A stretch of DNA of 64,000 bases. Source: an uncultured Lentisphaeria bacterium. Lineage in GTDB: Bacteria > Fidelibacterota > UBA8477 > JABMPR01. Shown one piece after another: positions 1 through 64,000 of this stretch. The stretch lies in assembly GCA_964578155.1 (NCBI GenBank), contig CAZOBQ010000001.1, forward strand, positions 66,670 to 130,669. The letters are read 5' to 3'. The notes under the pieces are model-generated. The model saw only the letters and a program-made list of their open reading frames with translations, was not told the origin of the DNA and ran no database searches. The position numbers and the translations under genes are program-made. The number at the start of each line of letters is the position of its first letter. The stretch's first letter is position 1.

Positions 1-1
1 T

Positions 2-913
2 GGTGTCCATTTTGATGATTATTTCTACCCTTATGGAAATGATCCTTTTCCAGATGACAGAACCTGGGAAGCCTACTTGAAGACCGGTGGAAGTCTTGAG
101 CGTCACGATTGGCGTCGGAATGCTGTAAACACCTTTATAGTTCGGGTTTATGATGGAATCAAAGCTGAAAAGTCCTGGGTTAAATTTGGAATAAGTCCTT
201 TTGGAATCTGGCGGCCGGGAAACCCTGCTTCCATAAAAGGTTATGATCAATACGCAAAACTCTACGCTGATGCGAAACTTTGGCTAAACGAAGGCTGGGT
301 GGATTATTGGACGCCTCAACTGTATTGGCCAACGCGTAAAATCCCTCAAAGCTTCCCTGTTCTTTTGGCTTGGTGGGCCAATGAAAACACCCATAATCGT
401 AATCTCTGGCCAGGACTCTTTACCAGTAAAATTGAAACCGAAGCTCAAGCTCTTGAAAATTTTAGCCAGATCATGATCACCCGAGGCATTGTTGCAGATG
501 GTCCCGGTAATGTTCATTTTTCAATGAAAGCCCTGCAACGGAACTTTGGGGGAATCGCAGATATTCTACTTAAAGGACCCTATTCTGATGCAGCTTTAAT
601 TCCACCTTCTCCCTGGCTGGACAACACAGCACCGGCTACACCCCTGGTAGAGGTCGAGATCAAAGATGGAAACGCCCACATCCACTGGCTACATGAAGAC
701 AAGGATGATGTGAATCAATGGGTGATCTATTTACAGCGGGGGGGGCATTGGACTTATAAAATTCTTACAGCTGAGAAGGAATCTCTCGTTTTACCATATG
801 CTATTCGCTCTGAAGATGCCATGACTCCACCTGAGATATTAGATAGGCTGGCTGTTACTGCGGTGGATCGTTTAGGAAATGAAAGTGTTCGTAACATTAT
901 CTCTATCAGGTAA
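2..913 (+). CDS. Glycoside-hydrolase-like family 10 (GHL10, YngK/YddW-type) protein, 5' end cut by window edge
   Basis: Frame 2 is open from nt 2 (GVHFDDYFYPYGNDPFPDD precedes the listed TTG at 77), so the gene starts upstream of the window. Motifs VHFDDYFYP, FGISPFGIW and WVDYWTPQLYW are as I recall for the GHL10 TIM-barrel family. Confidence 0.6.
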   Translation, partial: GVHFDDYFYPYGNDPFPDDRTWEAYLKTGGSLERHDWRRNAVNTFIVRVYDGIKAEKSWVKFGISPFGIWRPGNPASIKGYDQYAKLYADAKLWLNEGWVDYWTPQLYWPTRKIPQSFPVLLAWWANENTHNRNLWPGLFTSKIETEAQALENFSQIMITRGIVADGPGNVHFSMKALQRNFGGIADILLKGPYSDAALIPPSPWLDNTAPATPLVEVEIKDGNAHIHWLHEDKDDVNQWVIYLQRGGHWTYKILTAEKESLVLPYAIRSEDAMTPPEILDRLAVTAVDRLGNESVRNIISIR

Positions 914-1010
914 ACACTAAACCAATTCCCAGCCGAGTAAAGCGACGACTAGATTAGTTTCTACTTTCTCTTAAAGCCTGTTTGATGCGCCTCGCTCACT
1001 TAAAACAGGT

Positions 1011-2639
1011 TTATGGTTCATATTTACCCAGAGCTTTAATGCCCCACTTTAAAGGCAAATACGTATATAATGTTGTGAGAACCAACATAAAACCAATGGT
1101 GATAGTTATGAAGAATCCCGGCCCTTCTGATTGAAGAATATTGATCACAAACACTAGAGATAACACTGAAAAAGCCACATAGATCAAGCTGAGCACAACA
1201 GCGATGATCCCACCATATCCACTACTGATCTTCATTGGGTTGGTCTCGTTGAATTGTGCATAAACAGCACCCAATCCAAGCGACATACTGATCAAAGCCA
1301 GGCTCGTCATGAGCAGAAATCCACTGGATAGAATGGCGACTTCAGTTCGTTGGCCAAGGAAATGGTTTGAGGATAAGGCTACAATTTCTGCCAGGGTGAA
1401 AAGAGAGAAAAAGGCCAGCCAGAATTTCTCAATAAATACCTGCTTCATAGTAAAGGGAGACATTTGGAGCATCCATAAACTTTGTCCTTCCATACTAATC
1501 ATAGGATAAACGAATCTGGCAGTAAGAGCGGCCATAATGAACCCTGTAAACCCAAAATTAAAGACGTAGATGGCTGTTTGCCAGAAGGGGAGCAAATCGC
1601 CAAAGTGAACCCTGCCCCTGGAAAGATTGATCAAATAAACCACAATAAAGAAGCCCATTAGGAGGAATTGAACCCACTGTTGAGGAGTACGTAGGAACTG
1701 GACGAGGTCTTTAGAGATAAGGGCTCGCATTGGTCCCTGAACACCTGGCCAGGACCACTGAAAGACCCGACTCATTTTATTGCCACCACTACTGGAGTTG
1801 TGTCCCTCCATTATCTGGTAAGATTGGAAATAGGCCCTGCCGGCAACCCAGCTGATTGCTTCCCAACCAAGAGCTGCTGTTGTCAAAGAAAGTGCTGAGA
1901 AATAACCACGCTCGAGCCAGTTCAGACTCTCACCACCCAAAAAAAGCTTACTCAGCCAATAACTTGGAATAAATGGAAATGGGTTTGAAGAGAGATTGGT
2001 TATATAGCGTCCTAGGGCCCTGAAGTTTCCTAGTTGTCCACCTATAACTGTATCCTGTTGGCTAACATTAAAGTACAAATAAAAGAAACCGGTAAAGGTT
2101 AGGCCTAAAAGAATGAATAGGGTTTTCATTTTGAAGAAACGCGATAAACTCACTAACAAGATCAGCAGCAGGGCTGCAGAGACGGTGGCGATAAACAAAA
2201 AGGGCAAGATACCAGCCAGAAACACCATGCCATATTGGATAGGTGACAGACCTTGTAATGCACCATAGGCAAGCGTTAGTGGAATTCCCAAAATAAGAAT
2301 GGCCCACGAACTGTAGATTAGATTTTCAGTAAATTTTACGCGGAATATTTGAGTATTCTCAACCGGCATGGTCATGAGAAAAGCAACCTCAGGAGATCTA
2401 TAAAAGGTGGAGAATCCAGTCACAAGATTAGACAAGACCAGGAGATAAAAAATAACGGACCATCCCAGATAGAACATCCGGTCAAGAAAGACCTCTCCTA
2501 GCTCTCCTTGGTCTAGTAAAAACTGTCCACCGTTGATGAACAGTTTGTATCCACCAAAGATGAGGCCAAAGACAATCACACTCGAGACCAGTATCTCTAG
2601 GCGTTTCTTTTTGAAGACACCTGCAAGAAAGCCTCGCAT
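1011..2639 (-). CDS. Polytopic membrane protein, putative ABC-exporter permease partner of the adjacent ATPase
   Basis: 542-aa ORF dominated by hydrophobic helices, on the same strand and immediately downstream of the ABC ATPase. Family assignment is by context and general resemblance only. Confidence 0.5.
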   Translation of the reverse strand: MRGFLAGVFKKKRLEILVSSVIVFGLIFGGYKLFINGGQFLLDQGELGEVFLDRMFYLGWSVIFYLLVLSNLVTGFSTFYRSPEVAFLMTMPVENTQIFRVKFTENLIYSSWAILILGIPLTLAYGALQGLSPIQYGMVFLAGILPFLFIATVSAALLLILLVSLSRFFKMKTLFILLGLTFTGFFYLYFNVSQQDTVIGGQLGNFRALGRYITNLSSNPFPFIPSYWLSKLFLGGESLNWLERGYFSALSLTTAALGWEAISWVAGRAYFQSYQIMEGHNSSSGGNKMSRVFQWSWPGVQGPMRALISKDLVQFLRTPQQWVQFLLMGFFIVVYLINLSRGRVHFGDLLPFWQTAIYVFNFGFTGFIMAALTARFVYPMISMEGQSLWMLQMSPFTMKQVFIEKFWLAFFSLFTLAEIVALSSNHFLGQRTEVAILSSGFLLMTSLALISMSLGLGAVYAQFNETNPMKISSGYGGIIAVVLSLIYVAFSVLSLVFVINILQSEGPGFFITITIGFMLVLTTLYTYLPLKWGIKALGKYEP

Positions 2640-2764
2640 GCTTTGCTGTTTTACTCGAAAGAGTAGTTGTGCTTGTTTATTTACGATGGAAGTTAACCCT
2701 TAATAATCATTTATATTCTGGGACATGAGTCGCCAACATCGGTTTTGCATCCCGTGTCGGAGCT

Positions 2765-2816
2765 CGTCATCCTGAGTAAGCCTGTCCTGAGCCAAGTCGA
2801 AGGGTCGAAGGACAGG
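2765..2816 (+). repeat. REP-like unit, long form
   Basis: cgtcatcctgagtaagcctgtcctgagccaagtcgaagggtcgaaggacagg contains an internal stem cctgtcc...ggacagg. It lies between the ABC ATPase and its permease. Confidence 0.7.
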
Positions 2817-2835
2817 ACAAAGCCGCTCAAAGTAC

Positions 2836-3576
2836 TCAACGTCCATGTATCTGTTCTTCTTCTTCAACAATTCTTAAAAACCGTTCTTCCAGGTTTTCTT
2901 TTTTTCCTGAGACCGACCGAAAAGAATCCACTGTACCCACACCGAGCAGTTTACCCTTATTGATGATTGCAATACGATCAGACAATTCTTCTGCCACATT
3001 GAGATTGTGGGTTGATATGAAGATCGTGACTCCCGCCTGGCTTCTTTCTCTAAGCATATCTTTGATGATACGAGCCGTTTTAGGATCAAGGCCCACCATG
3101 GGTTCATCAATGACCAGGATTTTGGGTTGGTGAAGAAAAGCTGATGCAAACGACAGTCGTTGCTTCATTCCTTGAGAATATCCAGAGATACGATCCCCAA
3201 GCCATTCTGTCATAAACAAACGTTCGCTGATAATCTTTTGTTCTCGTTGAATGCTCTCATTGTCCATGGAGAACAGCTGACCCACCATCGTCATCAGTTC
3301 TAAGCCGGTAAGATGCTGATACAGAAAAGCAGAATCTGGCACATAACCAATGATCGCCTTCGCCTGTTGAGCTTCTTTTTCAATATCAAAGCCACCCATT
3401 TTGATAGAGCCTGAGCTGGGCGTCATTAGCCCAACCATCATTTTAATACTGGTGGTTTTTCCTGCTCCATTGGGTCCTAAAAAGCAAAAAAGCTCGCCTT
3501 TTTCAATATGTAAAGACAAGTCATTGACAGCCCTGGTTGTTTCGAAATTTTTTGAAAGATGGTCTAGTATGATCAT
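2836..3576 (-). CDS. ABC transporter ATP-binding protein
   Basis: Walker A GPNGAGKTT, signature YSQGMKQRLS, Walker B ILVIDEP, H-loop ISTHN. Confidence 0.9.
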   Translation of the reverse strand: MIILDHLSKNFETTRAVNDLSLHIEKGELFCFLGPNGAGKTTSIKMMVGLMTPSSGSIKMGGFDIEKEAQQAKAIIGYVPDSAFLYQHLTGLELMTMVGQLFSMDNESIQREQKIISERLFMTEWLGDRISGYSQGMKQRLSFASAFLHQPKILVIDEPMVGLDPKTARIIKDMLRERSQAGVTIFISTHNLNVAEELSDRIAIINKGKLLGVGTVDSFRSVSGKKENLEERFLRIVEEEEQIHGR

Positions 3577-3600
3577 ATAATTCTATTTCTTTTTGTCGGT

Positions 3601-4395
3601 TTAGTCTTGTCGTTCGTGCAACATCCAAACATTGGGTTCAACATAATCACCCCAATCATTTTCCACATCAAATTGTACGCTGGTCAGCGCCCCTGAAATG
3701 ATATAATCCCCGCCGGACTGAAAGGACATCTCTGTCCAATCCTCCCAGTTTTTAACTGTGCCACGAATATGCATGGCTTGAGGACATACTTTTAATATTC
3801 GTGCACCCAAGCGCTGGTGAACCCTGATCCAAGGATCAAAATGCTCTCCGTTTCGAGACCACGTGAGGTATTCTTCCATGGCAAGCAAGGGGTAGTCACA
3901 TTTCTTGTTTGGCCGCACCGGGGCAATCAGCTTATCGTATCCAAACTGCTGTCCAATGTCCTTCATGATCTGAACCATTAATTTACTTAAGCCCTTACCT
4001 CGATATTTTGGCAAAACTTGGATCGCTAAGGCACAAAGTAAATTCGCTGGAGTATCGTCCTCCACACCCGACCGCAACGCCCAATCCCAACCTTCATCAG
4101 GTAAGGTTTCCAGGGAGTCTGACCAATGCACAGGAATACTGTTCCCCACGGCGATCCACAAACCTGTCTGTTTTTCATAAAGGGCAAATTGGAAATCGGG
4201 ATGTTTAACATTTAAGGTTGTCCAGTGTTCGTTCGCCACCATATCGTTCAGCATAAACTCAGGCCAGGAGGGCATGGTGACATCATCTGCCTTGTCTATA
4301 AAATTCTCGGTGTCACTCCCGTAGAGTATCTCAAGATCAAGGACATCCAGTTCTGCTATAAGTGTTGGTGATAGTTTTGGTTTGCCTGCCTGCAT
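3601..4395 (-). CDS. GNAT-like acetyltransferase domain protein
   Basis: 264-aa ORF with an acetyl-CoA-binding-like segment VLPKYRGKGLSKLMVQIM. The N-terminal half was not recognised. Confidence 0.4.
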   Translation of the reverse strand: MQAGKPKLSPTLIAELDVLDLEILYGSDTENFIDKADDVTMPSWPEFMLNDMVANEHWTTLNVKHPDFQFALYEKQTGLWIAVGNSIPVHWSDSLETLPDEGWDWALRSGVEDDTPANLLCALAIQVLPKYRGKGLSKLMVQIMKDIGQQFGYDKLIAPVRPNKKCDYPLLAMEEYLTWSRNGEHFDPWIRVHQRLGARILKVCPQAMHIRGTVKNWEDWTEMSFQSGGDYIISGALTSVQFDVENDWGDYVEPNVWMLHERQD

Positions 4396-4405
4396 GAGTT
4401 GTTTG

Positions 4406-4804
4406 TTAAACTCCTTTTTGGCCCAAAATAAACGCTTGAATCTTTTTGTCTTCAGTCATGATATGATCAACAACCCAAGCATTCATAATGTCCTTGAAAT
4501 TACCCAACAAGGCTGTCATATGAAGAGACTGAGTGAGAGCACCATTCATTACTTTTATGATTTCCTGGTGTTTTTCCTCGTGAACTTCTCTGTCAGGATA
4601 TTCGAGCTCTTGCATCAGGTTTTCTTCTCTTTTGAAGTGGTCTTTCACGTATTCATAAAGGTCGCGTATAGCCACTTTTAATTCTTCTACATCCTGACTG
4701 GGGTGATTCAAATCCAGGACATGGTTTGCAATAGCAAGCAACTGTTTGTGGTCCTCGTCAATTGGACCGCCATCAATTCGCATTTTTTGTGTCCATTCAA
4801 ACAT
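4406..4804 (-). CDS. Bacteriohemerythrin-like metal-binding protein
   Basis: Hemerythrin His/Glu/Asp ligand pattern (FEW..., DEDHKQL, HFKREENLM, HEEKHQEI, WVVDHIMTEDKK). GGAGG lies 7 nt upstream of the ATG at 4804, so I prefer that start over the ORF-track start at 4861, which would overlap recG. Confidence 0.8.
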   Translation of the reverse strand: MFEWTQKMRIDGGPIDEDHKQLLAIANHVLDLNHPSQDVEELKVAIRDLYEYVKDHFKREENLMQELEYPDREVHEEKHQEIIKVMNGALTQSLHMTALLGNFKDIMNAWVVDHIMTEDKKIQAFILGQKGV

Positions 4805-4853
4805 TGTGTTTCCTCCAGCCATTAAACCACACGAAGATTGCTCTTGATTTTGT

Positions 4854-6932
4854 TCACCCAATACCTGCTATTCCAGAAAGTTCGGAGTACCTCTCCACCA
4901 CAATCTCTCTGATCTTCTTGTGAACACCCTGTCTCAAATGTGGATCACTTTTTACCAGTGCAAAAGCAACCCTCCGAGCTTCTTTTAGGATGTCACCATC
5001 ATATAAGATATTGGCAATTTTCAAAGCTGGGAGTCCAGATTGGCGGGTGCCAAAAATATCTCCTGCACCCCTTAGCCGCAAGTCCTCTTCTGCAATCTTA
5101 AAACCGTCTGTGGTATCTACCACGATCTTTAATCGAGCTAAAGACTCAGGAGTCATTTTCCGCTGAACCAAAACACATACACCTCGCTGTGCTCCACGAC
5201 CTATGCGACCTCTTAATTGGTGTAGTTGAGCCAGACCAAAACGCTCTGCATTTTCAATGAGCATAACCGTGGCATTGGGAATATCGATGCCAACTTCAAT
5301 CACTGTCGTACTGACCAGGACCTGAATCTGCTTAGCAGAAAACTGCTCCATGATAGCGTCTTTCTCTTCTGCTTTCATTCTACCATGCAAGAGGGCAACC
5401 TTGTACTCAGAGAAAAGACTACCCAATTTCTCATATCCCAAAGTTGCGGCCTCCAGGTCAATTTTTTCTGACTCATCAATAAGGGGGTAAACAACAAAAG
5501 CTTGTCGACCAGCTTTTAGCTCATCTCTAATGAAATCATATACTTTAGGAAGTGTATGAACATCAACTTTCCGAGTAATGATCTTCTGTCTGCCTGCTGG
5601 TAGCTCATCTAAAACAGAAACTGATAAATCCCCATAAATGGTCATTGAAAGCGTGCGTGGGATGGGCGTGGCTGTCATCACCAAAACATCTGCCTCACCC
5701 GCCTTTTCTAATAACTCTCCACGCTGTAACACACCAAAGCGATGTTGTTCATCAATGACCACCAGCTGCAAATTTTTAAAGTGAACCTTCCCCTGAATCA
5801 GTGCGTGGGTTCCAATGGCGATATGGTAGTAACCTTCTTTTAAGGCTTTTCGCAGGTCTCGTTTTTGGGCTGCTGTTTGAGAGCCTGTAAGCAAGACCAC
5901 CCTTAGGGGTGTGCCTTCAAAAAACTTAAGTGCGTTCTTATAGTGCTGTTCAGCCAGAATTTCTGTCGGCGCCATGATGGCCGACTGATATCCATTCCCT
6001 GCCGAGATAGCAGCGGCCAATAAACTGATAACGGTTTTTCCTGAACCAACATCTCCCTGCAATAATCGATTCATGGGGCCTGAAGATTTAAGGTCTTCCC
6101 AGATCTCTTCCATGACGCGCTTTTGGGCACCCGTTAAATCAAAAGGCAGTTTCTCATATTGAGAGCCTAGATATTCCCCATAAGATTTGAATCTGTTTTG
6201 CTTCACCGTTTCACTCATGTTTTGACGGCGAACAGCGAGAAGCAGCTGCATAAAGAAGAGCTCGTTGAACTTGAGCCGGCGTCGGGCTGCTTTTAACATA
6301 TCCATATCTTCTGGAAAGTGAATATCCCGAATCGCCTGGCCAATTCCCATCAAAGTATTCTCTTTCAAAATATCGGCAGGCAAAAACTCTTTGAGTTTGT
6401 CTTCAATGCCCTCCATGAGCGGTCTCAATAACCGTCTAAAGCCCCGACTATCCAAACCGGCTGACTGTAGCTGTTGCCCTGAGGGATAAAGCGGGACAAT
6501 AATTCCTGTATTGATTGGGTTGGTGCCTTCTTCAGAGAGTATATCGAAATCAGGGTGAACCATCTGGAACCCGCCGTAAAAATCAACTTTACCACTGACC
6601 GCAACCACATCACCTTTGTTGAATCTTTTCTGGATCCATTTCGCCCCATTAAACCAGCGACACTTTAGAAAACCGCGTTCATCAGCGACCACCATTTCAA
6701 AATAGGACCGTTTTCGACCGCGTCGCATTTGGGTGCCACTGATCTTTCCTACCACAGTGGCATTCATGTCTTTTTGTAGGTCGGTGGTATAAGTAACCGT
6801 AGATCGATCTAGATAACGACGTGGGAAATGCTCCAACAGATCGGCTGTAGTAAAAATATTGATCTCTGCTAAAGCTTCGGCTTTTCGAGAACCAACGCCA
6901 CGCAGGGAATTGATTTGAGTGTCAAGTCTCAT
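4854..6932 (-). CDS. recG: ATP-dependent DNA helicase RecG
   Basis: 692 aa with an N-terminal wedge/OB region and helicase motifs GDVGSGKT, VIDEQHRFG, TATPIPRT and QLHQLRGRIGRG. Confidence 0.95.
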   Translation of the reverse strand: MRLDTQINSLRGVGSRKAEALAEINIFTTADLLEHFPRRYLDRSTVTYTTDLQKDMNATVVGKISGTQMRRGRKRSYFEMVVADERGFLKCRWFNGAKWIQKRFNKGDVVAVSGKVDFYGGFQMVHPDFDILSEEGTNPINTGIIVPLYPSGQQLQSAGLDSRGFRRLLRPLMEGIEDKLKEFLPADILKENTLMGIGQAIRDIHFPEDMDMLKAARRRLKFNELFFMQLLLAVRRQNMSETVKQNRFKSYGEYLGSQYEKLPFDLTGAQKRVMEEIWEDLKSSGPMNRLLQGDVGSGKTVISLLAAAISAGNGYQSAIMAPTEILAEQHYKNALKFFEGTPLRVVLLTGSQTAAQKRDLRKALKEGYYHIAIGTHALIQGKVHFKNLQLVVIDEQHRFGVLQRGELLEKAGEADVLVMTATPIPRTLSMTIYGDLSVSVLDELPAGRQKIITRKVDVHTLPKVYDFIRDELKAGRQAFVVYPLIDESEKIDLEAATLGYEKLGSLFSEYKVALLHGRMKAEEKDAIMEQFSAKQIQVLVSTTVIEVGIDIPNATVMLIENAERFGLAQLHQLRGRIGRGAQRGVCVLVQRKMTPESLARLKIVVDTTDGFKIAEEDLRLRGAGDIFGTRQSGLPALKIANILYDGDILKEARRVAFALVKSDPHLRQGVHKKIREIVVERYSELSGIAGIG

Positions 6933-7006
6933 AGAATTTCAATTTAATGTGGAGAGAGACATTGGAAACCCATCTATGCTATCTTTTCTCATTTTACTAT
7001 GATAGA

Positions 7007-7030
7007 CAAAAAGCTTCGATGGGCAAGCTT
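7007..7030 (-). terminator. Weak candidate intrinsic terminator after the GyrI-like gene
   Basis: AAGCTT-cgatgggc-AAGCTT forms a 6-bp palindromic stem. On the minus strand it is followed by TTTTTG. Confidence 0.3.
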
Positions 7031-7065
7031 GAAAGTTTGGTCGTATTGATTTGGATCAATTTCTT

Positions 7066-7707
7066 TTACTCTACTGACTCTTTTGAAACCTCCATAGTTT
7101 CAGATTCTTCAATGTCCCCCCCGGGCGCTGGCTTCTTTGAGACAGGGTAACGAATAATTGTATAATATTTGTCTGGATTCCCTTTTCCAAACATCCCTGG
7201 TCCTTTGAGATATTCTTCTTCGTGGAGACCAGATATCTCGTATCCGCTGTTGTTAATGTACTCATGAAGCTTGTCGACTGTGGGAGGTTCATTTGTATAA
7301 GAACCAATATGCAAAATTTCCCCAACCTTTCCATATTCCCAGGTTTCTACTTTCAGCTTGGGATACTTTTCTTGAATCTCTGCAGGTATCTCCAACACAG
7401 AATTGCTTACTTCAAGACCATAGATACCCAACCACTCATGCTTTGGTGTTTCCAGTGCTTTTGGCCAACGTCCGATGGGAGCTTTCATATCCATGTCGTG
7501 CTGACGTTTAAGCTTGAAGAAGGTAGAGAACAACGCCCCAAAGGCTTCGCCACCCACTTCATTGGGGTCACCAACCAGCTCGTAAACCAACATTCTTTGA
7601 GCTGGCTTATCGATTATGCGGGGAGTCAGCAGTCGCTCATGCTCAGACAAGTCCTTGCTGCAACCAACGAGCATGATAAGTGTAAGCAGTAGTGCTTGGG
7701 TTTTCAT
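7066..7707 (-). CDS. GyrI-like (effector-binding/SOUL fold) lipoprotein
   Basis: Lipobox LTLIMLVGC. C-terminal HIGSY...P.TVDKLHEYI...GYE..G.HEEEYL pattern is typical of GyrI-like small-molecule-binding domains. Confidence 0.5.
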   Translation of the reverse strand: MKTQALLLTLIMLVGCSKDLSEHERLLTPRIIDKPAQRMLVYELVGDPNEVGGEAFGALFSTFFKLKRQHDMDMKAPIGRWPKALETPKHEWLGIYGLEVSNSVLEIPAEIQEKYPKLKVETWEYGKVGEILHIGSYTNEPPTVDKLHEYINNSGYEISGLHEEEYLKGPGMFGKGNPDKYYTIIRYPVSKKPAPGGDIEESETMEVSKESVE

Positions 7708-7743
7708 TGTGATTGGCCTCCTGAATTTTAAAACAATTATTAT

Positions 7744-9024
7744 CTAATCTTTCTGCCGTCTAATAAGCGCTTCCATATACCTTGATTTAACCTGTTGGCT
7801 CGCCATGACCTGTTTGACAGGTGGAAGTTTAAGGATAACCCCCAGGACTCCAGCCATGGCGCGATGACTCCACAAAACTTTGTTATCAAAAAGAAGGTCT
7901 TGGAAGTTACCTCGTTCAATTGCCATGACGACTGCTCGATGCGTTCCATTCAAAGGGGTAATAACACGACTCTCTCGAGACTCCAGCTTAATGCTTTCTC
8001 TTGAGCATGTCCTGACACAGACACCACATCCAAGACAGATCTCTTCGTCCAGCTTCGCCATCTTCATCTTAGGCCTGGCTGGATTGTTTGATGAAACCAA
8101 AGTCATTGCTTCTACAGGACAGGCGGAAACGCACTTGCCACAACCATTACATTCAGTTTCATCTATTAGTGGTATAAAGTTGGTGGTGTGGACAGGGTTG
8201 AGAATAGCAAACTGACGAGCAGCGATCATTGCTTCACAGCAACAACCACAACAGTTGCATATAAAGTTCACGTCTTCTCTGGCATTTTCACCAAATTGAA
8301 CCAGCTTGTGCTCATGCGCTTCCTGGAGCAGGTCAAGACACTCCACCTTATCAACGTCGCGAGCATGTCCATGCTTGATGAGTGATGCAGCTGAGTTGTT
8401 AAAGGTCATACAGATATCTTTTGGAGCAGCACAATCTTTACCCATATGCTCCATCTTGTGGCGACAATAACAAACTCCGACACCCCTGTGTGTAGCTTCT
8501 TCTATCACCTGTGTAGCTCTTTCATAATCCAAAACGTGAAGCGCATTTTCGTTTGACAGCGCTGGTTCATGTACAAAAGTACGACCCAGTTGAGTCTCGC
8601 CTCTTGTGAAAAGCTCTCGGATAAAATCATCTTCCACATTCATATATTGATAAAACAGTTCGCTTAAAGCTTTCTGGTCAATATCATCACGAATTCGCAT
8701 AAGAGAAAACTCAAAAAAACCGGCCATGGGTGGGGGTAGTGAATACACAGACTCACCGTTTTGCTCTATATCGACCAGGATGGCTCTTCCAGCTAGCTTT
8801 TCTAAAATCTTTTTCGTTTTTAGAATATCCATCTTCCAGATGCGGCTCGCTTTTTCGGCGGTAAAAGGTTTTATGGGCATGAGAGAAACCAGTTGAGCTT
8901 CTTGTTCAGTGAACAACATCTTTAAAATTTTGAAGAGTGTCTTTGATGGGGGTGCACCCTGGGGAAAGCGATTTATTCGGTCGGATAATTGTGTGTAGCC
9001 AGATTTAATCGTGCGATGAGCCAT
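7744..9024 (-). CDS. Cysteine-rich Fe-S protein with a 2x[4Fe-4S] ferredoxin domain
   Basis: Two ferredoxin motifs, CNGCGKCVSACP and CLGCGVCVRTCS, plus an upstream Cys cluster CYCRH...C...C...CNCCGCCCE. Confidence 0.7.
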   Translation of the reverse strand: MAHRTIKSGYTQLSDRINRFPQGAPPSKTLFKILKMLFTEQEAQLVSLMPIKPFTAEKASRIWKMDILKTKKILEKLAGRAILVDIEQNGESVYSLPPPMAGFFEFSLMRIRDDIDQKALSELFYQYMNVEDDFIRELFTRGETQLGRTFVHEPALSNENALHVLDYERATQVIEEATHRGVGVCYCRHKMEHMGKDCAAPKDICMTFNNSAASLIKHGHARDVDKVECLDLLQEAHEHKLVQFGENAREDVNFICNCCGCCCEAMIAARQFAILNPVHTTNFIPLIDETECNGCGKCVSACPVEAMTLVSSNNPARPKMKMAKLDEEICLGCGVCVRTCSRESIKLESRESRVITPLNGTHRAVVMAIERGNFQDLLFDNKVLWSHRAMAGVLGVILKLPPVKQVMASQQVKSRYMEALIRRQKD

Positions 9025-9156
9025 AAGTATTTCTCCCCCCAGTAGATGTATTGTGAATATCAGATAATTTCGTAAACCAACACCTTTAAATCAACACTTT
9101 TGGCAGTTTTTGTTCTCTCGGGTTATGCAATAATTATAATATGATTTGAGATGAAT

Positions 9157-9750
9157 TTATTGAGTAACTACATTAAAAGAGATCGAAAACTCATCATAGA
9201 TCAAACGATCACCCAGATCCTCATAAAAAGAACCAGACTTATATCGGATATTATATTGAGCGCGATTAATGATCATTTTACCGCTTGCTCTGGCTCCCTG
9301 ATCTGTGAATTTCACATCAGACTCAAAATCGATAACGTGGGTAATACCCTTGATGGTCAGGTCGCCATAGAATCGATACGTTTGCTCGCTATTAACCTTA
9401 TGAGCGACGACGGCAGAGCTGATTTCGAATTCAGCTGTGGGATGATTACTAACATCGAAAAAATCATCGGACTTCAGATGCTTTTCCAGATTTCTTTTGC
9501 GGTCATCTCTCAGAATATCCTGATTCTCCAGACTGTTCATATCAATCACAAATTTCCCACCTAGAATTTTCTCTCCATCATACTCTAAGTACCCTTCGGA
9601 TAACCTTATGATGCCAGAGTGTTCTCCCGTGACTTTTGCGCCAACCCACTCAACGATACTGTTTTCTGTGTCTATGGCTCTTCGGGAGCTTTGTCCCATA
9701 AGTGGTAACACTAATATCAAGAACAGCCCAATCTTCAAAATTTTTACCAT
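9157..9750 (-). CDS. YceI-like periplasmic protein
   Basis: Signal peptide MVKILKIGLFLILVLPLMG. YceI motifs VEWVGAKVTGEHSG and HLKSDDFFDVSNHPTAEF. The start at M7 (9750) avoids overlap with the upstream gene. Confidence 0.8.
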   Translation of the reverse strand: MVKILKIGLFLILVLPLMGQSSRRAIDTENSIVEWVGAKVTGEHSGIIRLSEGYLEYDGEKILGGKFVIDMNSLENQDILRDDRKRNLEKHLKSDDFFDVSNHPTAEFEISSAVVAHKVNSEQTYRFYGDLTIKGITHVIDFESDVKFTDQGARASGKMIINRAQYNIRYKSGSFYEDLGDRLIYDEFSISFNVVTQ

Positions 9751-9754
9751 GCCT

Positions 9755-10417
9755 CTACACCCTCGCAATTGCTCGATTAATAAAGTGAATAAAGGGTGCT
9801 TGAACTTTTAAAATATCTGTAACGGAGTCAGCTATATTTCCTGAAGACCAGAACGTGTCATCAACCTGACGAGTAACCACATAGTGTTTATTCCTGAGAA
9901 GGTCAATCTCAGGCCAATCCTTAGGAAAATCACGAGGAGCCGTTTTTAGCTTCTCTCCATAAATCTCTGGAAAGGTTTTTTTGAATGCTGGTTTATTGAT
10001 GATGCCCTGATACTCTATTGTATGTTCAAAGATCTCTTTCCTGATAGCTTTTAGATAAGGTGCTTGGGGCATATAGGCTCCACCACCTACAAATGAGTTC
10101 CCTGGCTCCAAATGGACGTAGTACCCACCAAATTGACTTTTACGGCCACCTCGGGCTATAAAAGCCCCAAAATTGGTTTTATAGGGTGATTTATCTTTGG
10201 CGAAACGCACATCACGAAAAATCCTGAAAAGACATTCTTTGGCATGAAACACATCTACTTCTGGGTCTATCTCTTTAACCAGAGGGATCAGAATGTTTAT
10301 AAATGTTTCAAACTCTAATTTGGCTTCGTTATATAGTTCTTTATTTCCATGGAACCATTCACGCTCATTATTTTTAGAAAGTTTATCGAGAAAACTTAGC
10401 GAAGCTTTCAAATCCAT
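9755..10417 (-). CDS. DUF2461 (TIGR02453) family protein
   Basis: FLDKLSKNNEREWFHGNKELY and RIFRDVRFAKDKSPYKT are characteristic of this family. Confidence 0.75.
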   Translation of the reverse strand: MDLKASLSFLDKLSKNNEREWFHGNKELYNEAKLEFETFINILIPLVKEIDPEVDVFHAKECLFRIFRDVRFAKDKSPYKTNFGAFIARGGRKSQFGGYYVHLEPGNSFVGGGAYMPQAPYLKAIRKEIFEHTIEYQGIINKPAFKKTFPEIYGEKLKTAPRDFPKDWPEIDLLRNKHYVVTRQVDDTFWSSGNIADSVTDILKVQAPFIHFINRAIARV

Positions 10418-10428
10418 ACGATTGTGCC

Positions 10429-11187
10429 TTACTTTCTTCCCCGCGACTTGGTGTTGTTTTTCACGTAGATCAACTTGAACTTTCCTTTCGGACTTTCACG
10501 CTGATCAATATCGAATTCCTTAATCGATCGAATTAGAGGCGTTAGTTTTAAAAACCCATAATTCCTTGAGTCAAAATTGGGTTGCTTTTTCTGTAGCAAA
10601 TTTCCCACATCACCTAAAAAAGCCCAGCCGTCATCATCAGCCAGGTCAGAGATGGTGGATGAGATCAACTTGATCACCTTGGGTGTTATTTTGTCAATAT
10701 TAGACTTCTTTTTAGAAACACTCTCGTCAGACTCTGTATCATCTCCGGTTACAGCCTGATTTTTAAGGATTTCAATATAGATAAATTTATCGCAGGCAAC
10801 GATGAAAGGTTCCGGGGTTTTCTTCTCGCCGATACCAAACACTTTCATTCCTGCCTCTCTCAATCGGGTGGCAAGTCGCGTGAAATCACTATCGCTGGAA
10901 ACCAGGCAAAATCCATTCACCTTTTCTGAATACAGAATATCCATGGCGTCTATGATCATAGCGGAATCTGTAGCATTTTTACCTGTGGTATATCCATACT
11001 GCTGAATAGGAGTGATGGCGTTTTCCAGGAGTACTTTCTTCCATTTTGTCAAATGCGGATTGGTCCAATCCCCATAAATTCGTTTTATGGTTGGATTGCC
11101 ATATTTGGCTATCTCTTCCATCATTTCTTTCACATAAGCAGAAGGAATGTTGTCACCATCAATTAATACTGCGAGATTTAGATCCAT
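10429..11187 (-). CDS. NYN (PIN-like) nuclease domain fused to OST-HTH/LOTUS domain
   Basis: N-terminus AVLIDGDNIP...IKRIYGDW...TGKNATDSAMIIDAMD...CLVSSDSDFTRLATRLREAGMKVFGIG matches the limkain-b1-type NYN domain. C-terminus GWAFLGDVGNLLQKKQPNFDSRNYGFLKL matches OST-HTH. Confidence 0.75.
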   Translation of the reverse strand: MDLNLAVLIDGDNIPSAYVKEMMEEIAKYGNPTIKRIYGDWTNPHLTKWKKVLLENAITPIQQYGYTTGKNATDSAMIIDAMDILYSEKVNGFCLVSSDSDFTRLATRLREAGMKVFGIGEKKTPEPFIVACDKFIYIEILKNQAVTGDDTESDESVSKKKSNIDKITPKVIKLISSTISDLADDDGWAFLGDVGNLLQKKQPNFDSRNYGFLKLTPLIRSIKEFDIDQRESPKGKFKLIYVKNNTKSRGRK

Positions 11188-11273
11188 GTTTCTGTTCCTT
11201 CTCTTTTGCTAAAGCTGATAATTTATTGTTGTTGAGCGTTGAATATATGGATTATCAACTGGTAATATTAGGT

Positions 11274-12035
11274 TTAAAATCTCAGAGATAAACAACTCAG
11301 ACCACCATCAAGTTTTTGAAACTCAGAAACGTTTATTTCGATAACAGCATAGCCTACCCTGCTAAACGTGTCTCTTGTCTTCGGAAAACCGGCAGGAATA
11401 AGAACTTGGTTATTGACCCAAATACAATTGGCGGCGTAACCCTCATCTTCTGTAATTTCTAAAATATTGAATTCTTGGAATTCTGGCGCTTTTATAAATT
11501 CTCCGCTAGCAGCCAAATTGTTATTCTCCAGATAGGCTACTCCTGTTTTCAGATGTAATCCCTGGTTCAGCTTTATGGTTGATCCAGTCATGCCGTAGCT
11601 TTGGAGAATCTCTATCATTTGATTGGATCCAGCACTATTGGTTCGCTCAGATAAGCCTATATAATAATGTGATCCGACCATCATTATATCACCGGCATCA
11701 ACAGTTCCTGGAGAAAGGATTTGCTCCACGCTTGAAAACAAACCCAGGATTACTTCCCTCATTTCTGCCGTTTCGCCTCTACGTGATATTGCTCCAGGAT
11801 TTGTAATAATAGCACAACGAGGAGTTATCAGGGCAACATCCTCCACAAAAGTTGAGTCTGGAAAATTTTCATCTGCCTGCAGCTCTATTATCTCCAGGCC
11901 ACAGTTTTCCAAGGTTGTGACATAATTTTTGTGCTGTTTCAGCGCCAGGTTATAATCTGGCTTTCCAAGCCCTGCAGTTGTTAAGCCGTTGATCATGCTT
12001 TCTGATGGTTTTTTCACGATTGCTCTTGAAAACAT
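11274..12035 (-). CDS. Dimethylarginine dimethylaminohydrolase-like amidinotransferase superfamily enzyme
   Basis: 253 aa with N-terminus AIVKKPSESMINGLTT, DSTFVEDVALI and a C-terminal catalytic-Cys motif DGGLSCLSLRF. Confidence 0.7.
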   Translation of the reverse strand: MFSRAIVKKPSESMINGLTTAGLGKPDYNLALKQHKNYVTTLENCGLEIIELQADENFPDSTFVEDVALITPRCAIITNPGAISRRGETAEMREVILGLFSSVEQILSPGTVDAGDIMMVGSHYYIGLSERTNSAGSNQMIEILQSYGMTGSTIKLNQGLHLKTGVAYLENNNLAASGEFIKAPEFQEFNILEITEDEGYAANCIWVNNQVLIPAGFPKTRDTFSRVGYAVIEINVSEFQKLDGGLSCLSLRF

Positions 12036-12183
12036 TCTAACAAACTCCTTTTTATAAACACCTGTGACCTGAATCTAATGCTGTGGACTGTTAATGCAAA
12101 ATATGTGGGCTCTATTTTAATTTTTCTTTTGGTCTTGGGCTTAAAGGTGCATCTTTAATGATAATTAAAACTGGAATGTAATT

Positions 12184-13035
12184 ATGAAATTACTCTCATA
12201 TGGATTAGACCCTCGCATGGAACCCCGTCTCGCATTTCTACTTCGAGATCAAGCTGTGGATGTTATGCGGGCCTCGCTTTGGATGAAAAAAGACCGAGGA
12301 GCCCAAGACTTTCTGAACCTGGCCTCTTCTATGAAATTGGCGCTTGAAAGCTGGGATAGATCTCTGTCTCTGTTAACAAATTTGCATAGTGCTTTCAATT
12401 CTCTGGATTTTGAGAAGTTAAGCGTTCACGATCGAACACTGAGCCTGCCTATCTCGGATATTGTTATGTTTGCTCCGGTTCCTGATCCACCAAACCTAAG
12501 ATACTTCAATGCCTTTAATGAAGAATGGCCTCTTGAATTTACTTTTGGCAATACCCAAACTTTATTTGGTCATAACACTCCGTTAAATCACTCAGGTCTT
12601 AAACCCCAGGGGGAAATAGCAGCAATAATAGCTGCCAATGGAGAGCGTGGTCAGACAGAGCTCGCCGGATATTGTGTGGCAAACAATTGGTGTGAGGCTC
12701 AATCGTCTGCCCATGACGGACTCTCCAAAGGGAAAGCAACGTCACTCGGACCCTGGCTGGTGACCGCCGATGAGTTAGAATCCCATAAGTTGGGAGGTGG
12801 CTATAATTTGGACATGCAGATCCGTGTGAATGGACTGATGGAAGGAGAAGGTCATTTTAAACAGATGGCTACTCAATTTAGTAAGGTGATTGAAACAGCT
12901 TCGCCCACTCGAGTTCAAGCTGGTGACATTTTTTGTTCAGGAAGTCCCCTTGACCTAAATCCTCCTCTAAAATCAGGAGATCAAGTTGAGGTCGAGATCC
13001 AGGCTTTAGGGGTTCTATCAACAGTCATTGGATAA
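12184..13035 (+). CDS. Fumarylacetoacetate hydrolase (FAH) family protein
   Basis: C-terminal half LGPWLVTADEL...VNG...M...AGDIFCSGSP...LKSGDQVEVEIQALGVL matches the FAH fold pattern. Confidence 0.6.
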   Translation: MKLLSYGLDPRMEPRLAFLLRDQAVDVMRASLWMKKDRGAQDFLNLASSMKLALESWDRSLSLLTNLHSAFNSLDFEKLSVHDRTLSLPISDIVMFAPVPDPPNLRYFNAFNEEWPLEFTFGNTQTLFGHNTPLNHSGLKPQGEIAAIIAANGERGQTELAGYCVANNWCEAQSSAHDGLSKGKATSLGPWLVTADELESHKLGGGYNLDMQIRVNGLMEGEGHFKQMATQFSKVIETASPTRVQAGDIFCSGSPLDLNPPLKSGDQVEVEIQALGVLSTVIG

Positions 13036-13038
13036 AGG

Positions 13039-13458
13039 ATGAACGAACTCGCTCCCATAAGCATTCCTGAAAACGAGATTGAATTAAAAGCAATTCGAGC
13101 TGGTGGTCCAGGTGGTCAAAATGTGAATAAGGTAGCCAGCGCCATTCAACTTCGTTTTGATAGTCAAAACTCAAGCTTACCTGAAGAGATTAAGATCCGC
13201 CTGCTTAAAATACGAGATCAACGCATTTCGGCTGATGGGGTAATCACCATCACAGCCCGACAATATCGTAATCAGGAAGCCAATCGACTGGCAGCGCTTG
13301 AGCGATTAGACAAGATTATACAAAAGGCACAAATACTGCCCAAAAAGCGAAAAACCACCAGACCAACCCGCGCCTCTGTGAGCAGACGCCTTGAGACTAA
13401 ATCAAAACGGAGCCAACAGAAGAAGCTGCGTGGGAAAATTGACTCAAGTCATGATTAA
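13039..13458 (+). CDS. arfB: Peptidyl-tRNA hydrolase ArfB (ribosome rescue factor B)
   Basis: 139 aa with the GGQ motif in RAGGPGGQNVNKV and a basic C-terminal tail (KKRKTTRPTRASVSRRLETKSKRSQQKKLR). Confidence 0.9.
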   Translation: MNELAPISIPENEIELKAIRAGGPGGQNVNKVASAIQLRFDSQNSSLPEEIKIRLLKIRDQRISADGVITITARQYRNQEANRLAALERLDKIIQKAQILPKKRKTTRPTRASVSRRLETKSKRSQQKKLRGKIDSSHD

Positions 13459-13496
13459 AGACAAAGAAACCATTATTTTGTTGAGTGGAGAATAGG

Positions 13497-13706
13497 ATGA
13501 TCAGCAAGCCTGAGCAGAAGAAAAAACGTCGGCCAGCCAACATGATCGGAGCTGGATTCATTATTGGTGCAGGAGTCGGTGTAGCAATCGATAATATTGG
13601 TCTCGGGATCGGTGTTGGGATTATAATTGGGGCTGCTTTAAGTCGTAAACAGCGACTCGAAAACAAATCCATTGATGATGATACATCTTCAAGTACGGAG
13701 AATTGA
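13497..13706 (+). CDS. Small glycine-zipper membrane protein
   Basis: GGAG lies 6 nt upstream of the ATG at 13497. Basic N-terminus followed by GAGFIIGAGVGVAIDNIGLGIGVGIIIGAAL. Paralogous to the core of the 22563..22952 protein. Confidence 0.4.
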   Translation: MISKPEQKKKRRPANMIGAGFIIGAGVGVAIDNIGLGIGVGIIIGAALSRKQRLENKSIDDDTSSSTEN

Positions 13707-13709
13707 ACC

Positions 13710-14501
13710 ATGCCTCTTAAACCAGTAAACAATATCAACATGTATTATGAGGTTCTTGGTCACGGAGAGCCACTCTTGTTTATTCATGGGCTTGGATCCA
13801 GCACCCGGGACTGGGAAAATCAGATTGATTTCTTTTCTAAGAACTATCAGGTTATCCTGGTAGATGTCCGTGGACATGGGCAGACAGATAAGCCACCCGG
13901 TTCCTATAGTATCTCAATGTTTGCAAATGATATTGCCGGATTATTGGATCAACTTGAACTACCCTCTGTGCATGTTGTGGGCATTTCCATGGGAGGCATG
14001 ATCGCTTTTCAGCTAGCTGTTGACCGTCCGAATCTCCTTAAAAGTCTGATAGTCGTTAATAGTAAACCTGAGTTTCTCCTTCGCACTCTGGGCGATAAGG
14101 TCAAAGCTTGGCAACGTTTTACCATTCTACGATTATTAGGAATGCGAACTGTTGGGAGGGTGATCAGTAAACGACTTTTTATCAAACCAGAACAGGAGAA
14201 TCTAAGAGCTGATTTTGTTGCACGCTGGGCTGAAAATGACCCAAAGGCTTACATGAATTCTATGAAAGCTATTATTGGCTGGAGCGTGCAAGATCAACTT
14301 GATAGAATTGAGTGTCCCGCTCTGGTGCTTACCTCAGATGAAGACTATTCTCCCGTCTCTGATAAACAGGCTATTGTAGACAGATTAAAGCATGCAGAAC
14401 TGGTTGTGATTGAGGAAGCTCATCATGCCCTGCCGGTTGAAAAGCCAGAGGCTTTTAATCAGGCTTTGAAAGCCTTTCTCGCTAATCTATTTCAACAATA
14501 A
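13710..14501 (+). CDS. Alpha/beta-fold hydrolase
   Basis: HG oxyanion motif (LLFIHGLGSS), nucleophile elbow GISMGG and a C-terminal His (EEAHHAL). Confidence 0.8.
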   Translation: MPLKPVNNINMYYEVLGHGEPLLFIHGLGSSTRDWENQIDFFSKNYQVILVDVRGHGQTDKPPGSYSISMFANDIAGLLDQLELPSVHVVGISMGGMIAFQLAVDRPNLLKSLIVVNSKPEFLLRTLGDKVKAWQRFTILRLLGMRTVGRVISKRLFIKPEQENLRADFVARWAENDPKAYMNSMKAIIGWSVQDQLDRIECPALVLTSDEDYSPVSDKQAIVDRLKHAELVVIEEAHHALPVEKPEAFNQALKAFLANLFQQ

Positions 14502-17500
14502 TATCTTCCGCGTTGCCATATATTCCCTGGTTCGCATTTGTACCACAAAAACGCCGCTTCCCAAAGCCAAACCCCTTGAATCCTGACCCCACCAGGTAAA
14601 TGAGTATTTTCCAGAATTTAGATGGTTTTCTGTGGAAGACCAGACTTCACGGCCACGAAGATCAAAGATTTTGATGGTAACCTCAGAAGCAGACGGAATC
14701 TCATAAGAAATGGTTGTGCTGGGGTTAAATGGATTTGGGTGGTTCTGATAAAGACTGTACTCGTAAGGGGTTTGTATCTCTGGCCTCACACTAACCAAAT
14801 AAGGTGACTCTAAAGCACCTATATCAGGGGCATCTCCAGTGAAATCATCGATCGTCAGGTTTAATAATGTATCTCCATCCAATTCAAAAAAGGCAGTACC
14901 AGCATTAATGCCTGGTGAGGAGGATGATAGATGATAACTGAATGGTTCACCACCAACGAATTGAGGATCCGCATCAATAGTTTGCCCAAACCACTGTGAA
15001 AATCCAAGGACACTGGCCTCGCCGCGTTCTATCAAGGTATTTACCAAAATAATCTGACCAGCACCTGCATAGATTGGAATTAATCCATTCTCCCAAACCA
15101 ATGAGTTTATAAAAACAGGATAGGAAGGTGAGTTAAAGACTGTGACTCCCGTCGCTCCAGCATCTGATGAATTGGCTACAAAGGAACAATTTATAAATAC
15201 AGGGCTAGACTCTTGTTGTTCAAGTACGCCAGCTGCCACGACACTCCGATTCTGTAGAAAGAGTATGCTCTGAAAGACAGGGGCTGAGTTTATACATGAA
15301 ATTGCACCTCCACGGCTTTCATAGCCATTGCGAATGGTTAAACTCTCTACTTTGAACTCACTGATTTCATCCAGGGCAATTAGGCGGGAAAGGCTATCCC
15401 CGTCCAAAATGGTGTTCTCAACAGATTCTCCTGTTATTGAAACATTATTTTTTCCTACAAGGGGGAATATTTCATTTGTAAGTGTTGGACTATAAACGCC
15501 ATCGGCAAGATAGATTTTTCGGGGATTTTCAGCATTGGCATAAATCAAATCCAGAGCAAGAGAAAGTGTTTGAAGAGGGTCTTCTGATGAAGTTCCACTA
15601 TTTTCATTATTACCTTCAGGTGAAACATAGATGTCGTGGGCTATCTGGGGAACAATGCCATTTAATATATCAAAGGAGAATTTTTCAAGAGGAGCGGCTG
15701 TTTCCAAGGTTGGATATTTTTGCGTACAGGTATCCAAAATAACATTTACGACCTCATTAAACTGGTAGCTAGCTATGTCTTGGCCGATCCCATCCCCAGT
15801 TTCATTTAAGTAAATATTACAGCGCTTGACCGGGTCAAAGACAACATGAGTTGAGCTTCCAAGGTAAAGTCCTCCGCCAGAATTATAACGAATGGTGACA
15901 CCAGAGAGTGAGAGATTTGTACCCAAAAGATAGATGCCGGCACCTCTATCAGCATTGTTCTTTTCTATAAGAAGGTCATTAAGTTCTAAACTTGAATAAT
16001 AGCTATAGATGGCCCGATCGGTGGCTCGCTTCAAAGAGAGATCATTGATTGATACATCGGAATGATCATAAATGCGAATCAGCGACGTGAGCTGTTCACC
16101 ATCCAGGTTTGTATTCTCAGAAGACTGACCAGTCATACTTAAACCATCACGCAAATAAAGCGGAAAACGCTCCTCATTGCTTGATGAACTGTATGTTCCC
16201 TCTGCCAAATGAATAGTGTGCTGATTCTCACTAGAACTAATGATGCTTTTGAGGGCGTGAGTAATTGTTTTTAGGGGTTCAATACTAGTCAACCCTGTGT
16301 TTCCATCATCTCCTGCAGGTGAAACATAAAGATCTGCATCGTATTGTGGAAACACATTATTTACTGAGCTTACAGCAAATGATCCTGATGGATAAGCAAA
16401 GTAATCTGACGGATCAGCAACCGTAAAAGTATCTACAGAGAAAGCATAAGTTGAACCACCCAAAAAACTAAAATTTGTAGCCAGGTCATTCCCAGAGATC
16501 ACCGCCTGATTTGAGTAGATATTAGAGAGGTCTGTTGCGTAAAACTCCAACTGACAATCCTGGTAAAGATATATGCCACCACCTCTTCGAGAGGCTTGGT
16601 TGTCATGAATTGAAACTCCCTTAAAAATGAGTTTCGAATTCGTAGCATATATACCTCCTCCACTGCTGGCCTGGTTTCCCGTAAGGACGACATCATTCAG
16701 AGTCAGGGACGCATTATTAACACTTAAACCTCCTCCTTTATCGTCAGGATAAAAAGGAGCCTTGCTGTTTCGAATAGTCAAACCACTAATTCTTACACTA
16801 TCACCTGAAACACTTATCCCCCTTGATCCACCCTCTGGATCAAGAATTGTCAACAGGGAGCCAACACCCTGTATTGTCAGGTAATTGTCAATAGTTATAG
16901 GATAGTGTTCATTAGAATTAGAAAGGCTATAGATACCCACTGCCAAATGAATGGTGTGGGGATGGAGGACATTATGTAAAATTCTATTCTTGGCAGCCTG
17001 AATGGTTTGCAGGGGCTCACCTGCAGTTAAACCGCTATTATCATCACTTCCAGTAGGGTTCACATAGAGATCTGCATCAACCAATACCCGACCTGAGATG
17101 GTGGCTGGCACGCTGGTTCTAGTTAAGAATTCACTGCTGTAAAGGGGGATACCACCATTGGTATTACCATCATCAAAGCTGACAATGTAATAGTAGTAGT
17201 TTTCACCAATATTGACATCCGAATCCTCATAGCTGTTAACAATTGCCGAGTGTGCCGTATTGATACCGCAAGCGAAGATCTCTTCATAAAAACCAAATTG
17301 ATCACCTGCACAGCGAAAGAGACGATATCCGGCAAAACCCGGGTAACTTGCTGCATTATCATCCCAAGCCAAATCGACCCTAACACCACTGCTGAAAACC
17401 TGGAAGCTTTCAGGGGGAGGAGGAGCTAGTGGTATATCATAATCGGAATTGAATGTCTCCAAAGCTCGTTGGAAGGTCTGCATGAGCGAATCAACACCGG

Positions 17501-18830
17501 TAAAAACCCAGGCATTCTTATACTCATCTGCATTTGCTGCTGTAGAGCCATCGGGAAGGATATATGGGGCAGAGCCATATAGCCAGTTGCCGCCAATACT
17601 ATAAGCTAGCCCTCGACTAAGCCCTGCAGCTCCTTCTGCAAAGACCAGGTGAATACTGTCTCCCGGAGCCAAAGTATAGGGTCCATAGCCCTGGGTTTGA
17701 GAATACCCTCCCGGATCATTTCCCCAGGCATCAGCAAAGCCACTACCCACTTCTTCGGCATGGGAAAGGGGTGGGTGACCCGATGACATATGTTCATATT
17801 GAGCCTGCATTTTGACGGGATTAAACTGGTCTATATTATAAGTAATTTCTGAATCAGACCCAAGAAACCAGGTCGTAGAGGGTTGGGCAAGGGCATCTGT
17901 TTGATCGTTAGGGGATGTATCAGCGTGCAGGGTAACACCACCCACAAACTGACGTGCACTTAAATGACCATCACCATTCGTACCATAGTATGGACCACCA
18001 ATATTATTATGACCATTTATTGATTGTGAGTGTAACCCATGCCATGAATAGTAAGCTCGAAAGGGGTCGTCTGGAAAAGAACCTTCACCAATTACTTCAT
18101 TCATTGTATTCCGCCCCCAGCCTGCATTCTGGGGCATCCAATAATCACCTGACCCCCAGGCAGCTCCTTCACGGTTCACGGCATTGCGGTATATCCAAGA
18201 GAACATGAGATCTGTTAAGGTCTGTGTTTCAACTGTTCCACTACCGGTAATGATACCTGTATTTTTAAAAACATAATCTGTGATCATGTAATTGTCATGT
18301 TGGGGATGGCTAAAAGCGTAAATTTTCCTGGTCATGCTCACACCAATCGATGTGTGAATTGTATTTACTAGCATATTATCAGCTGGTAGATCAGGATCGA
18401 TAAAGTCAGGGGTATTATCTATATGAACATCTAAGCTAGCGTTCTGACCATCAACGAAGACCTGGGGCGTGGCAAAACGGCTATAGCTGGTAAATTCAAC
18501 AGGGAGAACAGCCACAGGATCGACAGGACCACGGGGACCAATGGAAACAACCTTGTATGGGTAGGTTATACCTGCCAGTGGATCAGCATAATTACTACTG
18601 CCAATCCATAAAGCCTTAGATGCCTGACTATCCTGGAAATCATCCTGAGCTGGAAAACGGCGACCGTCTAGTTGTTCACTAACTTGGCCTGTCCGGCCGA
18701 CTTCAAGTTCACAACCAACTGAAGAATACCAGTTGTGTAGGGATCCAACAGCTACCCATTTTGAATCAAAGCCATTAGCCAATACGTAAAAGATAAAAAA
18801 TAGAAATAATGAACGATAAGCACGCTGCAT
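14487..18830 (-). CDS. Large secreted T9SS cargo: unknown ~570-aa N-domain, 3 tandem parallel beta-helix modules and a C-terminal sorting domain
   Basis: Signal peptide present. Three modules each open with D(A/I)DLYVSP.G.D.N.G...PL.TI. The C-terminus QNHPNPFNPSTTISYEIP...VTIKIFDLRGREV...GVFVVQM is typical of T9SS type A/FlgD-Ig-like sorting domains. Confidence 0.8.
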   Translation of the reverse strand: MQRAYRSLFLFFIFYVLANGFDSKWVAVGSLHNWYSSVGCELEVGRTGQVSEQLDGRRFPAQDDFQDSQASKALWIGSSNYADPLAGITYPYKVVSIGPRGPVDPVAVLPVEFTSYSRFATPQVFVDGQNASLDVHIDNTPDFIDPDLPADNMLVNTIHTSIGVSMTRKIYAFSHPQHDNYMITDYVFKNTGIITGSGTVETQTLTDLMFSWIYRNAVNREGAAWGSGDYWMPQNAGWGRNTMNEVIGEGSFPDDPFRAYYSWHGLHSQSINGHNNIGGPYYGTNGDGHLSARQFVGGVTLHADTSPNDQTDALAQPSTTWFLGSDSEITYNIDQFNPVKMQAQYEHMSSGHPPLSHAEEVGSGFADAWGNDPGGYSQTQGYGPYTLAPGDSIHLVFAEGAAGLSRGLAYSIGGNWLYGSAPYILPDGSTAANADEYKNAWVFTGVDSLMQTFQRALETFNSDYDIPLAPPPPESFQVFSSGVRVDLAWDDNAASYPGFAGYRLFRCAGDQFGFYEEIFACGINTAHSAIVNSYEDSDVNIGENYYYYIVSFDDGNTNGGIPLYSSEFLTRTSVPATISGRVLVDADLYVNPTGSDDNSGLTAGEPLQTIQAAKNRILHNVLHPHTIHLAVGIYSLSNSNEHYPITIDNYLTIQGVGSLLTILDPEGGSRGISVSGDSVRISGLTIRNSKAPFYPDDKGGGLSVNNASLTLNDVVLTGNQASSGGGIYATNSKLIFKGVSIHDNQASRRGGGIYLYQDCQLEFYATDLSNIYSNQAVISGNDLATNFSFLGGSTYAFSVDTFTVADPSDYFAYPSGSFAVSSVNNVFPQYDADLYVSPAGDDGNTGLTSIEPLKTITHALKSIISSSENQHTIHLAEGTYSSSSNEERFPLYLRDGLSMTGQSSENTNLDGEQLTSLIRIYDHSDVSINDLSLKRATDRAIYSYYSSLELNDLLIEKNNADRGAGIYLLGTNLSLSGVTIRYNSGGGLYLGSSTHVVFDPVKRCNIYLNETGDGIGQDIASYQFNEVVNVILDTCTQKYPTLETAAPLEKFSFDILNGIVPQIAHDIYVSPEGNNENSGTSSEDPLQTLSLALDLIYANAENPRKIYLADGVYSPTLTNEIFPLVGKNNVSITGESVENTILDGDSLSRLIALDEISEFKVESLTIRNGYESRGGAISCINSAPVFQSILFLQNRSVVAAGVLEQQESSPVFINCSFVANSSDAGATGVTVFNSPSYPVFINSLVWENGLIPIYAGAGQIILVNTLIERGEASVLGFSQWFGQTIDADPQFVGGEPFSYHLSSSSPGINAGTAFFELDGDTLLNLTIDDFTGDAPDIGALESPYLVSVRPEIQTPYEYSLYQNHPNPFNPSTTISYEIPSASEVTIKIFDLRGREVWSSTENHLNSGKYSFTWWGQDSRGLALGSGVFVVQMRTREYMATRKILLLK

Positions 18831-18902
18831 CTTATCCCCCTTTGTTGTTAAGTCATGTTAAGATAACCACTTAACAATAACTTATAAACCTAAATCAGGA
18901 TT

Positions 18903-20318
18903 CTATTTCTCAAACCACAATTTACCAAGCTTGGCATAAGCCCTTTTCCCGCCAATCACGCGGTGAGAAATAAGTACAAATAGCAAGTAGGCCAGGGCAA
19001 CACCAACTGCCGCCCAAAAGAGCATGGGGTTACTCTTGGTGACACTGTAGGCTGGTAAATTGATGGCTAAAATGAAGGGAATTACCAAAAAGAACGTCAC
19101 TGCAGCAGAATACATATAGTCAGTAGCTACCGGCGTTTCAAAATCCGGATCAACCACACGCAATAAAGCCAATCCAGTTGGCATGGTACCAGTACAGGCA
19201 CCATAAATGATCAGTGCCCGATGAAACTGGTAATCAACAAAGATTCTGGAACTGATCCAGATGACTGAAATAAAGGTTACGATACCACCAGTTAGTGATA
19301 TCACTAGAATAGGTAACCAATACTGAACTACGACAGTGAGAGAGATGGCACCCACAGCAGCAGCTACCATGATATCTACAGAATTTCCGGCAATGCGGGT
19401 TAAACTACCATTGTCCAGGGTATGTTCTAGCTTGAGCTTGATCATAAGGGTTTTCACAATGAGAGCCACCATGGCAGCAAAAACAAAACTAATACCCCAG
19501 AGATTAACAGCCAAGTCGTTACCTAGGTTTCCAGCGAACCCCAGCAAAACGCCAAGGCCTTTCAGCATTAAAAAGGTAAACAAGTAAACCATGAGAACGA
19601 CTGCCATATTATAACTAGCGGAGTCAATGGCTTCGGATTCTGTGGTGAGACGTGATCCAACCTGAAGTTTATCATTTCTACCCATTACTCCAGAGCGAAA
19701 ACGTTTGGCCTGAATCTTCTCGACATGTTCCTTGCCCAGCCAGCCGCGTTTGATTCCCATATTGATGAGAATAACGCCACCAAAAGAGGCCCACATATAA
19801 CCCACAGCAGCAAAAGTGAGTCCTACATCGGGAGCTCCGGTAAAGCCCATGGTTGCCCAGCCTTCACCAATGGCGTATGCCTGTCCTGGTCCAAGAGCAA
19901 AACCCAGAGGCATGAAAAAGCCAAAAGCGGGGTAGAGTTCTGTCATAATGGTAGACATAAACAAAAAGGTCAGCAGTAAGCCCACCAAGGACTGGAGTGA
20001 GTATTGAGAAATAATTGAAACCGATGTCCCCACCACGCTTTTGTCACCTTTGCGTTTAGTGTAGGCCGGTTTTCTCAGACTCATGGCAATAAATGAAATG
20101 CTTAACAGGTGGTAAACGATGGCACCCAGACCAATCTCTGTCATACCCAGAACTGGAGCGATAAAATTGTAAAAGGGGAGGAGAATAAAGCCTGCTGTCA
20201 GGGCGTTAGGAATGAGAAAGGTTTGGAAAAACTTAACCCTGGCTCTCAATAATGTGGCCAGTAGTAATGCGATTGAAATAACACCGAGATCTAGAAACAT
20301 GTTCCAGGGAAAATTCAT
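18903..20318 (-). CDS. Sodium/glutamate symporter (GltS/ESS family)-like transporter
   Basis: 471 aa with about 12 hydrophobic segments. The N-terminus resembles GltS-type carriers. Assignment is tentative. Confidence 0.45.
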   Translation of the reverse strand: MNFPWNMFLDLGVISIALLLATLLRARVKFFQTFLIPNALTAGFILLPFYNFIAPVLGMTEIGLGAIVYHLLSISFIAMSLRKPAYTKRKGDKSVVGTSVSIISQYSLQSLVGLLLTFLFMSTIMTELYPAFGFFMPLGFALGPGQAYAIGEGWATMGFTGAPDVGLTFAAVGYMWASFGGVILINMGIKRGWLGKEHVEKIQAKRFRSGVMGRNDKLQVGSRLTTESEAIDSASYNMAVVLMVYLFTFLMLKGLGVLLGFAGNLGNDLAVNLWGISFVFAAMVALIVKTLMIKLKLEHTLDNGSLTRIAGNSVDIMVAAAVGAISLTVVVQYWLPILVISLTGGIVTFISVIWISSRIFVDYQFHRALIIYGACTGTMPTGLALLRVVDPDFETPVATDYMYSAAVTFFLVIPFILAINLPAYSVTKSNPMLFWAAVGVALAYLLFVLISHRVIGGKRAYAKLGKLWFEK

Positions 20319-20414
20319 ATTTACCTACTTCGTTTGTTTTTGTCGATTGACGGACTCTTGGTGGGGTCAGTTTACTTGCCTGATGTATTAATTACAATGG
20401 GAAAACACCCACGT

Positions 20415-20459
20415 GTCTTGCTGAGGTCGAGTGAAGCGAAAAGACTCGAAGTATGACAC
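20415..20459 (+). repeat. REP-like palindromic unit (gtc-t-gctgag...cgaag family), degenerate copy
   Basis: gtcttgctgaggtcgagtgaagcgaaaagactcgaagtatgacac. The termini cgtgtc/gacacg are complementary. Confidence 0.55.
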
Positions 20460-20565
20460 GGGTGGAAAATTAGGTTCGGGGGGTTTCGGTTTATGTGTTC
20501 AATGCGTTTTTTGGTTTGAGGAGGTTCAGTTTCGGAGTCTGGCCCACCTACCGTGGCATAGTTTT

Positions 20566-20592
20566 CGTCATCCTGAGCCCGTCGAAGGACAG
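20566..20592 (+). repeat. REP-like unit, short form
   Basis: cgtcatcctgagcccgtcgaaggacag shares the gtcatcctgag...gtcgaagga core with the copies at 2765, 25696(-) and 32489. Confidence 0.7.
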
Positions 20593-20685
20593 AAAACGCC
20601 GACTGGTCGAAGTACCCGGAACGGCAATAAAGGTATCAAGAAAAATAATGGGTTAGTGGGGTACTATATCGAATTTTTCTTGGAG

Positions 20686-20705
20686 AGACGCAATGCTTTG
20701 CGTCT
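20686..20705. repeat. Perfect 8-bp hairpin of a second small-repeat type
   Basis: agacgcaa-tgct-ttgcgtct lies inside the 515-nt non-coding gap. Confidence 0.5.
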
Positions 20706-20832
20706 TTACTGCGCCACCCCGTACTCTTAAATCCATTGAACTATTAATCATATTACGTACATTCCTGCACTATTAAACACCCAAGAGAGGACTTTTTGTA
20801 TGGGACTAAATCAATCGTCTAACACTTAGCAG

Positions 20833-21438
20833 GTGTTTCTATTGAAATTGAAAAACACATTGATTGGGGTCAGTTTTATAGTCATTAGCTTTTTTCTTTC
20901 TGATTGTGTTTCTCTATCAACACTGAATACTGTACAAACTATCAACAAGGGCACAATGTGTGGGAACATCGGCCTGGGGCCCCTTCCTGAAATTGGGGGC
21001 AGGTATGGTCTTTCTAGCAGAAGTGATTTCGGAATGAAGGTCGCGTTCCCTGGCACAATATTTATGGATTTTAAGACTGAAGTTACACGGTCACCATTTA
21101 TTACGAGCATGGATCTAGGGTATTCTGTTTTTACCTGGACAGGAACTGATGATAATCGCTACTTTATTCATGCTCTTTATCCTATGATTATGATTGGTCG
21201 GGAAAATTGGTACCTTGGGGTTAAGAAAATCCTACTTAATCCATACGAACTTACCATAAGAGAGGACATTGAACAGCATGGGTTTAGAAATACATCAGAT
21301 CCCATTATTTCAACTGGGTATGTCTTTAATGTAGCCCAAGGTGTAAGGATCTTAACTGAGGTGAATATCCTTACTGGAGAAGAGTTAAAGGAGTCTGCAA
21401 TCTTGCCTGGGTTAGGATTTGAGTTTGAGCTTAAATAA
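20833..21438 (+). CDS. Hypothetical lipoprotein, possibly a small beta-barrel
   Basis: Hydrophobic N-terminus with FFLSDC lipobox-like Cys. Alternating hydrophobic pattern ending in GLGFEFELK. No family recognised. Confidence 0.4.
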   Translation: MFLLKLKNTLIGVSFIVISFFLSDCVSLSTLNTVQTINKGTMCGNIGLGPLPEIGGRYGLSSRSDFGMKVAFPGTIFMDFKTEVTRSPFITSMDLGYSVFTWTGTDDNRYFIHALYPMIMIGRENWYLGVKKILLNPYELTIREDIEQHGFRNTSDPIISTGYVFNVAQGVRILTEVNILTGEELKESAILPGLGFEFELK

Positions 21439-21555
21439 TTCTGAATCTGGTAACACCTTTTAACTCTTACTGTTGGATAACCCTTTGTAATCTTAACCAA
21501 AAAGCCTAGATTTCAGCATTCAAAACAACTTTACCTACAAGGATGTTATTAGTTC

Positions 21556-21948
21556 ATGGGTTTGATGCAAAATCTTAAGTCAAAGACTATAGTCTCTTTA
21601 TTAATATTTCTCACTCTAATACCTCAAGGCTATGCACAGCCTAACATGACAGCAAAAGCTAAGATTGATGTTGCTAAGGATGTGAATAAAATATATTGGT
21701 TTGGCGCGGGACTTATTTCTGGAGGGATCGGTGTCTTTTTTGCATCGACAATGGCTCCTGAACCAATAAATGAGCGTGATATAGAGACAACGGTAACAAG
21801 AGAGGTCAATGAGTACTATACAGGCTATCGGGAAGAGGGTAAAAGAATTCAAACCTCTCAGGCTATAAAGGGGGCGATTATTAACCTGACAGTCCTGACG
21901 ATTATCTATTATAAGAATGTTGTAGACAGGCCAGAGTTTAAATATTGA
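21556..21948 (+). CDS. Hypothetical signal-peptide/glycine-zipper protein (paralogue of the next gene)
   Basis: Signal peptide, then AKAKIDVAKDV...YWFGAGLISGGIGVF, then EYYTGYREEGKR. The next ORF has the same layout. Confidence 0.4.
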   Translation: MGLMQNLKSKTIVSLLIFLTLIPQGYAQPNMTAKAKIDVAKDVNKIYWFGAGLISGGIGVFFASTMAPEPINERDIETTVTREVNEYYTGYREEGKRIQTSQAIKGAIINLTVLTIIYYKNVVDRPEFKY

Positions 21949-21996
21949 TACCGACATATTGGTCGCACAAACACATCATAATAAGGGGAAAACAGA

Positions 21997-22404
21997 ATGG
22001 AAAGCAAAAGCAGAAGCGCAAAGTTGATGACAGGATTATTGTGTATCGCACTACTATTACCATCGACCATCACATTTGGACAAGAAACTGTACGAGATTA
22101 CTACATGGAAGGAAAATTTGCAGCGAAAGCTGACTATTCTGGTGGAGGAGCCGTAGTTGGAGGCCTGGTAAGTGGCTTTGCATTAGGGCTGATTGGCTGG
22201 GGTCTTGGCTATCTAATCGTAGCTAATTCCGATTCAAAAGTTCCTTCTCATTACACTGCAAACATGGACGCAACTCAAAAGATGCAATTTGAGACCGGCT
22301 ACTCCGAATATGTTATGAAAACCAAAAAGAGTAAATTCAATATGGGTGGCGGAATTGGAACCTTAGGAGCTGTAATTTATACCGTTAGTGTCACCTCAGA
22401 GTAG
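21997..22404 (+). CDS. Hypothetical signal-peptide/glycine-zipper protein (paralogue of the previous gene)
   Basis: Signal peptide, then FAAKADYSGGGAVVGGLVSGFALGLIGWGLGY, then FETGYSEYVMKTKK. Confidence 0.4.
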   Translation: MESKSRSAKLMTGLLCIALLLPSTITFGQETVRDYYMEGKFAAKADYSGGGAVVGGLVSGFALGLIGWGLGYLIVANSDSKVPSHYTANMDATQKMQFETGYSEYVMKTKKSKFNMGGGIGTLGAVIYTVSVTSE

Positions 22405-22562
22405 AACATCCTTCAAAAGTGGGTGGGGACTGCTGTTCTTTATAGTCGTCTCCATTCGCTTGTGGTCATATATCCCCAAGAGTATATTCAGCCTTGGCTT
22501 TCTTGAGCCCTTTTTACTCTAATCCAACAATTGATAACCTTTAGGGAAGCGAGGGATAAATA

Positions 22563-22952
22563 TTGAATAACTGGATCTTTTTAATGGTTATAATCGCCTC
22601 CATGATCCTTGTCATCGGTGGTTTTGCTGTCAATCTGGCCAAAAAGCAACGAGAACTTCGGAAGTTACATCCTGGCTACCCTGAGGGATACTTTCAAGGC
22701 AGGGGGATGGGTGTTGGCATTGCTATTGGCGCAAGTCTTGGTTTGGCTATGGATAACATTGCGATTGGTGTCGGGGTTGGCGTCGCCATTGGGGCTGCCA
22801 TTGGGACCGCCAACGAAAAGAAACATATAGACGAGATCAGACCGCTCACCAAGGAGGAGAGACAGCTCAAAAAACAGAAGATCATGTTTCTTGCTGCCAC
22901 CTTTATGCTTGGTTTGCTTGTGTTTGTGATCGCTTATTTGATAAACAGGTAG
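22563..22952 (+). CDS. Membrane protein with central glycine zipper
   Basis: N- and C-terminal TM helices flank GMGVGIAIGASLGLAMDNIAIGVGVGVAIGAAIG. The start is uncertain (TTG 22563 or ATG 22584). Confidence 0.4.
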   Translation: MNNWIFLMVIIASMILVIGGFAVNLAKKQRELRKLHPGYPEGYFQGRGMGVGIAIGASLGLAMDNIAIGVGVGVAIGAAIGTANEKKHIDEIRPLTKEERQLKKQKIMFLAATFMLGLLVFVIAYLINR

Positions 22953-22991
22953 GGGGTTTGACTGGTGGAAGATTTAATTTTTTAGTCTCGT

Positions 22992-23417
22992 TTAAAAGAT
23001 ATATGAGGCCATAACCAATTCAACACGCTCGATCCAGTTGTTCTCTATCCAAAATTTTAAGCCCTCAGGGTTATCTCCATTAATAAAGATATGACATTTT
23101 TCCATTCCAGCTGCCTTGATCTTATCTAAACAAAGCTCAACCAGACGTTTTCCAATGCCTTGTTTCCTATATTTTGGAAGAACTACCAAATGATGAATGG
23201 ATCCAAAGCGACCATCATGACCCCCTAAAATCCCACCAATCAGTTTTCCATCGATTTCAGCTCCAAAACTGAGTCCTGGATTGCGCCTTAAAAACGAGTT
23301 GTAGCCTTCTTGGGTGTCTGCTTTTCGCGTGGTCAAGCCTGGTGTTTCTGTCCATATCTTATAGAGACTATGATAATCGTCTGGTCTTAGATTGCGATAG
23401 CGAACTGATAGTTTCAT
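22992..23417 (-). CDS. GNAT family N-acetyltransferase
   Basis: 141 aa with the acetyl-CoA motif HLVVLPKYRKQGIGKRLV. Confidence 0.8.
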   Translation of the reverse strand: MKLSVRYRNLRPDDYHSLYKIWTETPGLTTRKADTQEGYNSFLRRNPGLSFGAEIDGKLIGGILGGHDGRFGSIHHLVVLPKYRKQGIGKRLVELCLDKIKAAGMEKCHIFINGDNPEGLKFWIENNWIERVELVMASYIF

Positions 23418-23432
23418 AGCCTGCCGATGAGT

Positions 23433-24311
23433 CTAAACCAATGCTTGAGGATGAAGGACCTTGTTCTGTAGCACTTGCTCATCTGCATGGTAAGAGGAGC
23501 GTACCAGAGGTCCTGACTCCACATATGAAAACCCTATCTTTAAACCATAAGCTTTATACTCTTCAAATTCATCGGGATGAACAAAGCGGTGTACCCGTTC
23601 ATGTTCTTTGGTAGGCTGCAAATACTGACCCACAGAGAATATCTGACATCCCGTATCCCGAATATCATCCATGACCTCAAAGACCTCTGGTTTACTTTCG
23701 CCGATCCCAACCATAATGGAGGACTTGGTTTGCAGTCCTGCTAATACAGATTGTCTCAACACGTCTAATGAGCGCTGGTATTGAGCTTGAGGACGAATTC
23801 TGCGATGGAGTCGTTCGATGGTTTCCATGTTGTGACTCATGATCTCAGGCTTTGTGTCCAAGACGGTTTTAATGTGTACAGCATCACCTTGAAAGTCAGG
23901 CGTTAGAACCTCTATTGAGCACCCTGGAACTTCTGAGTGGATTTGTTTAATCGTCTCGGCCCAGATTCCAGCTCCAAAATCATCTAATTCGTCACGATCA
24001 ACGGATGTTATCACACAATGATGCAGACCCATCTTTTTTACCGCTTCTGCTGTACGGCGAGGCTCATCCAGGTCAACGGCTGAAGGTCGACCCGTTTTCA
24101 CTGCACAGAAGGCACAGGAGCGTGTACAGGTGTCACCTAAAATCATGATGGTGGCAGCTCGGCGTTCCCAGCATTCGCTAATATTTGGGCATTTGGCTTC
24201 CTGGCAAACGGTATGAACCTTATTGTCACCTACAATGCTCTTCAGGTCTTGAAAGTTGGGACCACTACGTAGTTTGGTTTTTAGCCAGGCTGGTTTTGTC
24301 TGCTTCTTCAT
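23433..24311 (-). CDS. lipA: Lipoyl synthase
   Basis: Cluster motifs CQEAKCPNISEC and radical-SAM CTRSCAFCAV. I prefer the start at MKKQTKPAWLK (24311). Confidence 0.93.
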   Translation of the reverse strand: MKKQTKPAWLKTKLRSGPNFQDLKSIVGDNKVHTVCQEAKCPNISECWERRAATIMILGDTCTRSCAFCAVKTGRPSAVDLDEPRRTAEAVKKMGLHHCVITSVDRDELDDFGAGIWAETIKQIHSEVPGCSIEVLTPDFQGDAVHIKTVLDTKPEIMSHNMETIERLHRRIRPQAQYQRSLDVLRQSVLAGLQTKSSIMVGIGESKPEVFEVMDDIRDTGCQIFSVGQYLQPTKEHERVHRFVHPDEFEEYKAYGLKIGFSYVESGPLVRSSYHADEQVLQNKVLHPQALV

Positions 24312-24457
24312 CACGGTTTTAATATAGACTGGAGTCCTTGTTTCTAAAGCAAAGCATGACTCCACTGAATTTTTTCTTTCTGTCTTAATACGAAAATGTA
24401 TTTGCTAATTCATTTGTTTAATCGTATATTCACGATGAACGATAGGAGAACACCATA

Positions 24458-24775
24458 ATGGTTCAAGCAAAAACAGACATTTTCAACACGCAAGACATCG
24501 AATTGGCAGACATCGCCAAAGCGCTTTCACACCCTGCTAGAGTCAAGATACTTCGGGTTCTTAATGATAAGAGCCAGTGTGTTGTTGGAGAGTTGGTTGA
24601 CCTCTTACCCCTATCACAATCTACTGTCTCTCAACATCTCAAGGAATTGAAACGGGTTAAGCTCATCAAGGGGGAAATTGAGGGGCCCTCAACCTGCTAT
24701 TGTTTAAACAATGATGTTATGGCCAAAACGAAAGCAGCCTTTACTCAACTTTTTTCAGAGATGAAGTGCTGCTAG
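24458..24775 (+). CDS. arsR: ArsR/SmtB family transcriptional regulator
   Basis: HTH ALSHPARVKILRVL...ELVDLLPLSQSTVSQHLKELKRVKLI, a C-terminal CC pair, and AGGAG upstream. Confidence 0.85.
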   Translation: MVQAKTDIFNTQDIELADIAKALSHPARVKILRVLNDKSQCVVGELVDLLPLSQSTVSQHLKELKRVKLIKGEIEGPSTCYCLNNDVMAKTKAAFTQLFSEMKCC

Positions 24776-24803
24776 ATATAAAGTATAAATAAGGACAATA
24801 ATC

Positions 24804-25616
24804 ATGGAACAAAACATCGAACTCAAAGACCTAGTTAAAGAAAAATATTCCGAGATTGTAAAAGACGATGACTGTGGGTGTAGTTGTGGGTCTGGAACCG
24901 TACGTAATAAACTGGAAACCAATTTTTCTTTGGCAGATGATTATGTAAATCTCGACGGATATACCCCTGACGCAGATTATAGTCTGGGTTGCGGTGTGCC
25001 AACCAAACACGCAGAGATCAAACCGGGAGATACTGTACTAGACCTCGGTTCCGGTGCTGGAAATGATGTGTTCATTGTACAGAAGATCGTCGGTGAATTC
25101 GGCTCTGTAATTGGTCTGGATTTTACTCAAGAAATGATCGATAAAGCCAACCAAAACAAACAAAAACTTGGCCTGGATAACGTATCTTTCAAACTGGGTG
25201 ATATTGAAGATATACCCCTTGAACAAGATCATATTGATGTCCTGATCAGCAACTGTGTTCTAAATCTTGTGCCTGACAAACAGAAGGCTTTCCAGGAGAT
25301 GTATCGCGTACTAAAACCCGGGGCGCATTTTTGTGTTTCCGATATCGTGTCAGAGGGAGCAATTCCTGAGGAGCTGAAAAAATCTGCTGAACTTTATGCT
25401 GGTTGTGTTGCTGGAGCAATTCCAAAAGAAGAGTATCTGGCGTTTGTAAAACAGGCGGGCTTCGAGAATCTTCAGATCAGAAAAGAACGCTCCATTGACA
25501 TACCGGAAGAAACAGCGAAACAATATCTTTCAGAGTCAGAGTGGACAGCATGGAATACAGAAGGGCTTGGTCTTTTCAGTATTACCCTCTATGCGGAAAA
25601 GCCATTAAAAGATTAG
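24804..25616 (+). CDS. arsM: Arsenite S-adenosylmethionine methyltransferase
   Basis: SAM motif VLDLGSGAGNDVF plus the conserved Cys positions of ArsM (N-terminal CGCSCGSG, YSLGCG, ISNCVLNL, YAGCVAGA). Confidence 0.8.
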   Translation: MEQNIELKDLVKEKYSEIVKDDDCGCSCGSGTVRNKLETNFSLADDYVNLDGYTPDADYSLGCGVPTKHAEIKPGDTVLDLGSGAGNDVFIVQKIVGEFGSVIGLDFTQEMIDKANQNKQKLGLDNVSFKLGDIEDIPLEQDHIDVLISNCVLNLVPDKQKAFQEMYRVLKPGAHFCVSDIVSEGAIPEELKKSAELYAGCVAGAIPKEEYLAFVKQAGFENLQIRKERSIDIPEETAKQYLSESEWTAWNTEGLGLFSITLYAEKPLKD

Positions 25617-25626
25617 TCTTAAGTTA

Positions 25627-25661
25627 GTCTTTCTGAGCGAAACGAAGTGTAGAGAAGAATC
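25627..25661 (+). repeat. REP-like unit, degenerate forward copy
   Basis: gtctttctgagcgaaacgaagtgtagagaagaatc. Confidence 0.55.
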
Positions 25662-25695
25662 TTACTTTAAAGACAATAGTTAGTCGTCAACTGGA

Positions 25696-25720
25696 GATCC
25701 TTCGACAAGCTCAGGATGAC
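25696..25720 (-). repeat. REP-like unit, reverse copy
   Basis: The reverse complement reads gtcatcctgagcttgtcgaaggatc. With the 25627 copy it forms an imperfect inverted pair between convergent arsM and E2. Confidence 0.7.
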
Positions 25721-25741
25721 AACGCCAAGGGTCTCTGAGAC

Positions 25742-27025
25742 TTAAAGGTGTATACCTTTCAGAGAATCGACAGCACCTTCAAGGTTAGAAACGATTTCCT
25801 CAATAAATTGCCCACCCATGGCACCATCGATGAGACGATGATCAAAGCCCAGGGTAAAAATACCCATTTGGCGAATGACAATTTCATCACCAGCATCCTT
25901 TTCAAGGACAACAGGTCTCTTTTTGATCGCTCCAACACCCAGAATTGCCACATTAGGCTGGTTAATTATGGGATAACCTGCCAAATTTCCAAAAACACCA
26001 AAATTGGTGATAGAGAAGGTGGAACCTTCAAGATCATCCAGGGTCAGCTTTTTCTCTCTGGCTTTGTTTACAATTTCTGAGATGTCATCAGAAATTTGAA
26101 GTAATGATTTCACTTCTGCATTACGGACTGGTGGAACCACGAGGCCTTTGCCAACAGCAACGGCGATACCAATATTCAAGTGTTTATGCCTGACAATTCT
26201 TGCTCCATCTAGAGAAGCATTCAGCAGGGGAAATTTTAACAAGGCATCCCGCACTGCCAGGGTGATAAAATGGGTAACCGTCAGTGAATGTCCATGTTTG
26301 GCCTTGAAGGCAGTATTGTGTTCAGTAATGTAATTCATAATGCCAGTCATATCCGCCTCGCTGACCGAGTAAACATGTGCCGAGGTGTCAACACTCTGAC
26401 GCATATGCTTGGCGATGCTCTTGCGCATGGAGTCCATCTCAATGATCTCAGCGTCTTCTGGACTCACCCTGTCAGCAAGTCCGATTTCTTCTAGGCCTGA
26501 GTTTTTCTGAGTCTGAGTTTTTGTCCCATTTCGGGTTTCCAGATAAAAAAGAATATCCCGTCGCGAAACGCGTCCTCGGAAACCAGTTCCAGGGATTTTC
26601 TGGAGTTCATCAGGGCTGATTCCTTCCTGGCTGGCAATACTTCGGACTAGGGGAGAGTAATATCTATCACTTCCAAAAGACATGGATTGAGGCATTTGAA
26701 TATTAACCGGAGGTGCTGCAAATGATGCTGCTGAACCTGTACTGCTAGGAGCACCCGTTTTCTTGGGTGTTGGGGCTTCAACATCATCGCTGGTCTCAAC
26801 CCGGGCAATCACAGCATCTACATCATAGGTTTTATTTATTACCCCAATGATCTCGAGGATGGTTCCAGAAACCGGGGATGGGATTTCAGAGTCAACTTTA
26901 TCTGTTGCGATCTCAAGTAAAATCTCGTCTTTATCAATCGTATCTCCAACAGCCTTTTTCCACTCCAGTACAGTTCCCTCTGTGAGAGATTCGCCCATCT
27001 TCGGCATGACAATATCAAATATCAT
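25742..27025 (-). CDS. Dihydrolipoamide acyltransferase (E2) of a 2-oxoacid dehydrogenase complex
   Basis: Lipoyl domain EIATDKVDSEIPSP, E3-binding domain (SPLVRSIASQEGI) and catalytic DHRLIDG. Confidence 0.9.
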   Translation of the reverse strand: MIFDIVMPKMGESLTEGTVLEWKKAVGDTIDKDEILLEIATDKVDSEIPSPVSGTILEIIGVINKTYDVDAVIARVETSDDVEAPTPKKTGAPSSTGSAASFAAPPVNIQMPQSMSFGSDRYYSPLVRSIASQEGISPDELQKIPGTGFRGRVSRRDILFYLETRNGTKTQTQKNSGLEEIGLADRVSPEDAEIIEMDSMRKSIAKHMRQSVDTSAHVYSVSEADMTGIMNYITEHNTAFKAKHGHSLTVTHFITLAVRDALLKFPLLNASLDGARIVRHKHLNIGIAVAVGKGLVVPPVRNAEVKSLLQISDDISEIVNKAREKKLTLDDLEGSTFSITNFGVFGNLAGYPIINQPNVAILGVGAIKKRPVVLEKDAGDEIVIRQMGIFTLGFDHRLIDGAMGGQFIEEIVSNLEGAVDSLKGIHL

Positions 27026-27041
27026 TTATTCACCTGTCCTT

Positions 27042-29057
27042 TTAATACCCCAACAGTCTTTCGGCTGCTTGACGAATATCTTCAGTCTGGGGTAATACCT
27101 CATCTTCCAGATCCCAGTTAAAGGGAACAGGACTGTCTTTTGCGGCAACCCTCAACACGGGACCGTCCAGCAGTTCAAAAAATTCTTCTGCAATAATGGC
27201 GGCAATTTCTGCACCTGGACCGGCTGTCAACGTGTCTTCATAGGCTACAATGACTTTGTTAGTCTTTTGAAGAGAATTTCCTATTGTTGCTTTATCCAAC
27301 GGAGCCAGGGTTCGAAGATCAATTACCTCGATGGAGGCGCCGTGAGTTTTCTCTAAGGTTTTAGCTGCCTCAACAGCTTTATGCACCATCATACCATAGG
27401 TGACAATGGTCAGGTCATGGCCTTCTCTGGCAATGGCGGCCTGACCAAAGGGAAGCAAATAATCCTCATCTGGTTCAGGTCGTTTTGCAAAACCCTGACG
27501 ATACATTCCCTTGTGCTCTAAAAAGAGAACCGGGTCATCAATACGGCAAGCGTATTTCAGTAAACCTTTCGCATCGGCTGCATTTGAGGGATAGGCGATA
27601 TGAATCCCCGGTAAATGCATAAAAAAGCCTTCTATGCTCTGGCTGTGACACAAACCTCCGTGAATATAGCCACCCACAGGAACTCGCATGACCACCGGTG
27701 CCGTAAACGCATTGTTACTACGATAACGCATGGTTGCTACTTCGTTGCGGATCTGCATCATGGCAGTCCAGATATAATCTCCAAACTGGATCTCAACCAC
27801 GGGCTTTAAACCTGCAACCGCAGCTCCTACAGCTGTCCCAACAATGGAGGCCTCAGCCAGAGGTGAACTAAAGACGCGATCTGGACCATAAACCGTCGAT
27901 AATTGTTTGGTTGCGGTAAAAACGCCACCCTTGCCATCAGCTACATCCTGGCCATAAATGATCATCTTGTCATTGCGGGCCATTTCCTCATGAAGAGCAT
28001 GGTTAATAGCATCAACAATAACAATATCATCACCTCTTGTTTTAGGCTCTGGTGATTCTATCTGCAATACCGTTTCATTGACCACATGAGTTATGGCTTC
28101 AGATTTATCAGGAAAAGGTGCTTTTTGAGTTTTGTCTGCCACATCATCCACGGCCTGAACCACATCATCCCAAATTTGTCTAAACTCGTCAGCTGTGATA
28201 ACTCCGTCATCCTCACATAGCTTTTTGAATTTTTCCAAAGGATCTCTTTTTTGGTCTTCAGCCAGATCTTCTGCTTCTCGGTACTTACGATGATCATCTG
28301 ATGAGGAGTGTGGCAATAAGCGAACAACATTGGAAACAACAATGGCAGGTCCATCGCCTCTTCGTACACTTGAGATCGCTTTTCTAAATGTTTTCTGGGC
28401 GGTAAAGATGTCCGTACCATCAGTTTCAAGGCGATTCAAATTATGGTAACCGCCCACCATGTCAAAAACAGAACCTTCCGCCATTTGTGAGGCTTTGGGA
28501 AGGGAGATGGCAAACCCGTTGTCCTCTATATGGAAAAGCACGGGGAGTTTATCCCGGCTGGCCCAGTTTAAGGCTTCATGAAATTCACCCTGACTGGTAG
28601 TTCCTTCTCCTGAAGAGACATAAACAATGGCGCCTTCTCCGGCTACTTTGGCCGCCATGGCTGTACCAACTGCTTGAAGGTATTGCGTTCCGGTAGGGCT
28701 GGATTGGGAAACGATATTTAAGGCTTTGCTCCCATAATGTTGAGGCATTTGACGACCGCCAGAGCTTGGATCATCGCGTTTTGCCAGAAATCCAAGAAAG
28801 ATCTCATCAACAGTGGCTCCAAGACCAAGCATGAGTGCTTGATCGCGATAATATGGGTAAGCCCAATCAAAGCCAGGTTTCATATTGAGAGCACAGGCAA
28901 GTTGTGCTCCTTCATGGCCTGCAGCACCTATATGGAAAAATGATTTTCCCTGCCTGAGCAAGGTCAACATTTTTTCATCCATACGCCGAGAAGTAGCCAT
29001 CAACCTAAAAATACTTAGTAGGTGTTCTCTTTTATAGCCTTTAAACGTGTCTGACAC
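27042..29057 (-). CDS. 2-oxoacid dehydrogenase E1 component, fused alpha+beta subunits
   Basis: 671 aa. The N-half carries a TPP-binding alpha-subunit pattern (GEGTTSQGEFHEALN), and the C-half is a transketolase-like beta subunit (IIYGQDVADGKGGVF...PLAEASIVG). Confidence 0.9.
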   Translation of the reverse strand: MSDTFKGYKREHLLSIFRLMATSRRMDEKMLTLLRQGKSFFHIGAAGHEGAQLACALNMKPGFDWAYPYYRDQALMLGLGATVDEIFLGFLAKRDDPSSGGRQMPQHYGSKALNIVSQSSPTGTQYLQAVGTAMAAKVAGEGAIVYVSSGEGTTSQGEFHEALNWASRDKLPVLFHIEDNGFAISLPKASQMAEGSVFDMVGGYHNLNRLETDGTDIFTAQKTFRKAISSVRRGDGPAIVVSNVVRLLPHSSSDDHRKYREAEDLAEDQKRDPLEKFKKLCEDDGVITADEFRQIWDDVVQAVDDVADKTQKAPFPDKSEAITHVVNETVLQIESPEPKTRGDDIVIVDAINHALHEEMARNDKMIIYGQDVADGKGGVFTATKQLSTVYGPDRVFSSPLAEASIVGTAVGAAVAGLKPVVEIQFGDYIWTAMMQIRNEVATMRYRSNNAFTAPVVMRVPVGGYIHGGLCHSQSIEGFFMHLPGIHIAYPSNAADAKGLLKYACRIDDPVLFLEHKGMYRQGFAKRPEPDEDYLLPFGQAAIAREGHDLTIVTYGMMVHKAVEAAKTLEKTHGASIEVIDLRTLAPLDKATIGNSLQKTNKVIVAYEDTLTAGPGAEIAAIIAEEFFELLDGPVLRVAAKDSPVPFNWDLEDEVLPQTEDIRQAAERLLGY

Positions 29058-29069
29058 TCAACATCTCCA

Positions 29070-29705
29070 TTAACCGTCAATAATATTTTCAAAATTAAAC
29101 GTGGTTTGGAAAGCCTCTATTAATAGAGGAGTCACCTCTTCAATGCTGATCTCTCGGTGGAGTAGCTCTTTTAAACTTGTTACCCCTTTGCCCTCGATGC
29201 CACAAGGTATCATCCCGTTGAAATATGACATGTCCGGTCTCACATTCAAGGCAAAACCATGCATAGTCACCCAACGCGACAAACGAACACCCATTGCGGC
29301 AACTTTCTGATTCCCCACCCAAACACCTGTTAATCCAGAGATGCGGTCGCTCTCTATGCCAAAAGCCGCTATAGTTTGAATAATGACCTCTTCCAAATTG
29401 CGCATATACCAGGACACACTTTTTTTATGATCCTCTAGATTGATAATGGGATATCCCACGATTTGTCCCGGGCCGTGCCAGGTTATATCTCCGCCCCGGT
29501 CACTCTGAATTACGTCTGCATCGCGGGCATCTATCAAATTCTTATCGCCGGCATTTTTACCCAGGGTATAGACGGGTGGATGCTCCAGCAGAACTAGTGT
29601 ATCCGGAATACTCCCGGCAAGACGCTTAGCGTGTAACTCTCTCTGAAAAGCCCAGGCTTCTTCGTATGGAATCTGACCCTTTTTAATAATTTGGAGTTTG
29701 GACAT
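29070..29705 (-). CDS. lipB: Octanoyltransferase
   Basis: LLEHPPVYTLG and RGGDITWHGPGQIVGYPI, with catalytic region IPCGI. Confidence 0.9.
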   Translation of the reverse strand: MSKLQIIKKGQIPYEEAWAFQRELHAKRLAGSIPDTLVLLEHPPVYTLGKNAGDKNLIDARDADVIQSDRGGDITWHGPGQIVGYPIINLEDHKKSVSWYMRNLEEVIIQTIAAFGIESDRISGLTGVWVGNQKVAAMGVRLSRWVTMHGFALNVRPDMSYFNGMIPCGIEGKGVTSLKELLHREISIEEVTPLLIEAFQTTFNFENIIDG

Positions 29706-29711
29706 ATTAGG

Positions 29712-30176
29712 CTAAAACAAGATTTCCAGCTTTAAACAAATGGCCTCTAACAAATCTATATCATCCTGAGTAAATGGAGAAAGAGCATGGGAGTCAATAT
29801 CAAGCTCGGCAATCATTTTGCCTGCTTTCATCACAGGAAAGACAACCTCTGATTGAACATTTGAGCCACAGGAGAGGTAGTTCTCCTCAAGGGCAACATT
29901 TTGAATGATCATGCGCGTTTCCGAAGTTGCCACTTGTCCACAAACTCCAGCACCAAAGGCTATTTTTGTATGCTCGGTAGAGGCACCAACATGGGAGCCC
30001 AAAACAAGCTGATCACCCGGCTCCACAAGGTAGAAACCAACCCAATCATAGTGGGAGACTCCGCTTTCAAGTATCTCACAAACTCGAAGGAGTGTTGAAT
30101 TCAGGGATTTGGGCTGAGAAATGGCCGTCTCAATGTCTTTAAGGATGTTTTGCGTGTTAGGGAATGGCTTATTCAT
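29712..30176 (-). CDS. GAF domain protein, free-methionine-(R)-sulfoxide reductase (YebR/MsrC)-like
   Basis: YDWVGFYLV, GAGVCGQVA and SEVVFPV...AELDIDS resemble fRMsr-type GAF proteins. Confidence 0.7.
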   Translation of the reverse strand: MNKPFPNTQNILKDIETAISQPKSLNSTLLRVCEILESGVSHYDWVGFYLVEPGDQLVLGSHVGASTEHTKIAFGAGVCGQVATSETRMIIQNVALEENYLSCGSNVQSEVVFPVMKAGKMIAELDIDSHALSPFTQDDIDLLEAICLKLEILF

Positions 30177-30288
30177 AGGTTGTTTAAGATGCTCTATTAT
30201 GTCTATATATGGAGATTACATTTTTACTATTTACAATATAGTGTGCATGTTCCCAAGTAACCGGGAACACCAGCTATTCTTTTTCCCG

Positions 30289-31677
30289 TCAAAGATGAAT
30301 CCCTCGGTCCAGAGCCAGGCCAGACGCTTCCATGATCATTTCTGATAGGGTTGGGTGAGCGTGGATTGTCTCCAAAACAGCTTCGTGGGTTACTTCAAGG
30401 GAGCGAGCGATTCCAATTTCGCCAATTAACTCCGTGGCCTCAGCGCCAATAATATGAGCACCTAACAATTGACCATATTTAGCATCATATATCAACTTGG
30501 TGAACCCATCTGTTTCACCGGACGCCATGGCTTTACCTGAACCACGGTATGGGAACTTACCAATTTTTAGCTCGTGACCTGCTTTCCTGGCAGCCTTCTC
30601 AGTTAAACCTATAGAAGCAACCTGTGGCGTGCAATAGGTACAGCCCGGTACATTATCATAATGCATGGGTTTCACGTTTAATCCAGCCAGATGCTCCACG
30701 GCAGTGATACCTTCATGTGAGGCTACGTGGGCCAACCAAGGCGGACCGGAAACATCCCCAATGGCATAAATTCCTGAAGCGCTGGTTTGCATATAATGAT
30801 TTGTCTTTATCCAGCCTTTTTCAAGCTCGACGTTTGCTTCTTCAAGACCAAGCTCTTCCACATTTCCCTGGACGCCAATAGCAATCAGCACTTTGTCTGC
30901 CTGTAATTTCTGGATTTGTCCAGCCTGATCCTTCAAAGTCACAACTGCTTGACCCTCAGTTATGCTTATGTTTTCTACAAGGGTCTCTGTGAGAGCTTTG
31001 ATCTTTTTTCTTTTGAATAGTTTTGCCAGCTCGACTGAAACCTCTTCATCTTCAACAGGAAGTAGATGGGGTAGCATTTCAACAATGGTTACCTGGGAAC
31101 CCATGGCTGCATAAAAATCAGCAAACTCAACACCAATCGCCCCTGCACCAACAATGATCAGTTTCTCTGGGATAGATTCTAGGTTCATGGCCTCTTTTGA
31201 GGAGATAATAATTTCCTTATCAAATGGAACCTTTGGTAAGGGCCTGGGGCGTGCGCCTGTAGCCAAAATAATATTGTCTGCACTGATCTGAGTTTTGTTA
31301 TCAATTAGAATTTGTTGATCACCCAATAATTTGGCTGAACCTTCAATAACTTCAACGGCATTTTTCTTCATGAGAAAGGCGACCCCTTTGGACAAAGCGT
31401 CGGCGACCTGTCGAGAGCGAGAGATAACAGCTGGAAAATCCACTTCGACGTCACTAACACCTATTCCGTATTTCTTTGCTTTCTGAGCAGACCGTAAGAC
31501 CTCAGCGCTTTTCAGGAGAGCTTTCGTTGGAATACAGCCCCAATTCAAACAGATTCCACCCAATGCTGCTCGCTCCACAAGGGTAACTTTCTTACCCAGT
31601 TGAGCTGCTCTGATTGCTGCCACATAACCACCTGGTCCTCCACCAATGATGACGACTTCATAGTGTGCTGTGCCCAT
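30289..31677 (-). CDS. lpd: Dihydrolipoyl dehydrogenase (E3)
   Basis: FAD motif VVIIGGGPGGY and redox disulfide GGICLNWGCIPTK, with a C-terminal HAHPTLSE. I prefer the start at MGTAHYEV (31677). Confidence 0.93.
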   Translation of the reverse strand: MGTAHYEVVIIGGGPGGYVAAIRAAQLGKKVTLVERAALGGICLNWGCIPTKALLKSAEVLRSAQKAKKYGIGVSDVEVDFPAVISRSRQVADALSKGVAFLMKKNAVEVIEGSAKLLGDQQILIDNKTQISADNIILATGARPRPLPKVPFDKEIIISSKEAMNLESIPEKLIIVGAGAIGVEFADFYAAMGSQVTIVEMLPHLLPVEDEEVSVELAKLFKRKKIKALTETLVENISITEGQAVVTLKDQAGQIQKLQADKVLIAIGVQGNVEELGLEEANVELEKGWIKTNHYMQTSASGIYAIGDVSGPPWLAHVASHEGITAVEHLAGLNVKPMHYDNVPGCTYCTPQVASIGLTEKAARKAGHELKIGKFPYRGSGKAMASGETDGFTKLIYDAKYGQLLGAHIIGAEATELIGEIGIARSLEVTHEAVLETIHAHPTLSEMIMEASGLALDRGIHL

Positions 31678-31690
31678 ACAAATTTCCTTT

Positions 31691-32443
31691 TTATAATACC
31701 AGGCGGGGATTTGAATCCCCGCCTGGATTTTCATTTAAAAATGAACGTAATTCTTCGAGTTTCTCAATGGTCCCGATGTCAATCCAATAGGCACCCTTCA
31801 TGGAAAAAGCTTCAATGCGTTTGCCTTTTTGAGCTGCTTGTAGATAGACTGGAATCGTTGAAAATTTTTGCTCAAAACCGCCCATGTGGCCGAATATCTC
31901 AGAGGATATGATTTGAACAGAATTAAAGGCTTGAAGATGATAATCTACATGACCCCATGATATCTCTTCACCTGTTGTCTGGTTTTCCCAACCACACAAC
32001 AAGTCTTGTTCATTGAATCTGAAATAGCGAGACGTTTTTCTGTCTGACACTGCCAAAGTTGCCAGGTTCTTGTTTCTTTTATGGATCTCAATCATAACGT
32101 TTAAATCAAAATCAGTAAAGACGTCGGAATTACACACCACAAAAGTCTCTTCGTTTATAAAGTGCTCTTTTGCTTTCATTAGGCCGCCGCCAGTCTCCAG
32201 GAGCTCTTCTTCTAAAGAGATGTGAACCTCAACCCCAAAATCCCGCTGCGCAATAAAATCAACAACCTGATTTGCCAAATGGTGAACATTGACAATTATG
32301 GTGTTAACACCCGCCTTTTTCAGATAAAGGATATTGTGTTCAAGAAGGGTTTTCGAGCCTGCCTTAACAAGGCATTTTGGTAATGTGTTGGTCAGGGGCT
32401 GTAAACGAGTTCCTTTTCCTGCCGCGAAGAGCATGGCTTTCAT
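31691..32443 (-). CDS. Sugar-1-phosphate nucleotidyltransferase, MurU-like
   Basis: MKAMLFAAGKGTRLQPLTNTLPKCLV N-terminal NTP-transferase motif, adjacent to an AmgK-like kinase. The ORF-track 5' extension (to 32494) runs into a REP-like repeat, so I prefer the start at 32443. Confidence 0.7.
   Translation of the reverse strand: MKAMLFAAGKGTRLQPLTNTLPKCLVKAGSKTLLEHNILYLKKAGVNTIIVNVHHLANQVVDFIAQRDFGVEVHISLEEELLETGGGLMKAKEHFINEETFVVCNSDVFTDFDLNVMIEIHKRNKNLATLAVSDRKTSRYFRFNEQDLLCGWENQTTGEEISWGHVDYHLQAFNSVQIISSEIFGHMGGFEQKFSTIPVYLQAAQKGKRIEAFSMKGAYWIDIGTIEKLEELRSFLNENPGGDSNPRLVL
31699..31726. other. Perfect 11-bp GC-rich inverted repeat (ccaggcgggga-tttgaa-tccccgcctgg)
   Basis: Read directly from the sequence. 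It overlaps the last codons of the murU-like ORF and lies 22 nt upstream of the lpd ATG. Flanks are A/T-rich on both sides. Confidence 0.6.
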
Positions 32444-32488
32444 ATTGAAACCACTAGGATATGTCTTTTCTATACAACTGTAAGTCTC

Positions 32489-32516
32489 CGTCATCCTGAG
32501 CTACGTCGAAGGATAG
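32489..32516 (+). repeat. REP-like unit, short form
   Basis: cgtcatcctgagctacgtcgaaggatag. Confidence 0.7.
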
Positions 32517-32536
32517 ACACACAATAATACATTGGA

Positions 32537-32587
32537 GATGCTTCGACCTTTCGGCTTCGCTCAAGACAGGCTTGCTCAGCATGACAC
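32537..32587 (-). repeat. REP-like unit, long form, reverse orientation
   Basis: The reverse complement gtcatgctgagcaagcctgtcttgagcgaagccgaaaggtcgaagcatc matches the long copy at 2765..2816 at roughly 85% of positions by eye. Confidence 0.7.
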
Positions 32588-32625
32588 AAACCTATTATTT
32601 ACAGACATAACCGACATCCCGTTCA

Positions 32626-34047
32626 TTATTTATCAACAAGTTCTCTGTGATGTAACACGACATCAACATCATGAGTTTCTCTCAGGTGGGCAGCCAGTCG
32701 GTTGGCAGAATGTACTGATCTATGTTGTCCTCCAGTACAGCCAAAACTTATCATGAGATCCGTGAAATTCTGTTCTTCATAACTATTAACAGCCGCATCA
32801 ACCATGCTGAACATCCTTTTAAGCCACCTATCCATGTCTGGCTTGTCTGCAAACCAATCAATCACTTCCTGGTCATTCGCAGAGAGTTGTTTGTAGGCAA
32901 TCTCTCTTCCCGGGTTAGGCAAAAACCGACAATCGAAGACAAAGCCCCCACCATGACCACGTTCATCAACAGGAACGCCGCGTTTATATGAAAAACTAGT
33001 AATCCGAATTTTGAGCTGCAAATTGGCCTTCCCGAACTCACGCAAGGCGGAGGATTGAATAAGTTGAGTGAAAACATCCATCATTACGGGGATTTCAATA
33101 GGTAGATCAACTTTTCTAACCAGATATTCAAGATTTTGAATCGCATAGGGAATGCTCTGCAAGAAGTGGGTCTTGCGCTCATAGAATCCACGATATCCAT
33201 AAGCGCCCATAGCTTGCATAATGCGGATAAGGACAAAAGCGTAATAATGTTTTGTAAAGACCTCTTTATCAATGGGAACAAGTTTTCCAACCGCGTCAAG
33301 ATATTTATTTAACAAATGTTCTCTTACTTCGAAAGGCAGGTCTGCCTTCGCATCAAAAAGAAGGGATGCTATATCGTACTGCAGGGCTCCTTGACGACCG
33401 CCTTGATAGTCAATAAACCAGGGTTCTCCATCTTTTAGCATGATGTTCCGAGATTGAAAATCACGATATAGAAAATGTTGACCATCAGCCTCTAAAAGAA
33501 AGGCCGTGAAGGTCTGAAAATCTGCTTCCAGCTTTTGCTCATTAAATCGAACATGAGCCAATTTCAAAAAGTAGTATTTGAAGTAATTCAAATCCCACAT
33601 CATGGATTGACGATCAAAACTATGGTGGGGATATGACTTTGAATAGTCCAGTCCCTGACCGCCCTTGATCTGAAATTCCGGTAAACGCTCCACCACCTTT
33701 TCGTAGGCTTTAAGCAATTCATCCGGGAATTCTTTTTTCCCTTTACGAACTCGCAACAAATAGTCAAACAGGGTTTCGTTTCCCAGGTCCTGCTGTAGAT
33801 AGATATTATCATCCAGTTTTTCCGCGAAGATCTCTGGAACAGCTAAGCCTTTGCTTTTGAAATGTTTTGAAAAGGAGATAAAGGCTTCGTTCTCAAGGCG
33901 GTCTTGGTTCTTGGAGCCAATAATTGATCTGTTTGAGTTCGTGATCCTAAAATACTCACGGTTTGATCCGTGGGCTGCCAGAGGTGTAAGGTCTGTTACC
34001 TCTTCTTTAAAATGATCTTTAAATAGCTTTTTTAGCTTCTCGGGCAT
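32626..34047 (-). CDS. AmgK-like anomeric MurNAc/GlcNAc kinase (APH fold) fused to a RapZ C-terminal domain
   Basis: N-terminal part: GSNREYFRI, YRDFQSRNIML, WFIDYQGGRQGALQYDIASLLFDAK (APH/AmgK catalytic pattern). C-terminal ~140 aa: SFSYKRGVPVD...FVFDCRFLPNP...SFGCTGGQHRSV, which is the RapZ/YvcJ C-domain signature. Confidence 0.7.
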   Translation of the reverse strand: MPEKLKKLFKDHFKEEVTDLTPLAAHGSNREYFRITNSNRSIIGSKNQDRLENEAFISFSKHFKSKGLAVPEIFAEKLDDNIYLQQDLGNETLFDYLLRVRKGKKEFPDELLKAYEKVVERLPEFQIKGGQGLDYSKSYPHHSFDRQSMMWDLNYFKYYFLKLAHVRFNEQKLEADFQTFTAFLLEADGQHFLYRDFQSRNIMLKDGEPWFIDYQGGRQGALQYDIASLLFDAKADLPFEVREHLLNKYLDAVGKLVPIDKEVFTKHYYAFVLIRIMQAMGAYGYRGFYERKTHFLQSIPYAIQNLEYLVRKVDLPIEIPVMMDVFTQLIQSSALREFGKANLQLKIRITSFSYKRGVPVDERGHGGGFVFDCRFLPNPGREIAYKQLSANDQEVIDWFADKPDMDRWLKRMFSMVDAAVNSYEEQNFTDLMISFGCTGGQHRSVHSANRLAAHLRETHDVDVVLHHRELVDK

Positions 34048-34112
34048 TATCGCTCTCTTCTATTGGTTAGTATGGTTCTTATAGTCTTGCACCTGCTTGA
34101 ATGTTCGCAGGA

Positions 34113-34682
34113 TTATAAATTTCTTAAACTAATAATACTCAAGAATTCCGCTCTGGTTTCTGCTTCATCATGAAATTCACCTAGCATGGCAGAGGTTGTA
34201 GCAAAGGAGTTTTGTTTTTCCACACCACGCATTTGCATGCATAGGTGACGTCCCTCTAAAACCACTGCAACACCAGCTGGGTCCAGTAGATCATTCAAGG
34301 CCTGGGCCACCTGATGGGTGATTCTCTCCTGTATCTGTAAACGTCTTGAATACATTTCAAGAATACGTGGGATTTTTGAAAGCCCAATCACTTTTCCTCT
34401 GGGAATATAGGCAACATGTGCTTTCCCAAAAAAGGGCAGCATGTGGTGTTCACACATGCTGAAGAATTCAATGTCACGCACTACCACCATTTCTGAGCAT
34501 TCATCCTCAAAAATAGCATCGTTGAGGACCTCCTCCAGGCTTTGATCATATCCTTTAGATATAAACTTCCACGCCTTCGCAACACGGTGAGGGGTTCGAA
34601 GAAGTCCCTCTCGGTTAGGGTTTTCACCAATCTCAGTTAAAAGTTGATGGGTGATTTTTTCAATTTTATTTAAATCTTTCAT
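34113..34682 (-). CDS. folE: GTP cyclohydrolase I
   Basis: [37 protein letters not shown] and RLQIQERIT. Confidence 0.93.
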
Positions 34683-35485
34683 TATTTCTCCTGTGAGGTG
34701 GTCAATTTATCTCCATCATGGTCCGCCATGGGGTCGACCTGTAGATAGCGTGAAAGATAATGCACACTCAGGTAAAAAGGACCAGTATCAATTAAAGCGG
34801 CCATTAATTTAAAGGTGTAGCCGGACACAATAAAAATGAGCAGCTGGTTAAAAATAGGTTTGGTAACATCAACCGGTAAAGCATGTGCATAGTAATGTGT
34901 CACCATGATAACAGCCACAGTGTCAACCAATTGGCTCACAATAGTTGATCCATTGTTACGTAACCATAAATGCTTACCTTTGGTAAGATTCTTCCAAAAG
35001 TGAAACATATAGACATCTACAAACTGCGCTGCCAGATAAGCAATCATGGAAGCTGTTACCGCCCCAAAGGTCAAGGCCCTGACCTCGTAGAATATAGGTA
35101 ATCGCCCTGCTGCATCTCGGGCAATGTCACCTGCAGGGGTCAACGCTTCGAATCCTGGCATAACACCTCCGAGCCACATAATAAAGATGACCCACAGGTT
35201 GAGTATCAAGCCAACAAAGACTACAAAGTTAGCTCGTTTCCGTCCGTAGAGCTCACTAATCAAATCTGTTGCTAAAAATGTTAGCGGATAAGGAAGAACG
35301 CCTACAGCGACGGCAAAAACAATGTCTCCCGTTCCGTCAAAATTTAAAGTGAACAACTTTATAAATCGGCTAATGCCCAAGATGTTGAGCATGGCCAGGG
35401 TTCCCAGAAAGATACCAGCCAGCAGAAGAAAGACTCTTTCTCTGCGTTGAACTATTTCTGGAGATGGATTATTGTTCGTTGTCAC
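34682..35485 (-). CDS. yhhQ: Queuosine-precursor transporter (YhhQ/DUF165, VUT family)
   Basis: Polytopic protein with [17 protein letters not shown] and DT.AV motifs. It sits between folE and queD. Confidence 0.75.
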
Positions 35486-35890
35486 TTATTGTGGTCCATA
35501 ATAATCAGTATAAATACTCGGTGTCTCTTGTAATCGAATTCTATAAAGCTTGGCTCCTTGAAGATCTTTCTCAATTTCATTCCAGATCCAAACGACCATA
35601 TTTTCGGTTGAGGGTTGCCTCCCTTTAAACCAGGGAATATCGATATCTATTTGAGAGTGATCCACCTTCTGGATAACATTCCTTTTTACTATGTCTTTTA
35701 CGTGCCCCAGATCTGCTAAGAACCCGGTCGCTGGATTCACCTCTCCAGTTAATGATACTGTCAGCTCATAATTATGACCATGTAGACGCAGATCCTCTCC
35801 GAAAACGGCTTCATTTTCAGCTTCACTCAAAGCGGGATTGCCATAACGATGTGCAGCACAAAAATGAAATTTTTTATTCAAAACGATCAT
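35486..35890 (-). CDS. queD: 6-carboxy-5,6,7,8-tetrahydropterin synthase
   Basis: FHFCAAHRY and LHGHNYEL zinc/catalytic motifs. Confidence 0.9.
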   Translation of the reverse strand: MIVLNKKFHFCAAHRYGNPALSEAENEAVFGEDLRLHGHNYELTVSLTGEVNPATGFLADLGHVKDIVKRNVIQKVDHSQIDIDIPWFKGRQPSTENMVVWIWNEIEKDLQGAKLYRIRLQETPSIYTDYYGPQ

Positions 35891-35974
35891 GTGATTTCCT
35901 TACTTGTTTGCCCTGAATTTATTGTGGTGTGATGCAATGTCAAATACAGACCATGCTACCTTGAGCTTTAGGCT

Positions 35975-36493
35975 CTAAAAGAATGACTCATCCTGCCATC
36001 GTTTAATTTTCCATTTTCCGGATGTCGAATGCTGAACAAAGTCAAAAACAGCATTCCCCTTAATGGGTGTAAACCCCTCTGCTGACAAGTCAAAACTCTT
36101 TGTAATGCTAATCTCTCCATTTTGGGAGGTGTCCTGTCTAGTGGTGGCGTTCCAAACCAGGGTAAAGTGGTCAACGGCGCGAAAAAGACGACCTGTTGTT
36201 CGCAACTCAGTATCTCTTCCCCAATAATTATAGCCACCCACGCCAACAATGCCTGGATCATAGTAGAGAAAGATAAAGCTGGTGTCAAAGAGCTCGCTAT
36301 AGACCAGACTGTCTCTGTAAATATAGGCGTAGCGAAAGTTTTGAAGCACTTCGTCTGGAGTGCGTTGTTCAGTTAATGTGAGACTTATCGCCCCGTCTAG
36401 GAGTCCTTTAGTAGGCGCAAATGGATTCCAACATCCAGCCATGGTCAGCACAAGAAAAACACAGATAAATGCTCCAGTGATTATTCTGTCCAT
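35975..36493 (-). CDS. Hypothetical lipoprotein
   Basis: Signal peptide with lipobox LTMAGC. No family recognised. Confidence 0.4.
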   Translation of the reverse strand: MDRIITGAFICVFLVLTMAGCWNPFAPTKGLLDGAISLTLTEQRTPDEVLQNFRYAYIYRDSLVYSELFDTSFIFLYYDPGIVGVGGYNYWGRDTELRTTGRLFRAVDHFTLVWNATTRQDTSQNGEISITKSFDLSAEGFTPIKGNAVFDFVQHSTSGKWKIKRWQDESFF

Positions 36494-36496
36494 GTT

Positions 36497-37087
36497 TTAC
36501 TGAACCAAAGCTTTGAGTTCTGTCCAGCTAGCCAGGGAATCTGCGGCAAAGTCCTGCCAGCTTGAGATCTCATAAAGTAAATCTGCGTTTTGAATAATAG
36601 TGAGAGTCGCCTGTCCTTTCAGCAAAGAGGGCAAAGCGCTACCACTCTCAGAGTAGGCGAGGGACAGTTGATAGTTAGCGACTATTTCATAATAATCACC
36701 ATTAGGATTTAATTGATCATCGAACCAGTCTAATCTCTGAAAACCATCCTCACTTAACATTTGAAATAATTGTGTGATAAACTTTTCTTCTTCAGGATAA
36801 CCCCAGACATCAAAAATACTTCCCTGTAAGCTAGCCTCCCCTGGATCAGCAATAAAGGTAAAGCCCACCCCCGCCTCTTCGCTCTGGCTTAGCACGTCCA
36901 AGAAATAATTGATTTTATGAGCGGGGAAAGCGTTAGCGAGATTCTCCAGCACGATCTCAGGTGAGGTGGGTGGCTTCCAGGCATAGGGGTCAGAAATGTT
37001 GATAGGTGGGTCTGGTTCTCGGGGTGTGAAGAGCTCACACGCTGAAAGCATGAACAAAAACACTGTAATAAGGACGCTGCGTTTCAT
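36497..37087 (-). CDS. Hypothetical lipoprotein
   Basis: MKRSVLITVFLFMLSAC lipoprotein signal when started at 37087. No family recognised. Confidence 0.4.
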   Translation of the reverse strand: MKRSVLITVFLFMLSACELFTPREPDPPINISDPYAWKPPTSPEIVLENLANAFPAHKINYFLDVLSQSEEAGVGFTFIADPGEASLQGSIFDVWGYPEEEKFITQLFQMLSEDGFQRLDWFDDQLNPNGDYYEIVANYQLSLAYSESGSALPSLLKGQATLTIIQNADLLYEISSWQDFAADSLASWTELKALVQ

Positions 37088-37191
37088 GAAACAGAAAATT
37101 ACACGGGGTTCTCCAAAAAACAAATCACATGTTGAGTTTTTCTTTCGCTAAAAAGCCTTTGTCTCTATGTTGTAAGCATGGAGGTATTCTT

Positions 37192-37821
37192 GTGAGAGTC
37201 TTCGCCTGTATGGCCAGCACCCTGGATGGAAAGATTGGACCCGCCAATGTGGAGCAGTTTGTTTCTATCGGTTCCAGGTATGACCTTGACCATTTAAAAT
37301 CTCTACGTGATACCGCCGATGGGGTTCTATTCGGCGCCAGCACCTTCCGGGCTTGGCCAAAAGTTCACCATGGACATAAGGCAGACCACCAACTGCATCA
37401 TTTTATTTTGAGCCATAGTCTTGATCTTGATCCAAACGCTGACCTATTTCAACGCACTGACATTCCCGTGAGCATCTTCACCGGGGCCAAACCAAGTTTG
37501 TTTTTAAAAGAATTTCCAGCCCAGGTTAAATTCATACATCTTAACAATCAAAAAAGCACCATTGTCCAGACTGTAGATCATATCAAACAACAAGGCGTTA
37601 CCAACCTCCTGGTGGAGGGCGGCGGTCAAGTGCTTCAACAACTGATTGAGGCTCAAATCCTACAAGAGCTTTTTCTTACCGTAACACCCAAAGTTATGGG
37701 TCAAGTTGATGCTCCAAACCTTTTTGGCAACATGTCCACCATCAAACCCCCGGTTTTTAAAACCATAGACAGTAAAATTGTCGGTGATGAGGTGTACTTC
37801 CACTTTTTGCTTCAGTATTGA
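37192..37821 (+). CDS. RibD C-terminal-domain/dihydrofolate-reductase-like reductase
   Basis: VFACMASTLDGKIG and LLVEGGGQVLQQLI...ELFLTVTPKVMG. GGAGG lies 7 nt upstream of the GTG at 37192, so I prefer that start over the ORF-track ATG at 37129. Confidence 0.6.
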   Translation: MRVFACMASTLDGKIGPANVEQFVSIGSRYDLDHLKSLRDTADGVLFGASTFRAWPKVHHGHKADHQLHHFILSHSLDLDPNADLFQRTDIPVSIFTGAKPSLFLKEFPAQVKFIHLNNQKSTIVQTVDHIKQQGVTNLLVEGGGQVLQQLIEAQILQELFLTVTPKVMGQVDAPNLFGNMSTIKPPVFKTIDSKIVGDEVYFHFLLQY

Positions 37822-37993
37822 TCCCAGGGCCGCTAGGTGTGCTCAGAGTATTGTTTTTAACCCTCTTCTCGTCCTAAATCTGTGGCCCCTAGAACCTTAT
37901 ACTCGTGAGGAAAATGCTTGGTGGTACTGGTCAGTTTGTTAAATTCGGCACTGAGGTAAAAGAACAACCATTATATAAAAAAGGATATCCCTA

Positions 37994-40285
37994 ATGAAAA
38001 ATATTGTTACCAGTTTACTATTTGCCCTGATTTTGGTGGGTGGCGTTTATGCCGAAAAGGTTGCCATTGTCTCCAAGGTTCAAGGGGAGGTCCTTCTACA
38101 GAAGGCTGATGAATTAGCGTATAATAATCCTGTAACCGTGGGTACCATTCTCGAGAACAATGACCAGATCAAAGTCAATGATGGTTTTGCCGTCATGTTG
38201 CTTCTTGATGATAAAAGCCAGGTCAAGTTGAGAGAAAATACAGAGGTGGCCGTCTCCATGGTTGATGACCTTAGCGGCTCAGGATACCATGTTCGCCTGG
38301 ATTACGGCCAAGCGCTTACAAAATATTCAAAGGGGGCAGGCTTTGATTTTCAACTTCACACACCAACCTCAGTGGCTTCTATTAAAGGGACCGAGTTCTG
38401 GACTCTTTCCGATCCTGACAATGGAGACCAGGTGATTGTTCTAGAAGGTGTCGTGGATGTTATGAACAACTTAACAGGCATGATCAGCACAGCTGGTGCC
38501 GGTCAAACGGTTAACTCTAGTAGCGATGGTTACATTGAAACTGGAGCTACAGAAGAGGGTACAATTCCAGAAGATCCGGAAGACCTCGGGGCAGCTGAAC
38601 CCGAAGGTGAAACCGAAGAAGAGATTGTTGCGGATTCAACAAGCGTTGAAGAAGAACTTGCAAGCGATGATGGCGTCATAGAAGATGATCAAGCGATGAC
38701 CAGTGCTCCGGCACCTCCACCATCAACTACTGGAACAACCACACCAGAACCTGAGGGTGAAGAGGCAGCCGAAGAAGGTGGCGGCTTGTTCGGAGATGCC
38801 TTGGCAATGGATGGTGCACTTGGAGCTGTAACAATTGATGGACAACTATATAACCAAATTGCCTTACGCCCTGATATTTCAATTGGCAAGCTTGGTATCG
38901 GTCTTGATATCGTTATCTATATGGATCAAGATGGAAACATGCGAGATGAAGAGTGGAATGAAGCTAAAGATATCGTCGACAAAATTATGTATGTTCGCTG
39001 GGGCGAACAAGGCGATCCTTTCTTTGTTCGGGTCGGAACGCTAGAAAATGTTGTTTTAGGTTATGGTCTATTTATGAATGGCTATTCAAATATGATGGAA
39101 TATCCCTCTGTTCGTAAAACAGGTCATCATATTGGGTTTAAGGTTGGTAACTTTGGTATAGAAAACGTTATTGCTAACTATAAAGAGTTTTCTTTTGGTG
39201 GCGAAAGCAACGGCCTGGGTCTCTTAGGTTTACGCGGGACCTTTTCATTGGGCAAGTTGGCTTTTGGAGCAACCGTTGTTGCTGATAATAATCAGTACCT
39301 TGGCTTAAAAGATGAAGATGGTGATTATATACCGGACCTTGTAGATGCTTTTCCTGATGATGCGGATGCATCCATTGATACAGATGGCGATGGACGTGCT
39401 GACAACTCGCCGGACGAATGGGATATCGATGGTGATGGAAAGACAGATAATTACACGCCTGACCCATCAAGAAACTGGGATGACTTTATAACCAGAGATC
39501 CTGCACCTTTTGACATAAGTGAGAATCCTAGCACTGTCGGTGGTGTAAGTTTTGATGTTGCCTATCCAATCTTGTCAATGGACAAATTCAAATTAGTTCT
39601 TTTTGCAGAAGCAGGTCAGTATTTTGGTACTGCAGACTCAATGTACTATTTTGATGAAAACGATAACTTAGCACAAAAGAAGATAGAATATGGTTTTGGG
39701 GCCACTGCTCCAGGTTTACGTGCTCAGATTTTTAGTTTTCTTACCGCCAGTCTTGAGTTTCGTATAACACCGACAGGAAATTTTGTTTATGGTCTATTCG
39801 ACAAAAACTACGATCTCGAACGTGTCGGTTTTGTTGATTATGGCGGAAGTCTTGGCTTAACACCAAGAACTCGATATGAAAAACTATATGACAACTCCTC
39901 AATGATGGGTCTGTTTGGTAGCATTGGCGCCAATATCCTAAATGTGGTCAATATCCAGGCTGGTTATCAACATATGACCTCTGATAGTTCTGAAGTAAAG
40001 GGCATTCAGGGCGTTATTGGTCTGGCACCTGGTCTAATTCCGAAGGTTGAGGCGGCAAATGCATATATCTTGCGGATGAATGTCGATGATCCTTTTGAGA
40101 TTGTTAGCGAAGGAACTCTTCTGGGTTACCAGGTCACTATCGGTCTTGGTGGTGGCGCAACCCTCACATGGGACTTCCGCCAGAGCTATATCGACATCAA
40201 CGGTGATGGAACAATTGATACCGAAAATCCTGATTCTGGTGAGGTTGTGGCTCAGACAAGTATCGAAACTGGTTTCTCGTTCTAA
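37994..40285 (+). CDS. Secreted FecR-domain protein with acidic linker, TSP3-like Ca-binding repeats and a large C-terminal beta-rich domain
   Basis: Signal peptide. FecR-like N-domain (VSKVQGEVLLQKAD...NDQIKVNDGFAVMLL). E/D/P/T-rich linker. DTDGDGRADNSPDEWDIDGDGKTDN. The C-terminus ends in an aromatic residue (GFSF). Confidence 0.55.
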   Translation: MKNIVTSLLFALILVGGVYAEKVAIVSKVQGEVLLQKADELAYNNPVTVGTILENNDQIKVNDGFAVMLLLDDKSQVKLRENTEVAVSMVDDLSGSGYHVRLDYGQALTKYSKGAGFDFQLHTPTSVASIKGTEFWTLSDPDNGDQVIVLEGVVDVMNNLTGMISTAGAGQTVNSSSDGYIETGATEEGTIPEDPEDLGAAEPEGETEEEIVADSTSVEEELASDDGVIEDDQAMTSAPAPPPSTTGTTTPEPEGEEAAEEGGGLFGDALAMDGALGAVTIDGQLYNQIALRPDISIGKLGIGLDIVIYMDQDGNMRDEEWNEAKDIVDKIMYVRWGEQGDPFFVRVGTLENVVLGYGLFMNGYSNMMEYPSVRKTGHHIGFKVGNFGIENVIANYKEFSFGGESNGLGLLGLRGTFSLGKLAFGATVVADNNQYLGLKDEDGDYIPDLVDAFPDDADASIDTDGDGRADNSPDEWDIDGDGKTDNYTPDPSRNWDDFITRDPAPFDISENPSTVGGVSFDVAYPILSMDKFKLVLFAEAGQYFGTADSMYYFDENDNLAQKKIEYGFGATAPGLRAQIFSFLTASLEFRITPTGNFVYGLFDKNYDLERVGFVDYGGSLGLTPRTRYEKLYDNSSMMGLFGSIGANILNVVNIQAGYQHMTSDSSEVKGIQGVIGLAPGLIPKVEAANAYILRMNVDDPFEIVSEGTLLGYQVTIGLGGGATLTWDFRQSYIDINGDGTIDTENPDSGEVVAQTSIETGFSF

Positions 40286-40310
40286 AAAGGTTCAAGAGCA
40301 ATAATAAAAA

Positions 40311-40338
40311 ACGCCCTGCGATTGCGGGGCGTTTTTTT
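40311..40338. terminator. Bidirectional intrinsic terminator between convergent genes
   Basis: aaaaaACGCCCTGCgattGCGGGGCGTttttttt has a GC-rich stem (one G-U pair), with an A-run upstream and a T-run downstream. Confidence 0.75.
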
Positions 40339-40383
40339 ATCTAGATGAGATTTGTTATCCCGCTTATTTAAGATCTGGAAAGT

Positions 40384-41439
40384 TTAATCTGTCCCCAGGA
40401 ATTTAGCCTTTTGTTCTTTGTAGTAGGGATCATCTGGCTGTAAGGCAATACACTCACCCATTACTGCGACAGCTTCATCGATTCTATCAAGTTTCCAGAG
40501 AACCTCACCCTTGGTGTCCAAGATTTGGGCTTTGTCACGAGGAGTGTCCTCTTCCGTGAAAAGGGCTGTGGCCTGATTTATTCGCTCAAGTGCGTTTTCT
40601 AGGTTCAGCTCTAGTTGAGTCATTCTCCAGGCATAACCATTCAACAAACCTGACGTTTCTTGCTGGGTACCAGACATGAAATCAACAAAGCGACGATATG
40701 TCTCTGCTTCTGCAGCTTTATCTTTTGCCCGACGATGAAAATTACGTAAAGCGTTATATGCCTCAGGAAGAATCTCAGTGTTGGTTTCATTGTTTATAAA
40801 TGAGACCAGTGTCTCAGGGTTATTGTTTTCCTGGGAATGAAATAGGGCCATCTTCAAGCCAGCCATGGAGCGAGTACCGGCTTCTATGTCCTGCATTCCA
40901 AATAAAATCTCCCAATAGCTCATGGCGGCCTTTAGTCCACTCATGGCTTCAGTTTTTTCTGCGAGAGTCATCAACAGGGCAGCATTTTCAGGGTCTGCCT
41001 CAAGGCGACTTAAGAGGTCGGGAACCGTGTTAATTCCATTGCGGATACGGGTCATTTCAGCCAGATATTCATCTGGTGGTAAAAAGCCAAGAATGCGGTC
41101 GATCTCAAAACCCTCTTCATCTACAAAAACAAAGGTCGGTATCGCGCGAATGTTGAACTGCTCCCTCAACTCCTTTCCTTCAGTGGAATCTGAGTTAGCA
41201 CGATAAGAAATAAAATTCTCAGAGGCATATGCTATGAGTGCAGGGTCAATAAATGTTTCGGCGTCCAGCCGATTACAGGAGCCTCACCATTTGGCGGAAA
41301 CTTCGTAACCAACTATTTTACCGTTAGCCTCCATCTTGGTATCCAGGTCAGAAATCCAGGGGTATGTTGGTTCCTTTTCAGCGCAACCAATAATGAAGAG
41401 TCCTAAGGTTACAGCAATTAAAAAATTCTTTATGCGCAT
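40384..41439 (-). CDS. Thioredoxin-fold + TPR lipoprotein with an in-frame TGA at the CxxC position (candidate selenoprotein, W-U-G-S-C)
   Basis: ATG at 41439 follows AAGGA. Signal peptide and lipobox MRIKNFLIAVTLGLFIIGC. Then ...VSAKW-TGA(41286..41284)-GSCNRLDAETF...IRAIPTFVFVDEEG (thioredoxin-fold pattern), then TPR-like repeats. The ORF-track start at 41169 is an internal TTG in the same frame. Confidence 0.6.
41255..41276 (-). promoter_or_regulatory. Candidate bacterial SECIS hairpin
   Basis: The mRNA after UGA reads GGCUCCU-GUAAUCGGC-UGGAC-GCCGAAAC. The upper stem UCGGC/GCCGA begins 11 nt after UGA, the apical loop UGGAC contains GG, and the lower pairs are GU/AC. Confidence 0.45.
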
Positions 41440-41769
41440 TTCTATCCTTTCAACGATATCTATCTATTTTAGTCTTATGAAACTATAGATTATAACACGG
41501 GTGTGCAACTGTTCTGTTAATCATGGTTCTGGATCTTGTCATTGATAATTATTAACCTGCCAAACTGCTGTTAAAATATTTAAGGCTGTATAACCATGAC
41601 CTGTGTGAAAATGCTAACCATTGTTTCTAATTAGTTTGCTGCTGGTGTTGTTACCAAAAGACCCTTAGTTCACCGTGTAGAATCTGACTGATTTATAAGA
41701 TGGTTTTTAATAAATACCTCTCTACATTCCGTGACTAATTAATGATTAACAACAGAAGGAGGTTCCAGC

Positions 41770-44700
41770 ATGAAGAAGATGAACGCATCTTTGGAGAGAG
41801 TGTTCATGAGGGTGTTTATTGTTTCAATCGTTTTAACCGGGCTGGTGTACAGTCAGGGTGTTACAACAGCAGGAGTAAATGGGAAAATAACTGATGCTGA
41901 TGGAAATGTCTTGGTTGGTGCAAATGTCATCGCCAAACATCTCCCTACGGGAAGGGTTTACGGTGCCTCAACCATGACGGACGGATATTATTATATCCCC
42001 AACATGAAAATTGGTGGCCCATATGTATTAACCGTGAGCTATATCGGATATTCAGAGCAAAAAGCTGAAGATGTCTTCCTCGCGCTAAACGTTGAAAAGA
42101 CTCAAAACTTCACGCTGCAAGTTGAAGCCATGGAAATGGGTTCAGTGGTTGTTACAGCTGAACACAGTGAGATCAATGCGAACAGGACTGGATCAAAAAC
42201 CAGTATTAATTCAGAGCAAATTGCTACTCTACCTACTATCTCCAGAGGCACAAAAGATTTTACCCGTATGACACCTGAAAGTGATGGGAATTCATTTGGT
42301 GGTCGTAATAATCTTTACAATAACTTTTCTCTGGATGGCTCTATTTTTAACAATCCTTTTGGTTTGGATTATGCTGTTCCCGGTGGCCAAACAGATGCAC
42401 AACCTGTATCGCTGGATGCTATTGAACAAGTACAAGTCTCAATCGCTCCTTTTGATGTTCGTGAAGGTGGATTCACCGGTGCTGGTGTAAATGCTGTGAC
42501 CAAATCCGGAACCAATGAATTCCAGGCCTCAGTCTATCACTACCTGAGAAATGAATCGATGGTGGGAACCAAGGTGGGTGATGCAGATGTTGAGAACCTT
42601 GATTTCTCAACCAATCAAAGTGGTATTTCTCTAGGTGGTCCAATTATCAAAGACAAGCTGTTCTATTTTGTCAATATTGAAGCTGAACGTCGTGACCAGC
42701 TTGCCCACAGTTTTATTGCTGATGATGGATCAACAGGTGCAAACGTTACATCTGTTTCTGCAGATTCAATTGCATTGGTTCAGGCTCGTCTCCGTGAGTA
42801 CTGGGGTTATGAACCTGGTGAATATCAGGGTTACAACCATGAGACTTTTAACAACAAGCTCTTGGCCAAGATTGACTGGAATATCAATGAGTCACACAAC
42901 TTGACATTCCGCTACAACTATCTGGATTCATGGAAAGATATCCTGCCTCACCCAGAAGCTATTATTGGTCGCGGTCCTACCAGCTATAGACTTCCTTTTG
43001 AAAACTCTTCTTATAGAATCTTCAATAAGATTAACTCCTATGTGGCAGAACTTCATTCTCGTTTCTCTAACAAACTTGCTAACAAACTATTGGTTGGCTA
43101 TACCATGTTCAGAGATGAAAGAGAGCCTAAGTCAGTTGGTTGGCCTGTGGTTGATATTTTTGACGGAAGTGGAAATCTAGCAATCTCCATGGGTTCAGAA
43201 ATGTTCTCTACACACAATAGGCTCTATCAGGATGTTTTTCAGTTTACTGACAACCTGACTTACTATATGGATAAACACACGCTAACAGCCGGTGTTAACC
43301 TTGAGGTGTTGCAGTTTGACAACTCATTTAACCTGTTCTATTATCCCTGGTATTTCAGGACTTCTTGAATAATGATGATACTGGAATTGATTTCAATGCT
43401 GCTGCAGCTACCGCTGAAGCAAATGACTATGCTTGGGCTTATGTGGATGTTGGTCAGCTTGGTGTCTACGCACAAGATCAATTCAGGGCTTCTGATAACC
43501 TGAAAATCACCGCTGGTCTTCGGGTTGATTTTCCTCTCTATCTCAATGAGATCGAAGAAGATACTGCAATCACTAATTTTGATGGTTGGGTAGATGAGAA
43601 CGGTGATCCTGCCACAGTTAATCCTGCCGAATGGCCCTCAGGGAAACCTCTGTTTGCTCCACGGCTTGGATTCAATTGGGATGTTTATGGCGATAAAACC
43701 ATGCAGGTTCGAGGTGGCTCCGGAATCTTTACCGGTCGCATTCCTTTTGTATGGTTAGGCAACCAGGCTTCCAATGCCAAGCTCTATCCATGGTATACTT
43801 TTCAGATCAACACGACGGCTGATGATTTCAATTATCCTCAAGTATGGAAAAATGATATCGCCGTTGATAAAGCTTTTGGTGATGGTTGGTTAGCATCTTT
43901 AGAAGCAATTTACTCTAAAGACCTGAATGCCGTGGTCCATCGTAACTACAACATGTTACCACCTTCTGCCGCTTTGTCAGGAACAGGTGATACCAGACCA
44001 ATGTTCGCTGGTTTTAATGAGGTCAACATTTACTCAGCTGCTGGCGTATCCAATACATTCCTGGATGCTGGCGCTATAGTGTTGGATAACACAGATGAAG
44101 GACACCAGACCTCGTTTACTGGAAAGCTTGCCAAAGAATTTGACTTTGGATTGTTGGCTAATGTTTCATACACCAACATCACCTCAAAGGACTTGACTTC
44201 AATTCCAGCTGAAATTGCTGCTGATGCCTTTCAGAGAAATGCTATCGTAGATGGCCCTAATAGTGCCATTTTCTCACATTCTCGTTATGGTCTTAAGCAC
44301 AGAGTTATTTCCTCGGCTACCTATTCTAAGAGTTATGGAAACATGAACTCCAGCGTGGCGCTGTTCTTTGAAACAGGCGTTGGTAATCGTTATTCCTTTA
44401 CTTATGCCGGAGATCTCAATGGAGATGCCATTGCGAATAACGACTTGCTCTATGTTCCCTCAGATGCCAGCGATATCCATTTTGGAACCGTTGATGCGAA
44501 CGGGGTTGGAACAGTAGCCGCAGATGCTGCAGCTCAATGGGCAGCCTTGGACGCCTTTATCGAGCAGGATGACTATCTGAGCACACGTCGTGGCGATTAT
44601 GCCGAACGTAATAGCGCTATGTTGCCTTGGTTCTCTCAGTTAGATCTTAAATTCATTCAAGACCTAAGTCTGAATGTGGCTGGTAGTGATCATAACATTC

Positions 44701-44918
44701 AGCTTTCACTTGATGTTATGAATCTTGGCAATATGATCAGCTCCGCCTGGGGTGTCCGTCAATTGTCAACCACTTGGAATCCAATTACCGTTAATGGTGT
44801 TGATGCGAACAACGTACCTTATTTCAGTTTCAATACTGACTTAACGGATTCTTATGTCGACGATACATCAATTCTCTCTAAATGGCAGATGCAGTTTGGA
44901 GTACACTACAAATTCTAA
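41770..44918 (+). pseudogene. TonB-dependent receptor (CarboxypepD_reg N-domain + plug + barrel) split by a frameshift near 43351..43356
   Basis: ORF1 (41770..43368) and ORF2 (43365..44918) are the N- and C-halves of one receptor. The ORF2 frame is open from 43332. A -1 shift at tgg-tat-ttc-agg gives ...YYPWYFQDFLNNDDTG. The C-terminus ends in the barrel motif FGVHYKF. Confidence 0.75.
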
Positions 44919-44943
44919 TTTAACGAATTTGAATTGATAAAAA

Positions 44944-44975
44944 GAAAGCCACCAGCAATGGTGGCTTTCTTTTTA
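44944..44975 (+). terminator. Intrinsic terminator after the TonB-dependent receptor
   Basis: GAAAGCCACCagcaaTGGTGGCTTTCttttt. Confidence 0.75.
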
Positions 44976-45004
44976 TATAAAGCGAGCTTGTGATTGGATG
45001 TTTA

Positions 45005-45502
45005 TTAACTCAGGTTTTTGGTCATGTTTCCCAGTTGAATCATTTCACCCTTTGTAAACGTCACCACCCTAATGGTCTGCATGTCTCCCCAAAGATATGA
45101 ATTCCCTTTTAGCCAGCGGGTCGTACGCATGCGATTGTTTAGCCGTTTTGTGTCAATTTCTGTAGGGGCTCTTGTGTCACCCAGAACACCATATAGTCGA
45201 ACCCCTGGATAAACATCAAATCTTTTTTTTAATAATCCTTTTAGCCAGAATACAACACCGCTGTTTACAGCAAGGATGCAAACCTCTGGTTTTTCTTTAG
45301 CATATTTGGGTAGTTTCGTTGGGTATTTTTCAAAATACAAGCCCGTTTGATCTCTATTCAGAAAAAGGCTGCCTATCGGTGTGTTTATCGGTCGACCATC
45401 TTTATCAACAGAAGCAATTGAAACATGGAAATTACTGGCAAAGCTTCGGTTAAAGTGTCTTTGAATTTTGCTCCAGTTTGTATTTAGGTCTAGTGAATTC
45501 AT
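45005..45502 (-). CDS. Hypothetical protein, possibly a PNPOx-like split-barrel fold
   Basis: 165-aa ORF with weak resemblance only (HVSIASVDKDGRPINTPIGSL). Confidence 0.3.
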   Translation of the reverse strand: MNSLDLNTNWSKIQRHFNRSFASNFHVSIASVDKDGRPINTPIGSLFLNRDQTGLYFEKYPTKLPKYAKEKPEVCILAVNSGVVFWLKGLLKKRFDVYPGVRLYGVLGDTRAPTEIDTKRLNNRMRTTRWLKGNSYLWGDMQTIRVVTFTKGEMIQLGNMTKNLS

Positions 45503-45570
45503 AGCTGGAAAGATATTCGTGCTTCTTGTTGTTTACCACAAGTCTCCAGGTTTTTGCGAACACATCTATC

Positions 45571-45600
45571 AAATTAAAAAGCCCCAGAATAACTGAGGCT
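45571..45600 (-). terminator. Intrinsic terminator after actF (end of the ACIII operon)
   Basis: The minus strand reads AGCCTCAGttattCTGGGGCTttttaattt, with 7 of 8 stem pairs. Confidence 0.55.
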
Positions 45601-45623
45601 TCTTAAGCTATTTGTTTGAGAAA

Positions 45624-46802
45624 CTATGCAACAGTATGGTCGATGGATTTCTGCAGTTTTGGATCGCTCGTGGGAATAATTGGAGCGCCACCCATCTTCT
45701 TAAACAAGAAGCCCAGATAAATACCTCCGATTCCCAAGACAGCCGTTATGTGCATCCAGGAGATGTGAAAGTGGTGATCATTAAAAACGGGGTTGACCAA
45801 CCAGAAATGATCTACATAATGCATGGTAAGAAACAAGCCTGCCATGCCAAAAATCATAATGGGAATTCGTTTTGCGGCCCTGAATGAGAGAACAACAAAA
45901 GGCACAATAAAATGAAAGAGCATGAGAAATAAGCTGACTTCTTTCCAGCCGTGCTCCCAGCGGTGGAGAAACCATATGGTCTCTTCAGGGATATTGCCAT
46001 ACCAAATCAGGAAGTATTGTGCACCGCCGATGTAACCCCACCAGGCGGTGAAGGCGAAAAGAAACTTTCCAAAGTCATGAGTGTGCTCTGCTGTAATAAT
46101 GTGACCAGCACCATTGTTGCGTAAATAGCCTGCCAGGATCGAGAGTAGAGCTAGGCCACCCAGAAAACCGCCGGAGAATATATAAACACCAAAGATGGTA
46201 GAATACCAATGGGGATCAAGACTCATAAGCCAATCAAAGGCAAACAGGGTTACTGTGATAGCATATAGAGGTGTACCTCCTGCGGCCATTCGACGCATCT
46301 TACCAAGAGCTTCTGTATCTCCCTTGTCTTGGGCGATGGATAGTTTACGTAAACCACGAACCAGCCAACCCCAGATTAAAAAGTAAACAATATTACGAAC
46401 GATAAAGAAGGTCACGTTGAGATAGGGTGCTTTCCATTGTAAGATGGCATCGTGGGCAACAGCCTCTTCGTGCGACCAGTGAAACAGGTCATGCATCCCA
46501 AAGAAAAGTGGAATCATGAAAAAGCCCATTAAGGGAAGCGTGCAGGCCAGGTTCTCGGCAACACGACGCATTACGATTCCCCAGTACGCGCCCGTAATGT
46601 GATGGATCAAAACAAAGAAAAGTCCACCCAGTGAAATGGTGGTGAAAAAAGTAAAGGCGGTGAGATACGCCTGGAAAAATTGTGCGTGATCCATGAAGGC
46701 ACCAATGAGCGACAGGAGAATTCCAGCGGCTCCTGCCATCAAGGCTTTCTTGGCAAAAGAATCGGTCTCTAATAACATGTAAGTCTTATTATCAAATTTC
46801 AT
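45624..46802 (-). CDS. actF: Alternative complex III subunit ActF (NrfD-like membrane subunit)
   Basis: 392-aa polytopic protein in the last position of the act operon. Confidence 0.75.
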   Translation of the reverse strand: MKFDNKTYMLLETDSFAKKALMAGAAGILLSLIGAFMDHAQFFQAYLTAFTFFTTISLGGLFFVLIHHITGAYWGIVMRRVAENLACTLPLMGFFMIPLFFGMHDLFHWSHEEAVAHDAILQWKAPYLNVTFFIVRNIVYFLIWGWLVRGLRKLSIAQDKGDTEALGKMRRMAAGGTPLYAITVTLFAFDWLMSLDPHWYSTIFGVYIFSGGFLGGLALLSILAGYLRNNGAGHIITAEHTHDFGKFLFAFTAWWGYIGGAQYFLIWYGNIPEETIWFLHRWEHGWKEVSLFLMLFHFIVPFVVLSFRAAKRIPIMIFGMAGLFLTMHYVDHFWLVNPVFNDHHFHISWMHITAVLGIGGIYLGFLFKKMGGAPIIPTSDPKLQKSIDHTVA

Positions 46803-46817
46803 AATCTACTCGAAACC

Positions 46818-47390
46818 TTATTTCTTTTGGATTGATCGAATATAGCTGATAATCGCCCATCGATCTTCCACGGATACTTGTGCCTTTAAAGAAGGCATAT
46901 TCATCCAGCCTTCACTTATAGCGTTAAACATGTGTCCATCACTCAAGCCTACAATTCTGTCTGCATGAAAATCTGCTGGAGGAATAGGATATTTGAACTC
47001 AAGGATCTTACCTTTTCCGTCAGCATTCACACCGTGACAGGTAACACAGTAAATATCGTATCTTGTTTTTCCATATTCAGCCATTTCGTCAGTGAAATCC
47101 ATGGGTGCTTTATTGATAAAATCGCCCCTGCTGTCCTTACCGCGATAATAGGCATCATCCTCGCGCAATTCTCCACGGGCCACAGTTCCCACTACGGGCG
47201 TCCGCATGCTGGATCCATCTGCAAAAAAGTTGCTCTCGGATTGAGCTTTATACTTTTCCTGTGAATCCATGTTTGGGTTTAGATGAATAGGTGGTTTTTC
47301 AGAAAACTCACCTCGACCACAGGAGACGATTAAAATTACAAGGCTGAGCACCAAGATGACTTTTGTAAGGGATTGTGTTTTTTTCATCAT
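46818..47390 (-). CDS. actE: Alternative complex III subunit ActE (monoheme cytochrome c lipoprotein)
   Basis: Lipobox LIVSC and a single CVTCHG heme motif with a distal Met (WMNMPS). The start is MMKKTQ (47390 or 47387), just after the actD stop and an AGGAG. Confidence 0.8.
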   Translation of the reverse strand: MMKKTQSLTKVILVLSLVILIVSCGRGEFSEKPPIHLNPNMDSQEKYKAQSESNFFADGSSMRTPVVGTVARGELREDDAYYRGKDSRGDFINKAPMDFTDEMAEYGKTRYDIYCVTCHGVNADGKGKILEFKYPIPPADFHADRIVGLSDGHMFNAISEGWMNMPSLKAQVSVEDRWAIISYIRSIQKK

Positions 47391-47397
47391 CAACTCC

Positions 47398-47931
47398 TTA
47401 CTCGCCAGCCACAAGTTCAACATCTGATCCTCCAATGGAGGCCAGGAACTCTTGGGTTCGCTTTTCGTCAAACTTACTATCCTCAACTTCAATGCTCACA
47501 AAAAAGGCATCATCTGTGACTTTAGAAAACTGTTCAGAATAAAATAATGGATGATGTAGTCTTGGCAGGCGATTCAAGTGGAGCATGCCAAAGACGGATC
47601 CAAAAGCGCCAAACAGGACAAACAGGGCAAAAGTAACAATAAAAAATGCCTGCCAACTGAAAAAAGGTTTTCCAGAAATGACAAGGGGGTATTCAATCGC
47701 CGCGACCCAATATTGAAGCGACATTCCGGCAATAGCCCCGGTCACTGTCATCCCTCCAACAATATATCCTAGGGGTGAGCGCTTTAAGCCCATGGCATCA
47801 TCCATCCCGTGAATGGGGAAGGGTGAGTGACAGTCGAATTTTTCATAACCCGCATCGCGGACTTTTTTTGCTGCCTCAATCAGTTCAGCAGGATTTGCGA
47901 AACGAGCGAGAACGCCTTGAGTTTTACTCAT
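47398..47931 (-). CDS. actD: Alternative complex III subunit ActD (DUF3341)
   Basis: 177 aa with a soluble N-domain plus 2 TM helices. Operon position fits, and there is a 4-nt overlap with actC. Confidence 0.75.
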
Positions 47932-49346
47932 TTTGCACCTCCGTTCTTGTGCGAGTAGTTGTGTGGGTCGGCCTCAGGCATGACACCCTTGACTTCAGAG
48001 AGAGCCACCATGGGTAGAAATCTCAAAAACAGAAGGAAAAAGGTAAAGAAAAGACCAAAACTACCAACAAAGGTCAGCATGTCCCATATGGAAGGGGAGT
48101 AATAATCCCAAGAGGATGGCAAATAGTCTCGTGATAATGATGTTACGGTGATCACAAATCGTTCAAACCACATTCCTATGTTCACAAAAATAGATGCGAC
48201 AAACATGACCGGGATACTACGTCTTATTTTTTTAAACCAGAAGATCTGCGGTGTGATCACATTACACAAAAACATGATCCAGTAGGCCCAGGCATAAGGA
48301 CCAAGCGCCCTGTTGATAAATGCAAAGAATTCGAATTCGTTGCCTGAATACCAGGCGATAAAGAACTCTGTCATGTAGGCATAGCCAACCATTGAGCCTG
48401 TTACCAAAATGATCTTATTCATTTTTTCCAGGTGATTGACTGTGATAATATCTTCTAAACCATAAATCTTACGGGCAATAATAGCCAGTGTCATTACCAT
48501 ACCAAAACCGGAGAAAACTGCACCGGCAACAAAGTAGGGTGGGAAAATTGTGGTGTGCCATCCAGGTACCATGCTTGTTGCAAAGTCTGTTGCTACAACT
48601 GAGTGTACTGAAAGAACCAGAGGTGTGGCTAGACCAGCAAGCAAAAGATAAGCTTTTTCATAGTGCTGCCATTGACGATTGCCGCCTCTCCAGCCCATTG
48701 CAAAAAAACCTAAAACTTTTTTTCTTACGTTGGTTGCTCGATCTCTAAGGGTTGCAAGGTCAGGTATTAAACCGACATACCAGAACAAGGTGGAAACAGT
48801 AAAGTAGGTCCCAACGGCAAAAATATCCCAAAGTAGGGGGCTTCTAAAGTTGGGCCAGATCAACATCTGGTTGGGAATTGGAAACATGTAATACGCCAGC
48901 CAGATTCTTCCAACGTGAATTCCCGGAAAAACCAAGGCTGTGATTACAGCAAAAATAGTCATGGCTTCAGCGAAGCGGTTAATGGCTGTTCTCCATTGCT
49001 GTCGCAAGAGAAACAAAATAGCTGAGATCAAGGTACCCGCATGACCAATACCGACCCAGAATACAAAGTTCACAATGGCCCAACCCCAACCAACAGGATT
49101 GTTTAGACCCCAAACTCCAGTTCCTTCCCAAACCAACCAGCCAATAGAGCCCAGCAAGACCATCATGCCTGAAACAGCCATGGCAAATAACAGATACCAT
49201 TGAGATGGTGTTTTCTTTTCAACGATCCCGCTAACTTTGTCAGTCAAGGTTGAAAAGGTATGACCGCCGGTTACCAGTAATTCATCACCACCGACAGCCT
49301 CGGCTGCACCGGGATCTCTTTTAAGATTTTTGTTTAACATGCTCAC
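47928..49346 (-). CDS. actC: Alternative complex III subunit ActC (NrfD/PsrC-like quinol-interacting membrane subunit)
   Basis: 472-aa polytopic protein of NrfD-family character, directly after actB. Confidence 0.85.
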
Positions 49347-49380
49347 GTTAGCGTTCCATTTAATTTCAAGGGTTCAATCA

Positions 49381-52377
49381 CTAAGCTGGGGTTTCAAGCG
49401 CTGGATTAGGATTCCGTAGCTTGGCGCCATAACTCGTTCGTGGTTGTAAGTTCAATTCACCCAGCAAGGCATAATCGCGGTTCTGCGCTTTAACCTTTGA
49501 GACCTCACTATTCGGGTCGTTGATGTTTCCAAAGGCAATTGCATCGGTGGGACAGGCTTGTTGACAAGCAACAACCACATCACCATCTTCCAGCTCACGA
49601 CCTTCATTCTTAACATCGATCTTAGCAACATTGATACGCTGGACACAAAAAGTACATTTCTCCATAACTCCGCGGAAGCGAACCGTAACATCAGGGTTCA
49701 TCGCCATTTGTACGATCTCGGGCGTATCCTTGGTGAAATTGAAGAAGTTGAAGCGACGAACTTTATAAGGACAGTTGTTGGCACAATAACGTGTCCCAAT
49801 ACATCTATTATAAGCCATCTCATTGAGGCCGTCTTCGCTATGTGTGGTTGCTGCCACAGGACAAACACCCTCACATGGAGCCATTTCACAATGCTGACAA
49901 GCGATGGGCTGAAACAACATTTCCGGATCATCAACATCGCCACTAAAATAGCGATCTAGACGGATCCAGCTCATGTCGCGGCCGTTATTCACTTCTTCTT
50001 TGCCAATAACGGGAATGTTGTTTTCACTCTGACAGGCAATTGTACAGGCGCTACAGCCGGTACATGTATTCAAGTCAATAGCCATGCCCCATTGATTTCC
50101 ATCGCTATAGTCATGCTCAACCCACATGGATCTGAGCTCTTCTTTTTCGGCAAAAGCCATTGCAAAGGCAGGATCTTTTTGATAATCCGCCATAGTGCTT
50201 TCACGTACAATAGTTGGCAGCCTATTTTGAATCGCATCAGCTGCGAGTTTTTCTTCATCAAGACCATGATTGTCCTGAACACAGGCAATGGCGTGATGTC
50301 CAATAGTTCTGGCGGCTGTGAATCCAGAAGCAATTGACATGGCATCTGATTTCCGGAACACATTTACATCAGTTCCAACACCGTGGGAAACACGTCCAAT
50401 ATTTCTACCATAGCCCAGCTCTAGAACAATGGTGTTCTCGGCAATTCCAGGTAGAACCCAAACAGGAAGAACCAAAGTGGTGTCGCCCTGATGAATTTTT
50501 AATAATTGTTCATTTTTTACTTTTAAGGCTTTGGCTGTTCCGACACTGAGCAGAGCAACATTATCCCATGTCACCTTTGTGATGGGGTCTGGAAGTTCTT
50601 GCATCCAACCATTATTGGCATAACGCCCATCCAGATTTCTAAAGGAGGCATTAAAGACAACCTCCATGTTCGAACTTGATGCAACAGGAACGTCAAAACT
50701 ACTCTCATTGACAAGCTTTTGGGCTTTAGCTTTTTTAAGTGAAACCGTTTTCTCGCGACTGACTTCATAAAAACCATCATGTACAACCCGGCGCCATCCT
50801 TTTTCAAAATCATTGCCGTTTAAAATTTTCTGCCAGGTGTCGCGGACTGCACCATAAGCCCATGCATCATCTTCAGAAGCCATATCAGCCATGAGATCGA
50901 TTGAGCTTTTACCATCAAAAAGTGGCGCAATCAATGGCTGTGTTATTCCTGCGCCACCGTAGCCTGAGACATCTCCCCAGCTCTCAAGAAAATGAGCGCG
51001 TGGCAAATGCCAACTCGAGAGAGATGAAGTTTCATCAACATGTGAACTTAAATGTACAGAATAGGCAACCTGCTTCATCGCTGAAGCAAACCCGAGATCT
51101 GAAGGCGCCTGATAGACTGGGTTTCCACCCAAAATCACCAGGGTTTCAACCTTGCCTTGTTTCATGCTCTTCGTCAGCGATACAAGTGCGTCTGTGTCAG
51201 ATACTTTTCTATCTGGATTAACAATATATTCAACTGTTTTTCCGGTATTGCTCAAAACATCATTGATCAGCGCTGTCAGTGTGTGGACATGAGCCGGTTG
51301 ACGTCTTCCAGCCAAAACCAAAGACTGCCCTTTGTTGGCAATAAGATCTGCAGCAACTGCTTTGATCCATTTTTTGTCAAAGCTTGCATTTACCTCTGGA
51401 GCCTGGATGTTTAATCCTTGAGCGCCAAGTTCTGTTGCCAGAGCAGCGACGAACATAGCTACCTGACCACTTTGTATGCGGAGACGATGATCAGCCATAC
51501 CGCCGGTAAGACTATATGCTCCCTCGACGACATAAAGACGATTCATGCTATCTTCTTCAGAACGAACCCTTCTACCTGTTGCGAAATCCCTGGAGTGCTC
51601 AATATCATTACTCTCCATTTGTAGAAAATCAGAGTCTAGTGATAAAATGACCTTCGCATCGTTTAATCTGTATTTCGGGGCAGCCATAGAACCTGTGGCG
51701 TTGTTCAGGCCTTGATAAATATTCTCATCACTTACGCTATCATAAGCAACCCATTGAGCTTTAGGGTATTTCTTTAAAAACTCCTTAGATAAACGCATAA
51801 GGGTTGGCGAGGAGAAGCTCTCACAGAGGACAGCAAGTCCTTCACCACTATTATCTAAATATTTTTCGGCTTCCTTTTTCCAGGAAGCTTTATACGCGTT
51901 CCAGCTAGACTGACTTCCATTTCTAAGGACAACCTGGGATCGATCTGGGTCATAAAGGTTGAGCATCTCAGCCTGCATGAATACGTTGGACGATCCTTTT
52001 GTGGCAGGATGATTTTTATTTCCCTCAATTTTTGTGGGACGACCCTCATGACTCTCAACCAAAAGGCCAAAAGACTCTACACCAAAAGGCATATTGGTTG
52101 CGTAGTATTGAGGTTTTCCTGGAGTAATTTCTTCTGGTTTAATTACATAAGGAATGATTTTTTCAACGGGTCGACGGCAGCTGGTTAGTCCTGCAAGGGC
52201 CATAGAAGCTCCCATTAGGCTTAAAAATTTCCTTCGGGAAACCGGACTGCTTAATTCGTCAGCACCCTCTGGAAATTCTTTCTGTACCAACTCTTTGAAT
52301 TCTGGTGTTTCAGCGAGATGGTCCAGACTTCTCCAGTATGCTTTTCCCTTTATGTTGTTATCTATAGTATTGCTCAT
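49381..52377 (-). CDS. actB: Alternative complex III subunit ActB (fused molybdopterin-oxidoreductase-like B1 + Fe-S B2)
   Basis: Tat signal SRRKFLSLMGASMALAG. Fe-S motifs CTGCSACTIAC, CQHCEMAPCEGVCP, CIGTRYCANNCP and CTFCVQR...ACQQACP. Confidence 0.9.
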   Translation of the reverse strand: MSNTIDNNIKGKAYWRSLDHLAETPEFKELVQKEFPEGADELSSPVSRRKFLSLMGASMALAGLTSCRRPVEKIIPYVIKPEEITPGKPQYYATNMPFGVESFGLLVESHEGRPTKIEGNKNHPATKGSSNVFMQAEMLNLYDPDRSQVVLRNGSQSSWNAYKASWKKEAEKYLDNSGEGLAVLCESFSSPTLMRLSKEFLKKYPKAQWVAYDSVSDENIYQGLNNATGSMAAPKYRLNDAKVILSLDSDFLQMESNDIEHSRDFATGRRVRSEEDSMNRLYVVEGAYSLTGGMADHRLRIQSGQVAMFVAALATELGAQGLNIQAPEVNASFDKKWIKAVAADLIANKGQSLVLAGRRQPAHVHTLTALINDVLSNTGKTVEYIVNPDRKVSDTDALVSLTKSMKQGKVETLVILGGNPVYQAPSDLGFASAMKQVAYSVHLSSHVDETSSLSSWHLPRAHFLESWGDVSGYGGAGITQPLIAPLFDGKSSIDLMADMASEDDAWAYGAVRDTWQKILNGNDFEKGWRRVVHDGFYEVSREKTVSLKKAKAQKLVNESSFDVPVASSSNMEVVFNASFRNLDGRYANNGWMQELPDPITKVTWDNVALLSVGTAKALKVKNEQLLKIHQGDTTLVLPVWVLPGIAENTIVLELGYGRNIGRVSHGVGTDVNVFRKSDAMSIASGFTAARTIGHHAIACVQDNHGLDEEKLAADAIQNRLPTIVRESTMADYQKDPAFAMAFAEKEELRSMWVEHDYSDGNQWGMAIDLNTCTGCSACTIACQSENNIPVIGKEEVNNGRDMSWIRLDRYFSGDVDDPEMLFQPIACQHCEMAPCEGVCPVAATTHSEDGLNEMAYNRCIGTRYCANNCPYKVRRFNFFNFTKDTPEIVQMAMNPDVTVRFRGVMEKCTFCVQRINVAKIDVKNEGRELEDGDVVVACQQACPTDAIAFGNINDPNSEVSKVKAQNRDYALLGELNLQPRTSYGAKLRNPNPALETPA

Positions 52378-53024
52378 CTATGACATCCTGTACAATCAGT
52401 AATCGGGGCTTTGATATCGAATAGCTCTTTCTGTTTTGTGGCAAACTCTCGTTGATTGGCGGGGGCAGACCAGGTCATGTTGGTTACCTCTTTGAGGGGC
52501 CGTAAATGTAGATCTGGATCGCGGTGACAGTCAAGGCACCACCCCATGCTTAATGGCTGGTCTTGGGTAACGACCTCCATTTGATCAACTGAGCCATGAC
52601 AGCTTGCACACCCAACACCTACATTGATATGGGCGCTATGGTCGAAATATACATAATCCGGAGATTTGTGAACTCTGACCCATTCTATGGGTGTTTCGTT
52701 CGCGATACTTTCACGAACCAGTTTCAGTTTGTCGCTATCCGGTTTGATCATATTGTGGCAAGTCATGCAGGTCTGTGTTGGCGGTAAACTGGCCACAGGA
52801 GATATCTCTACTCCTGTATGGCAAAAGCGACAGTCCAGGCCAAGGTCTCCGGCGTGAATCTTATGACTATATGGAACGGGTTGAATGGGGCGATAACCAA
52901 CATCCGTGTACATAGGGGAGGCGTAATAGTCAATCAGCATAAAGCTAACTACGGAAATCAAAATAATGCCTATTAGCACATATGTTGGTGCTTTATTCGT
53001 CCATTTGGGGAATATCTGAGCCAA
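52374..53024 (-). CDS. actA: Alternative complex III subunit ActA (pentaheme cytochrome c)
   Basis: N-terminal TM anchor and five CxxCH motifs (CRFCH, CMTCH, CASCH, CLDCH, CTGCH). ATGA overlap with actB. Confidence 0.85.
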   Translation of the reverse strand: MAQIFPKWTNKAPTYVLIGIILISVVSFMLIDYYASPMYTDVGYRPIQPVPYSHKIHAGDLGLDCRFCHTGVEISPVASLPPTQTCMTCHNMIKPDSDKLKLVRESIANETPIEWVRVHKSPDYVYFDHSAHINVGVGCASCHGSVDQMEVVTQDQPLSMGWCLDCHRDPDLHLRPLKEVTNMTWSAPANQREFATKQKELFDIKAPITDCTGCHR

Positions 53025-53243
53025 GATTTATCCCTTTTTTTTGGGTGTTACATGTTTTTGTTTTTATGTGGGTTTTCTACGTTTTTGGTCACTGCAACTG
53101 CAGTTATTACCCCCACGTTTTTTACACCAAACATGATACATTTTATCCAAAACCATGACAAGCAGTTTATCCTGCCTGAAACACAAAATAATGCCTAGAA
53201 AGCTGTTATTGACAAATGTTTCTCTGTTTAGGCAAGGCGCCTC

Positions 53244-53656
53244 TTAAAGGCTGTTGTCGGCGTAATACCCCATAGCTTCAGCCATAAATACAGCCTGGCC
53301 TGGCTTGATCTTTTCGTAATAATCAGTGAACTCAGGATTTTGGATATGGAGCTGCCCAAGCCCACTATACATTTCTGCCGGGCAGGTATAGAAGTTCTCA
53401 ATCCAGAGATGGTGTTCCTTTATCCAGTCTTGAACCTCTGATGCTTGTACGCCCTAATTCATCAGTTCAGAAATTACCCGCGTGACATCATCGCCTTTTT
53501 TTTGACATCCTGGAATTTATCTTTGCTCATGTTCTTCAGGTTGCGTCTGGATTTGGAAACCTTCTCACGGTCATATTTTTCATCGATTTCTTTATTCCAG
53601 CGATCGATCATTTCTTGGTCAAACCCTTTATACAAACCTTTGTCTTTGAGTGCCAT
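53244..53656 (-). pseudogene. TipAS-like (antibiotic-recognition domain) gene remnant with a frameshift and a TAG
   Basis: The 60-aa ORF (MALKDKGLYKGFDQEMIDRWNKE...) continues only after a 1-nt frame change at the A8 run (53496..53503): ...KKGDDVTRVISELMN-TAG(53456..53454)-GVQASEVQDWIKEHHLWIENFY...YSGLGQLH..NPEFTDYYEK..PGQAVFMAEAMGYYA. Confidence 0.5.
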
Positions 53657-53683
53657 ATTATGCCCCCCCTGTTCTATCTCGAA

Positions 53684-53932
53684 TCAAGCTTTTATGCTGG
53701 ATAAATGTGTTTTTATTCCATTAAGCGCGATGAGTGCCCAAAAGAAATTGAGAATAAAGGGGCCGTAAACCGTAAAATAGAAGGTGTTTACACAAATCAA
53801 CGATGCGCCACTCAGGTTTGCCAACTGATAGGCCATGTTGTGTGTGGTCCATTTTTTGGTAGAGTTATTGAAATACGCCAAGAGAAGTAGGGCTGCCCCT
53901 AAAATTCCAACGACCTGCATTAAGATATCCAT
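53684..53932 (-). CDS. Small 3-TM membrane protein
   Basis: MDILMQVVGILGAALLLLAYF...YQLANLSGASL...FFWALIALNG. The start at 53932 avoids overlap with the permease gene. Confidence 0.35.
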   Translation of the reverse strand: MDILMQVVGILGAALLLLAYFNNSTKKWTTHNMAYQLANLSGASLICVNTFYFTVYGPFILNFFWALIALNGIKTHLSSIKA

Positions 53933-53957
53933 GCTTCCCTTTTCCCTTCTTTTCTGA

Positions 53958-54815
53958 CTACTTGGTTTTACTACGCATGGTGGGATCAAGTGCATCACGC
54001 AGGCCTTCACCGAAAAGGTTAAACCCTATCACCATGAGTGCTATTGCTATTCCGGGAAAAACTGAAATCCACCACTCTCCCCTTAAATGAACTCGACCAA
54101 AGGCAATCATTGACCCCCAGCTGGGCTCGGGAGGTTGCGCTCCAAGACCGATAAAAGAAAGTGAGGCCTCTGCCATAACTGCACCGGCAATACTCATAGT
54201 AAAAGCAACCACAACGGGTGCAAGACTGTTTGGTAGTACGTGTCTAAAAATGATTCGTAACTTTGAATATCCCAGGGATCGTGCTGCAATTACATATTCA
54301 CGATCTACCACAGTTAGGACCTGCGAGCGCATGATTCTGGCCATGCCTGGCCAACTCACCAGTCCAATTGCAAGCATGGCTACTTCAATGCTGGGCCGTG
54401 GCACAGCTGCTGTTATGCCAATCATAAACAAGAGGGCGGGGAACCCAAACATTACATCGGTAAATCTCATGATTATGGTTTCAATCCAACCCCTGAAAAA
54501 TCCTGCTATCAATCCCAGGAGAGCGCCAATCATTAGTGATATTGAGCTGGCAATAATGCCAACCTTTAAGGAAATGCGAGCGCCATAAATTATTCTGGAA
54601 AGCACATCTCGTCCTTCTTCATCAGTTCCCAGCCAATATTGGGTAGACGGGGGCTGAAGGCTAATATCCAGATCCGCTTTATAGGGATTATGTGGTGCTA
54701 CAAAGGGAGCGAAAACTCCAGTAAAGACAAGAAGAGCTACCAGAAACAAACCAAAGAGGGCTGTCTTATTTTTGCGAAGCTGTCGCAGAGTTTCTTGGGT
54801 AATACTACCGCGCAT
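53958..54815 (-). CDS. ABC peptide/nickel-type transporter permease (DppC/OppC-like)
   Basis: N-terminal OppC-type helix, then EEGRDVLSRIIYGARISL, and the EAA loop AARSLGYSKLRIIFRHVLPN. Confidence 0.85.
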   Translation of the reverse strand: MRGSITQETLRQLRKNKTALFGLFLVALLVFTGVFAPFVAPHNPYKADLDISLQPPSTQYWLGTDEEGRDVLSRIIYGARISLKVGIIASSISLMIGALLGLIAGFFRGWIETIIMRFTDVMFGFPALLFMIGITAAVPRPSIEVAMLAIGLVSWPGMARIMRSQVLTVVDREYVIAARSLGYSKLRIIFRHVLPNSLAPVVVAFTMSIAGAVMAEASLSFIGLGAQPPEPSWGSMIAFGRVHLRGEWWISVFPGIAIALMVIGFNLFGEGLRDALDPTMRSKTK

Positions 54816-55740
54816 TTGATTCCTTTTGAACTCTTATGCGCGGATCAATAACGCCATATAAGATATCCACAACAAAATTAGCCGTAACAAAAACCAGGGC
54901 TGTTACCAGTACAGCGCCTTGTATTACAGGGAAATCTCGTTTTAATATTGCCGTCAAGGCCAGGCGCCCAATTCCCGGCCAGTTAAAAATGGACTCCGTT
55001 AGAACTGCTCCAGATAAATAAGATCCGAAATCAACACCAATGATGGTGATCACAGGAATGAGTGTGTTTTTTAAAGCGTGCTTGGTCACAACAATAAAAT
55101 TTGACAGGCCCTTTGCCTTGGCTGTACGAACATAATCTTGGGATAGAACCTCTAACATGTTTGCTCGAGTAACTCTGGCTAAAAACGCAGCGCTTCTGGT
55201 TCCCAAAGTAATTGCCGGAAGAATGAGGTAGGGCAGACATCCATACCCTGTTAGATAGGGCCACCCTACATATCGAGCGCCAATAACCAACAACAAACCG
55301 ACCCAAAAGACTGGTGCTGAAACACCAATGAGCGCAAACCCCATGCTGGTTCGATCAATCCACGAGTGAGGTTTTATGGAGGAGATTATCCCAACAGAAA
55401 TTCCAAGCAGAATGGAAACCACCATAGCACCAACAGCAAGCAGCATTGTTGCAGGAAACCGCTCTAAGATCATATCTGTTACCGGTTTTTGTGACACAAA
55501 TGAAACCCCTAGGTCTCCATGAGCCAAACCCCAAAGGTAGTGACCAAATTGTTTCCAAAGAGGATCGTTTAAGTGGAATTGTTCTCTTAATAACTCAAGC
55601 GTCTCCTCGTCATATCGTTCGCCTACCATAGACAAAACCGGATCTCCAGGAACAATGTACATCAAGATGAAGGTTAACAAGATGATCCCGAGAATGACCG
55701 GCACCAACTGTGCAAAGCGTTTGAGTATGTATTGTAGCAT
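54805..55740 (-). CDS. ABC peptide/nickel-type transporter permease (DppB/OppB-like)
   Basis: MLQYILKRFAQLVPVILGI N-terminus and the EAA loop DYVRTAKAKGLSNFIVVTKHALKN. Confidence 0.85.
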   Translation of the reverse strand: MLQYILKRFAQLVPVILGIILLTFILMYIVPGDPVLSMVGERYDEETLELLREQFHLNDPLWKQFGHYLWGLAHGDLGVSFVSQKPVTDMILERFPATMLLAVGAMVVSILLGISVGIISSIKPHSWIDRTSMGFALIGVSAPVFWVGLLLVIGARYVGWPYLTGYGCLPYLILPAITLGTRSAAFLARVTRANMLEVLSQDYVRTAKAKGLSNFIVVTKHALKNTLIPVITIIGVDFGSYLSGAVLTESIFNWPGIGRLALTAILKRDFPVIQGAVLVTALVFVTANFVVDILYGVIDPRIRVQKESNAR

Positions 55741-55891
55741 TGGATTGATATTAATCCTTGGTGAACACTTTTCCACTTAAAGAATGTTGGCCGGCTTAAT
55801 ATCCCAAATTACCCTCATTAAATTTTCTGTATTTTTATAAAAATAGCGTATCTTGTGAGTCTAATGAACTTTTTACAAAAAAGGGGTCCTT

Positions 55892-56938
55892 ATGACCAGT
55901 GGTGTAAATATCGGCTTTAACAGAGCCCAACGACTTCTTTTAACTTTGGCGGCTTTTGTGTTGGTCGTTGCTGGTTTGCGTGCAGCAACAGATATTCTCA
56001 TCCCATTTCTGTTGTCTCTTTTTATCGCTATCATTGTTACCCCTCTTCTTAACTGGCTCCGAGGACGGGGACTTCCAACTTGGGCTTCTATCATTATTAT
56101 CATTATTATCATTGTTAGCCTCGGGTTCTTGGTGGCAGTTATGGTTGGGTCCTCCTTAACCGATTTTTCAGCTTCCCTTCCAGCATATCAGCAAGGTTTA
56201 AAAGCAAAAACAATTGACTTATTGTCCTTTTTTGAAGCCAAGGGCTTAAAGATCTCTGATCAAACTTTTACGGAATTTATCGATCCCGGAGCTGCCATGC
56301 GGCTCACGTCAAAACTGTTAACCGGCATGGGAAATCTACTCGGTGATACCTTCTTAATATTACTCGTTGTGGTTTTCATGCTGCTAGAGGCGGCAACCTT
56401 TGGTAATAAACTTGAGAGGGCTATACACTCTGAATCACCAGAAGTAGAGCGCTTTAAAGTTTTTACAGAAAATATTAATCGATACATGGTCATTAAAACC
56501 TGGACCAGCCTAGGTACGGGTATAATTGCCACGATCTGGCTAACCATTCTTGGTGTTGACTACGCGCTTTTATGGGGCTTGTTAACCTTTATGTTTAACT
56601 ATATCCCAAATATTGGTTCTATCCTTGCCGCCATTCCGCCGGTCCTGCTAGCCTTGATCCAGCTGGGGCCGTGGAGTTCCCTTGCAGTGGCTCTTGGTTA
56701 TCTGTCTATCAACTTGAGTATTGGGAGTTTTGTTGAACCTCGTGTTATGGGAAAAGGCCTGGGGCTTTCAACTCTAGTGGTCTTTTTGTCATTACTCTTT
56801 TGGGGTTGGGTCTTGGGTCCTGTGGGGATGATTCTTTCAGTTCCCCTTACCATGTCAATGAAGATTGCTCTATCCAGTTTTGAGGAAACCCGCTGGTTGT
56901 CAATTCTTTTAGATGGTACATCTCAACCTAAAGAATAA
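55892..56938 (+). CDS. AI-2E family transporter (PerM/UPF0118)
   Basis: 348 aa with about 8 TM helices and C-terminal FMFNYIPNIGS...EPRVMGKGLGLS. Confidence 0.8.
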   Translation: MTSGVNIGFNRAQRLLLTLAAFVLVVAGLRAATDILIPFLLSLFIAIIVTPLLNWLRGRGLPTWASIIIIIIIIVSLGFLVAVMVGSSLTDFSASLPAYQQGLKAKTIDLLSFFEAKGLKISDQTFTEFIDPGAAMRLTSKLLTGMGNLLGDTFLILLVVVFMLLEAATFGNKLERAIHSESPEVERFKVFTENINRYMVIKTWTSLGTGIIATIWLTILGVDYALLWGLLTFMFNYIPNIGSILAAIPPVLLALIQLGPWSSLAVALGYLSINLSIGSFVEPRVMGKGLGLSTLVVFLSLLFWGWVLGPVGMILSVPLTMSMKIALSSFEETRWLSILLDGTSQPKE

Positions 56939-56943
56939 CTGGG

Positions 56944-57699
56944 CTATCCGTATAGTTGTTGTAAAACCTTAAGCGACTTCATTCCACGAGTGGTTTCAAT
57001 ATGGTGAAATGTATAGCGCCACATGTAATCCCAAAGTGAGCGCCTCTCTAACGAGTTGAGCTTAATTTCACCAACGCTATCCCAATCTGAATCAAGAATG
57101 TTTTGCATGGCCAGCAACACCTCCCTGGAAACAAAGGTTGACCCTTTGTTGGGCTGGTGACACTTTACACACTCCAGAGAGGTGACTCCCCGGCCAATGG
57201 ATGCTCCTTCTTCCAACACGGACTGACAAATAGAGCAATGCTGAATATGTGGTCGAAAGCCCAGCTCTTTTAGTAGTTGAAGATGAAAATACCAATAGCT
57301 GTTTGCGGTTATTGTTGAGGGCTCGCTGAGTCTTTTAAGTGTGTTCACCAGCAAATCAAACAATGCTTGATGGGGTTCTTCGTCTTCCAGCGATCGATCT
57401 AAAAGTTCAACAACGACCTGTGCTAGCGTGAGCCTGTCAAAGTCATTTTCAAGACCAAAAAAACCGTCAATAAGTTCTCCGGCTTTAAAAAGCTGTAATT
57501 CAGAATTAGATTTACTGTAGTAAATAACCTGGAGATGTCGGGTGGGCTGGAAAAGTCCAACGGACTTACTTTTTGGTGAACGAACACCCTTGGCGATCAG
57601 CTTGAGTCGACCACTTTCTTTTGAGTACAGTGTTATTATTTTGCTGGTGTCGCCATGATTTAAAGTCTTAAGAACTACAGCCTCAGCTTTTTTAATCAT
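56944..57699 (-). CDS. recO: DNA repair protein RecO
   Basis: N-terminal OB fold (AVVLKTLNHGDTSKIITLYSKESGRLKLIAKG) and a zinc motif CSIC...CVKC. Confidence 0.85.
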   Translation of the reverse strand: MIKKAEAVVLKTLNHGDTSKIITLYSKESGRLKLIAKGVRSPKSKSVGLFQPTRHLQVIYYSKSNSELQLFKAGELIDGFFGLENDFDRLTLAQVVVELLDRSLEDEEPHQALFDLLVNTLKRLSEPSTITANSYWYFHLQLLKELGFRPHIQHCSICQSVLEEGASIGRGVTSLECVKCHQPNKGSTFVSREVLLAMQNILDSDWDSVGEIKLNSLERRSLWDYMWRYTFHHIETTRGMKSLKVLQQLYG

Positions 57700-58931
57700 G
57701 ACTCATGAACCTCACATTGAAGTCTTTTTACAAAAATACTGGCTGACAACATGGCAAGTGATCCCAGAATAAAAACAGGGGCGTAACCGATCCAGGCGAT
57801 TGCAAATCCTGAAATAAGTGGAAAGAGGGCAATGGTAAGATTGAAGGCGCCATTGATTCCAGAATATAGAGCCCTGTTATCGTTTTCAGAGATTTCGATT
57901 AAAACCCCTTCTTGGGCAATTTTTTGGGCGCTCATTGCTGCTCCGCTCAAAAAGAAAATAAGCAAGAAAACAGGTTCAGAAGCAAAAGTAGCTATCAATA
58001 ATGCCAGGAGTGGCAGGCTTGCCCCTATAGTGATCCAAATTAACAAAATACCCTTAAACGAGTATTTCTTAAGGACTCGCGACCAGAGAAGGTTTGATAG
58101 GATCAGACCGCTAATTTGAACTAACAAAAAGTTACCAATATCTGACAACTCAAGAGAATATGTATCTCTCGCCAAAACAACATAGAAGGGTAATAGGGTT
58201 GTGGCAAATCCTGTCAGATTGTTCACAATGATGAAGTTTCTCAGGTTAGCGTCTTCTTTGATATAGCCTGGTATAAATTTTAGAATTTCCAGAAAGGAGC
58301 TACTCTCAAAACGACTAGCAACTGATTTTTCCTTAAGCATGATAAATCCAAAAGACGCTATAAAGAGAGCAATGGCAGCAGCAAAAAAGAGAACTTCATA
58401 GTTTTGCGGATATTCATAGTGTTTTAGGATTTGTCGTGTGATCAACGCTGAGACTAAAACCCCCATGCTTGCCAAGGATTGTCTCACGACAAAGAACTTT
58501 TTGCGGACCTTTCCAGCAATACTTTTTCCTAAAATATCTGTGTAGGAAACACCGGCAAACGCGCCGCTAGTGGTAAAAATCAACATCCAGCCATAAACTA
58601 AAAAGATAACGACCACCGGGTCAACATCCGTAAACCGCGTTAATGTCCACCCCACGCCACCTAGCGCCACGACCCTAAGATATATACCTAACAGTAGGTA
58701 TGGTTTCTTTTGGGGTTTAGGCGTTAAAAACCCAGCAAAAAGCAATTGGGTCAACATGGGAACACCAACCATAATAGCAGTTAGTATTCCTACATGTATA
58801 TGGTTGCCACCGACCTCGAGAATCATTCCGGGAAGCACGGTGTTGATTTCGGTGAAGGTCGAAGTAAAGGCCAGCCAGGTGGCATGCCAGACAAAGGCTT
58901 TAAAGTTGTGTTTGGTGTTGTCTTGGCTCAT
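57696..58931 (-). CDS. MFS transporter
   Basis: 411 aa with about 12 TM helices. 4-nt overlap with recO. Confidence 0.7.
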   Translation of the reverse strand: MSQDNTKHNFKAFVWHATWLAFTSTFTEINTVLPGMILEVGGNHIHVGILTAIMVGVPMLTQLLFAGFLTPKPQKKPYLLLGIYLRVVALGGVGWTLTRFTDVDPVVVIFLVYGWMLIFTTSGAFAGVSYTDILGKSIAGKVRKKFFVVRQSLASMGVLVSALITRQILKHYEYPQNYEVLFFAAAIALFIASFGFIMLKEKSVASRFESSSFLEILKFIPGYIKEDANLRNFIIVNNLTGFATTLLPFYVVLARDTYSLELSDIGNFLLVQISGLILSNLLWSRVLKKYSFKGILLIWITIGASLPLLALLIATFASEPVFLLIFFLSGAAMSAQKIAQEGVLIEISENDNRALYSGINGAFNLTIALFPLISGFAIAWIGYAPVFILGSLAMLSASIFVKRLQCEVHES

Positions 58932-59004
58932 GCTAGCAAGATAGAGAGGGACTCGCCTAGGGGTTAGAGAGATTTTCGCAATTTAGGGCTGTCTGTAGTC
59001 AGGG

Positions 59005-59445
59005 CTATGAAATTAACTTAATCGCTTCTTGTCCGAGAATTCGAATATCGTTTTCAACTTTATTGTTTTCCAGCTGCTCAGAATTGAACCACTCAAGTTT
59101 TATGCTTTCACCTTTGTCTGGAACAACGATATCGGTGTTTGCTTTTGCATAGTAAATCAAATCTATATGTTGATGGAAAGGGTTGATATTTTCTAAGAGC
59201 AGGTGCCTGGGGCCTGGGATCTCTACTGCATTTTCGGATTTAATGCTTGGCTCATCATGTATTAATTCCACATCGAGGCCTGTTTCTTCTTTTATTTCCC
59301 TGAGGGCAGCAATATGAGGAAGCTCATCTCTATCTATATGACCACCCGGGGGCAACCACATGTTTAGTGTTTTGTGTAAATGAAGTAATGTTTTGTCCTT
59401 ATATACAATAAATGTGGTGGCTGTAAAGTGACGGGTTATTTCCAT
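59005..59445 (-). CDS. NUDIX hydrolase
   Basis: Nudix box GGHIDRDELPHIAALREIKEETGL. Confidence 0.85.
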   Translation of the reverse strand: MEITRHFTATTFIVYKDKTLLHLHKTLNMWLPPGGHIDRDELPHIAALREIKEETGLDVELIHDEPSIKSENAVEIPGPRHLLLENINPFHQHIDLIYYAKANTDIVVPDKGESIKLEWFNSEQLENNKVENDIRILGQEAIKLIS

Positions 59446-59637
59446 TTTGTATCCTCTGCTGATCTATGTTTGGGCAAAGAAAATGACCTTCGCATTCTTG
59501 TATTCCTACGTTATTTAACCTCTTTTTGACCTTCTCAATAGCGCCTGACTGTAGATTCTTTCTGTATAGTAAAAGCATCTGCGCTAATTAACTTTTTTCG
59601 CCCTAGCTATTTAACACCATAACAGAAGGATATACTT

Positions 59638-59802
59638 TTGGCAAAACCGAACTATCAATATGAAAAAAGACAAAAAGACCTGGCAAAAAAAAAGAAAAAA
59701 GAAGAGAAGCGGCTCAAGCGTCTAAGCAAAAAAGCGGGTGACACCGAAACTGAAGTCAATCCCGAGAATCAACCCGATGCCACCGATGAGAGCTCTTCTT
59801 GA
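59638..59802 (+). CDS. Small (54-aa) lysine-rich protein, not in the ORF track
   Basis: TTG start 8 nt after AGAAGGA. Translation: (M)AKPNYQYEKRQKDLAKKKKKEEKRLKRLSKKAGDTETEVNPENQPDATDESSS. The stop TGA overlaps the TTG of the next ORF (cTTGAa). Confidence 0.4.
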   Translation: MAKPNYQYEKRQKDLAKKKKKEEKRLKRLSKKAGDTETEVNPENQPDATDESSS

Positions 59803-60881
59803 ACGAAAACTCCAGCGTGACACAAAATGACAGTCAATCCTCAAGCCCCTCCCCTTTTTATGTAGGCACCTATACAGATGGCGACAGTCAAGGCATTTAC
59901 AAGTTCCTGTTTCATGCCGATGGCACTTTGACCAATCTCGGTCTGGCGGCCAACTCAACGAACCCATCTTTTTTAGCTCGAAACAAAGATTCAAGCTTTC
60001 TCCTCGCTATTAATGAAGTTGTTGGTAAAAATGATCTCGGTTCTATACAGTCGTTCATTATAAATGGTGACACGCTTGATCTTATTGACCAAAAAGCGAG
60101 CGGTGGAAGCCATCCCTGCTTTGTAGCTATTAACCGTGATGGGTATATTCTAACTGCTAATTATACCGGCGGTAATGTTTGTCTATTAAAACAAGATGAC
60201 CAGGGACTACTCTCAGACATTTTGGATACACAGCAACATACGGGAGCCGGTACTTCTGAACGTCAAGATGCACCGCATGCACACTCTTCTTGGTTTGTCC
60301 CGAACAGTGAAGATATAATCTCAGTTGACCTTGGCACAAATCAGCTCTGGTTTTCAAGAATTGATCCTGATCAGAACAAGTTGGTTCCCTCAACACCCAT
60401 CACACTCGATCTTGACGAGGGAGATGGTCCAAGACACCTGGCTTTTCATCCTGACAACAAATGGTTTTATGTTGTTAACGAATTGAATTCAACCATCACA
60501 ATCATTCATAGAGACAAAGAAGGTGGTTACACAAAAGGCGCTTCTTGCTCCGCTTTGCCTAATAACTATGTCGAACCCAACACCTGTTCTGACATCCATC
60601 TCTCTTCTGACGGCAAGTACCTGTATGTGGCAAACAGGGGTCATGACAGTATCGCCGTATTCCGTGTAAGTTTTGTGGATGGAGAGTTAAAACTACTCGG
60701 CCATAAATCTTCTGGAGGGATTAGCCCGAGAAATTTTTCTTTGTCACCAAAGGGGAATTATCTCTTGGTGGCAAACCAAAAGTCTAACAATATTGTGGTT
60801 TTAAAGCGAGATGTTAAAAGTGGTTTGTTAAAATACAGATCACAACTAGAGACGCCATCACCTGTTTGTCTTTTATTTTAA
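59799..60881 (+). CDS. Lactonase, 7-bladed beta-propeller family (6-phosphogluconolactonase-like)
   Basis: FYVGTYT...GIY, GSHPCFVAI, GPRHLAFHP and YVANRGHDSIAVF repeats are typical of YbhE/Pgl-type lactonases. The start is uncertain (TTG 59799 or GTG 59817). Confidence 0.7.
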   Translation: MNENSSVTQNDSQSSSPSPFYVGTYTDGDSQGIYKFLFHADGTLTNLGLAANSTNPSFLARNKDSSFLLAINEVVGKNDLGSIQSFIINGDTLDLIDQKASGGSHPCFVAINRDGYILTANYTGGNVCLLKQDDQGLLSDILDTQQHTGAGTSERQDAPHAHSSWFVPNSEDIISVDLGTNQLWFSRIDPDQNKLVPSTPITLDLDEGDGPRHLAFHPDNKWFYVVNELNSTITIIHRDKEGGYTKGASCSALPNNYVEPNTCSDIHLSSDGKYLYVANRGHDSIAVFRVSFVDGELKLLGHKSSGGISPRNFSLSPKGNYLLVANQKSNNIVVLKRDVKSGLLKYRSQLETPSPVCLLF

Positions 60882-61735
60882 GACACCCTGTTCGTTGCCA
60901 TAACAACAAATATCACCGGTAGGTAGATCAACATATAGAAGAAAAAGGTTTTTGCGCTTTTCTCGTTGTGTTGTTGATAAAATTTTACAACGAGAAAAAC
61001 CGCAATCGATGTGGCTAGAATTGCTGTAAAAAGATAAACCCCTCCAGAGACCTTAAATAAAACCGGTATAAATATCAGTGGAATATTGTATAGGGTGTAC
61101 CAAAGACTTTGCCTGAGAGCTGCTTTTTCGCCGATAACGAACGGAAGTTGTTTTCCTCCAGCAGAAGCAAATTCATCATTGTATCTGAATATGATGACAA
61201 ACGTGTGGGGAATCTGCCAAAGAAAGATCATGAGTGACATCCAGACAATGACAAGGTTGAATCCCTGGGTTACTGAAAACCAACCTATAAAGGGGAGTAG
61301 CGCTCCAGGGAGAGAGCCAACCAAGGTGCTTAGGTTTGATCGTGATTTTAAGGGCGTGTAAGTCCAAATATAGATACCGCCACACAACAGTGTTGCTAAA
61401 GCTGTCGTCCCGTTTATGAGCACGTACTGTAAACCTATGGAAACGATAAATAAACCCAAACTAGAAACAAAGGCCATCTTTGGTAAAATTTTACCAGAAG
61501 GAATGGGACGGTTTTTAGTTCGCTCCATTTTTGCGTCAGCATCTCGTTCATAATATTGATTTAAACCAAAAGAGGCGGCGTTTGCAATGCCTGTGGTCCC
61601 AAGTAAAAGAAGAAGTGCGGTCCAGTTAAATTCTAAACCCGTCTCGCCCAACGCAAAAAAATGAGCAAACAAAACCATAGATAAAATTAACCCTATGGGT
61701 TTTAGCCTGAACAGTTCTGTATAGGCTTTAAACAT
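60878..61735 (-). CDS. ctaB: Protoheme IX farnesyltransferase (heme O synthase)
   Basis: UbiA-family polytopic protein with YYERDADAKMERTKNRPIPSG, downstream of the cox genes. Confidence 0.85.
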   Translation of the reverse strand: MFKAYTELFRLKPIGLILSMVLFAHFFALGETGLEFNWTALLLLLGTTGIANAASFGLNQYYERDADAKMERTKNRPIPSGKILPKMAFVSSLGLFIVSIGLQYVLINGTTALATLLCGGIYIWTYTPLKSRSNLSTLVGSLPGALLPFIGWFSVTQGFNLVIVWMSLMIFLWQIPHTFVIIFRYNDEFASAGGKQLPFVIGEKAALRQSLWYTLYNIPLIFIPVLFKVSGGVYLFTAILATSIAVFLVVKFYQQHNEKSAKTFFFYMLIYLPVIFVVMATNRVS

Positions 61736-61772
61736 TTCTTTTTTTTGTGTTAATGTTCAATAAAGACAAAAA

Positions 61773-62714
61773 TTACTCCGACAATTCTTTTATATGTTCT
61801 ATTATTTGCCCAACTTCTTTATCGCTTAATGGTAGAGGGGGCATAAGTGGCTGAAAGTCTTTTACGATATCTTTGGCCGGATCTACTATTGACTGTTTGA
61901 GGTATGCCTCATCAACGACGATCTCAGATTCAACTCCTCCTGTAAGAATAAATTCTTTTTTACCAAAGAGGTTTTTAAAGGTCGGTCCAATAAGTTTAGA
62001 GCCATCAGTACTATGGCAAGCGATACAGCCCTTTGAAACCAACAACGCTTTTCTGGGAGATTCGGCTTTTAATTTTTCTTGGCTGCTCGTCGAAGCCACG
62101 TACCAGGCATCATAGTCTGTCTTTGAAAGCACATGAACCTTGCTGATCATTTGGGCATGATTTTGTCCACAATATTCAGCACAGAATAAATCATAATCCC
62201 CGGCCAGGCTGGCCTCAAACCAGGTGTAGTTGGGATCTTCGTTTTTTGTTTTTGGAACCACATCCATTTTCACCCTGAAAGCTGGAACATAAAAAGAATG
62301 TACTACATCCACCGAATAAAGAGGAAGATAAATAGGCGTATCAACAGGAACGGTTAAGCCCTGTTCGGTTGACTGTTCTAGTCCGTTTGGATAAGTGAAC
62401 TTCCACCACCACATGCCTGCATCAACCCGAATTTCCATGGCATCCTTCGGCACGTTTCTCATTTTTAGAAAGCCCTGAAGACCAAAGTAAAAGAAGAGCA
62501 TCACCAAAACTGTTGGTATAATGGTCCACACAATTTCAAGTCCTGTATGACCATGAACATTTGAAGGTATCGGATTGTTCTTTTTGTTGTATTTAACTAT
62601 ACTGAAGATCATAAAGCCTGTAATAAAGACCAGGAAGATTAAGCTCACGGTGGTAATAAACCAGAAGGCAAAATCTACCTCTTCAACAAAAACTGAGGCT
62701 GGGCCATTGTTCAT
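61773..62714 (-). CDS. ctaC: Cytochrome c oxidase subunit II with a C-terminal cytochrome c domain (caa3-type)
   Basis: CuA site HSFYVP...CAEYCGQNHAQM and a C-terminal CIACHS heme c motif. Confidence 0.9.
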   Translation of the reverse strand: MNNGPASVFVEEVDFAFWFITTVSLIFLVFITGFMIFSIVKYNKKNNPIPSNVHGHTGLEIVWTIIPTVLVMLFFYFGLQGFLKMRNVPKDAMEIRVDAGMWWWKFTYPNGLEQSTEQGLTVPVDTPIYLPLYSVDVVHSFYVPAFRVKMDVVPKTKNEDPNYTWFEASLAGDYDLFCAEYCGQNHAQMISKVHVLSKTDYDAWYVASTSSQEKLKAESPRKALLVSKGCIACHSTDGSKLIGPTFKNLFGKKEFILTGGVESEIVVDEAYLKQSIVDPAKDIVKDFQPLMPPLPLSDKEVGQIIEHIKELSE

Positions 62715-63004
62715 GATACTCCCCTAAAAGCATAATCAGCGAAAGTGAGCACGAACAGTGTAGCTAGAGTTACAAATGCCAGTGCGACGAAAAGTTTAAA
62801 GATTAATGGTTCGTGATTTAGATGCATAAAAAAGATCAATACCAAAGACCCTTTAACTGACGCAATAAACATCGCCAGCATAATACTTCCCGTCTCTCCT
62901 AAAGCCAGCGACGATGTGGCGACAGTTAAAAGGGTCAGAAGGATAAGGGCTGAAAATACAATTACAGGTGTTCGATAGTTGAATATTTCTTTGTGTGTAT
63001 TCAT
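62711..63004 (-). CDS. Cytochrome c oxidase subunit IV (small 3-TM subunit)
   Basis: 97-aa hydrophobic protein between subunits III and II. I prefer the start at MNTHKEIF (63004). Confidence 0.55.
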   Translation of the reverse strand: MNTHKEIFNYRTPVIVFSALILLTLLTVATSSLALGETGSIMLAMFIASVKGSLVLIFFMHLNHEPLIFKLFVALAFVTLATLFVLTFADYAFRGVS

Positions 63005-63015
63005 GTGAGAGTCCT

Positions 63016-63681
63016 CTATGCAACCAAATAATATAGGGGAAACAGGAAGATCCAAATCAGATCAACCAGGTGCCAGTAGAGCCCACAGCGTTCAAGAACG
63101 CCTGTGTTTTCTGGATTGATTGAGCCTTTCGCTATCCAATAGTAAACGATACCCATCCAGATACCACCGACAATAATATGCAATGCATGGGTTCCTGTCA
63201 TCACAAAATACAAACCATAAAACAAAACCTGACCATTTGGCAACATCTCAGGCCCAGGATTCAAGAGGAGGGATCCTTCACCCGCAGCTATAGCGGAACT
63301 GGTTTGTAGAAAGAGGTGGTGGGCAAATTTTGCGTTCCACTCAAAACCCTTGATGATCAAAAAAGCTGTTCCCAGTGCCATGGTAAAAAGCAGAAATGTT
63401 TTTGCCAGTTTTACCTGGTTAGCTTTTAAGGCGTTTAACGATAAGACCATTGTAAGACTGCTCGCTAACAGGATGATTGTGTTTTGGGTTCCAATTCCTT
63501 TATTCAAGCTTTCGGCAGCAATTTTAAAGTCTGGTAGATAGTTGTTTCTGTAAACAGCATATACAATAAAGAAGGCGCCAAAGAGAAGCAGCTCTGTAAA
63601 AAGAAACAACCAAAAACCTAGGCGTGTTCCATCTTCATCGTGATGATGAAAGACTTCAACGGGTAATGCTTGTTCACTCAT
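63016..63681 (-). CDS. ctaE: Cytochrome c oxidase subunit III
   Basis: 221 aa with about 5 TM helices and the pattern FWLFLFTELLLFGAFF...YWHLVDLIW. Confidence 0.85.
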   Translation of the reverse strand: MSEQALPVEVFHHHDEDGTRLGFWLFLFTELLLFGAFFIVYAVYRNNYLPDFKIAAESLNKGIGTQNTIILLASSLTMVLSLNALKANQVKLAKTFLLFTMALGTAFLIIKGFEWNAKFAHHLFLQTSSAIAAGEGSLLLNPGPEMLPNGQVLFYGLYFVMTGTHALHIIVGGIWMGIVYYWIAKGSINPENTGVLERCGLYWHLVDLIWIFLFPLYYLVA

Positions 63682-64000
63682 TAGATGCTCCCTTTGCAGT
63701 TCCGTTTTTCACTTCTTCTCTAAAAGCATCATAATCATACGGATCACGTGTAACAACCGGGTCCTCTTCAAAATTGAACAGGGTTGGAGGAGTAGCCGTC
63801 TGCCATTCTAACGTAGAGGAGTTCCATGGGTTTTCTTCATTCGTTTTTTTGCCTTTTAGTAAACCATGAATCCACGTGATAAACATGAGGATTACACCTG
63901 TTACCAGAATCCACGACCCAATTGTTGATGCTTGTTGTAAGTTGTTAAATATGGGCATGTCTGGGTAAGTGTGATAACGACGAGGCATTCCATAATAGCC
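63674..64000 (-). CDS. ctaD: Cytochrome c oxidase subunit I, C-terminal part (continues beyond the window)
   Basis: The frame is open to the window edge (GYYGMPRRYHTYP is the conserved subunit I motif). Confidence 0.9.
   Translation of the reverse strand, partial: GYYGMPRRYHTYPDMPIFNNLQQASTIGSWILVTGVILMFITWIHGLLKGKKTNEENPWNSSTLEWQTATPPTLFNFEEDPVVTRDPYDYDAFREEVKNGTAKGASNE

Follow-up and report, generated by a model that had tools for sequence, protein, structure and literature searches.

The window analysed here, a 64,000-nt stretch of DNA from a Marinisomatota (Marine Group A) bacterium, carries a gene for an AmgK-like kinase joined to a RapZ-type C-terminal domain (RapZ_C), followed directly on the same strand by a gene for a MurU-like uridylyltransferase (Table 1). 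The kinase–RapZ_C gene is present in a single copy in the genome, and tblastn gave no paralogue.

Table 1. Features of the kinase–RapZ_C/murU-like locus; positions are those of the window.
Feature	Position	Strand	Basis
AmgK-like kinase + RapZ C-terminal domain, 473-aa ORF	32626..34047	(-)	Pfam, NCBIfam, PDB, AlphaFold2, Foldseek
Kinase part, residues 1-334	33046..34047	(-)	PF01636, AmgK models, 3csv by sequence and fold
Catalytic loop Y-R-D196-F-Q-S-R-N201 and metal-binding D213 (IDYQGG)	33409..33462	(-)	Brenner-type kinase motifs
RapZ-type C-terminal domain, residues 335-473	32629..33045	(-)	PF22740, profile search, model vs 5o5s
G364-H-G-G-G368, 5-residue insertion vs E. coli RapZ	32944..32958	(-)	Pairwise and profile alignments
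Phosphate-binding loop C437-T-G-G-Q-H-R-S444 (Cys-x5-Arg-Ser)	32716..32739	(-)	Equivalent to RapZ C247-S254
49-nt dispersed repeat in spacer between kinase–RapZ_C and murU-like genes	32535..32583	(-)	
MurU-like sugar-1-phosphate uridylyltransferase, listed ORF 267 aa	31691..32494	(-)	PF00483, MurU model NF045761
GC-rich hairpin, 12-bp stem, over last murU-like codons, ahead of lpdA start	31699..31726	.	

An earlier note on this DNA had read the 473-aa ORF as an AmgK-like kinase in which an APH fold stands in for the P-loop domain of RapZ, and we find that each part of this description holds. Pfam places an APH domain (PF01636) at residues 20-250 (E = 2.6e-10) and RapZ_C (PF22740) at residues 345-470 (E = 1.6e-34; 119 bits, cut-off 27), and the motifs quoted in that note are all present and vary little or not at all among 51 homologues. 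AmgK is the nearest curated kinase family: the top NCBIfam kinase models are two AmgK equivalogs, NF045759 and NF045698 (E = 1.5e-18 and 8.9e-15), although the kinase scores far below their cut-offs (67 bits vs 550 and 55 bits vs 500, respectively). The NCBIfam RapZ model NF003828 aligns over its C-terminal half alone (positions 150-278), and sequence matches in the PDB are to the APH protein 3csv over residues 20-303 and to E. coli RapZ over residues 306-470. The P-loop domain PF03668 is absent from the whole genome by Pfam profile search, as is any separate full-length rapZ or second RapZ_C, such that the APH kinase occupies the place of the missing domain.

Structure prediction returns the same picture. 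The AlphaFold2 model of the full-length protein (pLDDT 91, pTM 0.84) has 3csv as its best Foldseek match, and the C-domain modelled alone (pLDDT 91) superimposes on RapZ (5o5s) with a target-normalised TM-score of 0.90 and an rmsd of 1.9 Å, which upholds its RapZ-like character; a profile built on 26 family C-domains, the window's first, finds no PDB match besides RapZ (E = 4e-26). The kinase part carries a GSNREYFRI motif in its N-terminal region, its C-lobe and linker are helical (helices 261-336), and its catalytic motifs align with HRDFHAQN and IDFQD of 3csv, with D196, N201 and D213 invariant among the 51 homologues. In the C-domain, the Cys-x5-Arg-Ser loop lies between a strand (430-437) and a helix (443-458) of the model and is invariant in the same homologues save for Q441, conserved at ≥90%; D372 and R374 are likewise invariant across phyla. 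The glycine-rich insertion immediately precedes the invariant VFDCR.LPNPG segment, and is itself invariant at G364 and G366-G368, with H365 conserved at ≥90%.

The pocket of RapZ, as defined in PMC9841335 and PMC5737377, is largely recognisable in the fusion family, with C247, T248, G249, H252 and R253 corresponding to the invariant C437, T438, G439, H442 and R443, and with H190 replaced by an invariant Gly. GlcN6P is bound by the RapZ C-domain, with the Cys-x5-Arg pocket as the proposed site (PMC9841335). The earlier note had taken both GlcN6P and UDP-GlcNAc binding as precedents for a metabolite-sensing C-domain; the GlcN6P/phosphate pocket does transfer to the fusion protein, but the UDP-GlcNAc site does not. 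UDP-GlcNAc binding by YvcJ is abolished in the Walker-A mutant K22A (PMC7525490), and UDP-GlcNAc binding is also described for the isolated N-terminal domain of M. tuberculosis Rv1421 (PMC11229554), so the known UDP-sugar site belongs to the very domain that is missing here. The same note's "GlmR/YvcJ" also needs correcting, as GlmR is YvcK, not YvcJ.

RapZ_C is a homologue of the portion of RapZ that binds RNA, and NCBI names some family members 'RNase adapter RapZ', which might suggest that the domain acts as in E. coli, where amino-sugar synthesis is controlled by binding a small RNA and delivering it to a ribonuclease. We regard this as extremely improbable. Of seven basic residues along the RNA path of RapZ, four are replaced (K194, R211, R238 and K251 by A, D, F and Q), there is no basic tail at the C-terminus, and the pI of the C-domain is 6.7 vs 9.6 for that of E. 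coli; YvcJ, which is not known to bind RNA, also lacks the tail (PMC7525490). Neighbour analysis further finds that RapZ_C travels with MurU and not with RNA-processing genes.

The listed 267-aa partner ORF carries an NTP_transferase domain (PF00483, E = 2.8e-25) with an N-terminal G-x-G-T-R motif (AAGKGTRL), and the MurU model NF045761 ranks first of 40 NCBIfam models (E = 1e-40), at 140 bits against an equivalog cut-off of 250. Since the NTP_transferase domain begins at M18 (position 32443), translation probably starts there, which would give a product of 250 aa. The repeat in the spacer upstream occurs in five copies in the genome, one of them, on contig C2, identical; in two close relatives (L002 and L003) the same spacer is 9-10 nt long. 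Pairing with MurU, as the earlier note had proposed, extends well beyond this genome: in 62 of 80 loci, drawn from many phyla, the next gene downstream on the same strand is a murU orthologue. Unbiased neighbour clustering revealed no conserved neighbour besides murU, and a third conserved neighbour (a HAD phosphatase or a transporter) was rejected, as everything else in the clustering was either an antisense shadow ORF or a lineage-limited gene.

The APH + RapZ_C architecture, which that note had been unable to place as catalogued or not, proves to be widespread, with more than 8000 protein clusters at 90% identity from Marinisomatota, Bacteroidota, Calditrichota, Elusimicrobiota and Acidobacteriota, and both domains are already labelled by Pfam and NCBI. 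A full-length relative is encoded by at least 591 species genomes, and the identical 473-aa protein is present on 26 contigs; these numbers rule out an assembly chimera. The three activities also occur in one polypeptide, as APH + RapZ_C + NTP_transferase triple fusions (P0204, P0262 and P0265) in which RapZ_C sits between kinase and MurU; one of these is found on five contigs, and the two places shown are separate assemblies. RapZ_C is also found as a stand-alone protein (P0124 and P0139) and in a two-domain RapZ_C-MurU protein (P0178). Among the papers searched, none mentions AmgK together with RapZ, and none of those with a RapZ_C-type term deals with the kinase–RapZ_C fusion, as judged by title and abstract.

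What sets the host apart is the loss of the usual entry into peptidoglycan synthesis. A tblastn search of this MAG, which is 87% complete, with E. coli MurA and MurB gives no match, while the same method detects MurC, MurD, MurE, MurF, MraY, MurG, FtsW, FtsI and Ddl; the sole match to the MurA model TIGR01072 (105 bits, cut-off 393) is probably the related enzyme AroA. Both MurA and MurB are missing from 20 of the 21 genus genomes sampled, the window's included, and this loss alongside the fusion, in the genome and in the genus, is what is new here. In 151 genomes of the phylum, the distribution of the fusion is nearly complementary to that of MurA/MurB (fusion only, 73; MurA/MurB only, 53; both, 15; neither, 10), with MurC in 149, although the split tracks families and the 151 genomes are thus not independent events. 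Given that MurA and MurB are absent, that MurC to MurF are kept and that the complementarity across the phylum is nearly complete, no source of UDP-MurNAc other than the kinase–RapZ_C and MurU pair can be recognised in this genome. The earlier note had assigned the pair to the AmgK-MurU salvage route; the pairing stands, but with MurA and MurB absent the route is the only recognisable one and not an accessory.

This sole-source role fits published descriptions of muropeptide dependence in Marine Group A. According to PMC11652737, citing Katayama 2024, the Marine Group A isolate IA91 is unable to make peptidoglycan and subsists on muropeptides, and reliance on exogenous muropeptides is dated back to the ancestors of the phylum. 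The window's genome also encodes an AmpG-like transporter, two NagZ, AnmK and MurQ; MurQ was considered as an indicator of MurA loss and rejected, being present in 126 of the 151 genomes regardless of MurA.

Our best explanation of the locus as a whole, to which we assign a probability of roughly 0.5, is a MurNAc salvage kinase carrying a phospho-amino-sugar-sensing RapZ_C, together with MurU, with the C-domain acting as a dedicated third module of the pathway and not as an RNA adaptor. Imported peptidoglycan fragments would feed the pathway, the AmgK-type kinase would phosphorylate scavenged MurNAc, and perhaps GlcNAc, at C1, and the MurU-type uridylyltransferase would then form UDP-MurNAc. 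The RapZ_C pocket would bind a phosphorylated amino sugar (MurNAc-6-P, GlcNAc-6-P, GlcN-6-P or MurNAc-1-P) and tune the kinase allosterically, thereby setting the split between wall building through AmgK and MurU and the burning of MurNAc through MurQ. The domains and their fold, the conserved residues, the pairing of the two genes, the triple fusions and the lack of MurA and MurB are observed; we infer the sugar substrate, the pocket ligand and the regulatory effect. Judged separately, the supply of UDP-MurNAc by kinase and MurU is very probable on the genomic evidence, while the sensor role of the C-domain is tentative and falls somewhat short of even odds.

Assignment of the substrate rests on context and not on orthology, because both the AmgK and the MurU scores lie far below the equivalog cut-offs. 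These low scores, and the versatility of APH-fold anomeric kinases and small nucleotidyltransferases, would also suit a pair that acts on another sugar (GlcNAc, GalNAc or another hexosamine 1-phosphate) for a surface glycan. We consider that very improbable, as genomes that lack MurA/MurB and keep MurC need UDP-MurNAc, for which the cassette, nearly complementary to MurA/MurB, is the sole candidate, and as the top-scoring curated families are still AmgK and MurU.

The C-domain of the MurNAc salvage kinase might be catalytic instead of sensory. Its Cys-x5-Arg loop could dephosphorylate MurNAc-6-P, the product of AnmK, as Pseudomonas MupP does, or move the phosphate from C6 to C1, such that a single three-module line of phosphatase, kinase and uridylyltransferase would lead from MurNAc-6-P to UDP-MurNAc, and the RapZ C-terminal fold would at root be an amino-sugar salvage enzyme. 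We hold this to be possible though unlikely. The strand, C-x5-R-S loop and helix resemble a phosphate cradle, C437, H442, R443, S444, D372 and R374 are invariant across phyla, and such near-invariant Cys, His, Arg, Ser and Asp residues seem to fit an active site better than an allosteric one. Kinase, RapZ_C and MurU parallel the trio AmgK, MupP and MurU; triple fusions and stand-alone forms both occur, as is common for pathway enzymes, and the stand-alone RapZ_C and RapZ_C-MurU proteins would favour catalysis over sensing. The genome has AnmK and MurQ, none of its proteins reaches the MupP cut-off, the top HAD protein (C82:1247-1918) scoring 75 bits against 359 (NF009696), and no HAD phosphatase is conserved beside the cassette. 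From the RapZ literature, C247S is inactive and its authors propose a possible catalytic role for the thiol, crystals grown with GlcN6P contain density resembling a chemically transformed product (both PMC9841335), and phosphatase activity is reported for YvcJ (PMC7525490, citing Luciano 2009).

Against catalysis, no RapZ_C domain is known to turn over a substrate, and RapZ acts as a sensor that binds GlcN6P. Foldseek of the C-domain model against the PDB returns RapZ only, with no PTP, LMW-PTP, ArsC or rhodanese and all remaining matches at E >0.5, and kinship by fold with PTP-type phosphatases is thus rejected. A MupP search of the 151 phylum genomes at E ≤ 1e-35 yields no match, but yields none in control genomes either; a Gph-like HAD phosphatase in the window's genome could perform the MupP step, and free MurNAc released by a muramidase would require no phosphatase at all. 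Were the domain an enzyme, enterobacterial RapZ would have put an ancient active site to late new use as an RNA adaptor, and large Marinisomatota clades would build their walls from the peptidoglycan of others via a single enzyme line.

RapZ_C could also be structural, a module that di- or tetramerises the kinase, perhaps docks MurU and channels MurNAc-1-P, its pocket holding the sugar phosphate in transit. The RapZ C-domain makes homotypic dimers inside the tetramer (PMC5737377, PMC9841335), the domain lies between kinase and MurU in the triple fusions, and the full-length pTM of 0.84 suggests fixed packing on the kinase in the model. A scaffold, however, would have no use for an invariant pocket of Cys, His, Arg and Ser, and the published accounts consulted treat AmgK and MurU of proteobacteria as separate proteins (AmgK models span 324-360 positions) and mention no RapZ_C; we judge this role improbable.

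For the biochemical role of the RapZ/YvcJ C-domain outside enterobacteria, the published hints are a catalytic thiol and chemically altered GlcN6P in the pocket. The fusion family presents RapZ_C stripped of its RNA features and tied, sometimes covalently, to two enzymes of one short pathway, which turns the question of its role into an ordinary enzyme and ligand-binding assay. As this lineage seems to have no way to UDP-MurNAc other than the cassette, the cassette is likely essential in the host and would mark genomes of peptidoglycan scavengers within a major ocean phylum. For these fusion proteins, the database name 'RNase adapter RapZ' is misleading.

A close known parallel is the anabolic AmgK-MurU recycling of MurNAc, with MupP, in Pseudomonas putida and P. 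aeruginosa, shown also in Caulobacter and Legionella. In both systems an APH-fold anomeric kinase adjoins a small MurU-type uridylyltransferase, AmgK and MurU being the top-scoring curated families for the window's pair, and the Pseudomonas route bypasses MurA and MurB (PMC8054146, PMC13046382). Unlike Pseudomonas AmgK, the window's kinase has an additional 140-aa RapZ-type domain, both window proteins fall far under the equivalog cut-offs with no MupP equivalog found, and the route is the only recognisable source of UDP-MurNAc rather than a bypass. In this last respect the host resembles, by published description, the MurNAc auxotroph Tannerella forsythia, likewise of the FCB group, which has no MurA/MurB and depends on AmgK and MurU (PMC7670621, PMC5790795); these are reported to replace MurA/MurB (PMC7670621, PMC10941766), and the T. 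forsythia enzymes function in E. coli (PMC10941766). The window's genome encodes an AnmK, in contrast to T. forsythia, for which none is predicted (PMC7670621).

Fidelibacter multiformis IA91 belongs to the same broad lineage as the window's organism; it is described as also unable to make D-Ala, D-Glu or DAP (PMC11652737), whereas the window's genome retains Ddl and MurC to MurF. The C-domain shares with that of E. coli RapZ (PDB 5o5s, 5o5o, 8b0i) its fold (≈30% identity, target-normalised TM-score 0.90), the C, T, G, H and R residues of the pocket and a link to amino-sugar metabolism. It differs in the absence of a P-loop N-domain and basic tail, in the GHGGG insertion, in the change of H190 to an invariant Gly, of K251 to Gln and of R238 to Phe, and in its partners, which are an APH kinase and MurU here, and small RNAs and RNase E for E. 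coli RapZ.

We confirm the two minus-strand open reading frames proposed in an earlier note, at the same coordinates, and the division of the first into an AmgK-like kinase and a RapZ C-terminal domain, with Pfam APH matching residues 20-250 (E 2.6e-10) and PF22740 (RapZ_C) matching residues 345-470 (E 1.6e-34). Two AmgK models are the sole kinase families of any weight in NCBIfam (E 1.5e-18 and 8.9e-15), and the match to the RapZ equivalog is restricted to the C-terminal half of that model. Among solved structures, 3csv matches the N-terminal part and E. coli RapZ matches residues 306-470; 3csv and RapZ are also the nearest PDB neighbours of a full-length AlphaFold2 model (pLDDT 91, pTM 0.84). 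An isolated model of the C-domain (residues 335-473; pLDDT 91) superimposes on 5o5s with a target-normalised TM-score of 0.90 and an rmsd of 1.9 Å, and a fold search with this domain against the PDB returns nothing apart from RapZ with E below 0.5. The downstream protein is an NTP_transferase for which MurU is the top curated model (E 1e-40); because this domain begins at M18, the true start is probably at 32443.

Features of the kinase/murU locus and its surroundings, in window positions
Feature	Position	Strand	Remark
Kinase/RapZ_C ORF	32626-34047	-	473 aa
49-nt GC-rich dispersed repeat	32535-32583	-	in spacer between kinase gene and murU
MurU-like ORF	31691-32494	-	267 aa
GC-rich hairpin, 12-bp stem	31699-31726		covers final codons of murU-like gene
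671-aa protein, E1_dh + Transket_pyr + Transketolase_C	27042-29057	-	

An assembly artefact is ruled out by the presence of an identical protein on 26 contigs, and the window protein belongs to a very large family. A protein search with the fusion gives at least 8000 matches; among the 120 matches listed, all carry RapZ_C and 119 carry APH, and one is a 320-aa fragment. Full-length relatives, 52-59% identical across the entire length, occur in at least 591 species genomes from Marinisomatota, Calditrichota, Bacteroidota, Ignavibacteriota, Elusimicrobiota, Acidobacteriota and other phyla. Pfam and NCBI already label the domains of this family, some members of which are misnamed 'RNase adapter RapZ' in databases. 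Bacteroides thetaiotaomicron, a control genome, has PF22740 and lacks the RapZ N-domain. The window's genome also lacks the N-domain and its one RapZ_C is that of the window protein, which bears out the suggestion that the P-loop domain has been replaced; a search there for a kinase paralogue found none. RapZ_C is present in 88 of 151 genomes of the phylum, nearly always within ORFs of 471-535 aa. One genome, G070, has the lone canonical-looking RapZ among them (G070:C83:8411-8770; 290-aa ORF, 158 bits) beside the fusion, possibly from contamination or horizontal transfer.

In 62 of 80 fusion-family loci the next gene downstream, on the same strand, is MurU-like, and clustering of all neighbouring ORFs of these loci shows it to be the sole conserved neighbour. 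A library-wide query with the C-domain yields 3209 representatives at E <= 0.001, and the best matches include, by Pfam, triple fusions of APH, RapZ_C and NTP_transferase (722-737 aa), a 387-aa protein of RapZ_C and NTP_transferase, and stand-alone RapZ_C proteins of ~137 aa. One triple fusion occurs on 5 contigs; the two locations listed come from separate assemblies. The MurU pairing, the triple fusions and the other module combinations therefore establish that the RapZ-type domain is a regular third module of the kinase/uridylyltransferase unit. One 718-aa RapZ_C protein (P0190) has a 3'-5' exonuclease domain (DNA_pol_A_exo1) ahead of APH and RapZ_C, which may be a gene-call fusion.

The repeat between the two genes has an identical copy on contig C2 and three diverged copies elsewhere, and in close relatives this spacer is merely ~9 nt. 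The hairpin immediately precedes the likely lpdA start (31677) and has a poor U-tract on the coding strand. The gene of the 671-aa protein, in which the alpha and beta parts of a 2-oxo-acid dehydrogenase E1 component are fused, shares a block with lpdA, lipB and a GAF protein gene directly downstream of murU.

We propose, with a probability of about 0.85, that the kinase makes MurNAc-1-P and that the adjacent MurU-type enzyme would convert it to UDP-MurNAc, the pair being the cell's sole supply; it is very improbable that the two proteins, matched to AmgK and MurU models, act on a different sugar. With annotated E. coli K-12 proteins as tblastn queries, the window's genome gives no match to MurA or MurB, and matches to MurC, MurD, MurE, MurF, MraY, MurG, FtsW, FtsI and Ddl, as well as GlmS, NagB, two NagZ, AnmK and MurQ. 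The last two are confirmed by NCBIfam, which also detects an AmpG-family transporter. Because this genome is merely 87% complete, we extended the MurA/MurB test to the 151 phylum genomes and find true MurA (above the cut-off) in 63, MurB in 67, almost the same set, and MurC in 149. The fusion occurs without MurA/B in 73 genomes, MurA/B without the fusion in 53, both in 15 and neither in 10, six of which are <90% complete. MurA and MurB are missing from 20 of 21 sampled genomes of the window's genus (the window's genome counted), and in two genomes that each consist of a single contig, G017 and G029, the fusion is present and both enzymes are absent. The pattern follows families, seven with the fusion and the remaining 18 without it and with MurA/B, so the small Fisher p value counts lineages, not independent events. 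In the window's organism, UDP-MurNAc seems to have no other source than this pair.

Outside the phylum, fusion and MurA are found together in 42 of 50 genomes, and since they usually coexist there the cassette in general is a salvage route. MurA is undetected in 3 of 5 Calditrichia/Caldithrix fusion genomes (loci L005, L007 and L013) and a few others (L004, L009 and L015), so it may have been lost several times in lineages with the cassette, which seems to have permitted MurA/B loss repeatedly, the window's organism being one case. A separate observation concerns the Marinisomatota genomes having both fusion and MurA/B: murB and murA are adjacent in 10 of these 15 (e.g., G032:C9:99368-101595, G022:C13:9049-11280 and G053:C2:171120-173359), and also in G113, in which no fusion was found. 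MurA in these genomes falls in a lower score class, 393-475 bits, versus 510-572 bits in fusion-less genomes, where murA is far from murB and murB comes after murC. This murB-murA cassette looks re-acquired following ancestral loss.

In E. coli RapZ, H190, T248, G249, H252 and R253 form a pocket, adjacent to C247, in which sulphate or malonate is bound; RNA backbone is also held there, and GlcN6P is proposed to bind at this site (PMC9841335, PMC5737377). The corresponding C437, T438, G439, H442 and R443 are invariant across the fusion family, in a loop that the predicted model places between strand 430-437 and helix 443-458; a purely structural or channelling C-domain is improbable. Unlike E. 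coli RapZ, the family has an invariant Gly at the H190 position and a GHGGG insertion near the pocket; an invariant VFDCR.LPNPG segment is also nearby. In the fusion, four of the seven basic residues of the RapZ RNA path are substituted (K194A, R211D, R238F and K251Q), no basic tail is present, and the predicted pI of the C-domain is 6.7 versus 9.6 for E. coli (6.2 to 9.7 family-wide). Because the pocket residues are invariant while most RNA-path residues and the tail are lost, an RNA-adaptor role is unlikely and a putative phosphate-ligand pocket is conserved.

The earlier interpretation, sensing of amino sugars or UDP-sugars by this domain, is partly supported: domains and MurU pairing stand, and the appeal to UDP-GlcNAc has to be corrected. 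GlmR, which it equated with YvcJ, is YvcK; UDP-GlcNAc binding by YvcJ is abolished in the Walker-A mutant K22A (PMC7525490), and in M. tuberculosis Rv1421 the N-terminal domain binds UDP-GlcNAc in isolation (PMC11229554), which puts the known site in the domain missing from the fusion. We tentatively favour, at somewhat below even odds, a sensor pocket in which binding of a phosphorylated amino sugar would modulate the kinase and so set the division between wall synthesis and MurQ-dependent catabolism; this extends GlcN6P binding, the one function shown for the RapZ C-domain. The other serious reading, somewhat less likely, is enzymatic: the Cys-x5-Arg loop would remove the phosphate of MurNAc-6-P or move it to another position. 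The pocket residues are invariant in the manner of an active site, stand-alone and triple-fusion forms exist, the unit parallels the trio MupP, AmgK and MurU, and the window's genome lacks a MupP equivalog; RapZ C247S is inactive and the GlcN6P density in RapZ appears 'chemically transformed' (PMC9841335), and YvcJ reportedly shows phosphatase activity (PMC7525490). However, the fold is unrelated to known Cys phosphatases, turnover by a RapZ C-domain is without precedent, a MupP census of the 151 phylum genomes gave no hit but lacked a positive control, and a Gph-like HAD phosphatase in the window's genome could perform the MurNAc-6-P step.

We found no paper treating AmgK together with RapZ, and literature retrieved with RapZ_C-type terms in titles and abstracts includes none on a kinase-RapZ_C fusion; the extra domain is for this reason unstudied in the literature found, and the fusion offers a clean experimental handle on what a RapZ C-domain does. 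In the Marinisomatota lineage of the window, the cassette is a marker of, and probably the basis for, dependence on the cell walls of other bacteria. The auxotrophy itself is already published, given the reports on T. forsythia and on IA91, the first Marine Group A isolate, which is unable to synthesise peptidoglycan and feeds on muropeptides (PMC11652737); the link of this auxotrophy to a kinase/RapZ_C/MurU three-module enzyme is, as far as could be seen, unpublished. T. forsythia AmgK/MurU reportedly gives E. coli a more efficient conversion of MurNAc into UDP-MurNAc than the P. putida enzymes do (PMC10941766), and, speculatively, a RapZ domain on the T. forsythia kinase that removes the MurP-added 6-phosphate would explain this edge. 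T. forsythia lacks MurA and MurB, as does the window's genome, and AmgK and MurU are the reported substitute (PMC7670621, PMC5790795).

Follow-up and report, generated by a model that had tools for sequence, protein, structure and literature searches.

The question raised by this locus is whether a TGA codon, lying in frame exactly where a thioredoxin-like protein should carry the first cysteine of its CxxC motif, ends a gene or encodes selenocysteine (Sec). The locus is on the minus strand of a 64,000-nucleotide stretch of DNA, which we analysed as a whole and call the window. Our results indicate that the TGA almost certainly stands for Sec in the active site of a thioredoxin-like redox protein that marine Marinimicrobia (SAR406) secrete. 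We put at about 0.92 the probability that positions 41439..40384 (minus strand) form one gene for a 351-residue selenoprotein, in which UGA codon 52 is recoded to Sec during translation.

A preliminary description of the locus had joined two open frames across the TGA, and this reading frame was confirmed. The region is a single 351-codon gene and its sole in-frame stop is the TGA at codon 52 (41286..41284). From the ATG at 41439..41437, 51 sense codons lead to the TGA; another 38 sense codons follow to the TTG at 41169, the start given by mechanical ORF calling, after which the frame is open to the TAA at 40386..40384. The AAGGA noticed earlier in front of the ATG is indeed found, at 41449..41445. 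The translation reads MRIKNFLIAVTLGLFIIGC...GKIVGYEVSAKW-TGA-GSCNRLDAETF, and in tblastn searches related loci matched query residues 1-350, that is, across the TGA. Downstream, the gene has a terminator in common with a convergent FecR-domain gene (37994..40285); since an A-run and a U-run lie on either side of its hairpin, it is probably bidirectional. The features of the locus are collected in Table 1.

Table 1. Features of the Sec-containing thioredoxin-TPR gene and its surroundings, in window coordinates.
Feature	Position	Strand	Basis
Complete CDS of the proposed selenoprotein, Sec52 included, 351 codons, stop TAA 40386..40384	40384..41439	-	Reading frame and homologue matches
Shine-Dalgarno-like AAGGA, 5 nt before ATG 41439 (putative function)	41445..41449	-	Read directly
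Predicted lipoprotein signal peptide MRIKNFLIAVTLGLFIIGC, lipobox I-I-G-C, lipidated Cys19 codon 41385..41383	41383..41439	-	Motif and homologues
Thioredoxin-fold domain, residues 38-127, DsbD-gamma-like, cis-Pro motif AIPTF	41059..41328	-	Pfam PF13098, PDB matches, structure model
UGA codon 52, read as Sec, first (nucleophilic) position of the U-G-S-C motif	41284..41286	-	Sec/Cys column, PDB alignments, five assemblies
TGT codon 55, resolving Cys of the UxxC motif	41275..41277	-	TG invariant (alignment A2, columns 10-11)
SECIS-like hairpin, within codons Asn56-Glu61, loop 41267..41263	41258..41272	-	Covariation, synonymous constraint, pattern scan
C-terminal all-helical TPR-like domain, residues ~139-351	40387..41025	-	Weak Pfam TPR, model of P0002, Foldseek
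Intrinsic terminator hairpin with A-run and U-run flanks	40306..40337	-	-18.4 kcal/mol, z = -4.58, 0/200 shuffles as stable

Public annotation gives a different picture of the same gene. Records show either a 51-aa ORF followed by a 261-aa ORF, or products shortened to 232-305 aa, which have no signal peptide and no active site, and some gene calls (P0002, P0102, P0104 and P0110) place a W at the codon. The annotation is wrong in every public record that we saw, the gene being split, shortened or translated with code 4, and public databases routinely cut this Sec-containing thioredoxin-TPR gene family of Marinimicrobia in two.

To compare the codon across relatives, we fetched 93 related loci, from which a motif-bearing set of 85 sequences was obtained (84 loci and the window). 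The column of codon 52 held TGA in 76 of the 85 and TGT or TGC in 9; among distinct sequences only, the figures were 63/72 and 9/72. The alignment with homologues proposed in the preliminary description thus gave a clear result, with Cys or TGA at the column in 85/85 motif-bearing sequences. Apart from TGA, Cys was the sole residue that homologues had at this column, Trp and Gly being absent, and the pattern persisted down to 32% protein identity. The family therefore shows the Sec/Cys pair, with Cys in some homologues where others have the UGA, as well as a single in-frame UGA flanked by conserved ORF sequence on either side. The UGSC tetrapeptide itself is replaced in other subfamilies by USWC, UGGC or UTWC. 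After clustering at 50% identity, about 71 of the 148 representatives were full-length CxxC forms, and about 63 were proteins that gene calls had shortened or given a W at this position.

We then considered whether the part of the gene upstream of the TGA is translated together with the rest. In the 26 codons preceding the TGA, mean pairwise differences were 0.19, 0.13 and 0.52 at codon positions 1, 2 and 3, a periodicity much like that downstream of the TGA, and an in-frame stop was found in this stretch in none of 71 sequences. A start of translation downstream of the TGA, which the preliminary description had named among the findings that would speak against Sec, is contradicted by this periodicity, by the conservation of the signal peptide upstream and by the structure model described below, which needs the upstream beta strand.

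The same data bear on the simplest alternative, in which the TGA is a real stop and the locus is either a decaying pseudogene or a pair of genes, one for a 51-residue lipopeptide and one for a TPR protein started from an internal TTG or ATG. Gene callers do split or shorten the locus in just this way, and genuinely damaged genes occur in its vicinity and among its relatives: an OMP gene nearby in the window is truly broken by a frameshift at ~43350-43365, and two orthologues are damaged, L006 by a 1-nt deletion and L025 by truncation at the 5' end. However, both halves of the gene are under purifying selection in the same frame in 63 distinct sequences, down to 32% identity, and each of these sequences has a single stop, always at the same column. 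Homologues with Cys are uninterrupted proteins, and a split would sever the thioredoxin fold after strand 1, before the helix that carries the active site. The downstream starts called in public records are also inconsistent with one another, and they lie inside the domain. A real stop is thus highly improbable.

An error of sequencing or assembly, with TGA in place of TGT or TGC, was a further concern, as the window was assembled from a metagenome and at least one of its genes is frameshifted. The identical TGA is, however, carried by five independently assembled metagenomic contigs from different samples, so that the codon stood the check for sequencing errors as far as assemblies allow, and 63 distinct orthologous sequences have TGA as well. 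This explanation can be regarded as effectively refuted.

The preliminary description had further pointed to a SECIS-like stem-loop, UCGGC-UGGAC-GCCGA, and the hairpin was found as described, at 41272..41258, with its first base 11 nt past the UGA. Its loop lies 16 nt past the UGA, and the form common to the family is CGGC-UGGAY-GCCG. An independent pattern scan recovered the hairpin (five pairs, four of them G-C, and a loop of five), and unguided RNAalifold gave the same helix. Across 59 distinct sequences, pairing at the four core pairs was intact in 235 of 236 cells. Two pairs showed compensatory changes (GC>UA in five sequences and GC>AU in three), with G-U intermediates present; none of 500 shuffles reached the observed covariation score, and slid controls were paired in 18-61% of cells. 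Codon choice within the hairpin was equally uneven: the Leu codon in the loop was CTG in 63/63 Sec forms, against a background use of 23%, and the Arg codon was CGG in 53/57, against 24%. This points to strong constraint on the synonymous sites from the hairpin. Part of the nucleotide conservation of the stem would nevertheless be due to the protein, since the stem encodes a conserved R-L-D-A-D/E peptide. The helix is gone from deep Cys-form lineages, where energies are 0 to -2.4 kcal/mol, but is still kept by two Cys forms; these closely resemble Sec-form sequences and are therefore probably recent conversions.

We also compared the hairpin with the published bacterial SECIS (bSECIS) consensus, which describes an apical loop of 3-9 nt with a G in its first two positions, an upper stem of 4-16 bp, a UGA-to-loop distance of 16-37 nt and an MFE of at most -7.5 kcal/mol (PMC13188914, Fig. 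2 legend). The hairpin agrees with this description, having the loop UGGAC (5 nt, G at positions 2-3), a stem of 4-5 bp, a spacing of 16 nt and, for the 19-nt hairpin, an energy of -7.5 kcal/mol, although the values for stem, spacing and energy are all at or near the permissive limit. It thus came through the folding test suggested earlier, with covariation and with a fit to the published constraints. Its resemblance to the SECIS of E. coli fdhF/fdnG type, and to the bSECISearch consensus, lies in its position within coding sequence just 3' of the UGA, its small loop with G-G and its spacing within 16-37 nt; it differs from the fdhF/fdnG type in being very short, with a conserved core of 4-5 bp and with minimum spacing and energy. 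The fold energy of the region, calculated on the window sequence alone, was not unusual in comparison to shuffled sequences (z = -0.85), and for this reason we relied on comparative analysis; the support for the hairpin is comparative rather than thermodynamic. A lower stem was predicted only in the closest subgroup, and an Rfam search of the window gave no family match. The pattern scan flagged the hairpin as terminator-like, but we rejected a reading as terminator or attenuator, as the hairpin lies in in-frame coding sequence, has a weak U tail and is lost specifically in Cys forms.

Translation through the UGA could, in principle, proceed in a way other than Sec insertion: by genetic code 4 or 25, by near-cognate reading as Trp or Cys, or by decoding independent of SelA and SelB, the hairpin then acting as a read-through stimulator. 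The public calls with W at the codon would fit such a reading, and so would the results of our search for Sec machinery. The window, and the 854 kb made up of the window and related loci, yielded neither selA, selB, selD nor tRNA-Sec. E. coli SelA, SelB and SelD gave no tblastn match at E below 1e-3 in the window and 86 loci; ARAGORN found no tRNA in the window and, in all loci, six ordinary tRNAs and no tRNA-Sec. In addition, a 2016 survey reported three SAR406 single-cell genomes, which are partial, with an "orphan" SelD and with no other Sec components or selenoprotein genes detected (PMC5029168). If this absence of Sec genes from SAR406 were real, the UGA would be decoded without canonical SelA, SelB and tRNA-Sec, by a new recoding mechanism, which we consider very unlikely.

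The W calls were made by gene callers using code 4, and such a call runs past the true TGA stop of the gene into an extension that is absent from the window and L001 proteins; the orthologue in L003 likewise uses TGA as its true stop. TGA ends 8 of the 51 window ORFs of at least 150 aa, and it is present at 37819..37821 and 21946..21948, which had been cited at the outset as genuine stops. TGA is not a sense codon generally in the window and its relatives. Moreover, the codon occupies the position of the catalytic nucleophile of the CxxC motif, where only Sec can replace Cys, the homologues have only Cys there, and the hairpin fits the SelB-type SECIS consensus. For these reasons read-through without Sec has little probability, and we prefer recoding of the UGA to Sec, which would be expected to depend on SelB.

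Other genes of this type were also searched for. A scan of the window for ORF pairs split by TGA alone gave a UxxC context only at the 40384..41439 gene, and a search of the 854 kb for a hairpin of the family type after TGA returned the thioredoxin-TPR selenoprotein family only. A further candidate, at 53684..53686, did not look coding. A generic scan for TGA/Cys conservation was overwhelmed by the shadows that real genes cast in other frames. A single-protein scan of GTDB genomes gave at least two loci.

To better understand the product of the gene, we examined its domains. The layout proposed in the preliminary description, with a lipoprotein signal, a thioredoxin domain carrying UxxC and a TPR domain, was supported by the lipobox, by Pfam PF13098 and by a structure model of the homologue P0002. 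The N-terminus (...GLFIIGC19) fits the lipobox pattern [LVI][ASTVI][GAS]C, which predicts lipidation, and a lipobox-like motif was present in 46 of the 61 homologues having a complete N-terminus. In a Pfam search run with C in place of U, Thioredoxin_2 (PF13098) matched residues 38-127, spanning the TGA, at E 3.6e-10 (40.6 bits against a cut-off of 27). Pfam also gave weak TPR matches (E 8e-4 to 9e-3), none of which reached the gathering score. The AlphaFold model was that of P0002, which has 69% identity and W at the Sec position (pLDDT 87, pTM 0.79). In this model, a strand at residues 42-48 is followed by a helix at 53-62, so that the Sec position, residue 52, lies at the helix N-terminus. 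The protein therefore has the arrangement of a thioredoxin fold, with a CxxC-type motif after strand 1 at the N-terminus of helix 1 and a cis-Pro loop. The TPR-like domain of the model consists of 11 helices with pLDDT above 90.

The best matches of the thioredoxin domain in both sequence and structure were DsbD-gamma (PDB 1vrs, 2fwe-2fwh and 1uc7) and the Bacteroides "putative disulphide-isomerase" 2kuc, with E 2.3e-11 for 2kuc and about 1e-7, at 27-30% identity, for DsbD-gamma. The CxxC of these proteins aligns to UxxC, the codon-52 column falling on the first Cys of WCGPC in 2kuc and in DsbD-gamma. Foldseek also matched the domain of the P0002 model to DsbD-gamma (TM 0.62-0.69, rmsd 1.8-2.6 A). 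DsbD-gamma is periplasmic, as the window protein is predicted to be. In contrast to DsbD, the window protein has no membrane domain and no alpha domain, carries Sec for Cys and has an extra TPR-like domain. For the C-terminal domain and the whole chain of the model, Foldseek returned TPR superhelices and E. coli YbbN. The top whole-chain match was YbbN/CnoX (PDB 3qou; E 6e-6, 321 aligned columns), which has the same domain order as seen in the model, with the thioredoxin fold at the N-terminus and a helical domain of TPR type after it. Because the superposition was poor (TM 0.19-0.24, 15% identity), we take this match to reflect architecture rather than demonstrated common descent. YbbN is a protein of the cytoplasm, and the E. 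coli form has SxxC in place of CxxC. The window protein, unlike YbbN/CnoX, has a lipoprotein export signal, and its thioredoxin domain is closer to DsbD-gamma; it had no Pfam or NCBIfam match to a YbbN-type sequence family, so that neither family membership nor cytoplasmic location is indicated for it.

Among bacterial selenoproteins, those with a thioredoxin fold and UxxC are the commonest kind, and the published prokaryotic catalogue includes a "Thiol:disulfide interchange protein" family with PF13098 and UxxC (PMC13188914, PMC9312934). The window protein, compared with the published description of this family (representative WP_011366075.1), resembles it in the Pfam domain, in Sec at the N-terminal nucleophile position, in a SECIS directly downstream within the CDS and in the existence of Cys-form homologues. 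The catalogue makes no mention of a TPR-containing or lipoprotein form, or of Marinimicrobia (PMC13188914, PMC9312934). None of the curated NCBIfam selenoprotein models matched the window protein. NF041046, a UGSC-containing selenoprotein family, was absent from the NCBIfam matches even at E up to 1, and the U-G-S-C tetrapeptide in common with it is coincidental. The models for the selenoprotein TsoB (NF045694; 53 bits against a cut-off of 805) and for DsbD (NF001419; 34.5 bits against 330) matched only over their C-terminal DsbD-gamma-like domain. The gene is thus a new, uncatalogued member of a common class, UxxC thioredoxin-fold selenoproteins; it is a solid addition and not categorically new.

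From the established bacterial mechanism, we infer that the short mRNA hairpin, which lies just past the UGA at a loop distance of 16 nt, would direct the recoding. The product would be exported and anchored to lipid through Cys19 of its lipobox signal peptide. Its thioredoxin domain, similar to DsbD-gamma, would have W-U-G-S-C as its active site, and a helical, TPR-like domain of ~210 residues would come after it. Judging by fold similarity, its function is most likely that of a periplasmic thiol-disulfide oxidoreductase. The Sec52 selenolate would attack a disulfide or sulfenate of the substrate, and Cys55 would then resolve the selenenyl-sulfide intermediate. The TPR-like domain may serve to hold a partner or client protein, in a manner similar to that of YbbN/CnoX, the thioredoxin-TPR protein of the cytoplasm.

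A Sec-containing thioredoxin-TPR gene does not overturn current understanding. The misannotation touches the protein catalogues of a globally abundant marine phylum. As a minimal SECIS that overlaps a conserved peptide, the hairpin offers a clean example, with compensatory changes and with decay after Sec-to-Cys conversion. Decoding independent of SelA and SelB, if true, would mean a recoding mechanism of a new kind, in a phylum that is among the most abundant of the deep ocean. Under the preferred reading, recoding to Sec, the finding implies that Marinimicrobia decode Sec, and it gives a purpose to the "orphan" SelD of SAR406 (PMC5029168). The selenoproteome gains a lipid-anchored, exported thioredoxin-TPR layout, and this layout suggests that bacteria of low-oxygen oceans depend on selenium for thiol-disulfide chemistry in their cell envelope.

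The gene at 41439..40384 is a genuine selenocysteine (Sec)-encoding gene with a probability, in our estimate, of about 0.92. The preliminary description had interpreted it as a UxxC selenoprotein, and this was supported by the Sec/Cys pattern at one alignment column, by the coding conservation upstream and by a covarying hairpin. On re-reading the window, the frame, start, TGA and hairpin positions described earlier were all correct (see the table). The mechanical ORF listing divides the gene into a 51-aa ORF (41284..41439) and a 261-aa ORF starting at a TTG (41169). The TGA lies in the context SAKW-TGA-GSC and occupies the first position of the CxxC motif. With Cys put at codon 52, Pfam Thioredoxin_2 scores above its gathering threshold (E 3.6e-10) over residues 38-127, which means that the domain spans the TGA; the C-terminal part gave weak TPR matches. 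Elsewhere in the window TGA is an ordinary stop, closing 8 of the 51 ORFs that reach 150 aa, among them both that had been cited as genuine TGA stops. Decoding of the TGA by non-Sec read-through or under an altered genetic code is very unlikely. An apparent ORF pair with a TGA between its members at 53684..53686 did not resemble coding sequence. A stretch of about 0.9 kb in the same part of the window is without an ORF of at least 150 aa and without an Rfam match.

Positions of the features discussed, in window coordinates
Feature	Position	Strand	Details
Start ATG	41439	-	AAGGA 5 nt upstream
Reading frame	TGA 41286..41284; TAA 40386..40384	-	51 sense codons, TGA, 299 sense codons, TAA
Hairpin UCGGC-UGGAC-GCCGA	41272..41258	-	Begins 11 nt after UGA; independently recovered by pattern scan
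Bidirectional intrinsic terminator candidate	40306..40337		Between two convergent genes; -18.4 kcal/mol, z = -4.6; A-run on one side, U-run on the other
Divergent neighbour, split	41770..44918	+	ORFs of 532 and 517 aa
Three successive ORFs of ~130 aa	21556..21948, 21997..22404, 22563..22952	+	Together 21556..22952
Stretch without ORF of at least 150 aa or Rfam match	53025..53957		~0.9 kb

Searching a protein database with the reconstructed sequence gave 71 relatives. Where a name was attached, it was Marinimicrobia, Neomarinimicrobiota or Fidelibacterota (SAR406), with the exception of one distant Prevotella protein (P0071, 369 aa), a full-length Cys form with DWCGPC that is 29% identical across 30% of the query. 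Apart from P0071 and P0002, all relatives have gene calls that lack the N-terminus; the short calls (202-305 aa) often begin right after the motif, e.g. MRLDAETF... or MDAETF.... We then read the DNA of 93 related loci in the frame of the match. Among 85 motif-bearing sequences (84 loci and the window), exactly the same column held TGA in 76 (Sec forms) and TGT/TGC in nine (Cys forms), so that the homologue alignment called for by the preliminary description showed Cys or TGA in 85 of 85; counting distinct sequences only (n = 72), the numbers were 63 and nine. Identity to the window protein ranged from 70% down to 32%, and the motif variants included KW-U-GSC, EW-U-SWC, DG-U-SWC, TW-U-GGC and DW-U-TWC. 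Two loci outside this pattern were damaged copies. At L006:40-60 (ENA ERZ27316756 k141_116028) TGG-TA-GGC stands in place of the others' TGG-TGA-GGC, a 1-nt deletion within the Sec codon that shifts the frame; as the contig is short, this may be an error or else a dead allele. At L025:9600-10060 (FLOH01000027.1, a 602-kb contig) the 5' part is lost and the upstream DNA is unrelated; homology begins at TTAGCCGAAACG, directly past the hairpin loop, neither signal peptide nor Sec codon remains, and the locus is probably a rearrangement remnant. A Sec form with 59% identity on a 626-kb contig (L002, CAYVVT010000001.1) carries the record label "uncultured Lentisphaeria bacterium"; either the bin has been wrongly labelled or the family reaches past Marinimicrobia.

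In the relative P0002, the Sec column reads W in the protein and TGA in the DNA. Its gene call also continues beyond the true TGA stop, and the 17 extra residues are absent from the window's protein and that of L001, which identifies the W as a code-4 miscall. W at this column was seen likewise in P0102, P0104, P0110, P0149, P0095, P0179 and P0202 (with L003:381-1478 entered alongside), and the public W calls of the family evidently stem from genetic code 4. In a wider search of 1.84 billion cluster representatives, the best 148 clusters included about 71 with full-length CxxC, 57 N-terminally truncated calls and six with the W miscall, and the family therefore has the classic Sec/Cys pattern. 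Essentially all public records of the selenoprotein family are wrong, being N-terminally truncated or W-miscalled.

Judging from the sequences, translation covers the part upstream of the TGA as well, in the same frame. For the 18 closest sequences, pairwise differences averaged 0.19, 0.13 and 0.52 at codon positions 1, 2 and 3 over the 26 codons preceding the TGA, and 0.13, 0.11 and 0.36 over the 26 that follow it. None of 71 sequences had an in-frame stop in the upstream 26 codons, and the N-terminal signal peptide is conserved. That the TGA is a true stop or the locus a pseudogene is highly improbable. The signal ends in a lipobox-type Cys (IIGC in the window; LLGC, ILAC, LFSC and similar elsewhere), and 46 of the 61 homologues whose N-terminus is complete carry the motif, in agreement with the lipoprotein signal proposed before. 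A sequencing error at the TGA is hardly conceivable, since the exact window allele, TGA included, is present in five contigs that were assembled independently and come from different JGI samples, which rules out an assembly error.

To examine the SECIS-like hairpin, we aligned 59 distinct Sec-form segments without gaps from the TGA to +45 nt. Unguided RNAalifold gave a single helix, columns 16-19 with columns 25-28, whose core pairing held in 235 of 236 cells. Compensatory changes from G-C to U-A (five sequences) and to A-U (three) were found, with G-U intermediates; covariation score and percentage paired were equalled in 0 of 500 shuffles, and pairing fell to 18-61% when the partner columns were slid. 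Because the stem is encoded by an R-L-D-A-D/E peptide, synonymous sites were tested: the loop Leu codon was CTG in 63 of 63 Sec forms, versus 23% among all Leu codons of these genes, and the Arg codon was CGG in 53 of 57 (24% background). Some compensatory variants even alter the protein to preserve the helix, e.g. Ala to Val (GUC) with CGA. The helix is gone from Cys forms that are distant from the Sec forms (in five of nine, 0 to -2.4 kcal/mol). L036 and L040, Cys forms very similar to Sec-form sequences, have it intact and are probably recent Sec-to-Cys conversions; set against L026-L028, L061, L062, L079 and L080, they make up a small natural time series of how a SECIS decays once Sec has given way to Cys.

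By the published bacterial limits (PMC13188914, Fig. 2 legend), the hairpin qualifies as a SECIS at the permissive edge: apical loop 5 nt (3-9), upper stem 4-5 bp (4-16), UGA-to-loop spacing 16 nt (16-37), minimum free energy -7.5 kcal/mol (at most -7.5) and G at loop positions 2-3 (G required in the first two). The hairpin reported earlier past the UGA was recovered by pattern scan, covaries and lies within published constraints. A lower stem taking in the UGA was predicted for the closest subgroup only, and single-sequence folding of the region was uninformative (z = -0.85).

In a PDB sequence search, residues 35-127 aligned to DsbD-gamma domains and, at E 2.3e-11, to 2kuc, a "putative disulphide-isomerase" of Bacteroides, with W-U-G-S-C landing on W-C-G-P-C. 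The available AlphaFold model is of P0002 (69% identity; pLDDT 87, pTM 0.79). It predicts a strand at 42-48, a helix at 53-62 with the Sec position at its N-terminus, and a thioredoxin fold complete to residue 133 followed by eleven helices. Together with the Thioredoxin_2 and weak TPR matches, this agrees with the thioredoxin-TPR layout described before. By Foldseek, the thioredoxin domain matches DsbD-gamma (TM 0.62-0.69) and the helical domain TPR superhelices; the best whole-chain match was the E. coli thioredoxin-TPR protein YbbN/CnoX (3qou), alike in layout but poorly superposed (TM 0.19-0.24). No curated NCBIfam model claims the window protein: the best match reached 53 bits, where the cut-off is 805, and was to the C-terminal, DsbD-like domain of selenoprotein TsoB, and the "UGSC-containing" selenoprotein family NF041046 gave no match at all. 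From fold and motif, the protein most likely acts as a thiol-disulfide oxidoreductase, lipid-anchored in the periplasm, and its TPR-like domain may bind clients or partners.

The gene is flanked by a convergent FecR-domain gene and a divergent CarboxypepD_reg/OMP-barrel gene. This order is kept only among relatives of 60-70% identity and gives no firm functional clue. The candidate terminator hairpin closes the selenoprotein gene; a simple terminator scan overlooked it because of an internal mismatch. The divergent neighbour (CarboxypepD_reg and outer-membrane beta-barrel, TonB-dependent-receptor-like) is split at ~43350-43365, where the orthologues in L001, L008, L010 and L017 are intact and read ...FYYPWNTFGSVQAFLNNDETGIDF...; the window is 13 nt shorter across this junction, which changes the frame, and the gene either is a pseudogene or was misassembled here. 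Elsewhere in the window, the products of the three ~130-aa ORFs each have a hydrophobic N-terminus and glycine-rich hydrophobic stretches, e.g. GGGAVVGGLVSG and GVGIAIGASLG.

Thioredoxin-fold UxxC and CxxU proteins dominate the current prokaryotic selenoprotein catalogue, which already holds a PF13098 "thiol:disulfide interchange protein" UxxC family, with no mention of TPR, lipoprotein or Marinimicrobia forms (PMC13188914, PMC9312934). The window gene therefore adds to a known class and is not a new principle. The selenoprotein family, of thioredoxin-TPR lipoprotein architecture, is well supported; it is also widespread and systematically misannotated. No tRNA-Sec, selA, selB or selD was found in the window or in the 854 kb of window and related loci. 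A survey of 5,200 genomes reported three SAR406 single-cell genomes with an "orphan" SelD, i.e. one accompanied by neither further Sec components nor any known selenoprotein gene (PMC5029168); these genomes are incomplete. The window selenoprotein family would supply an obvious purpose for the SAR406 orphan SelD.
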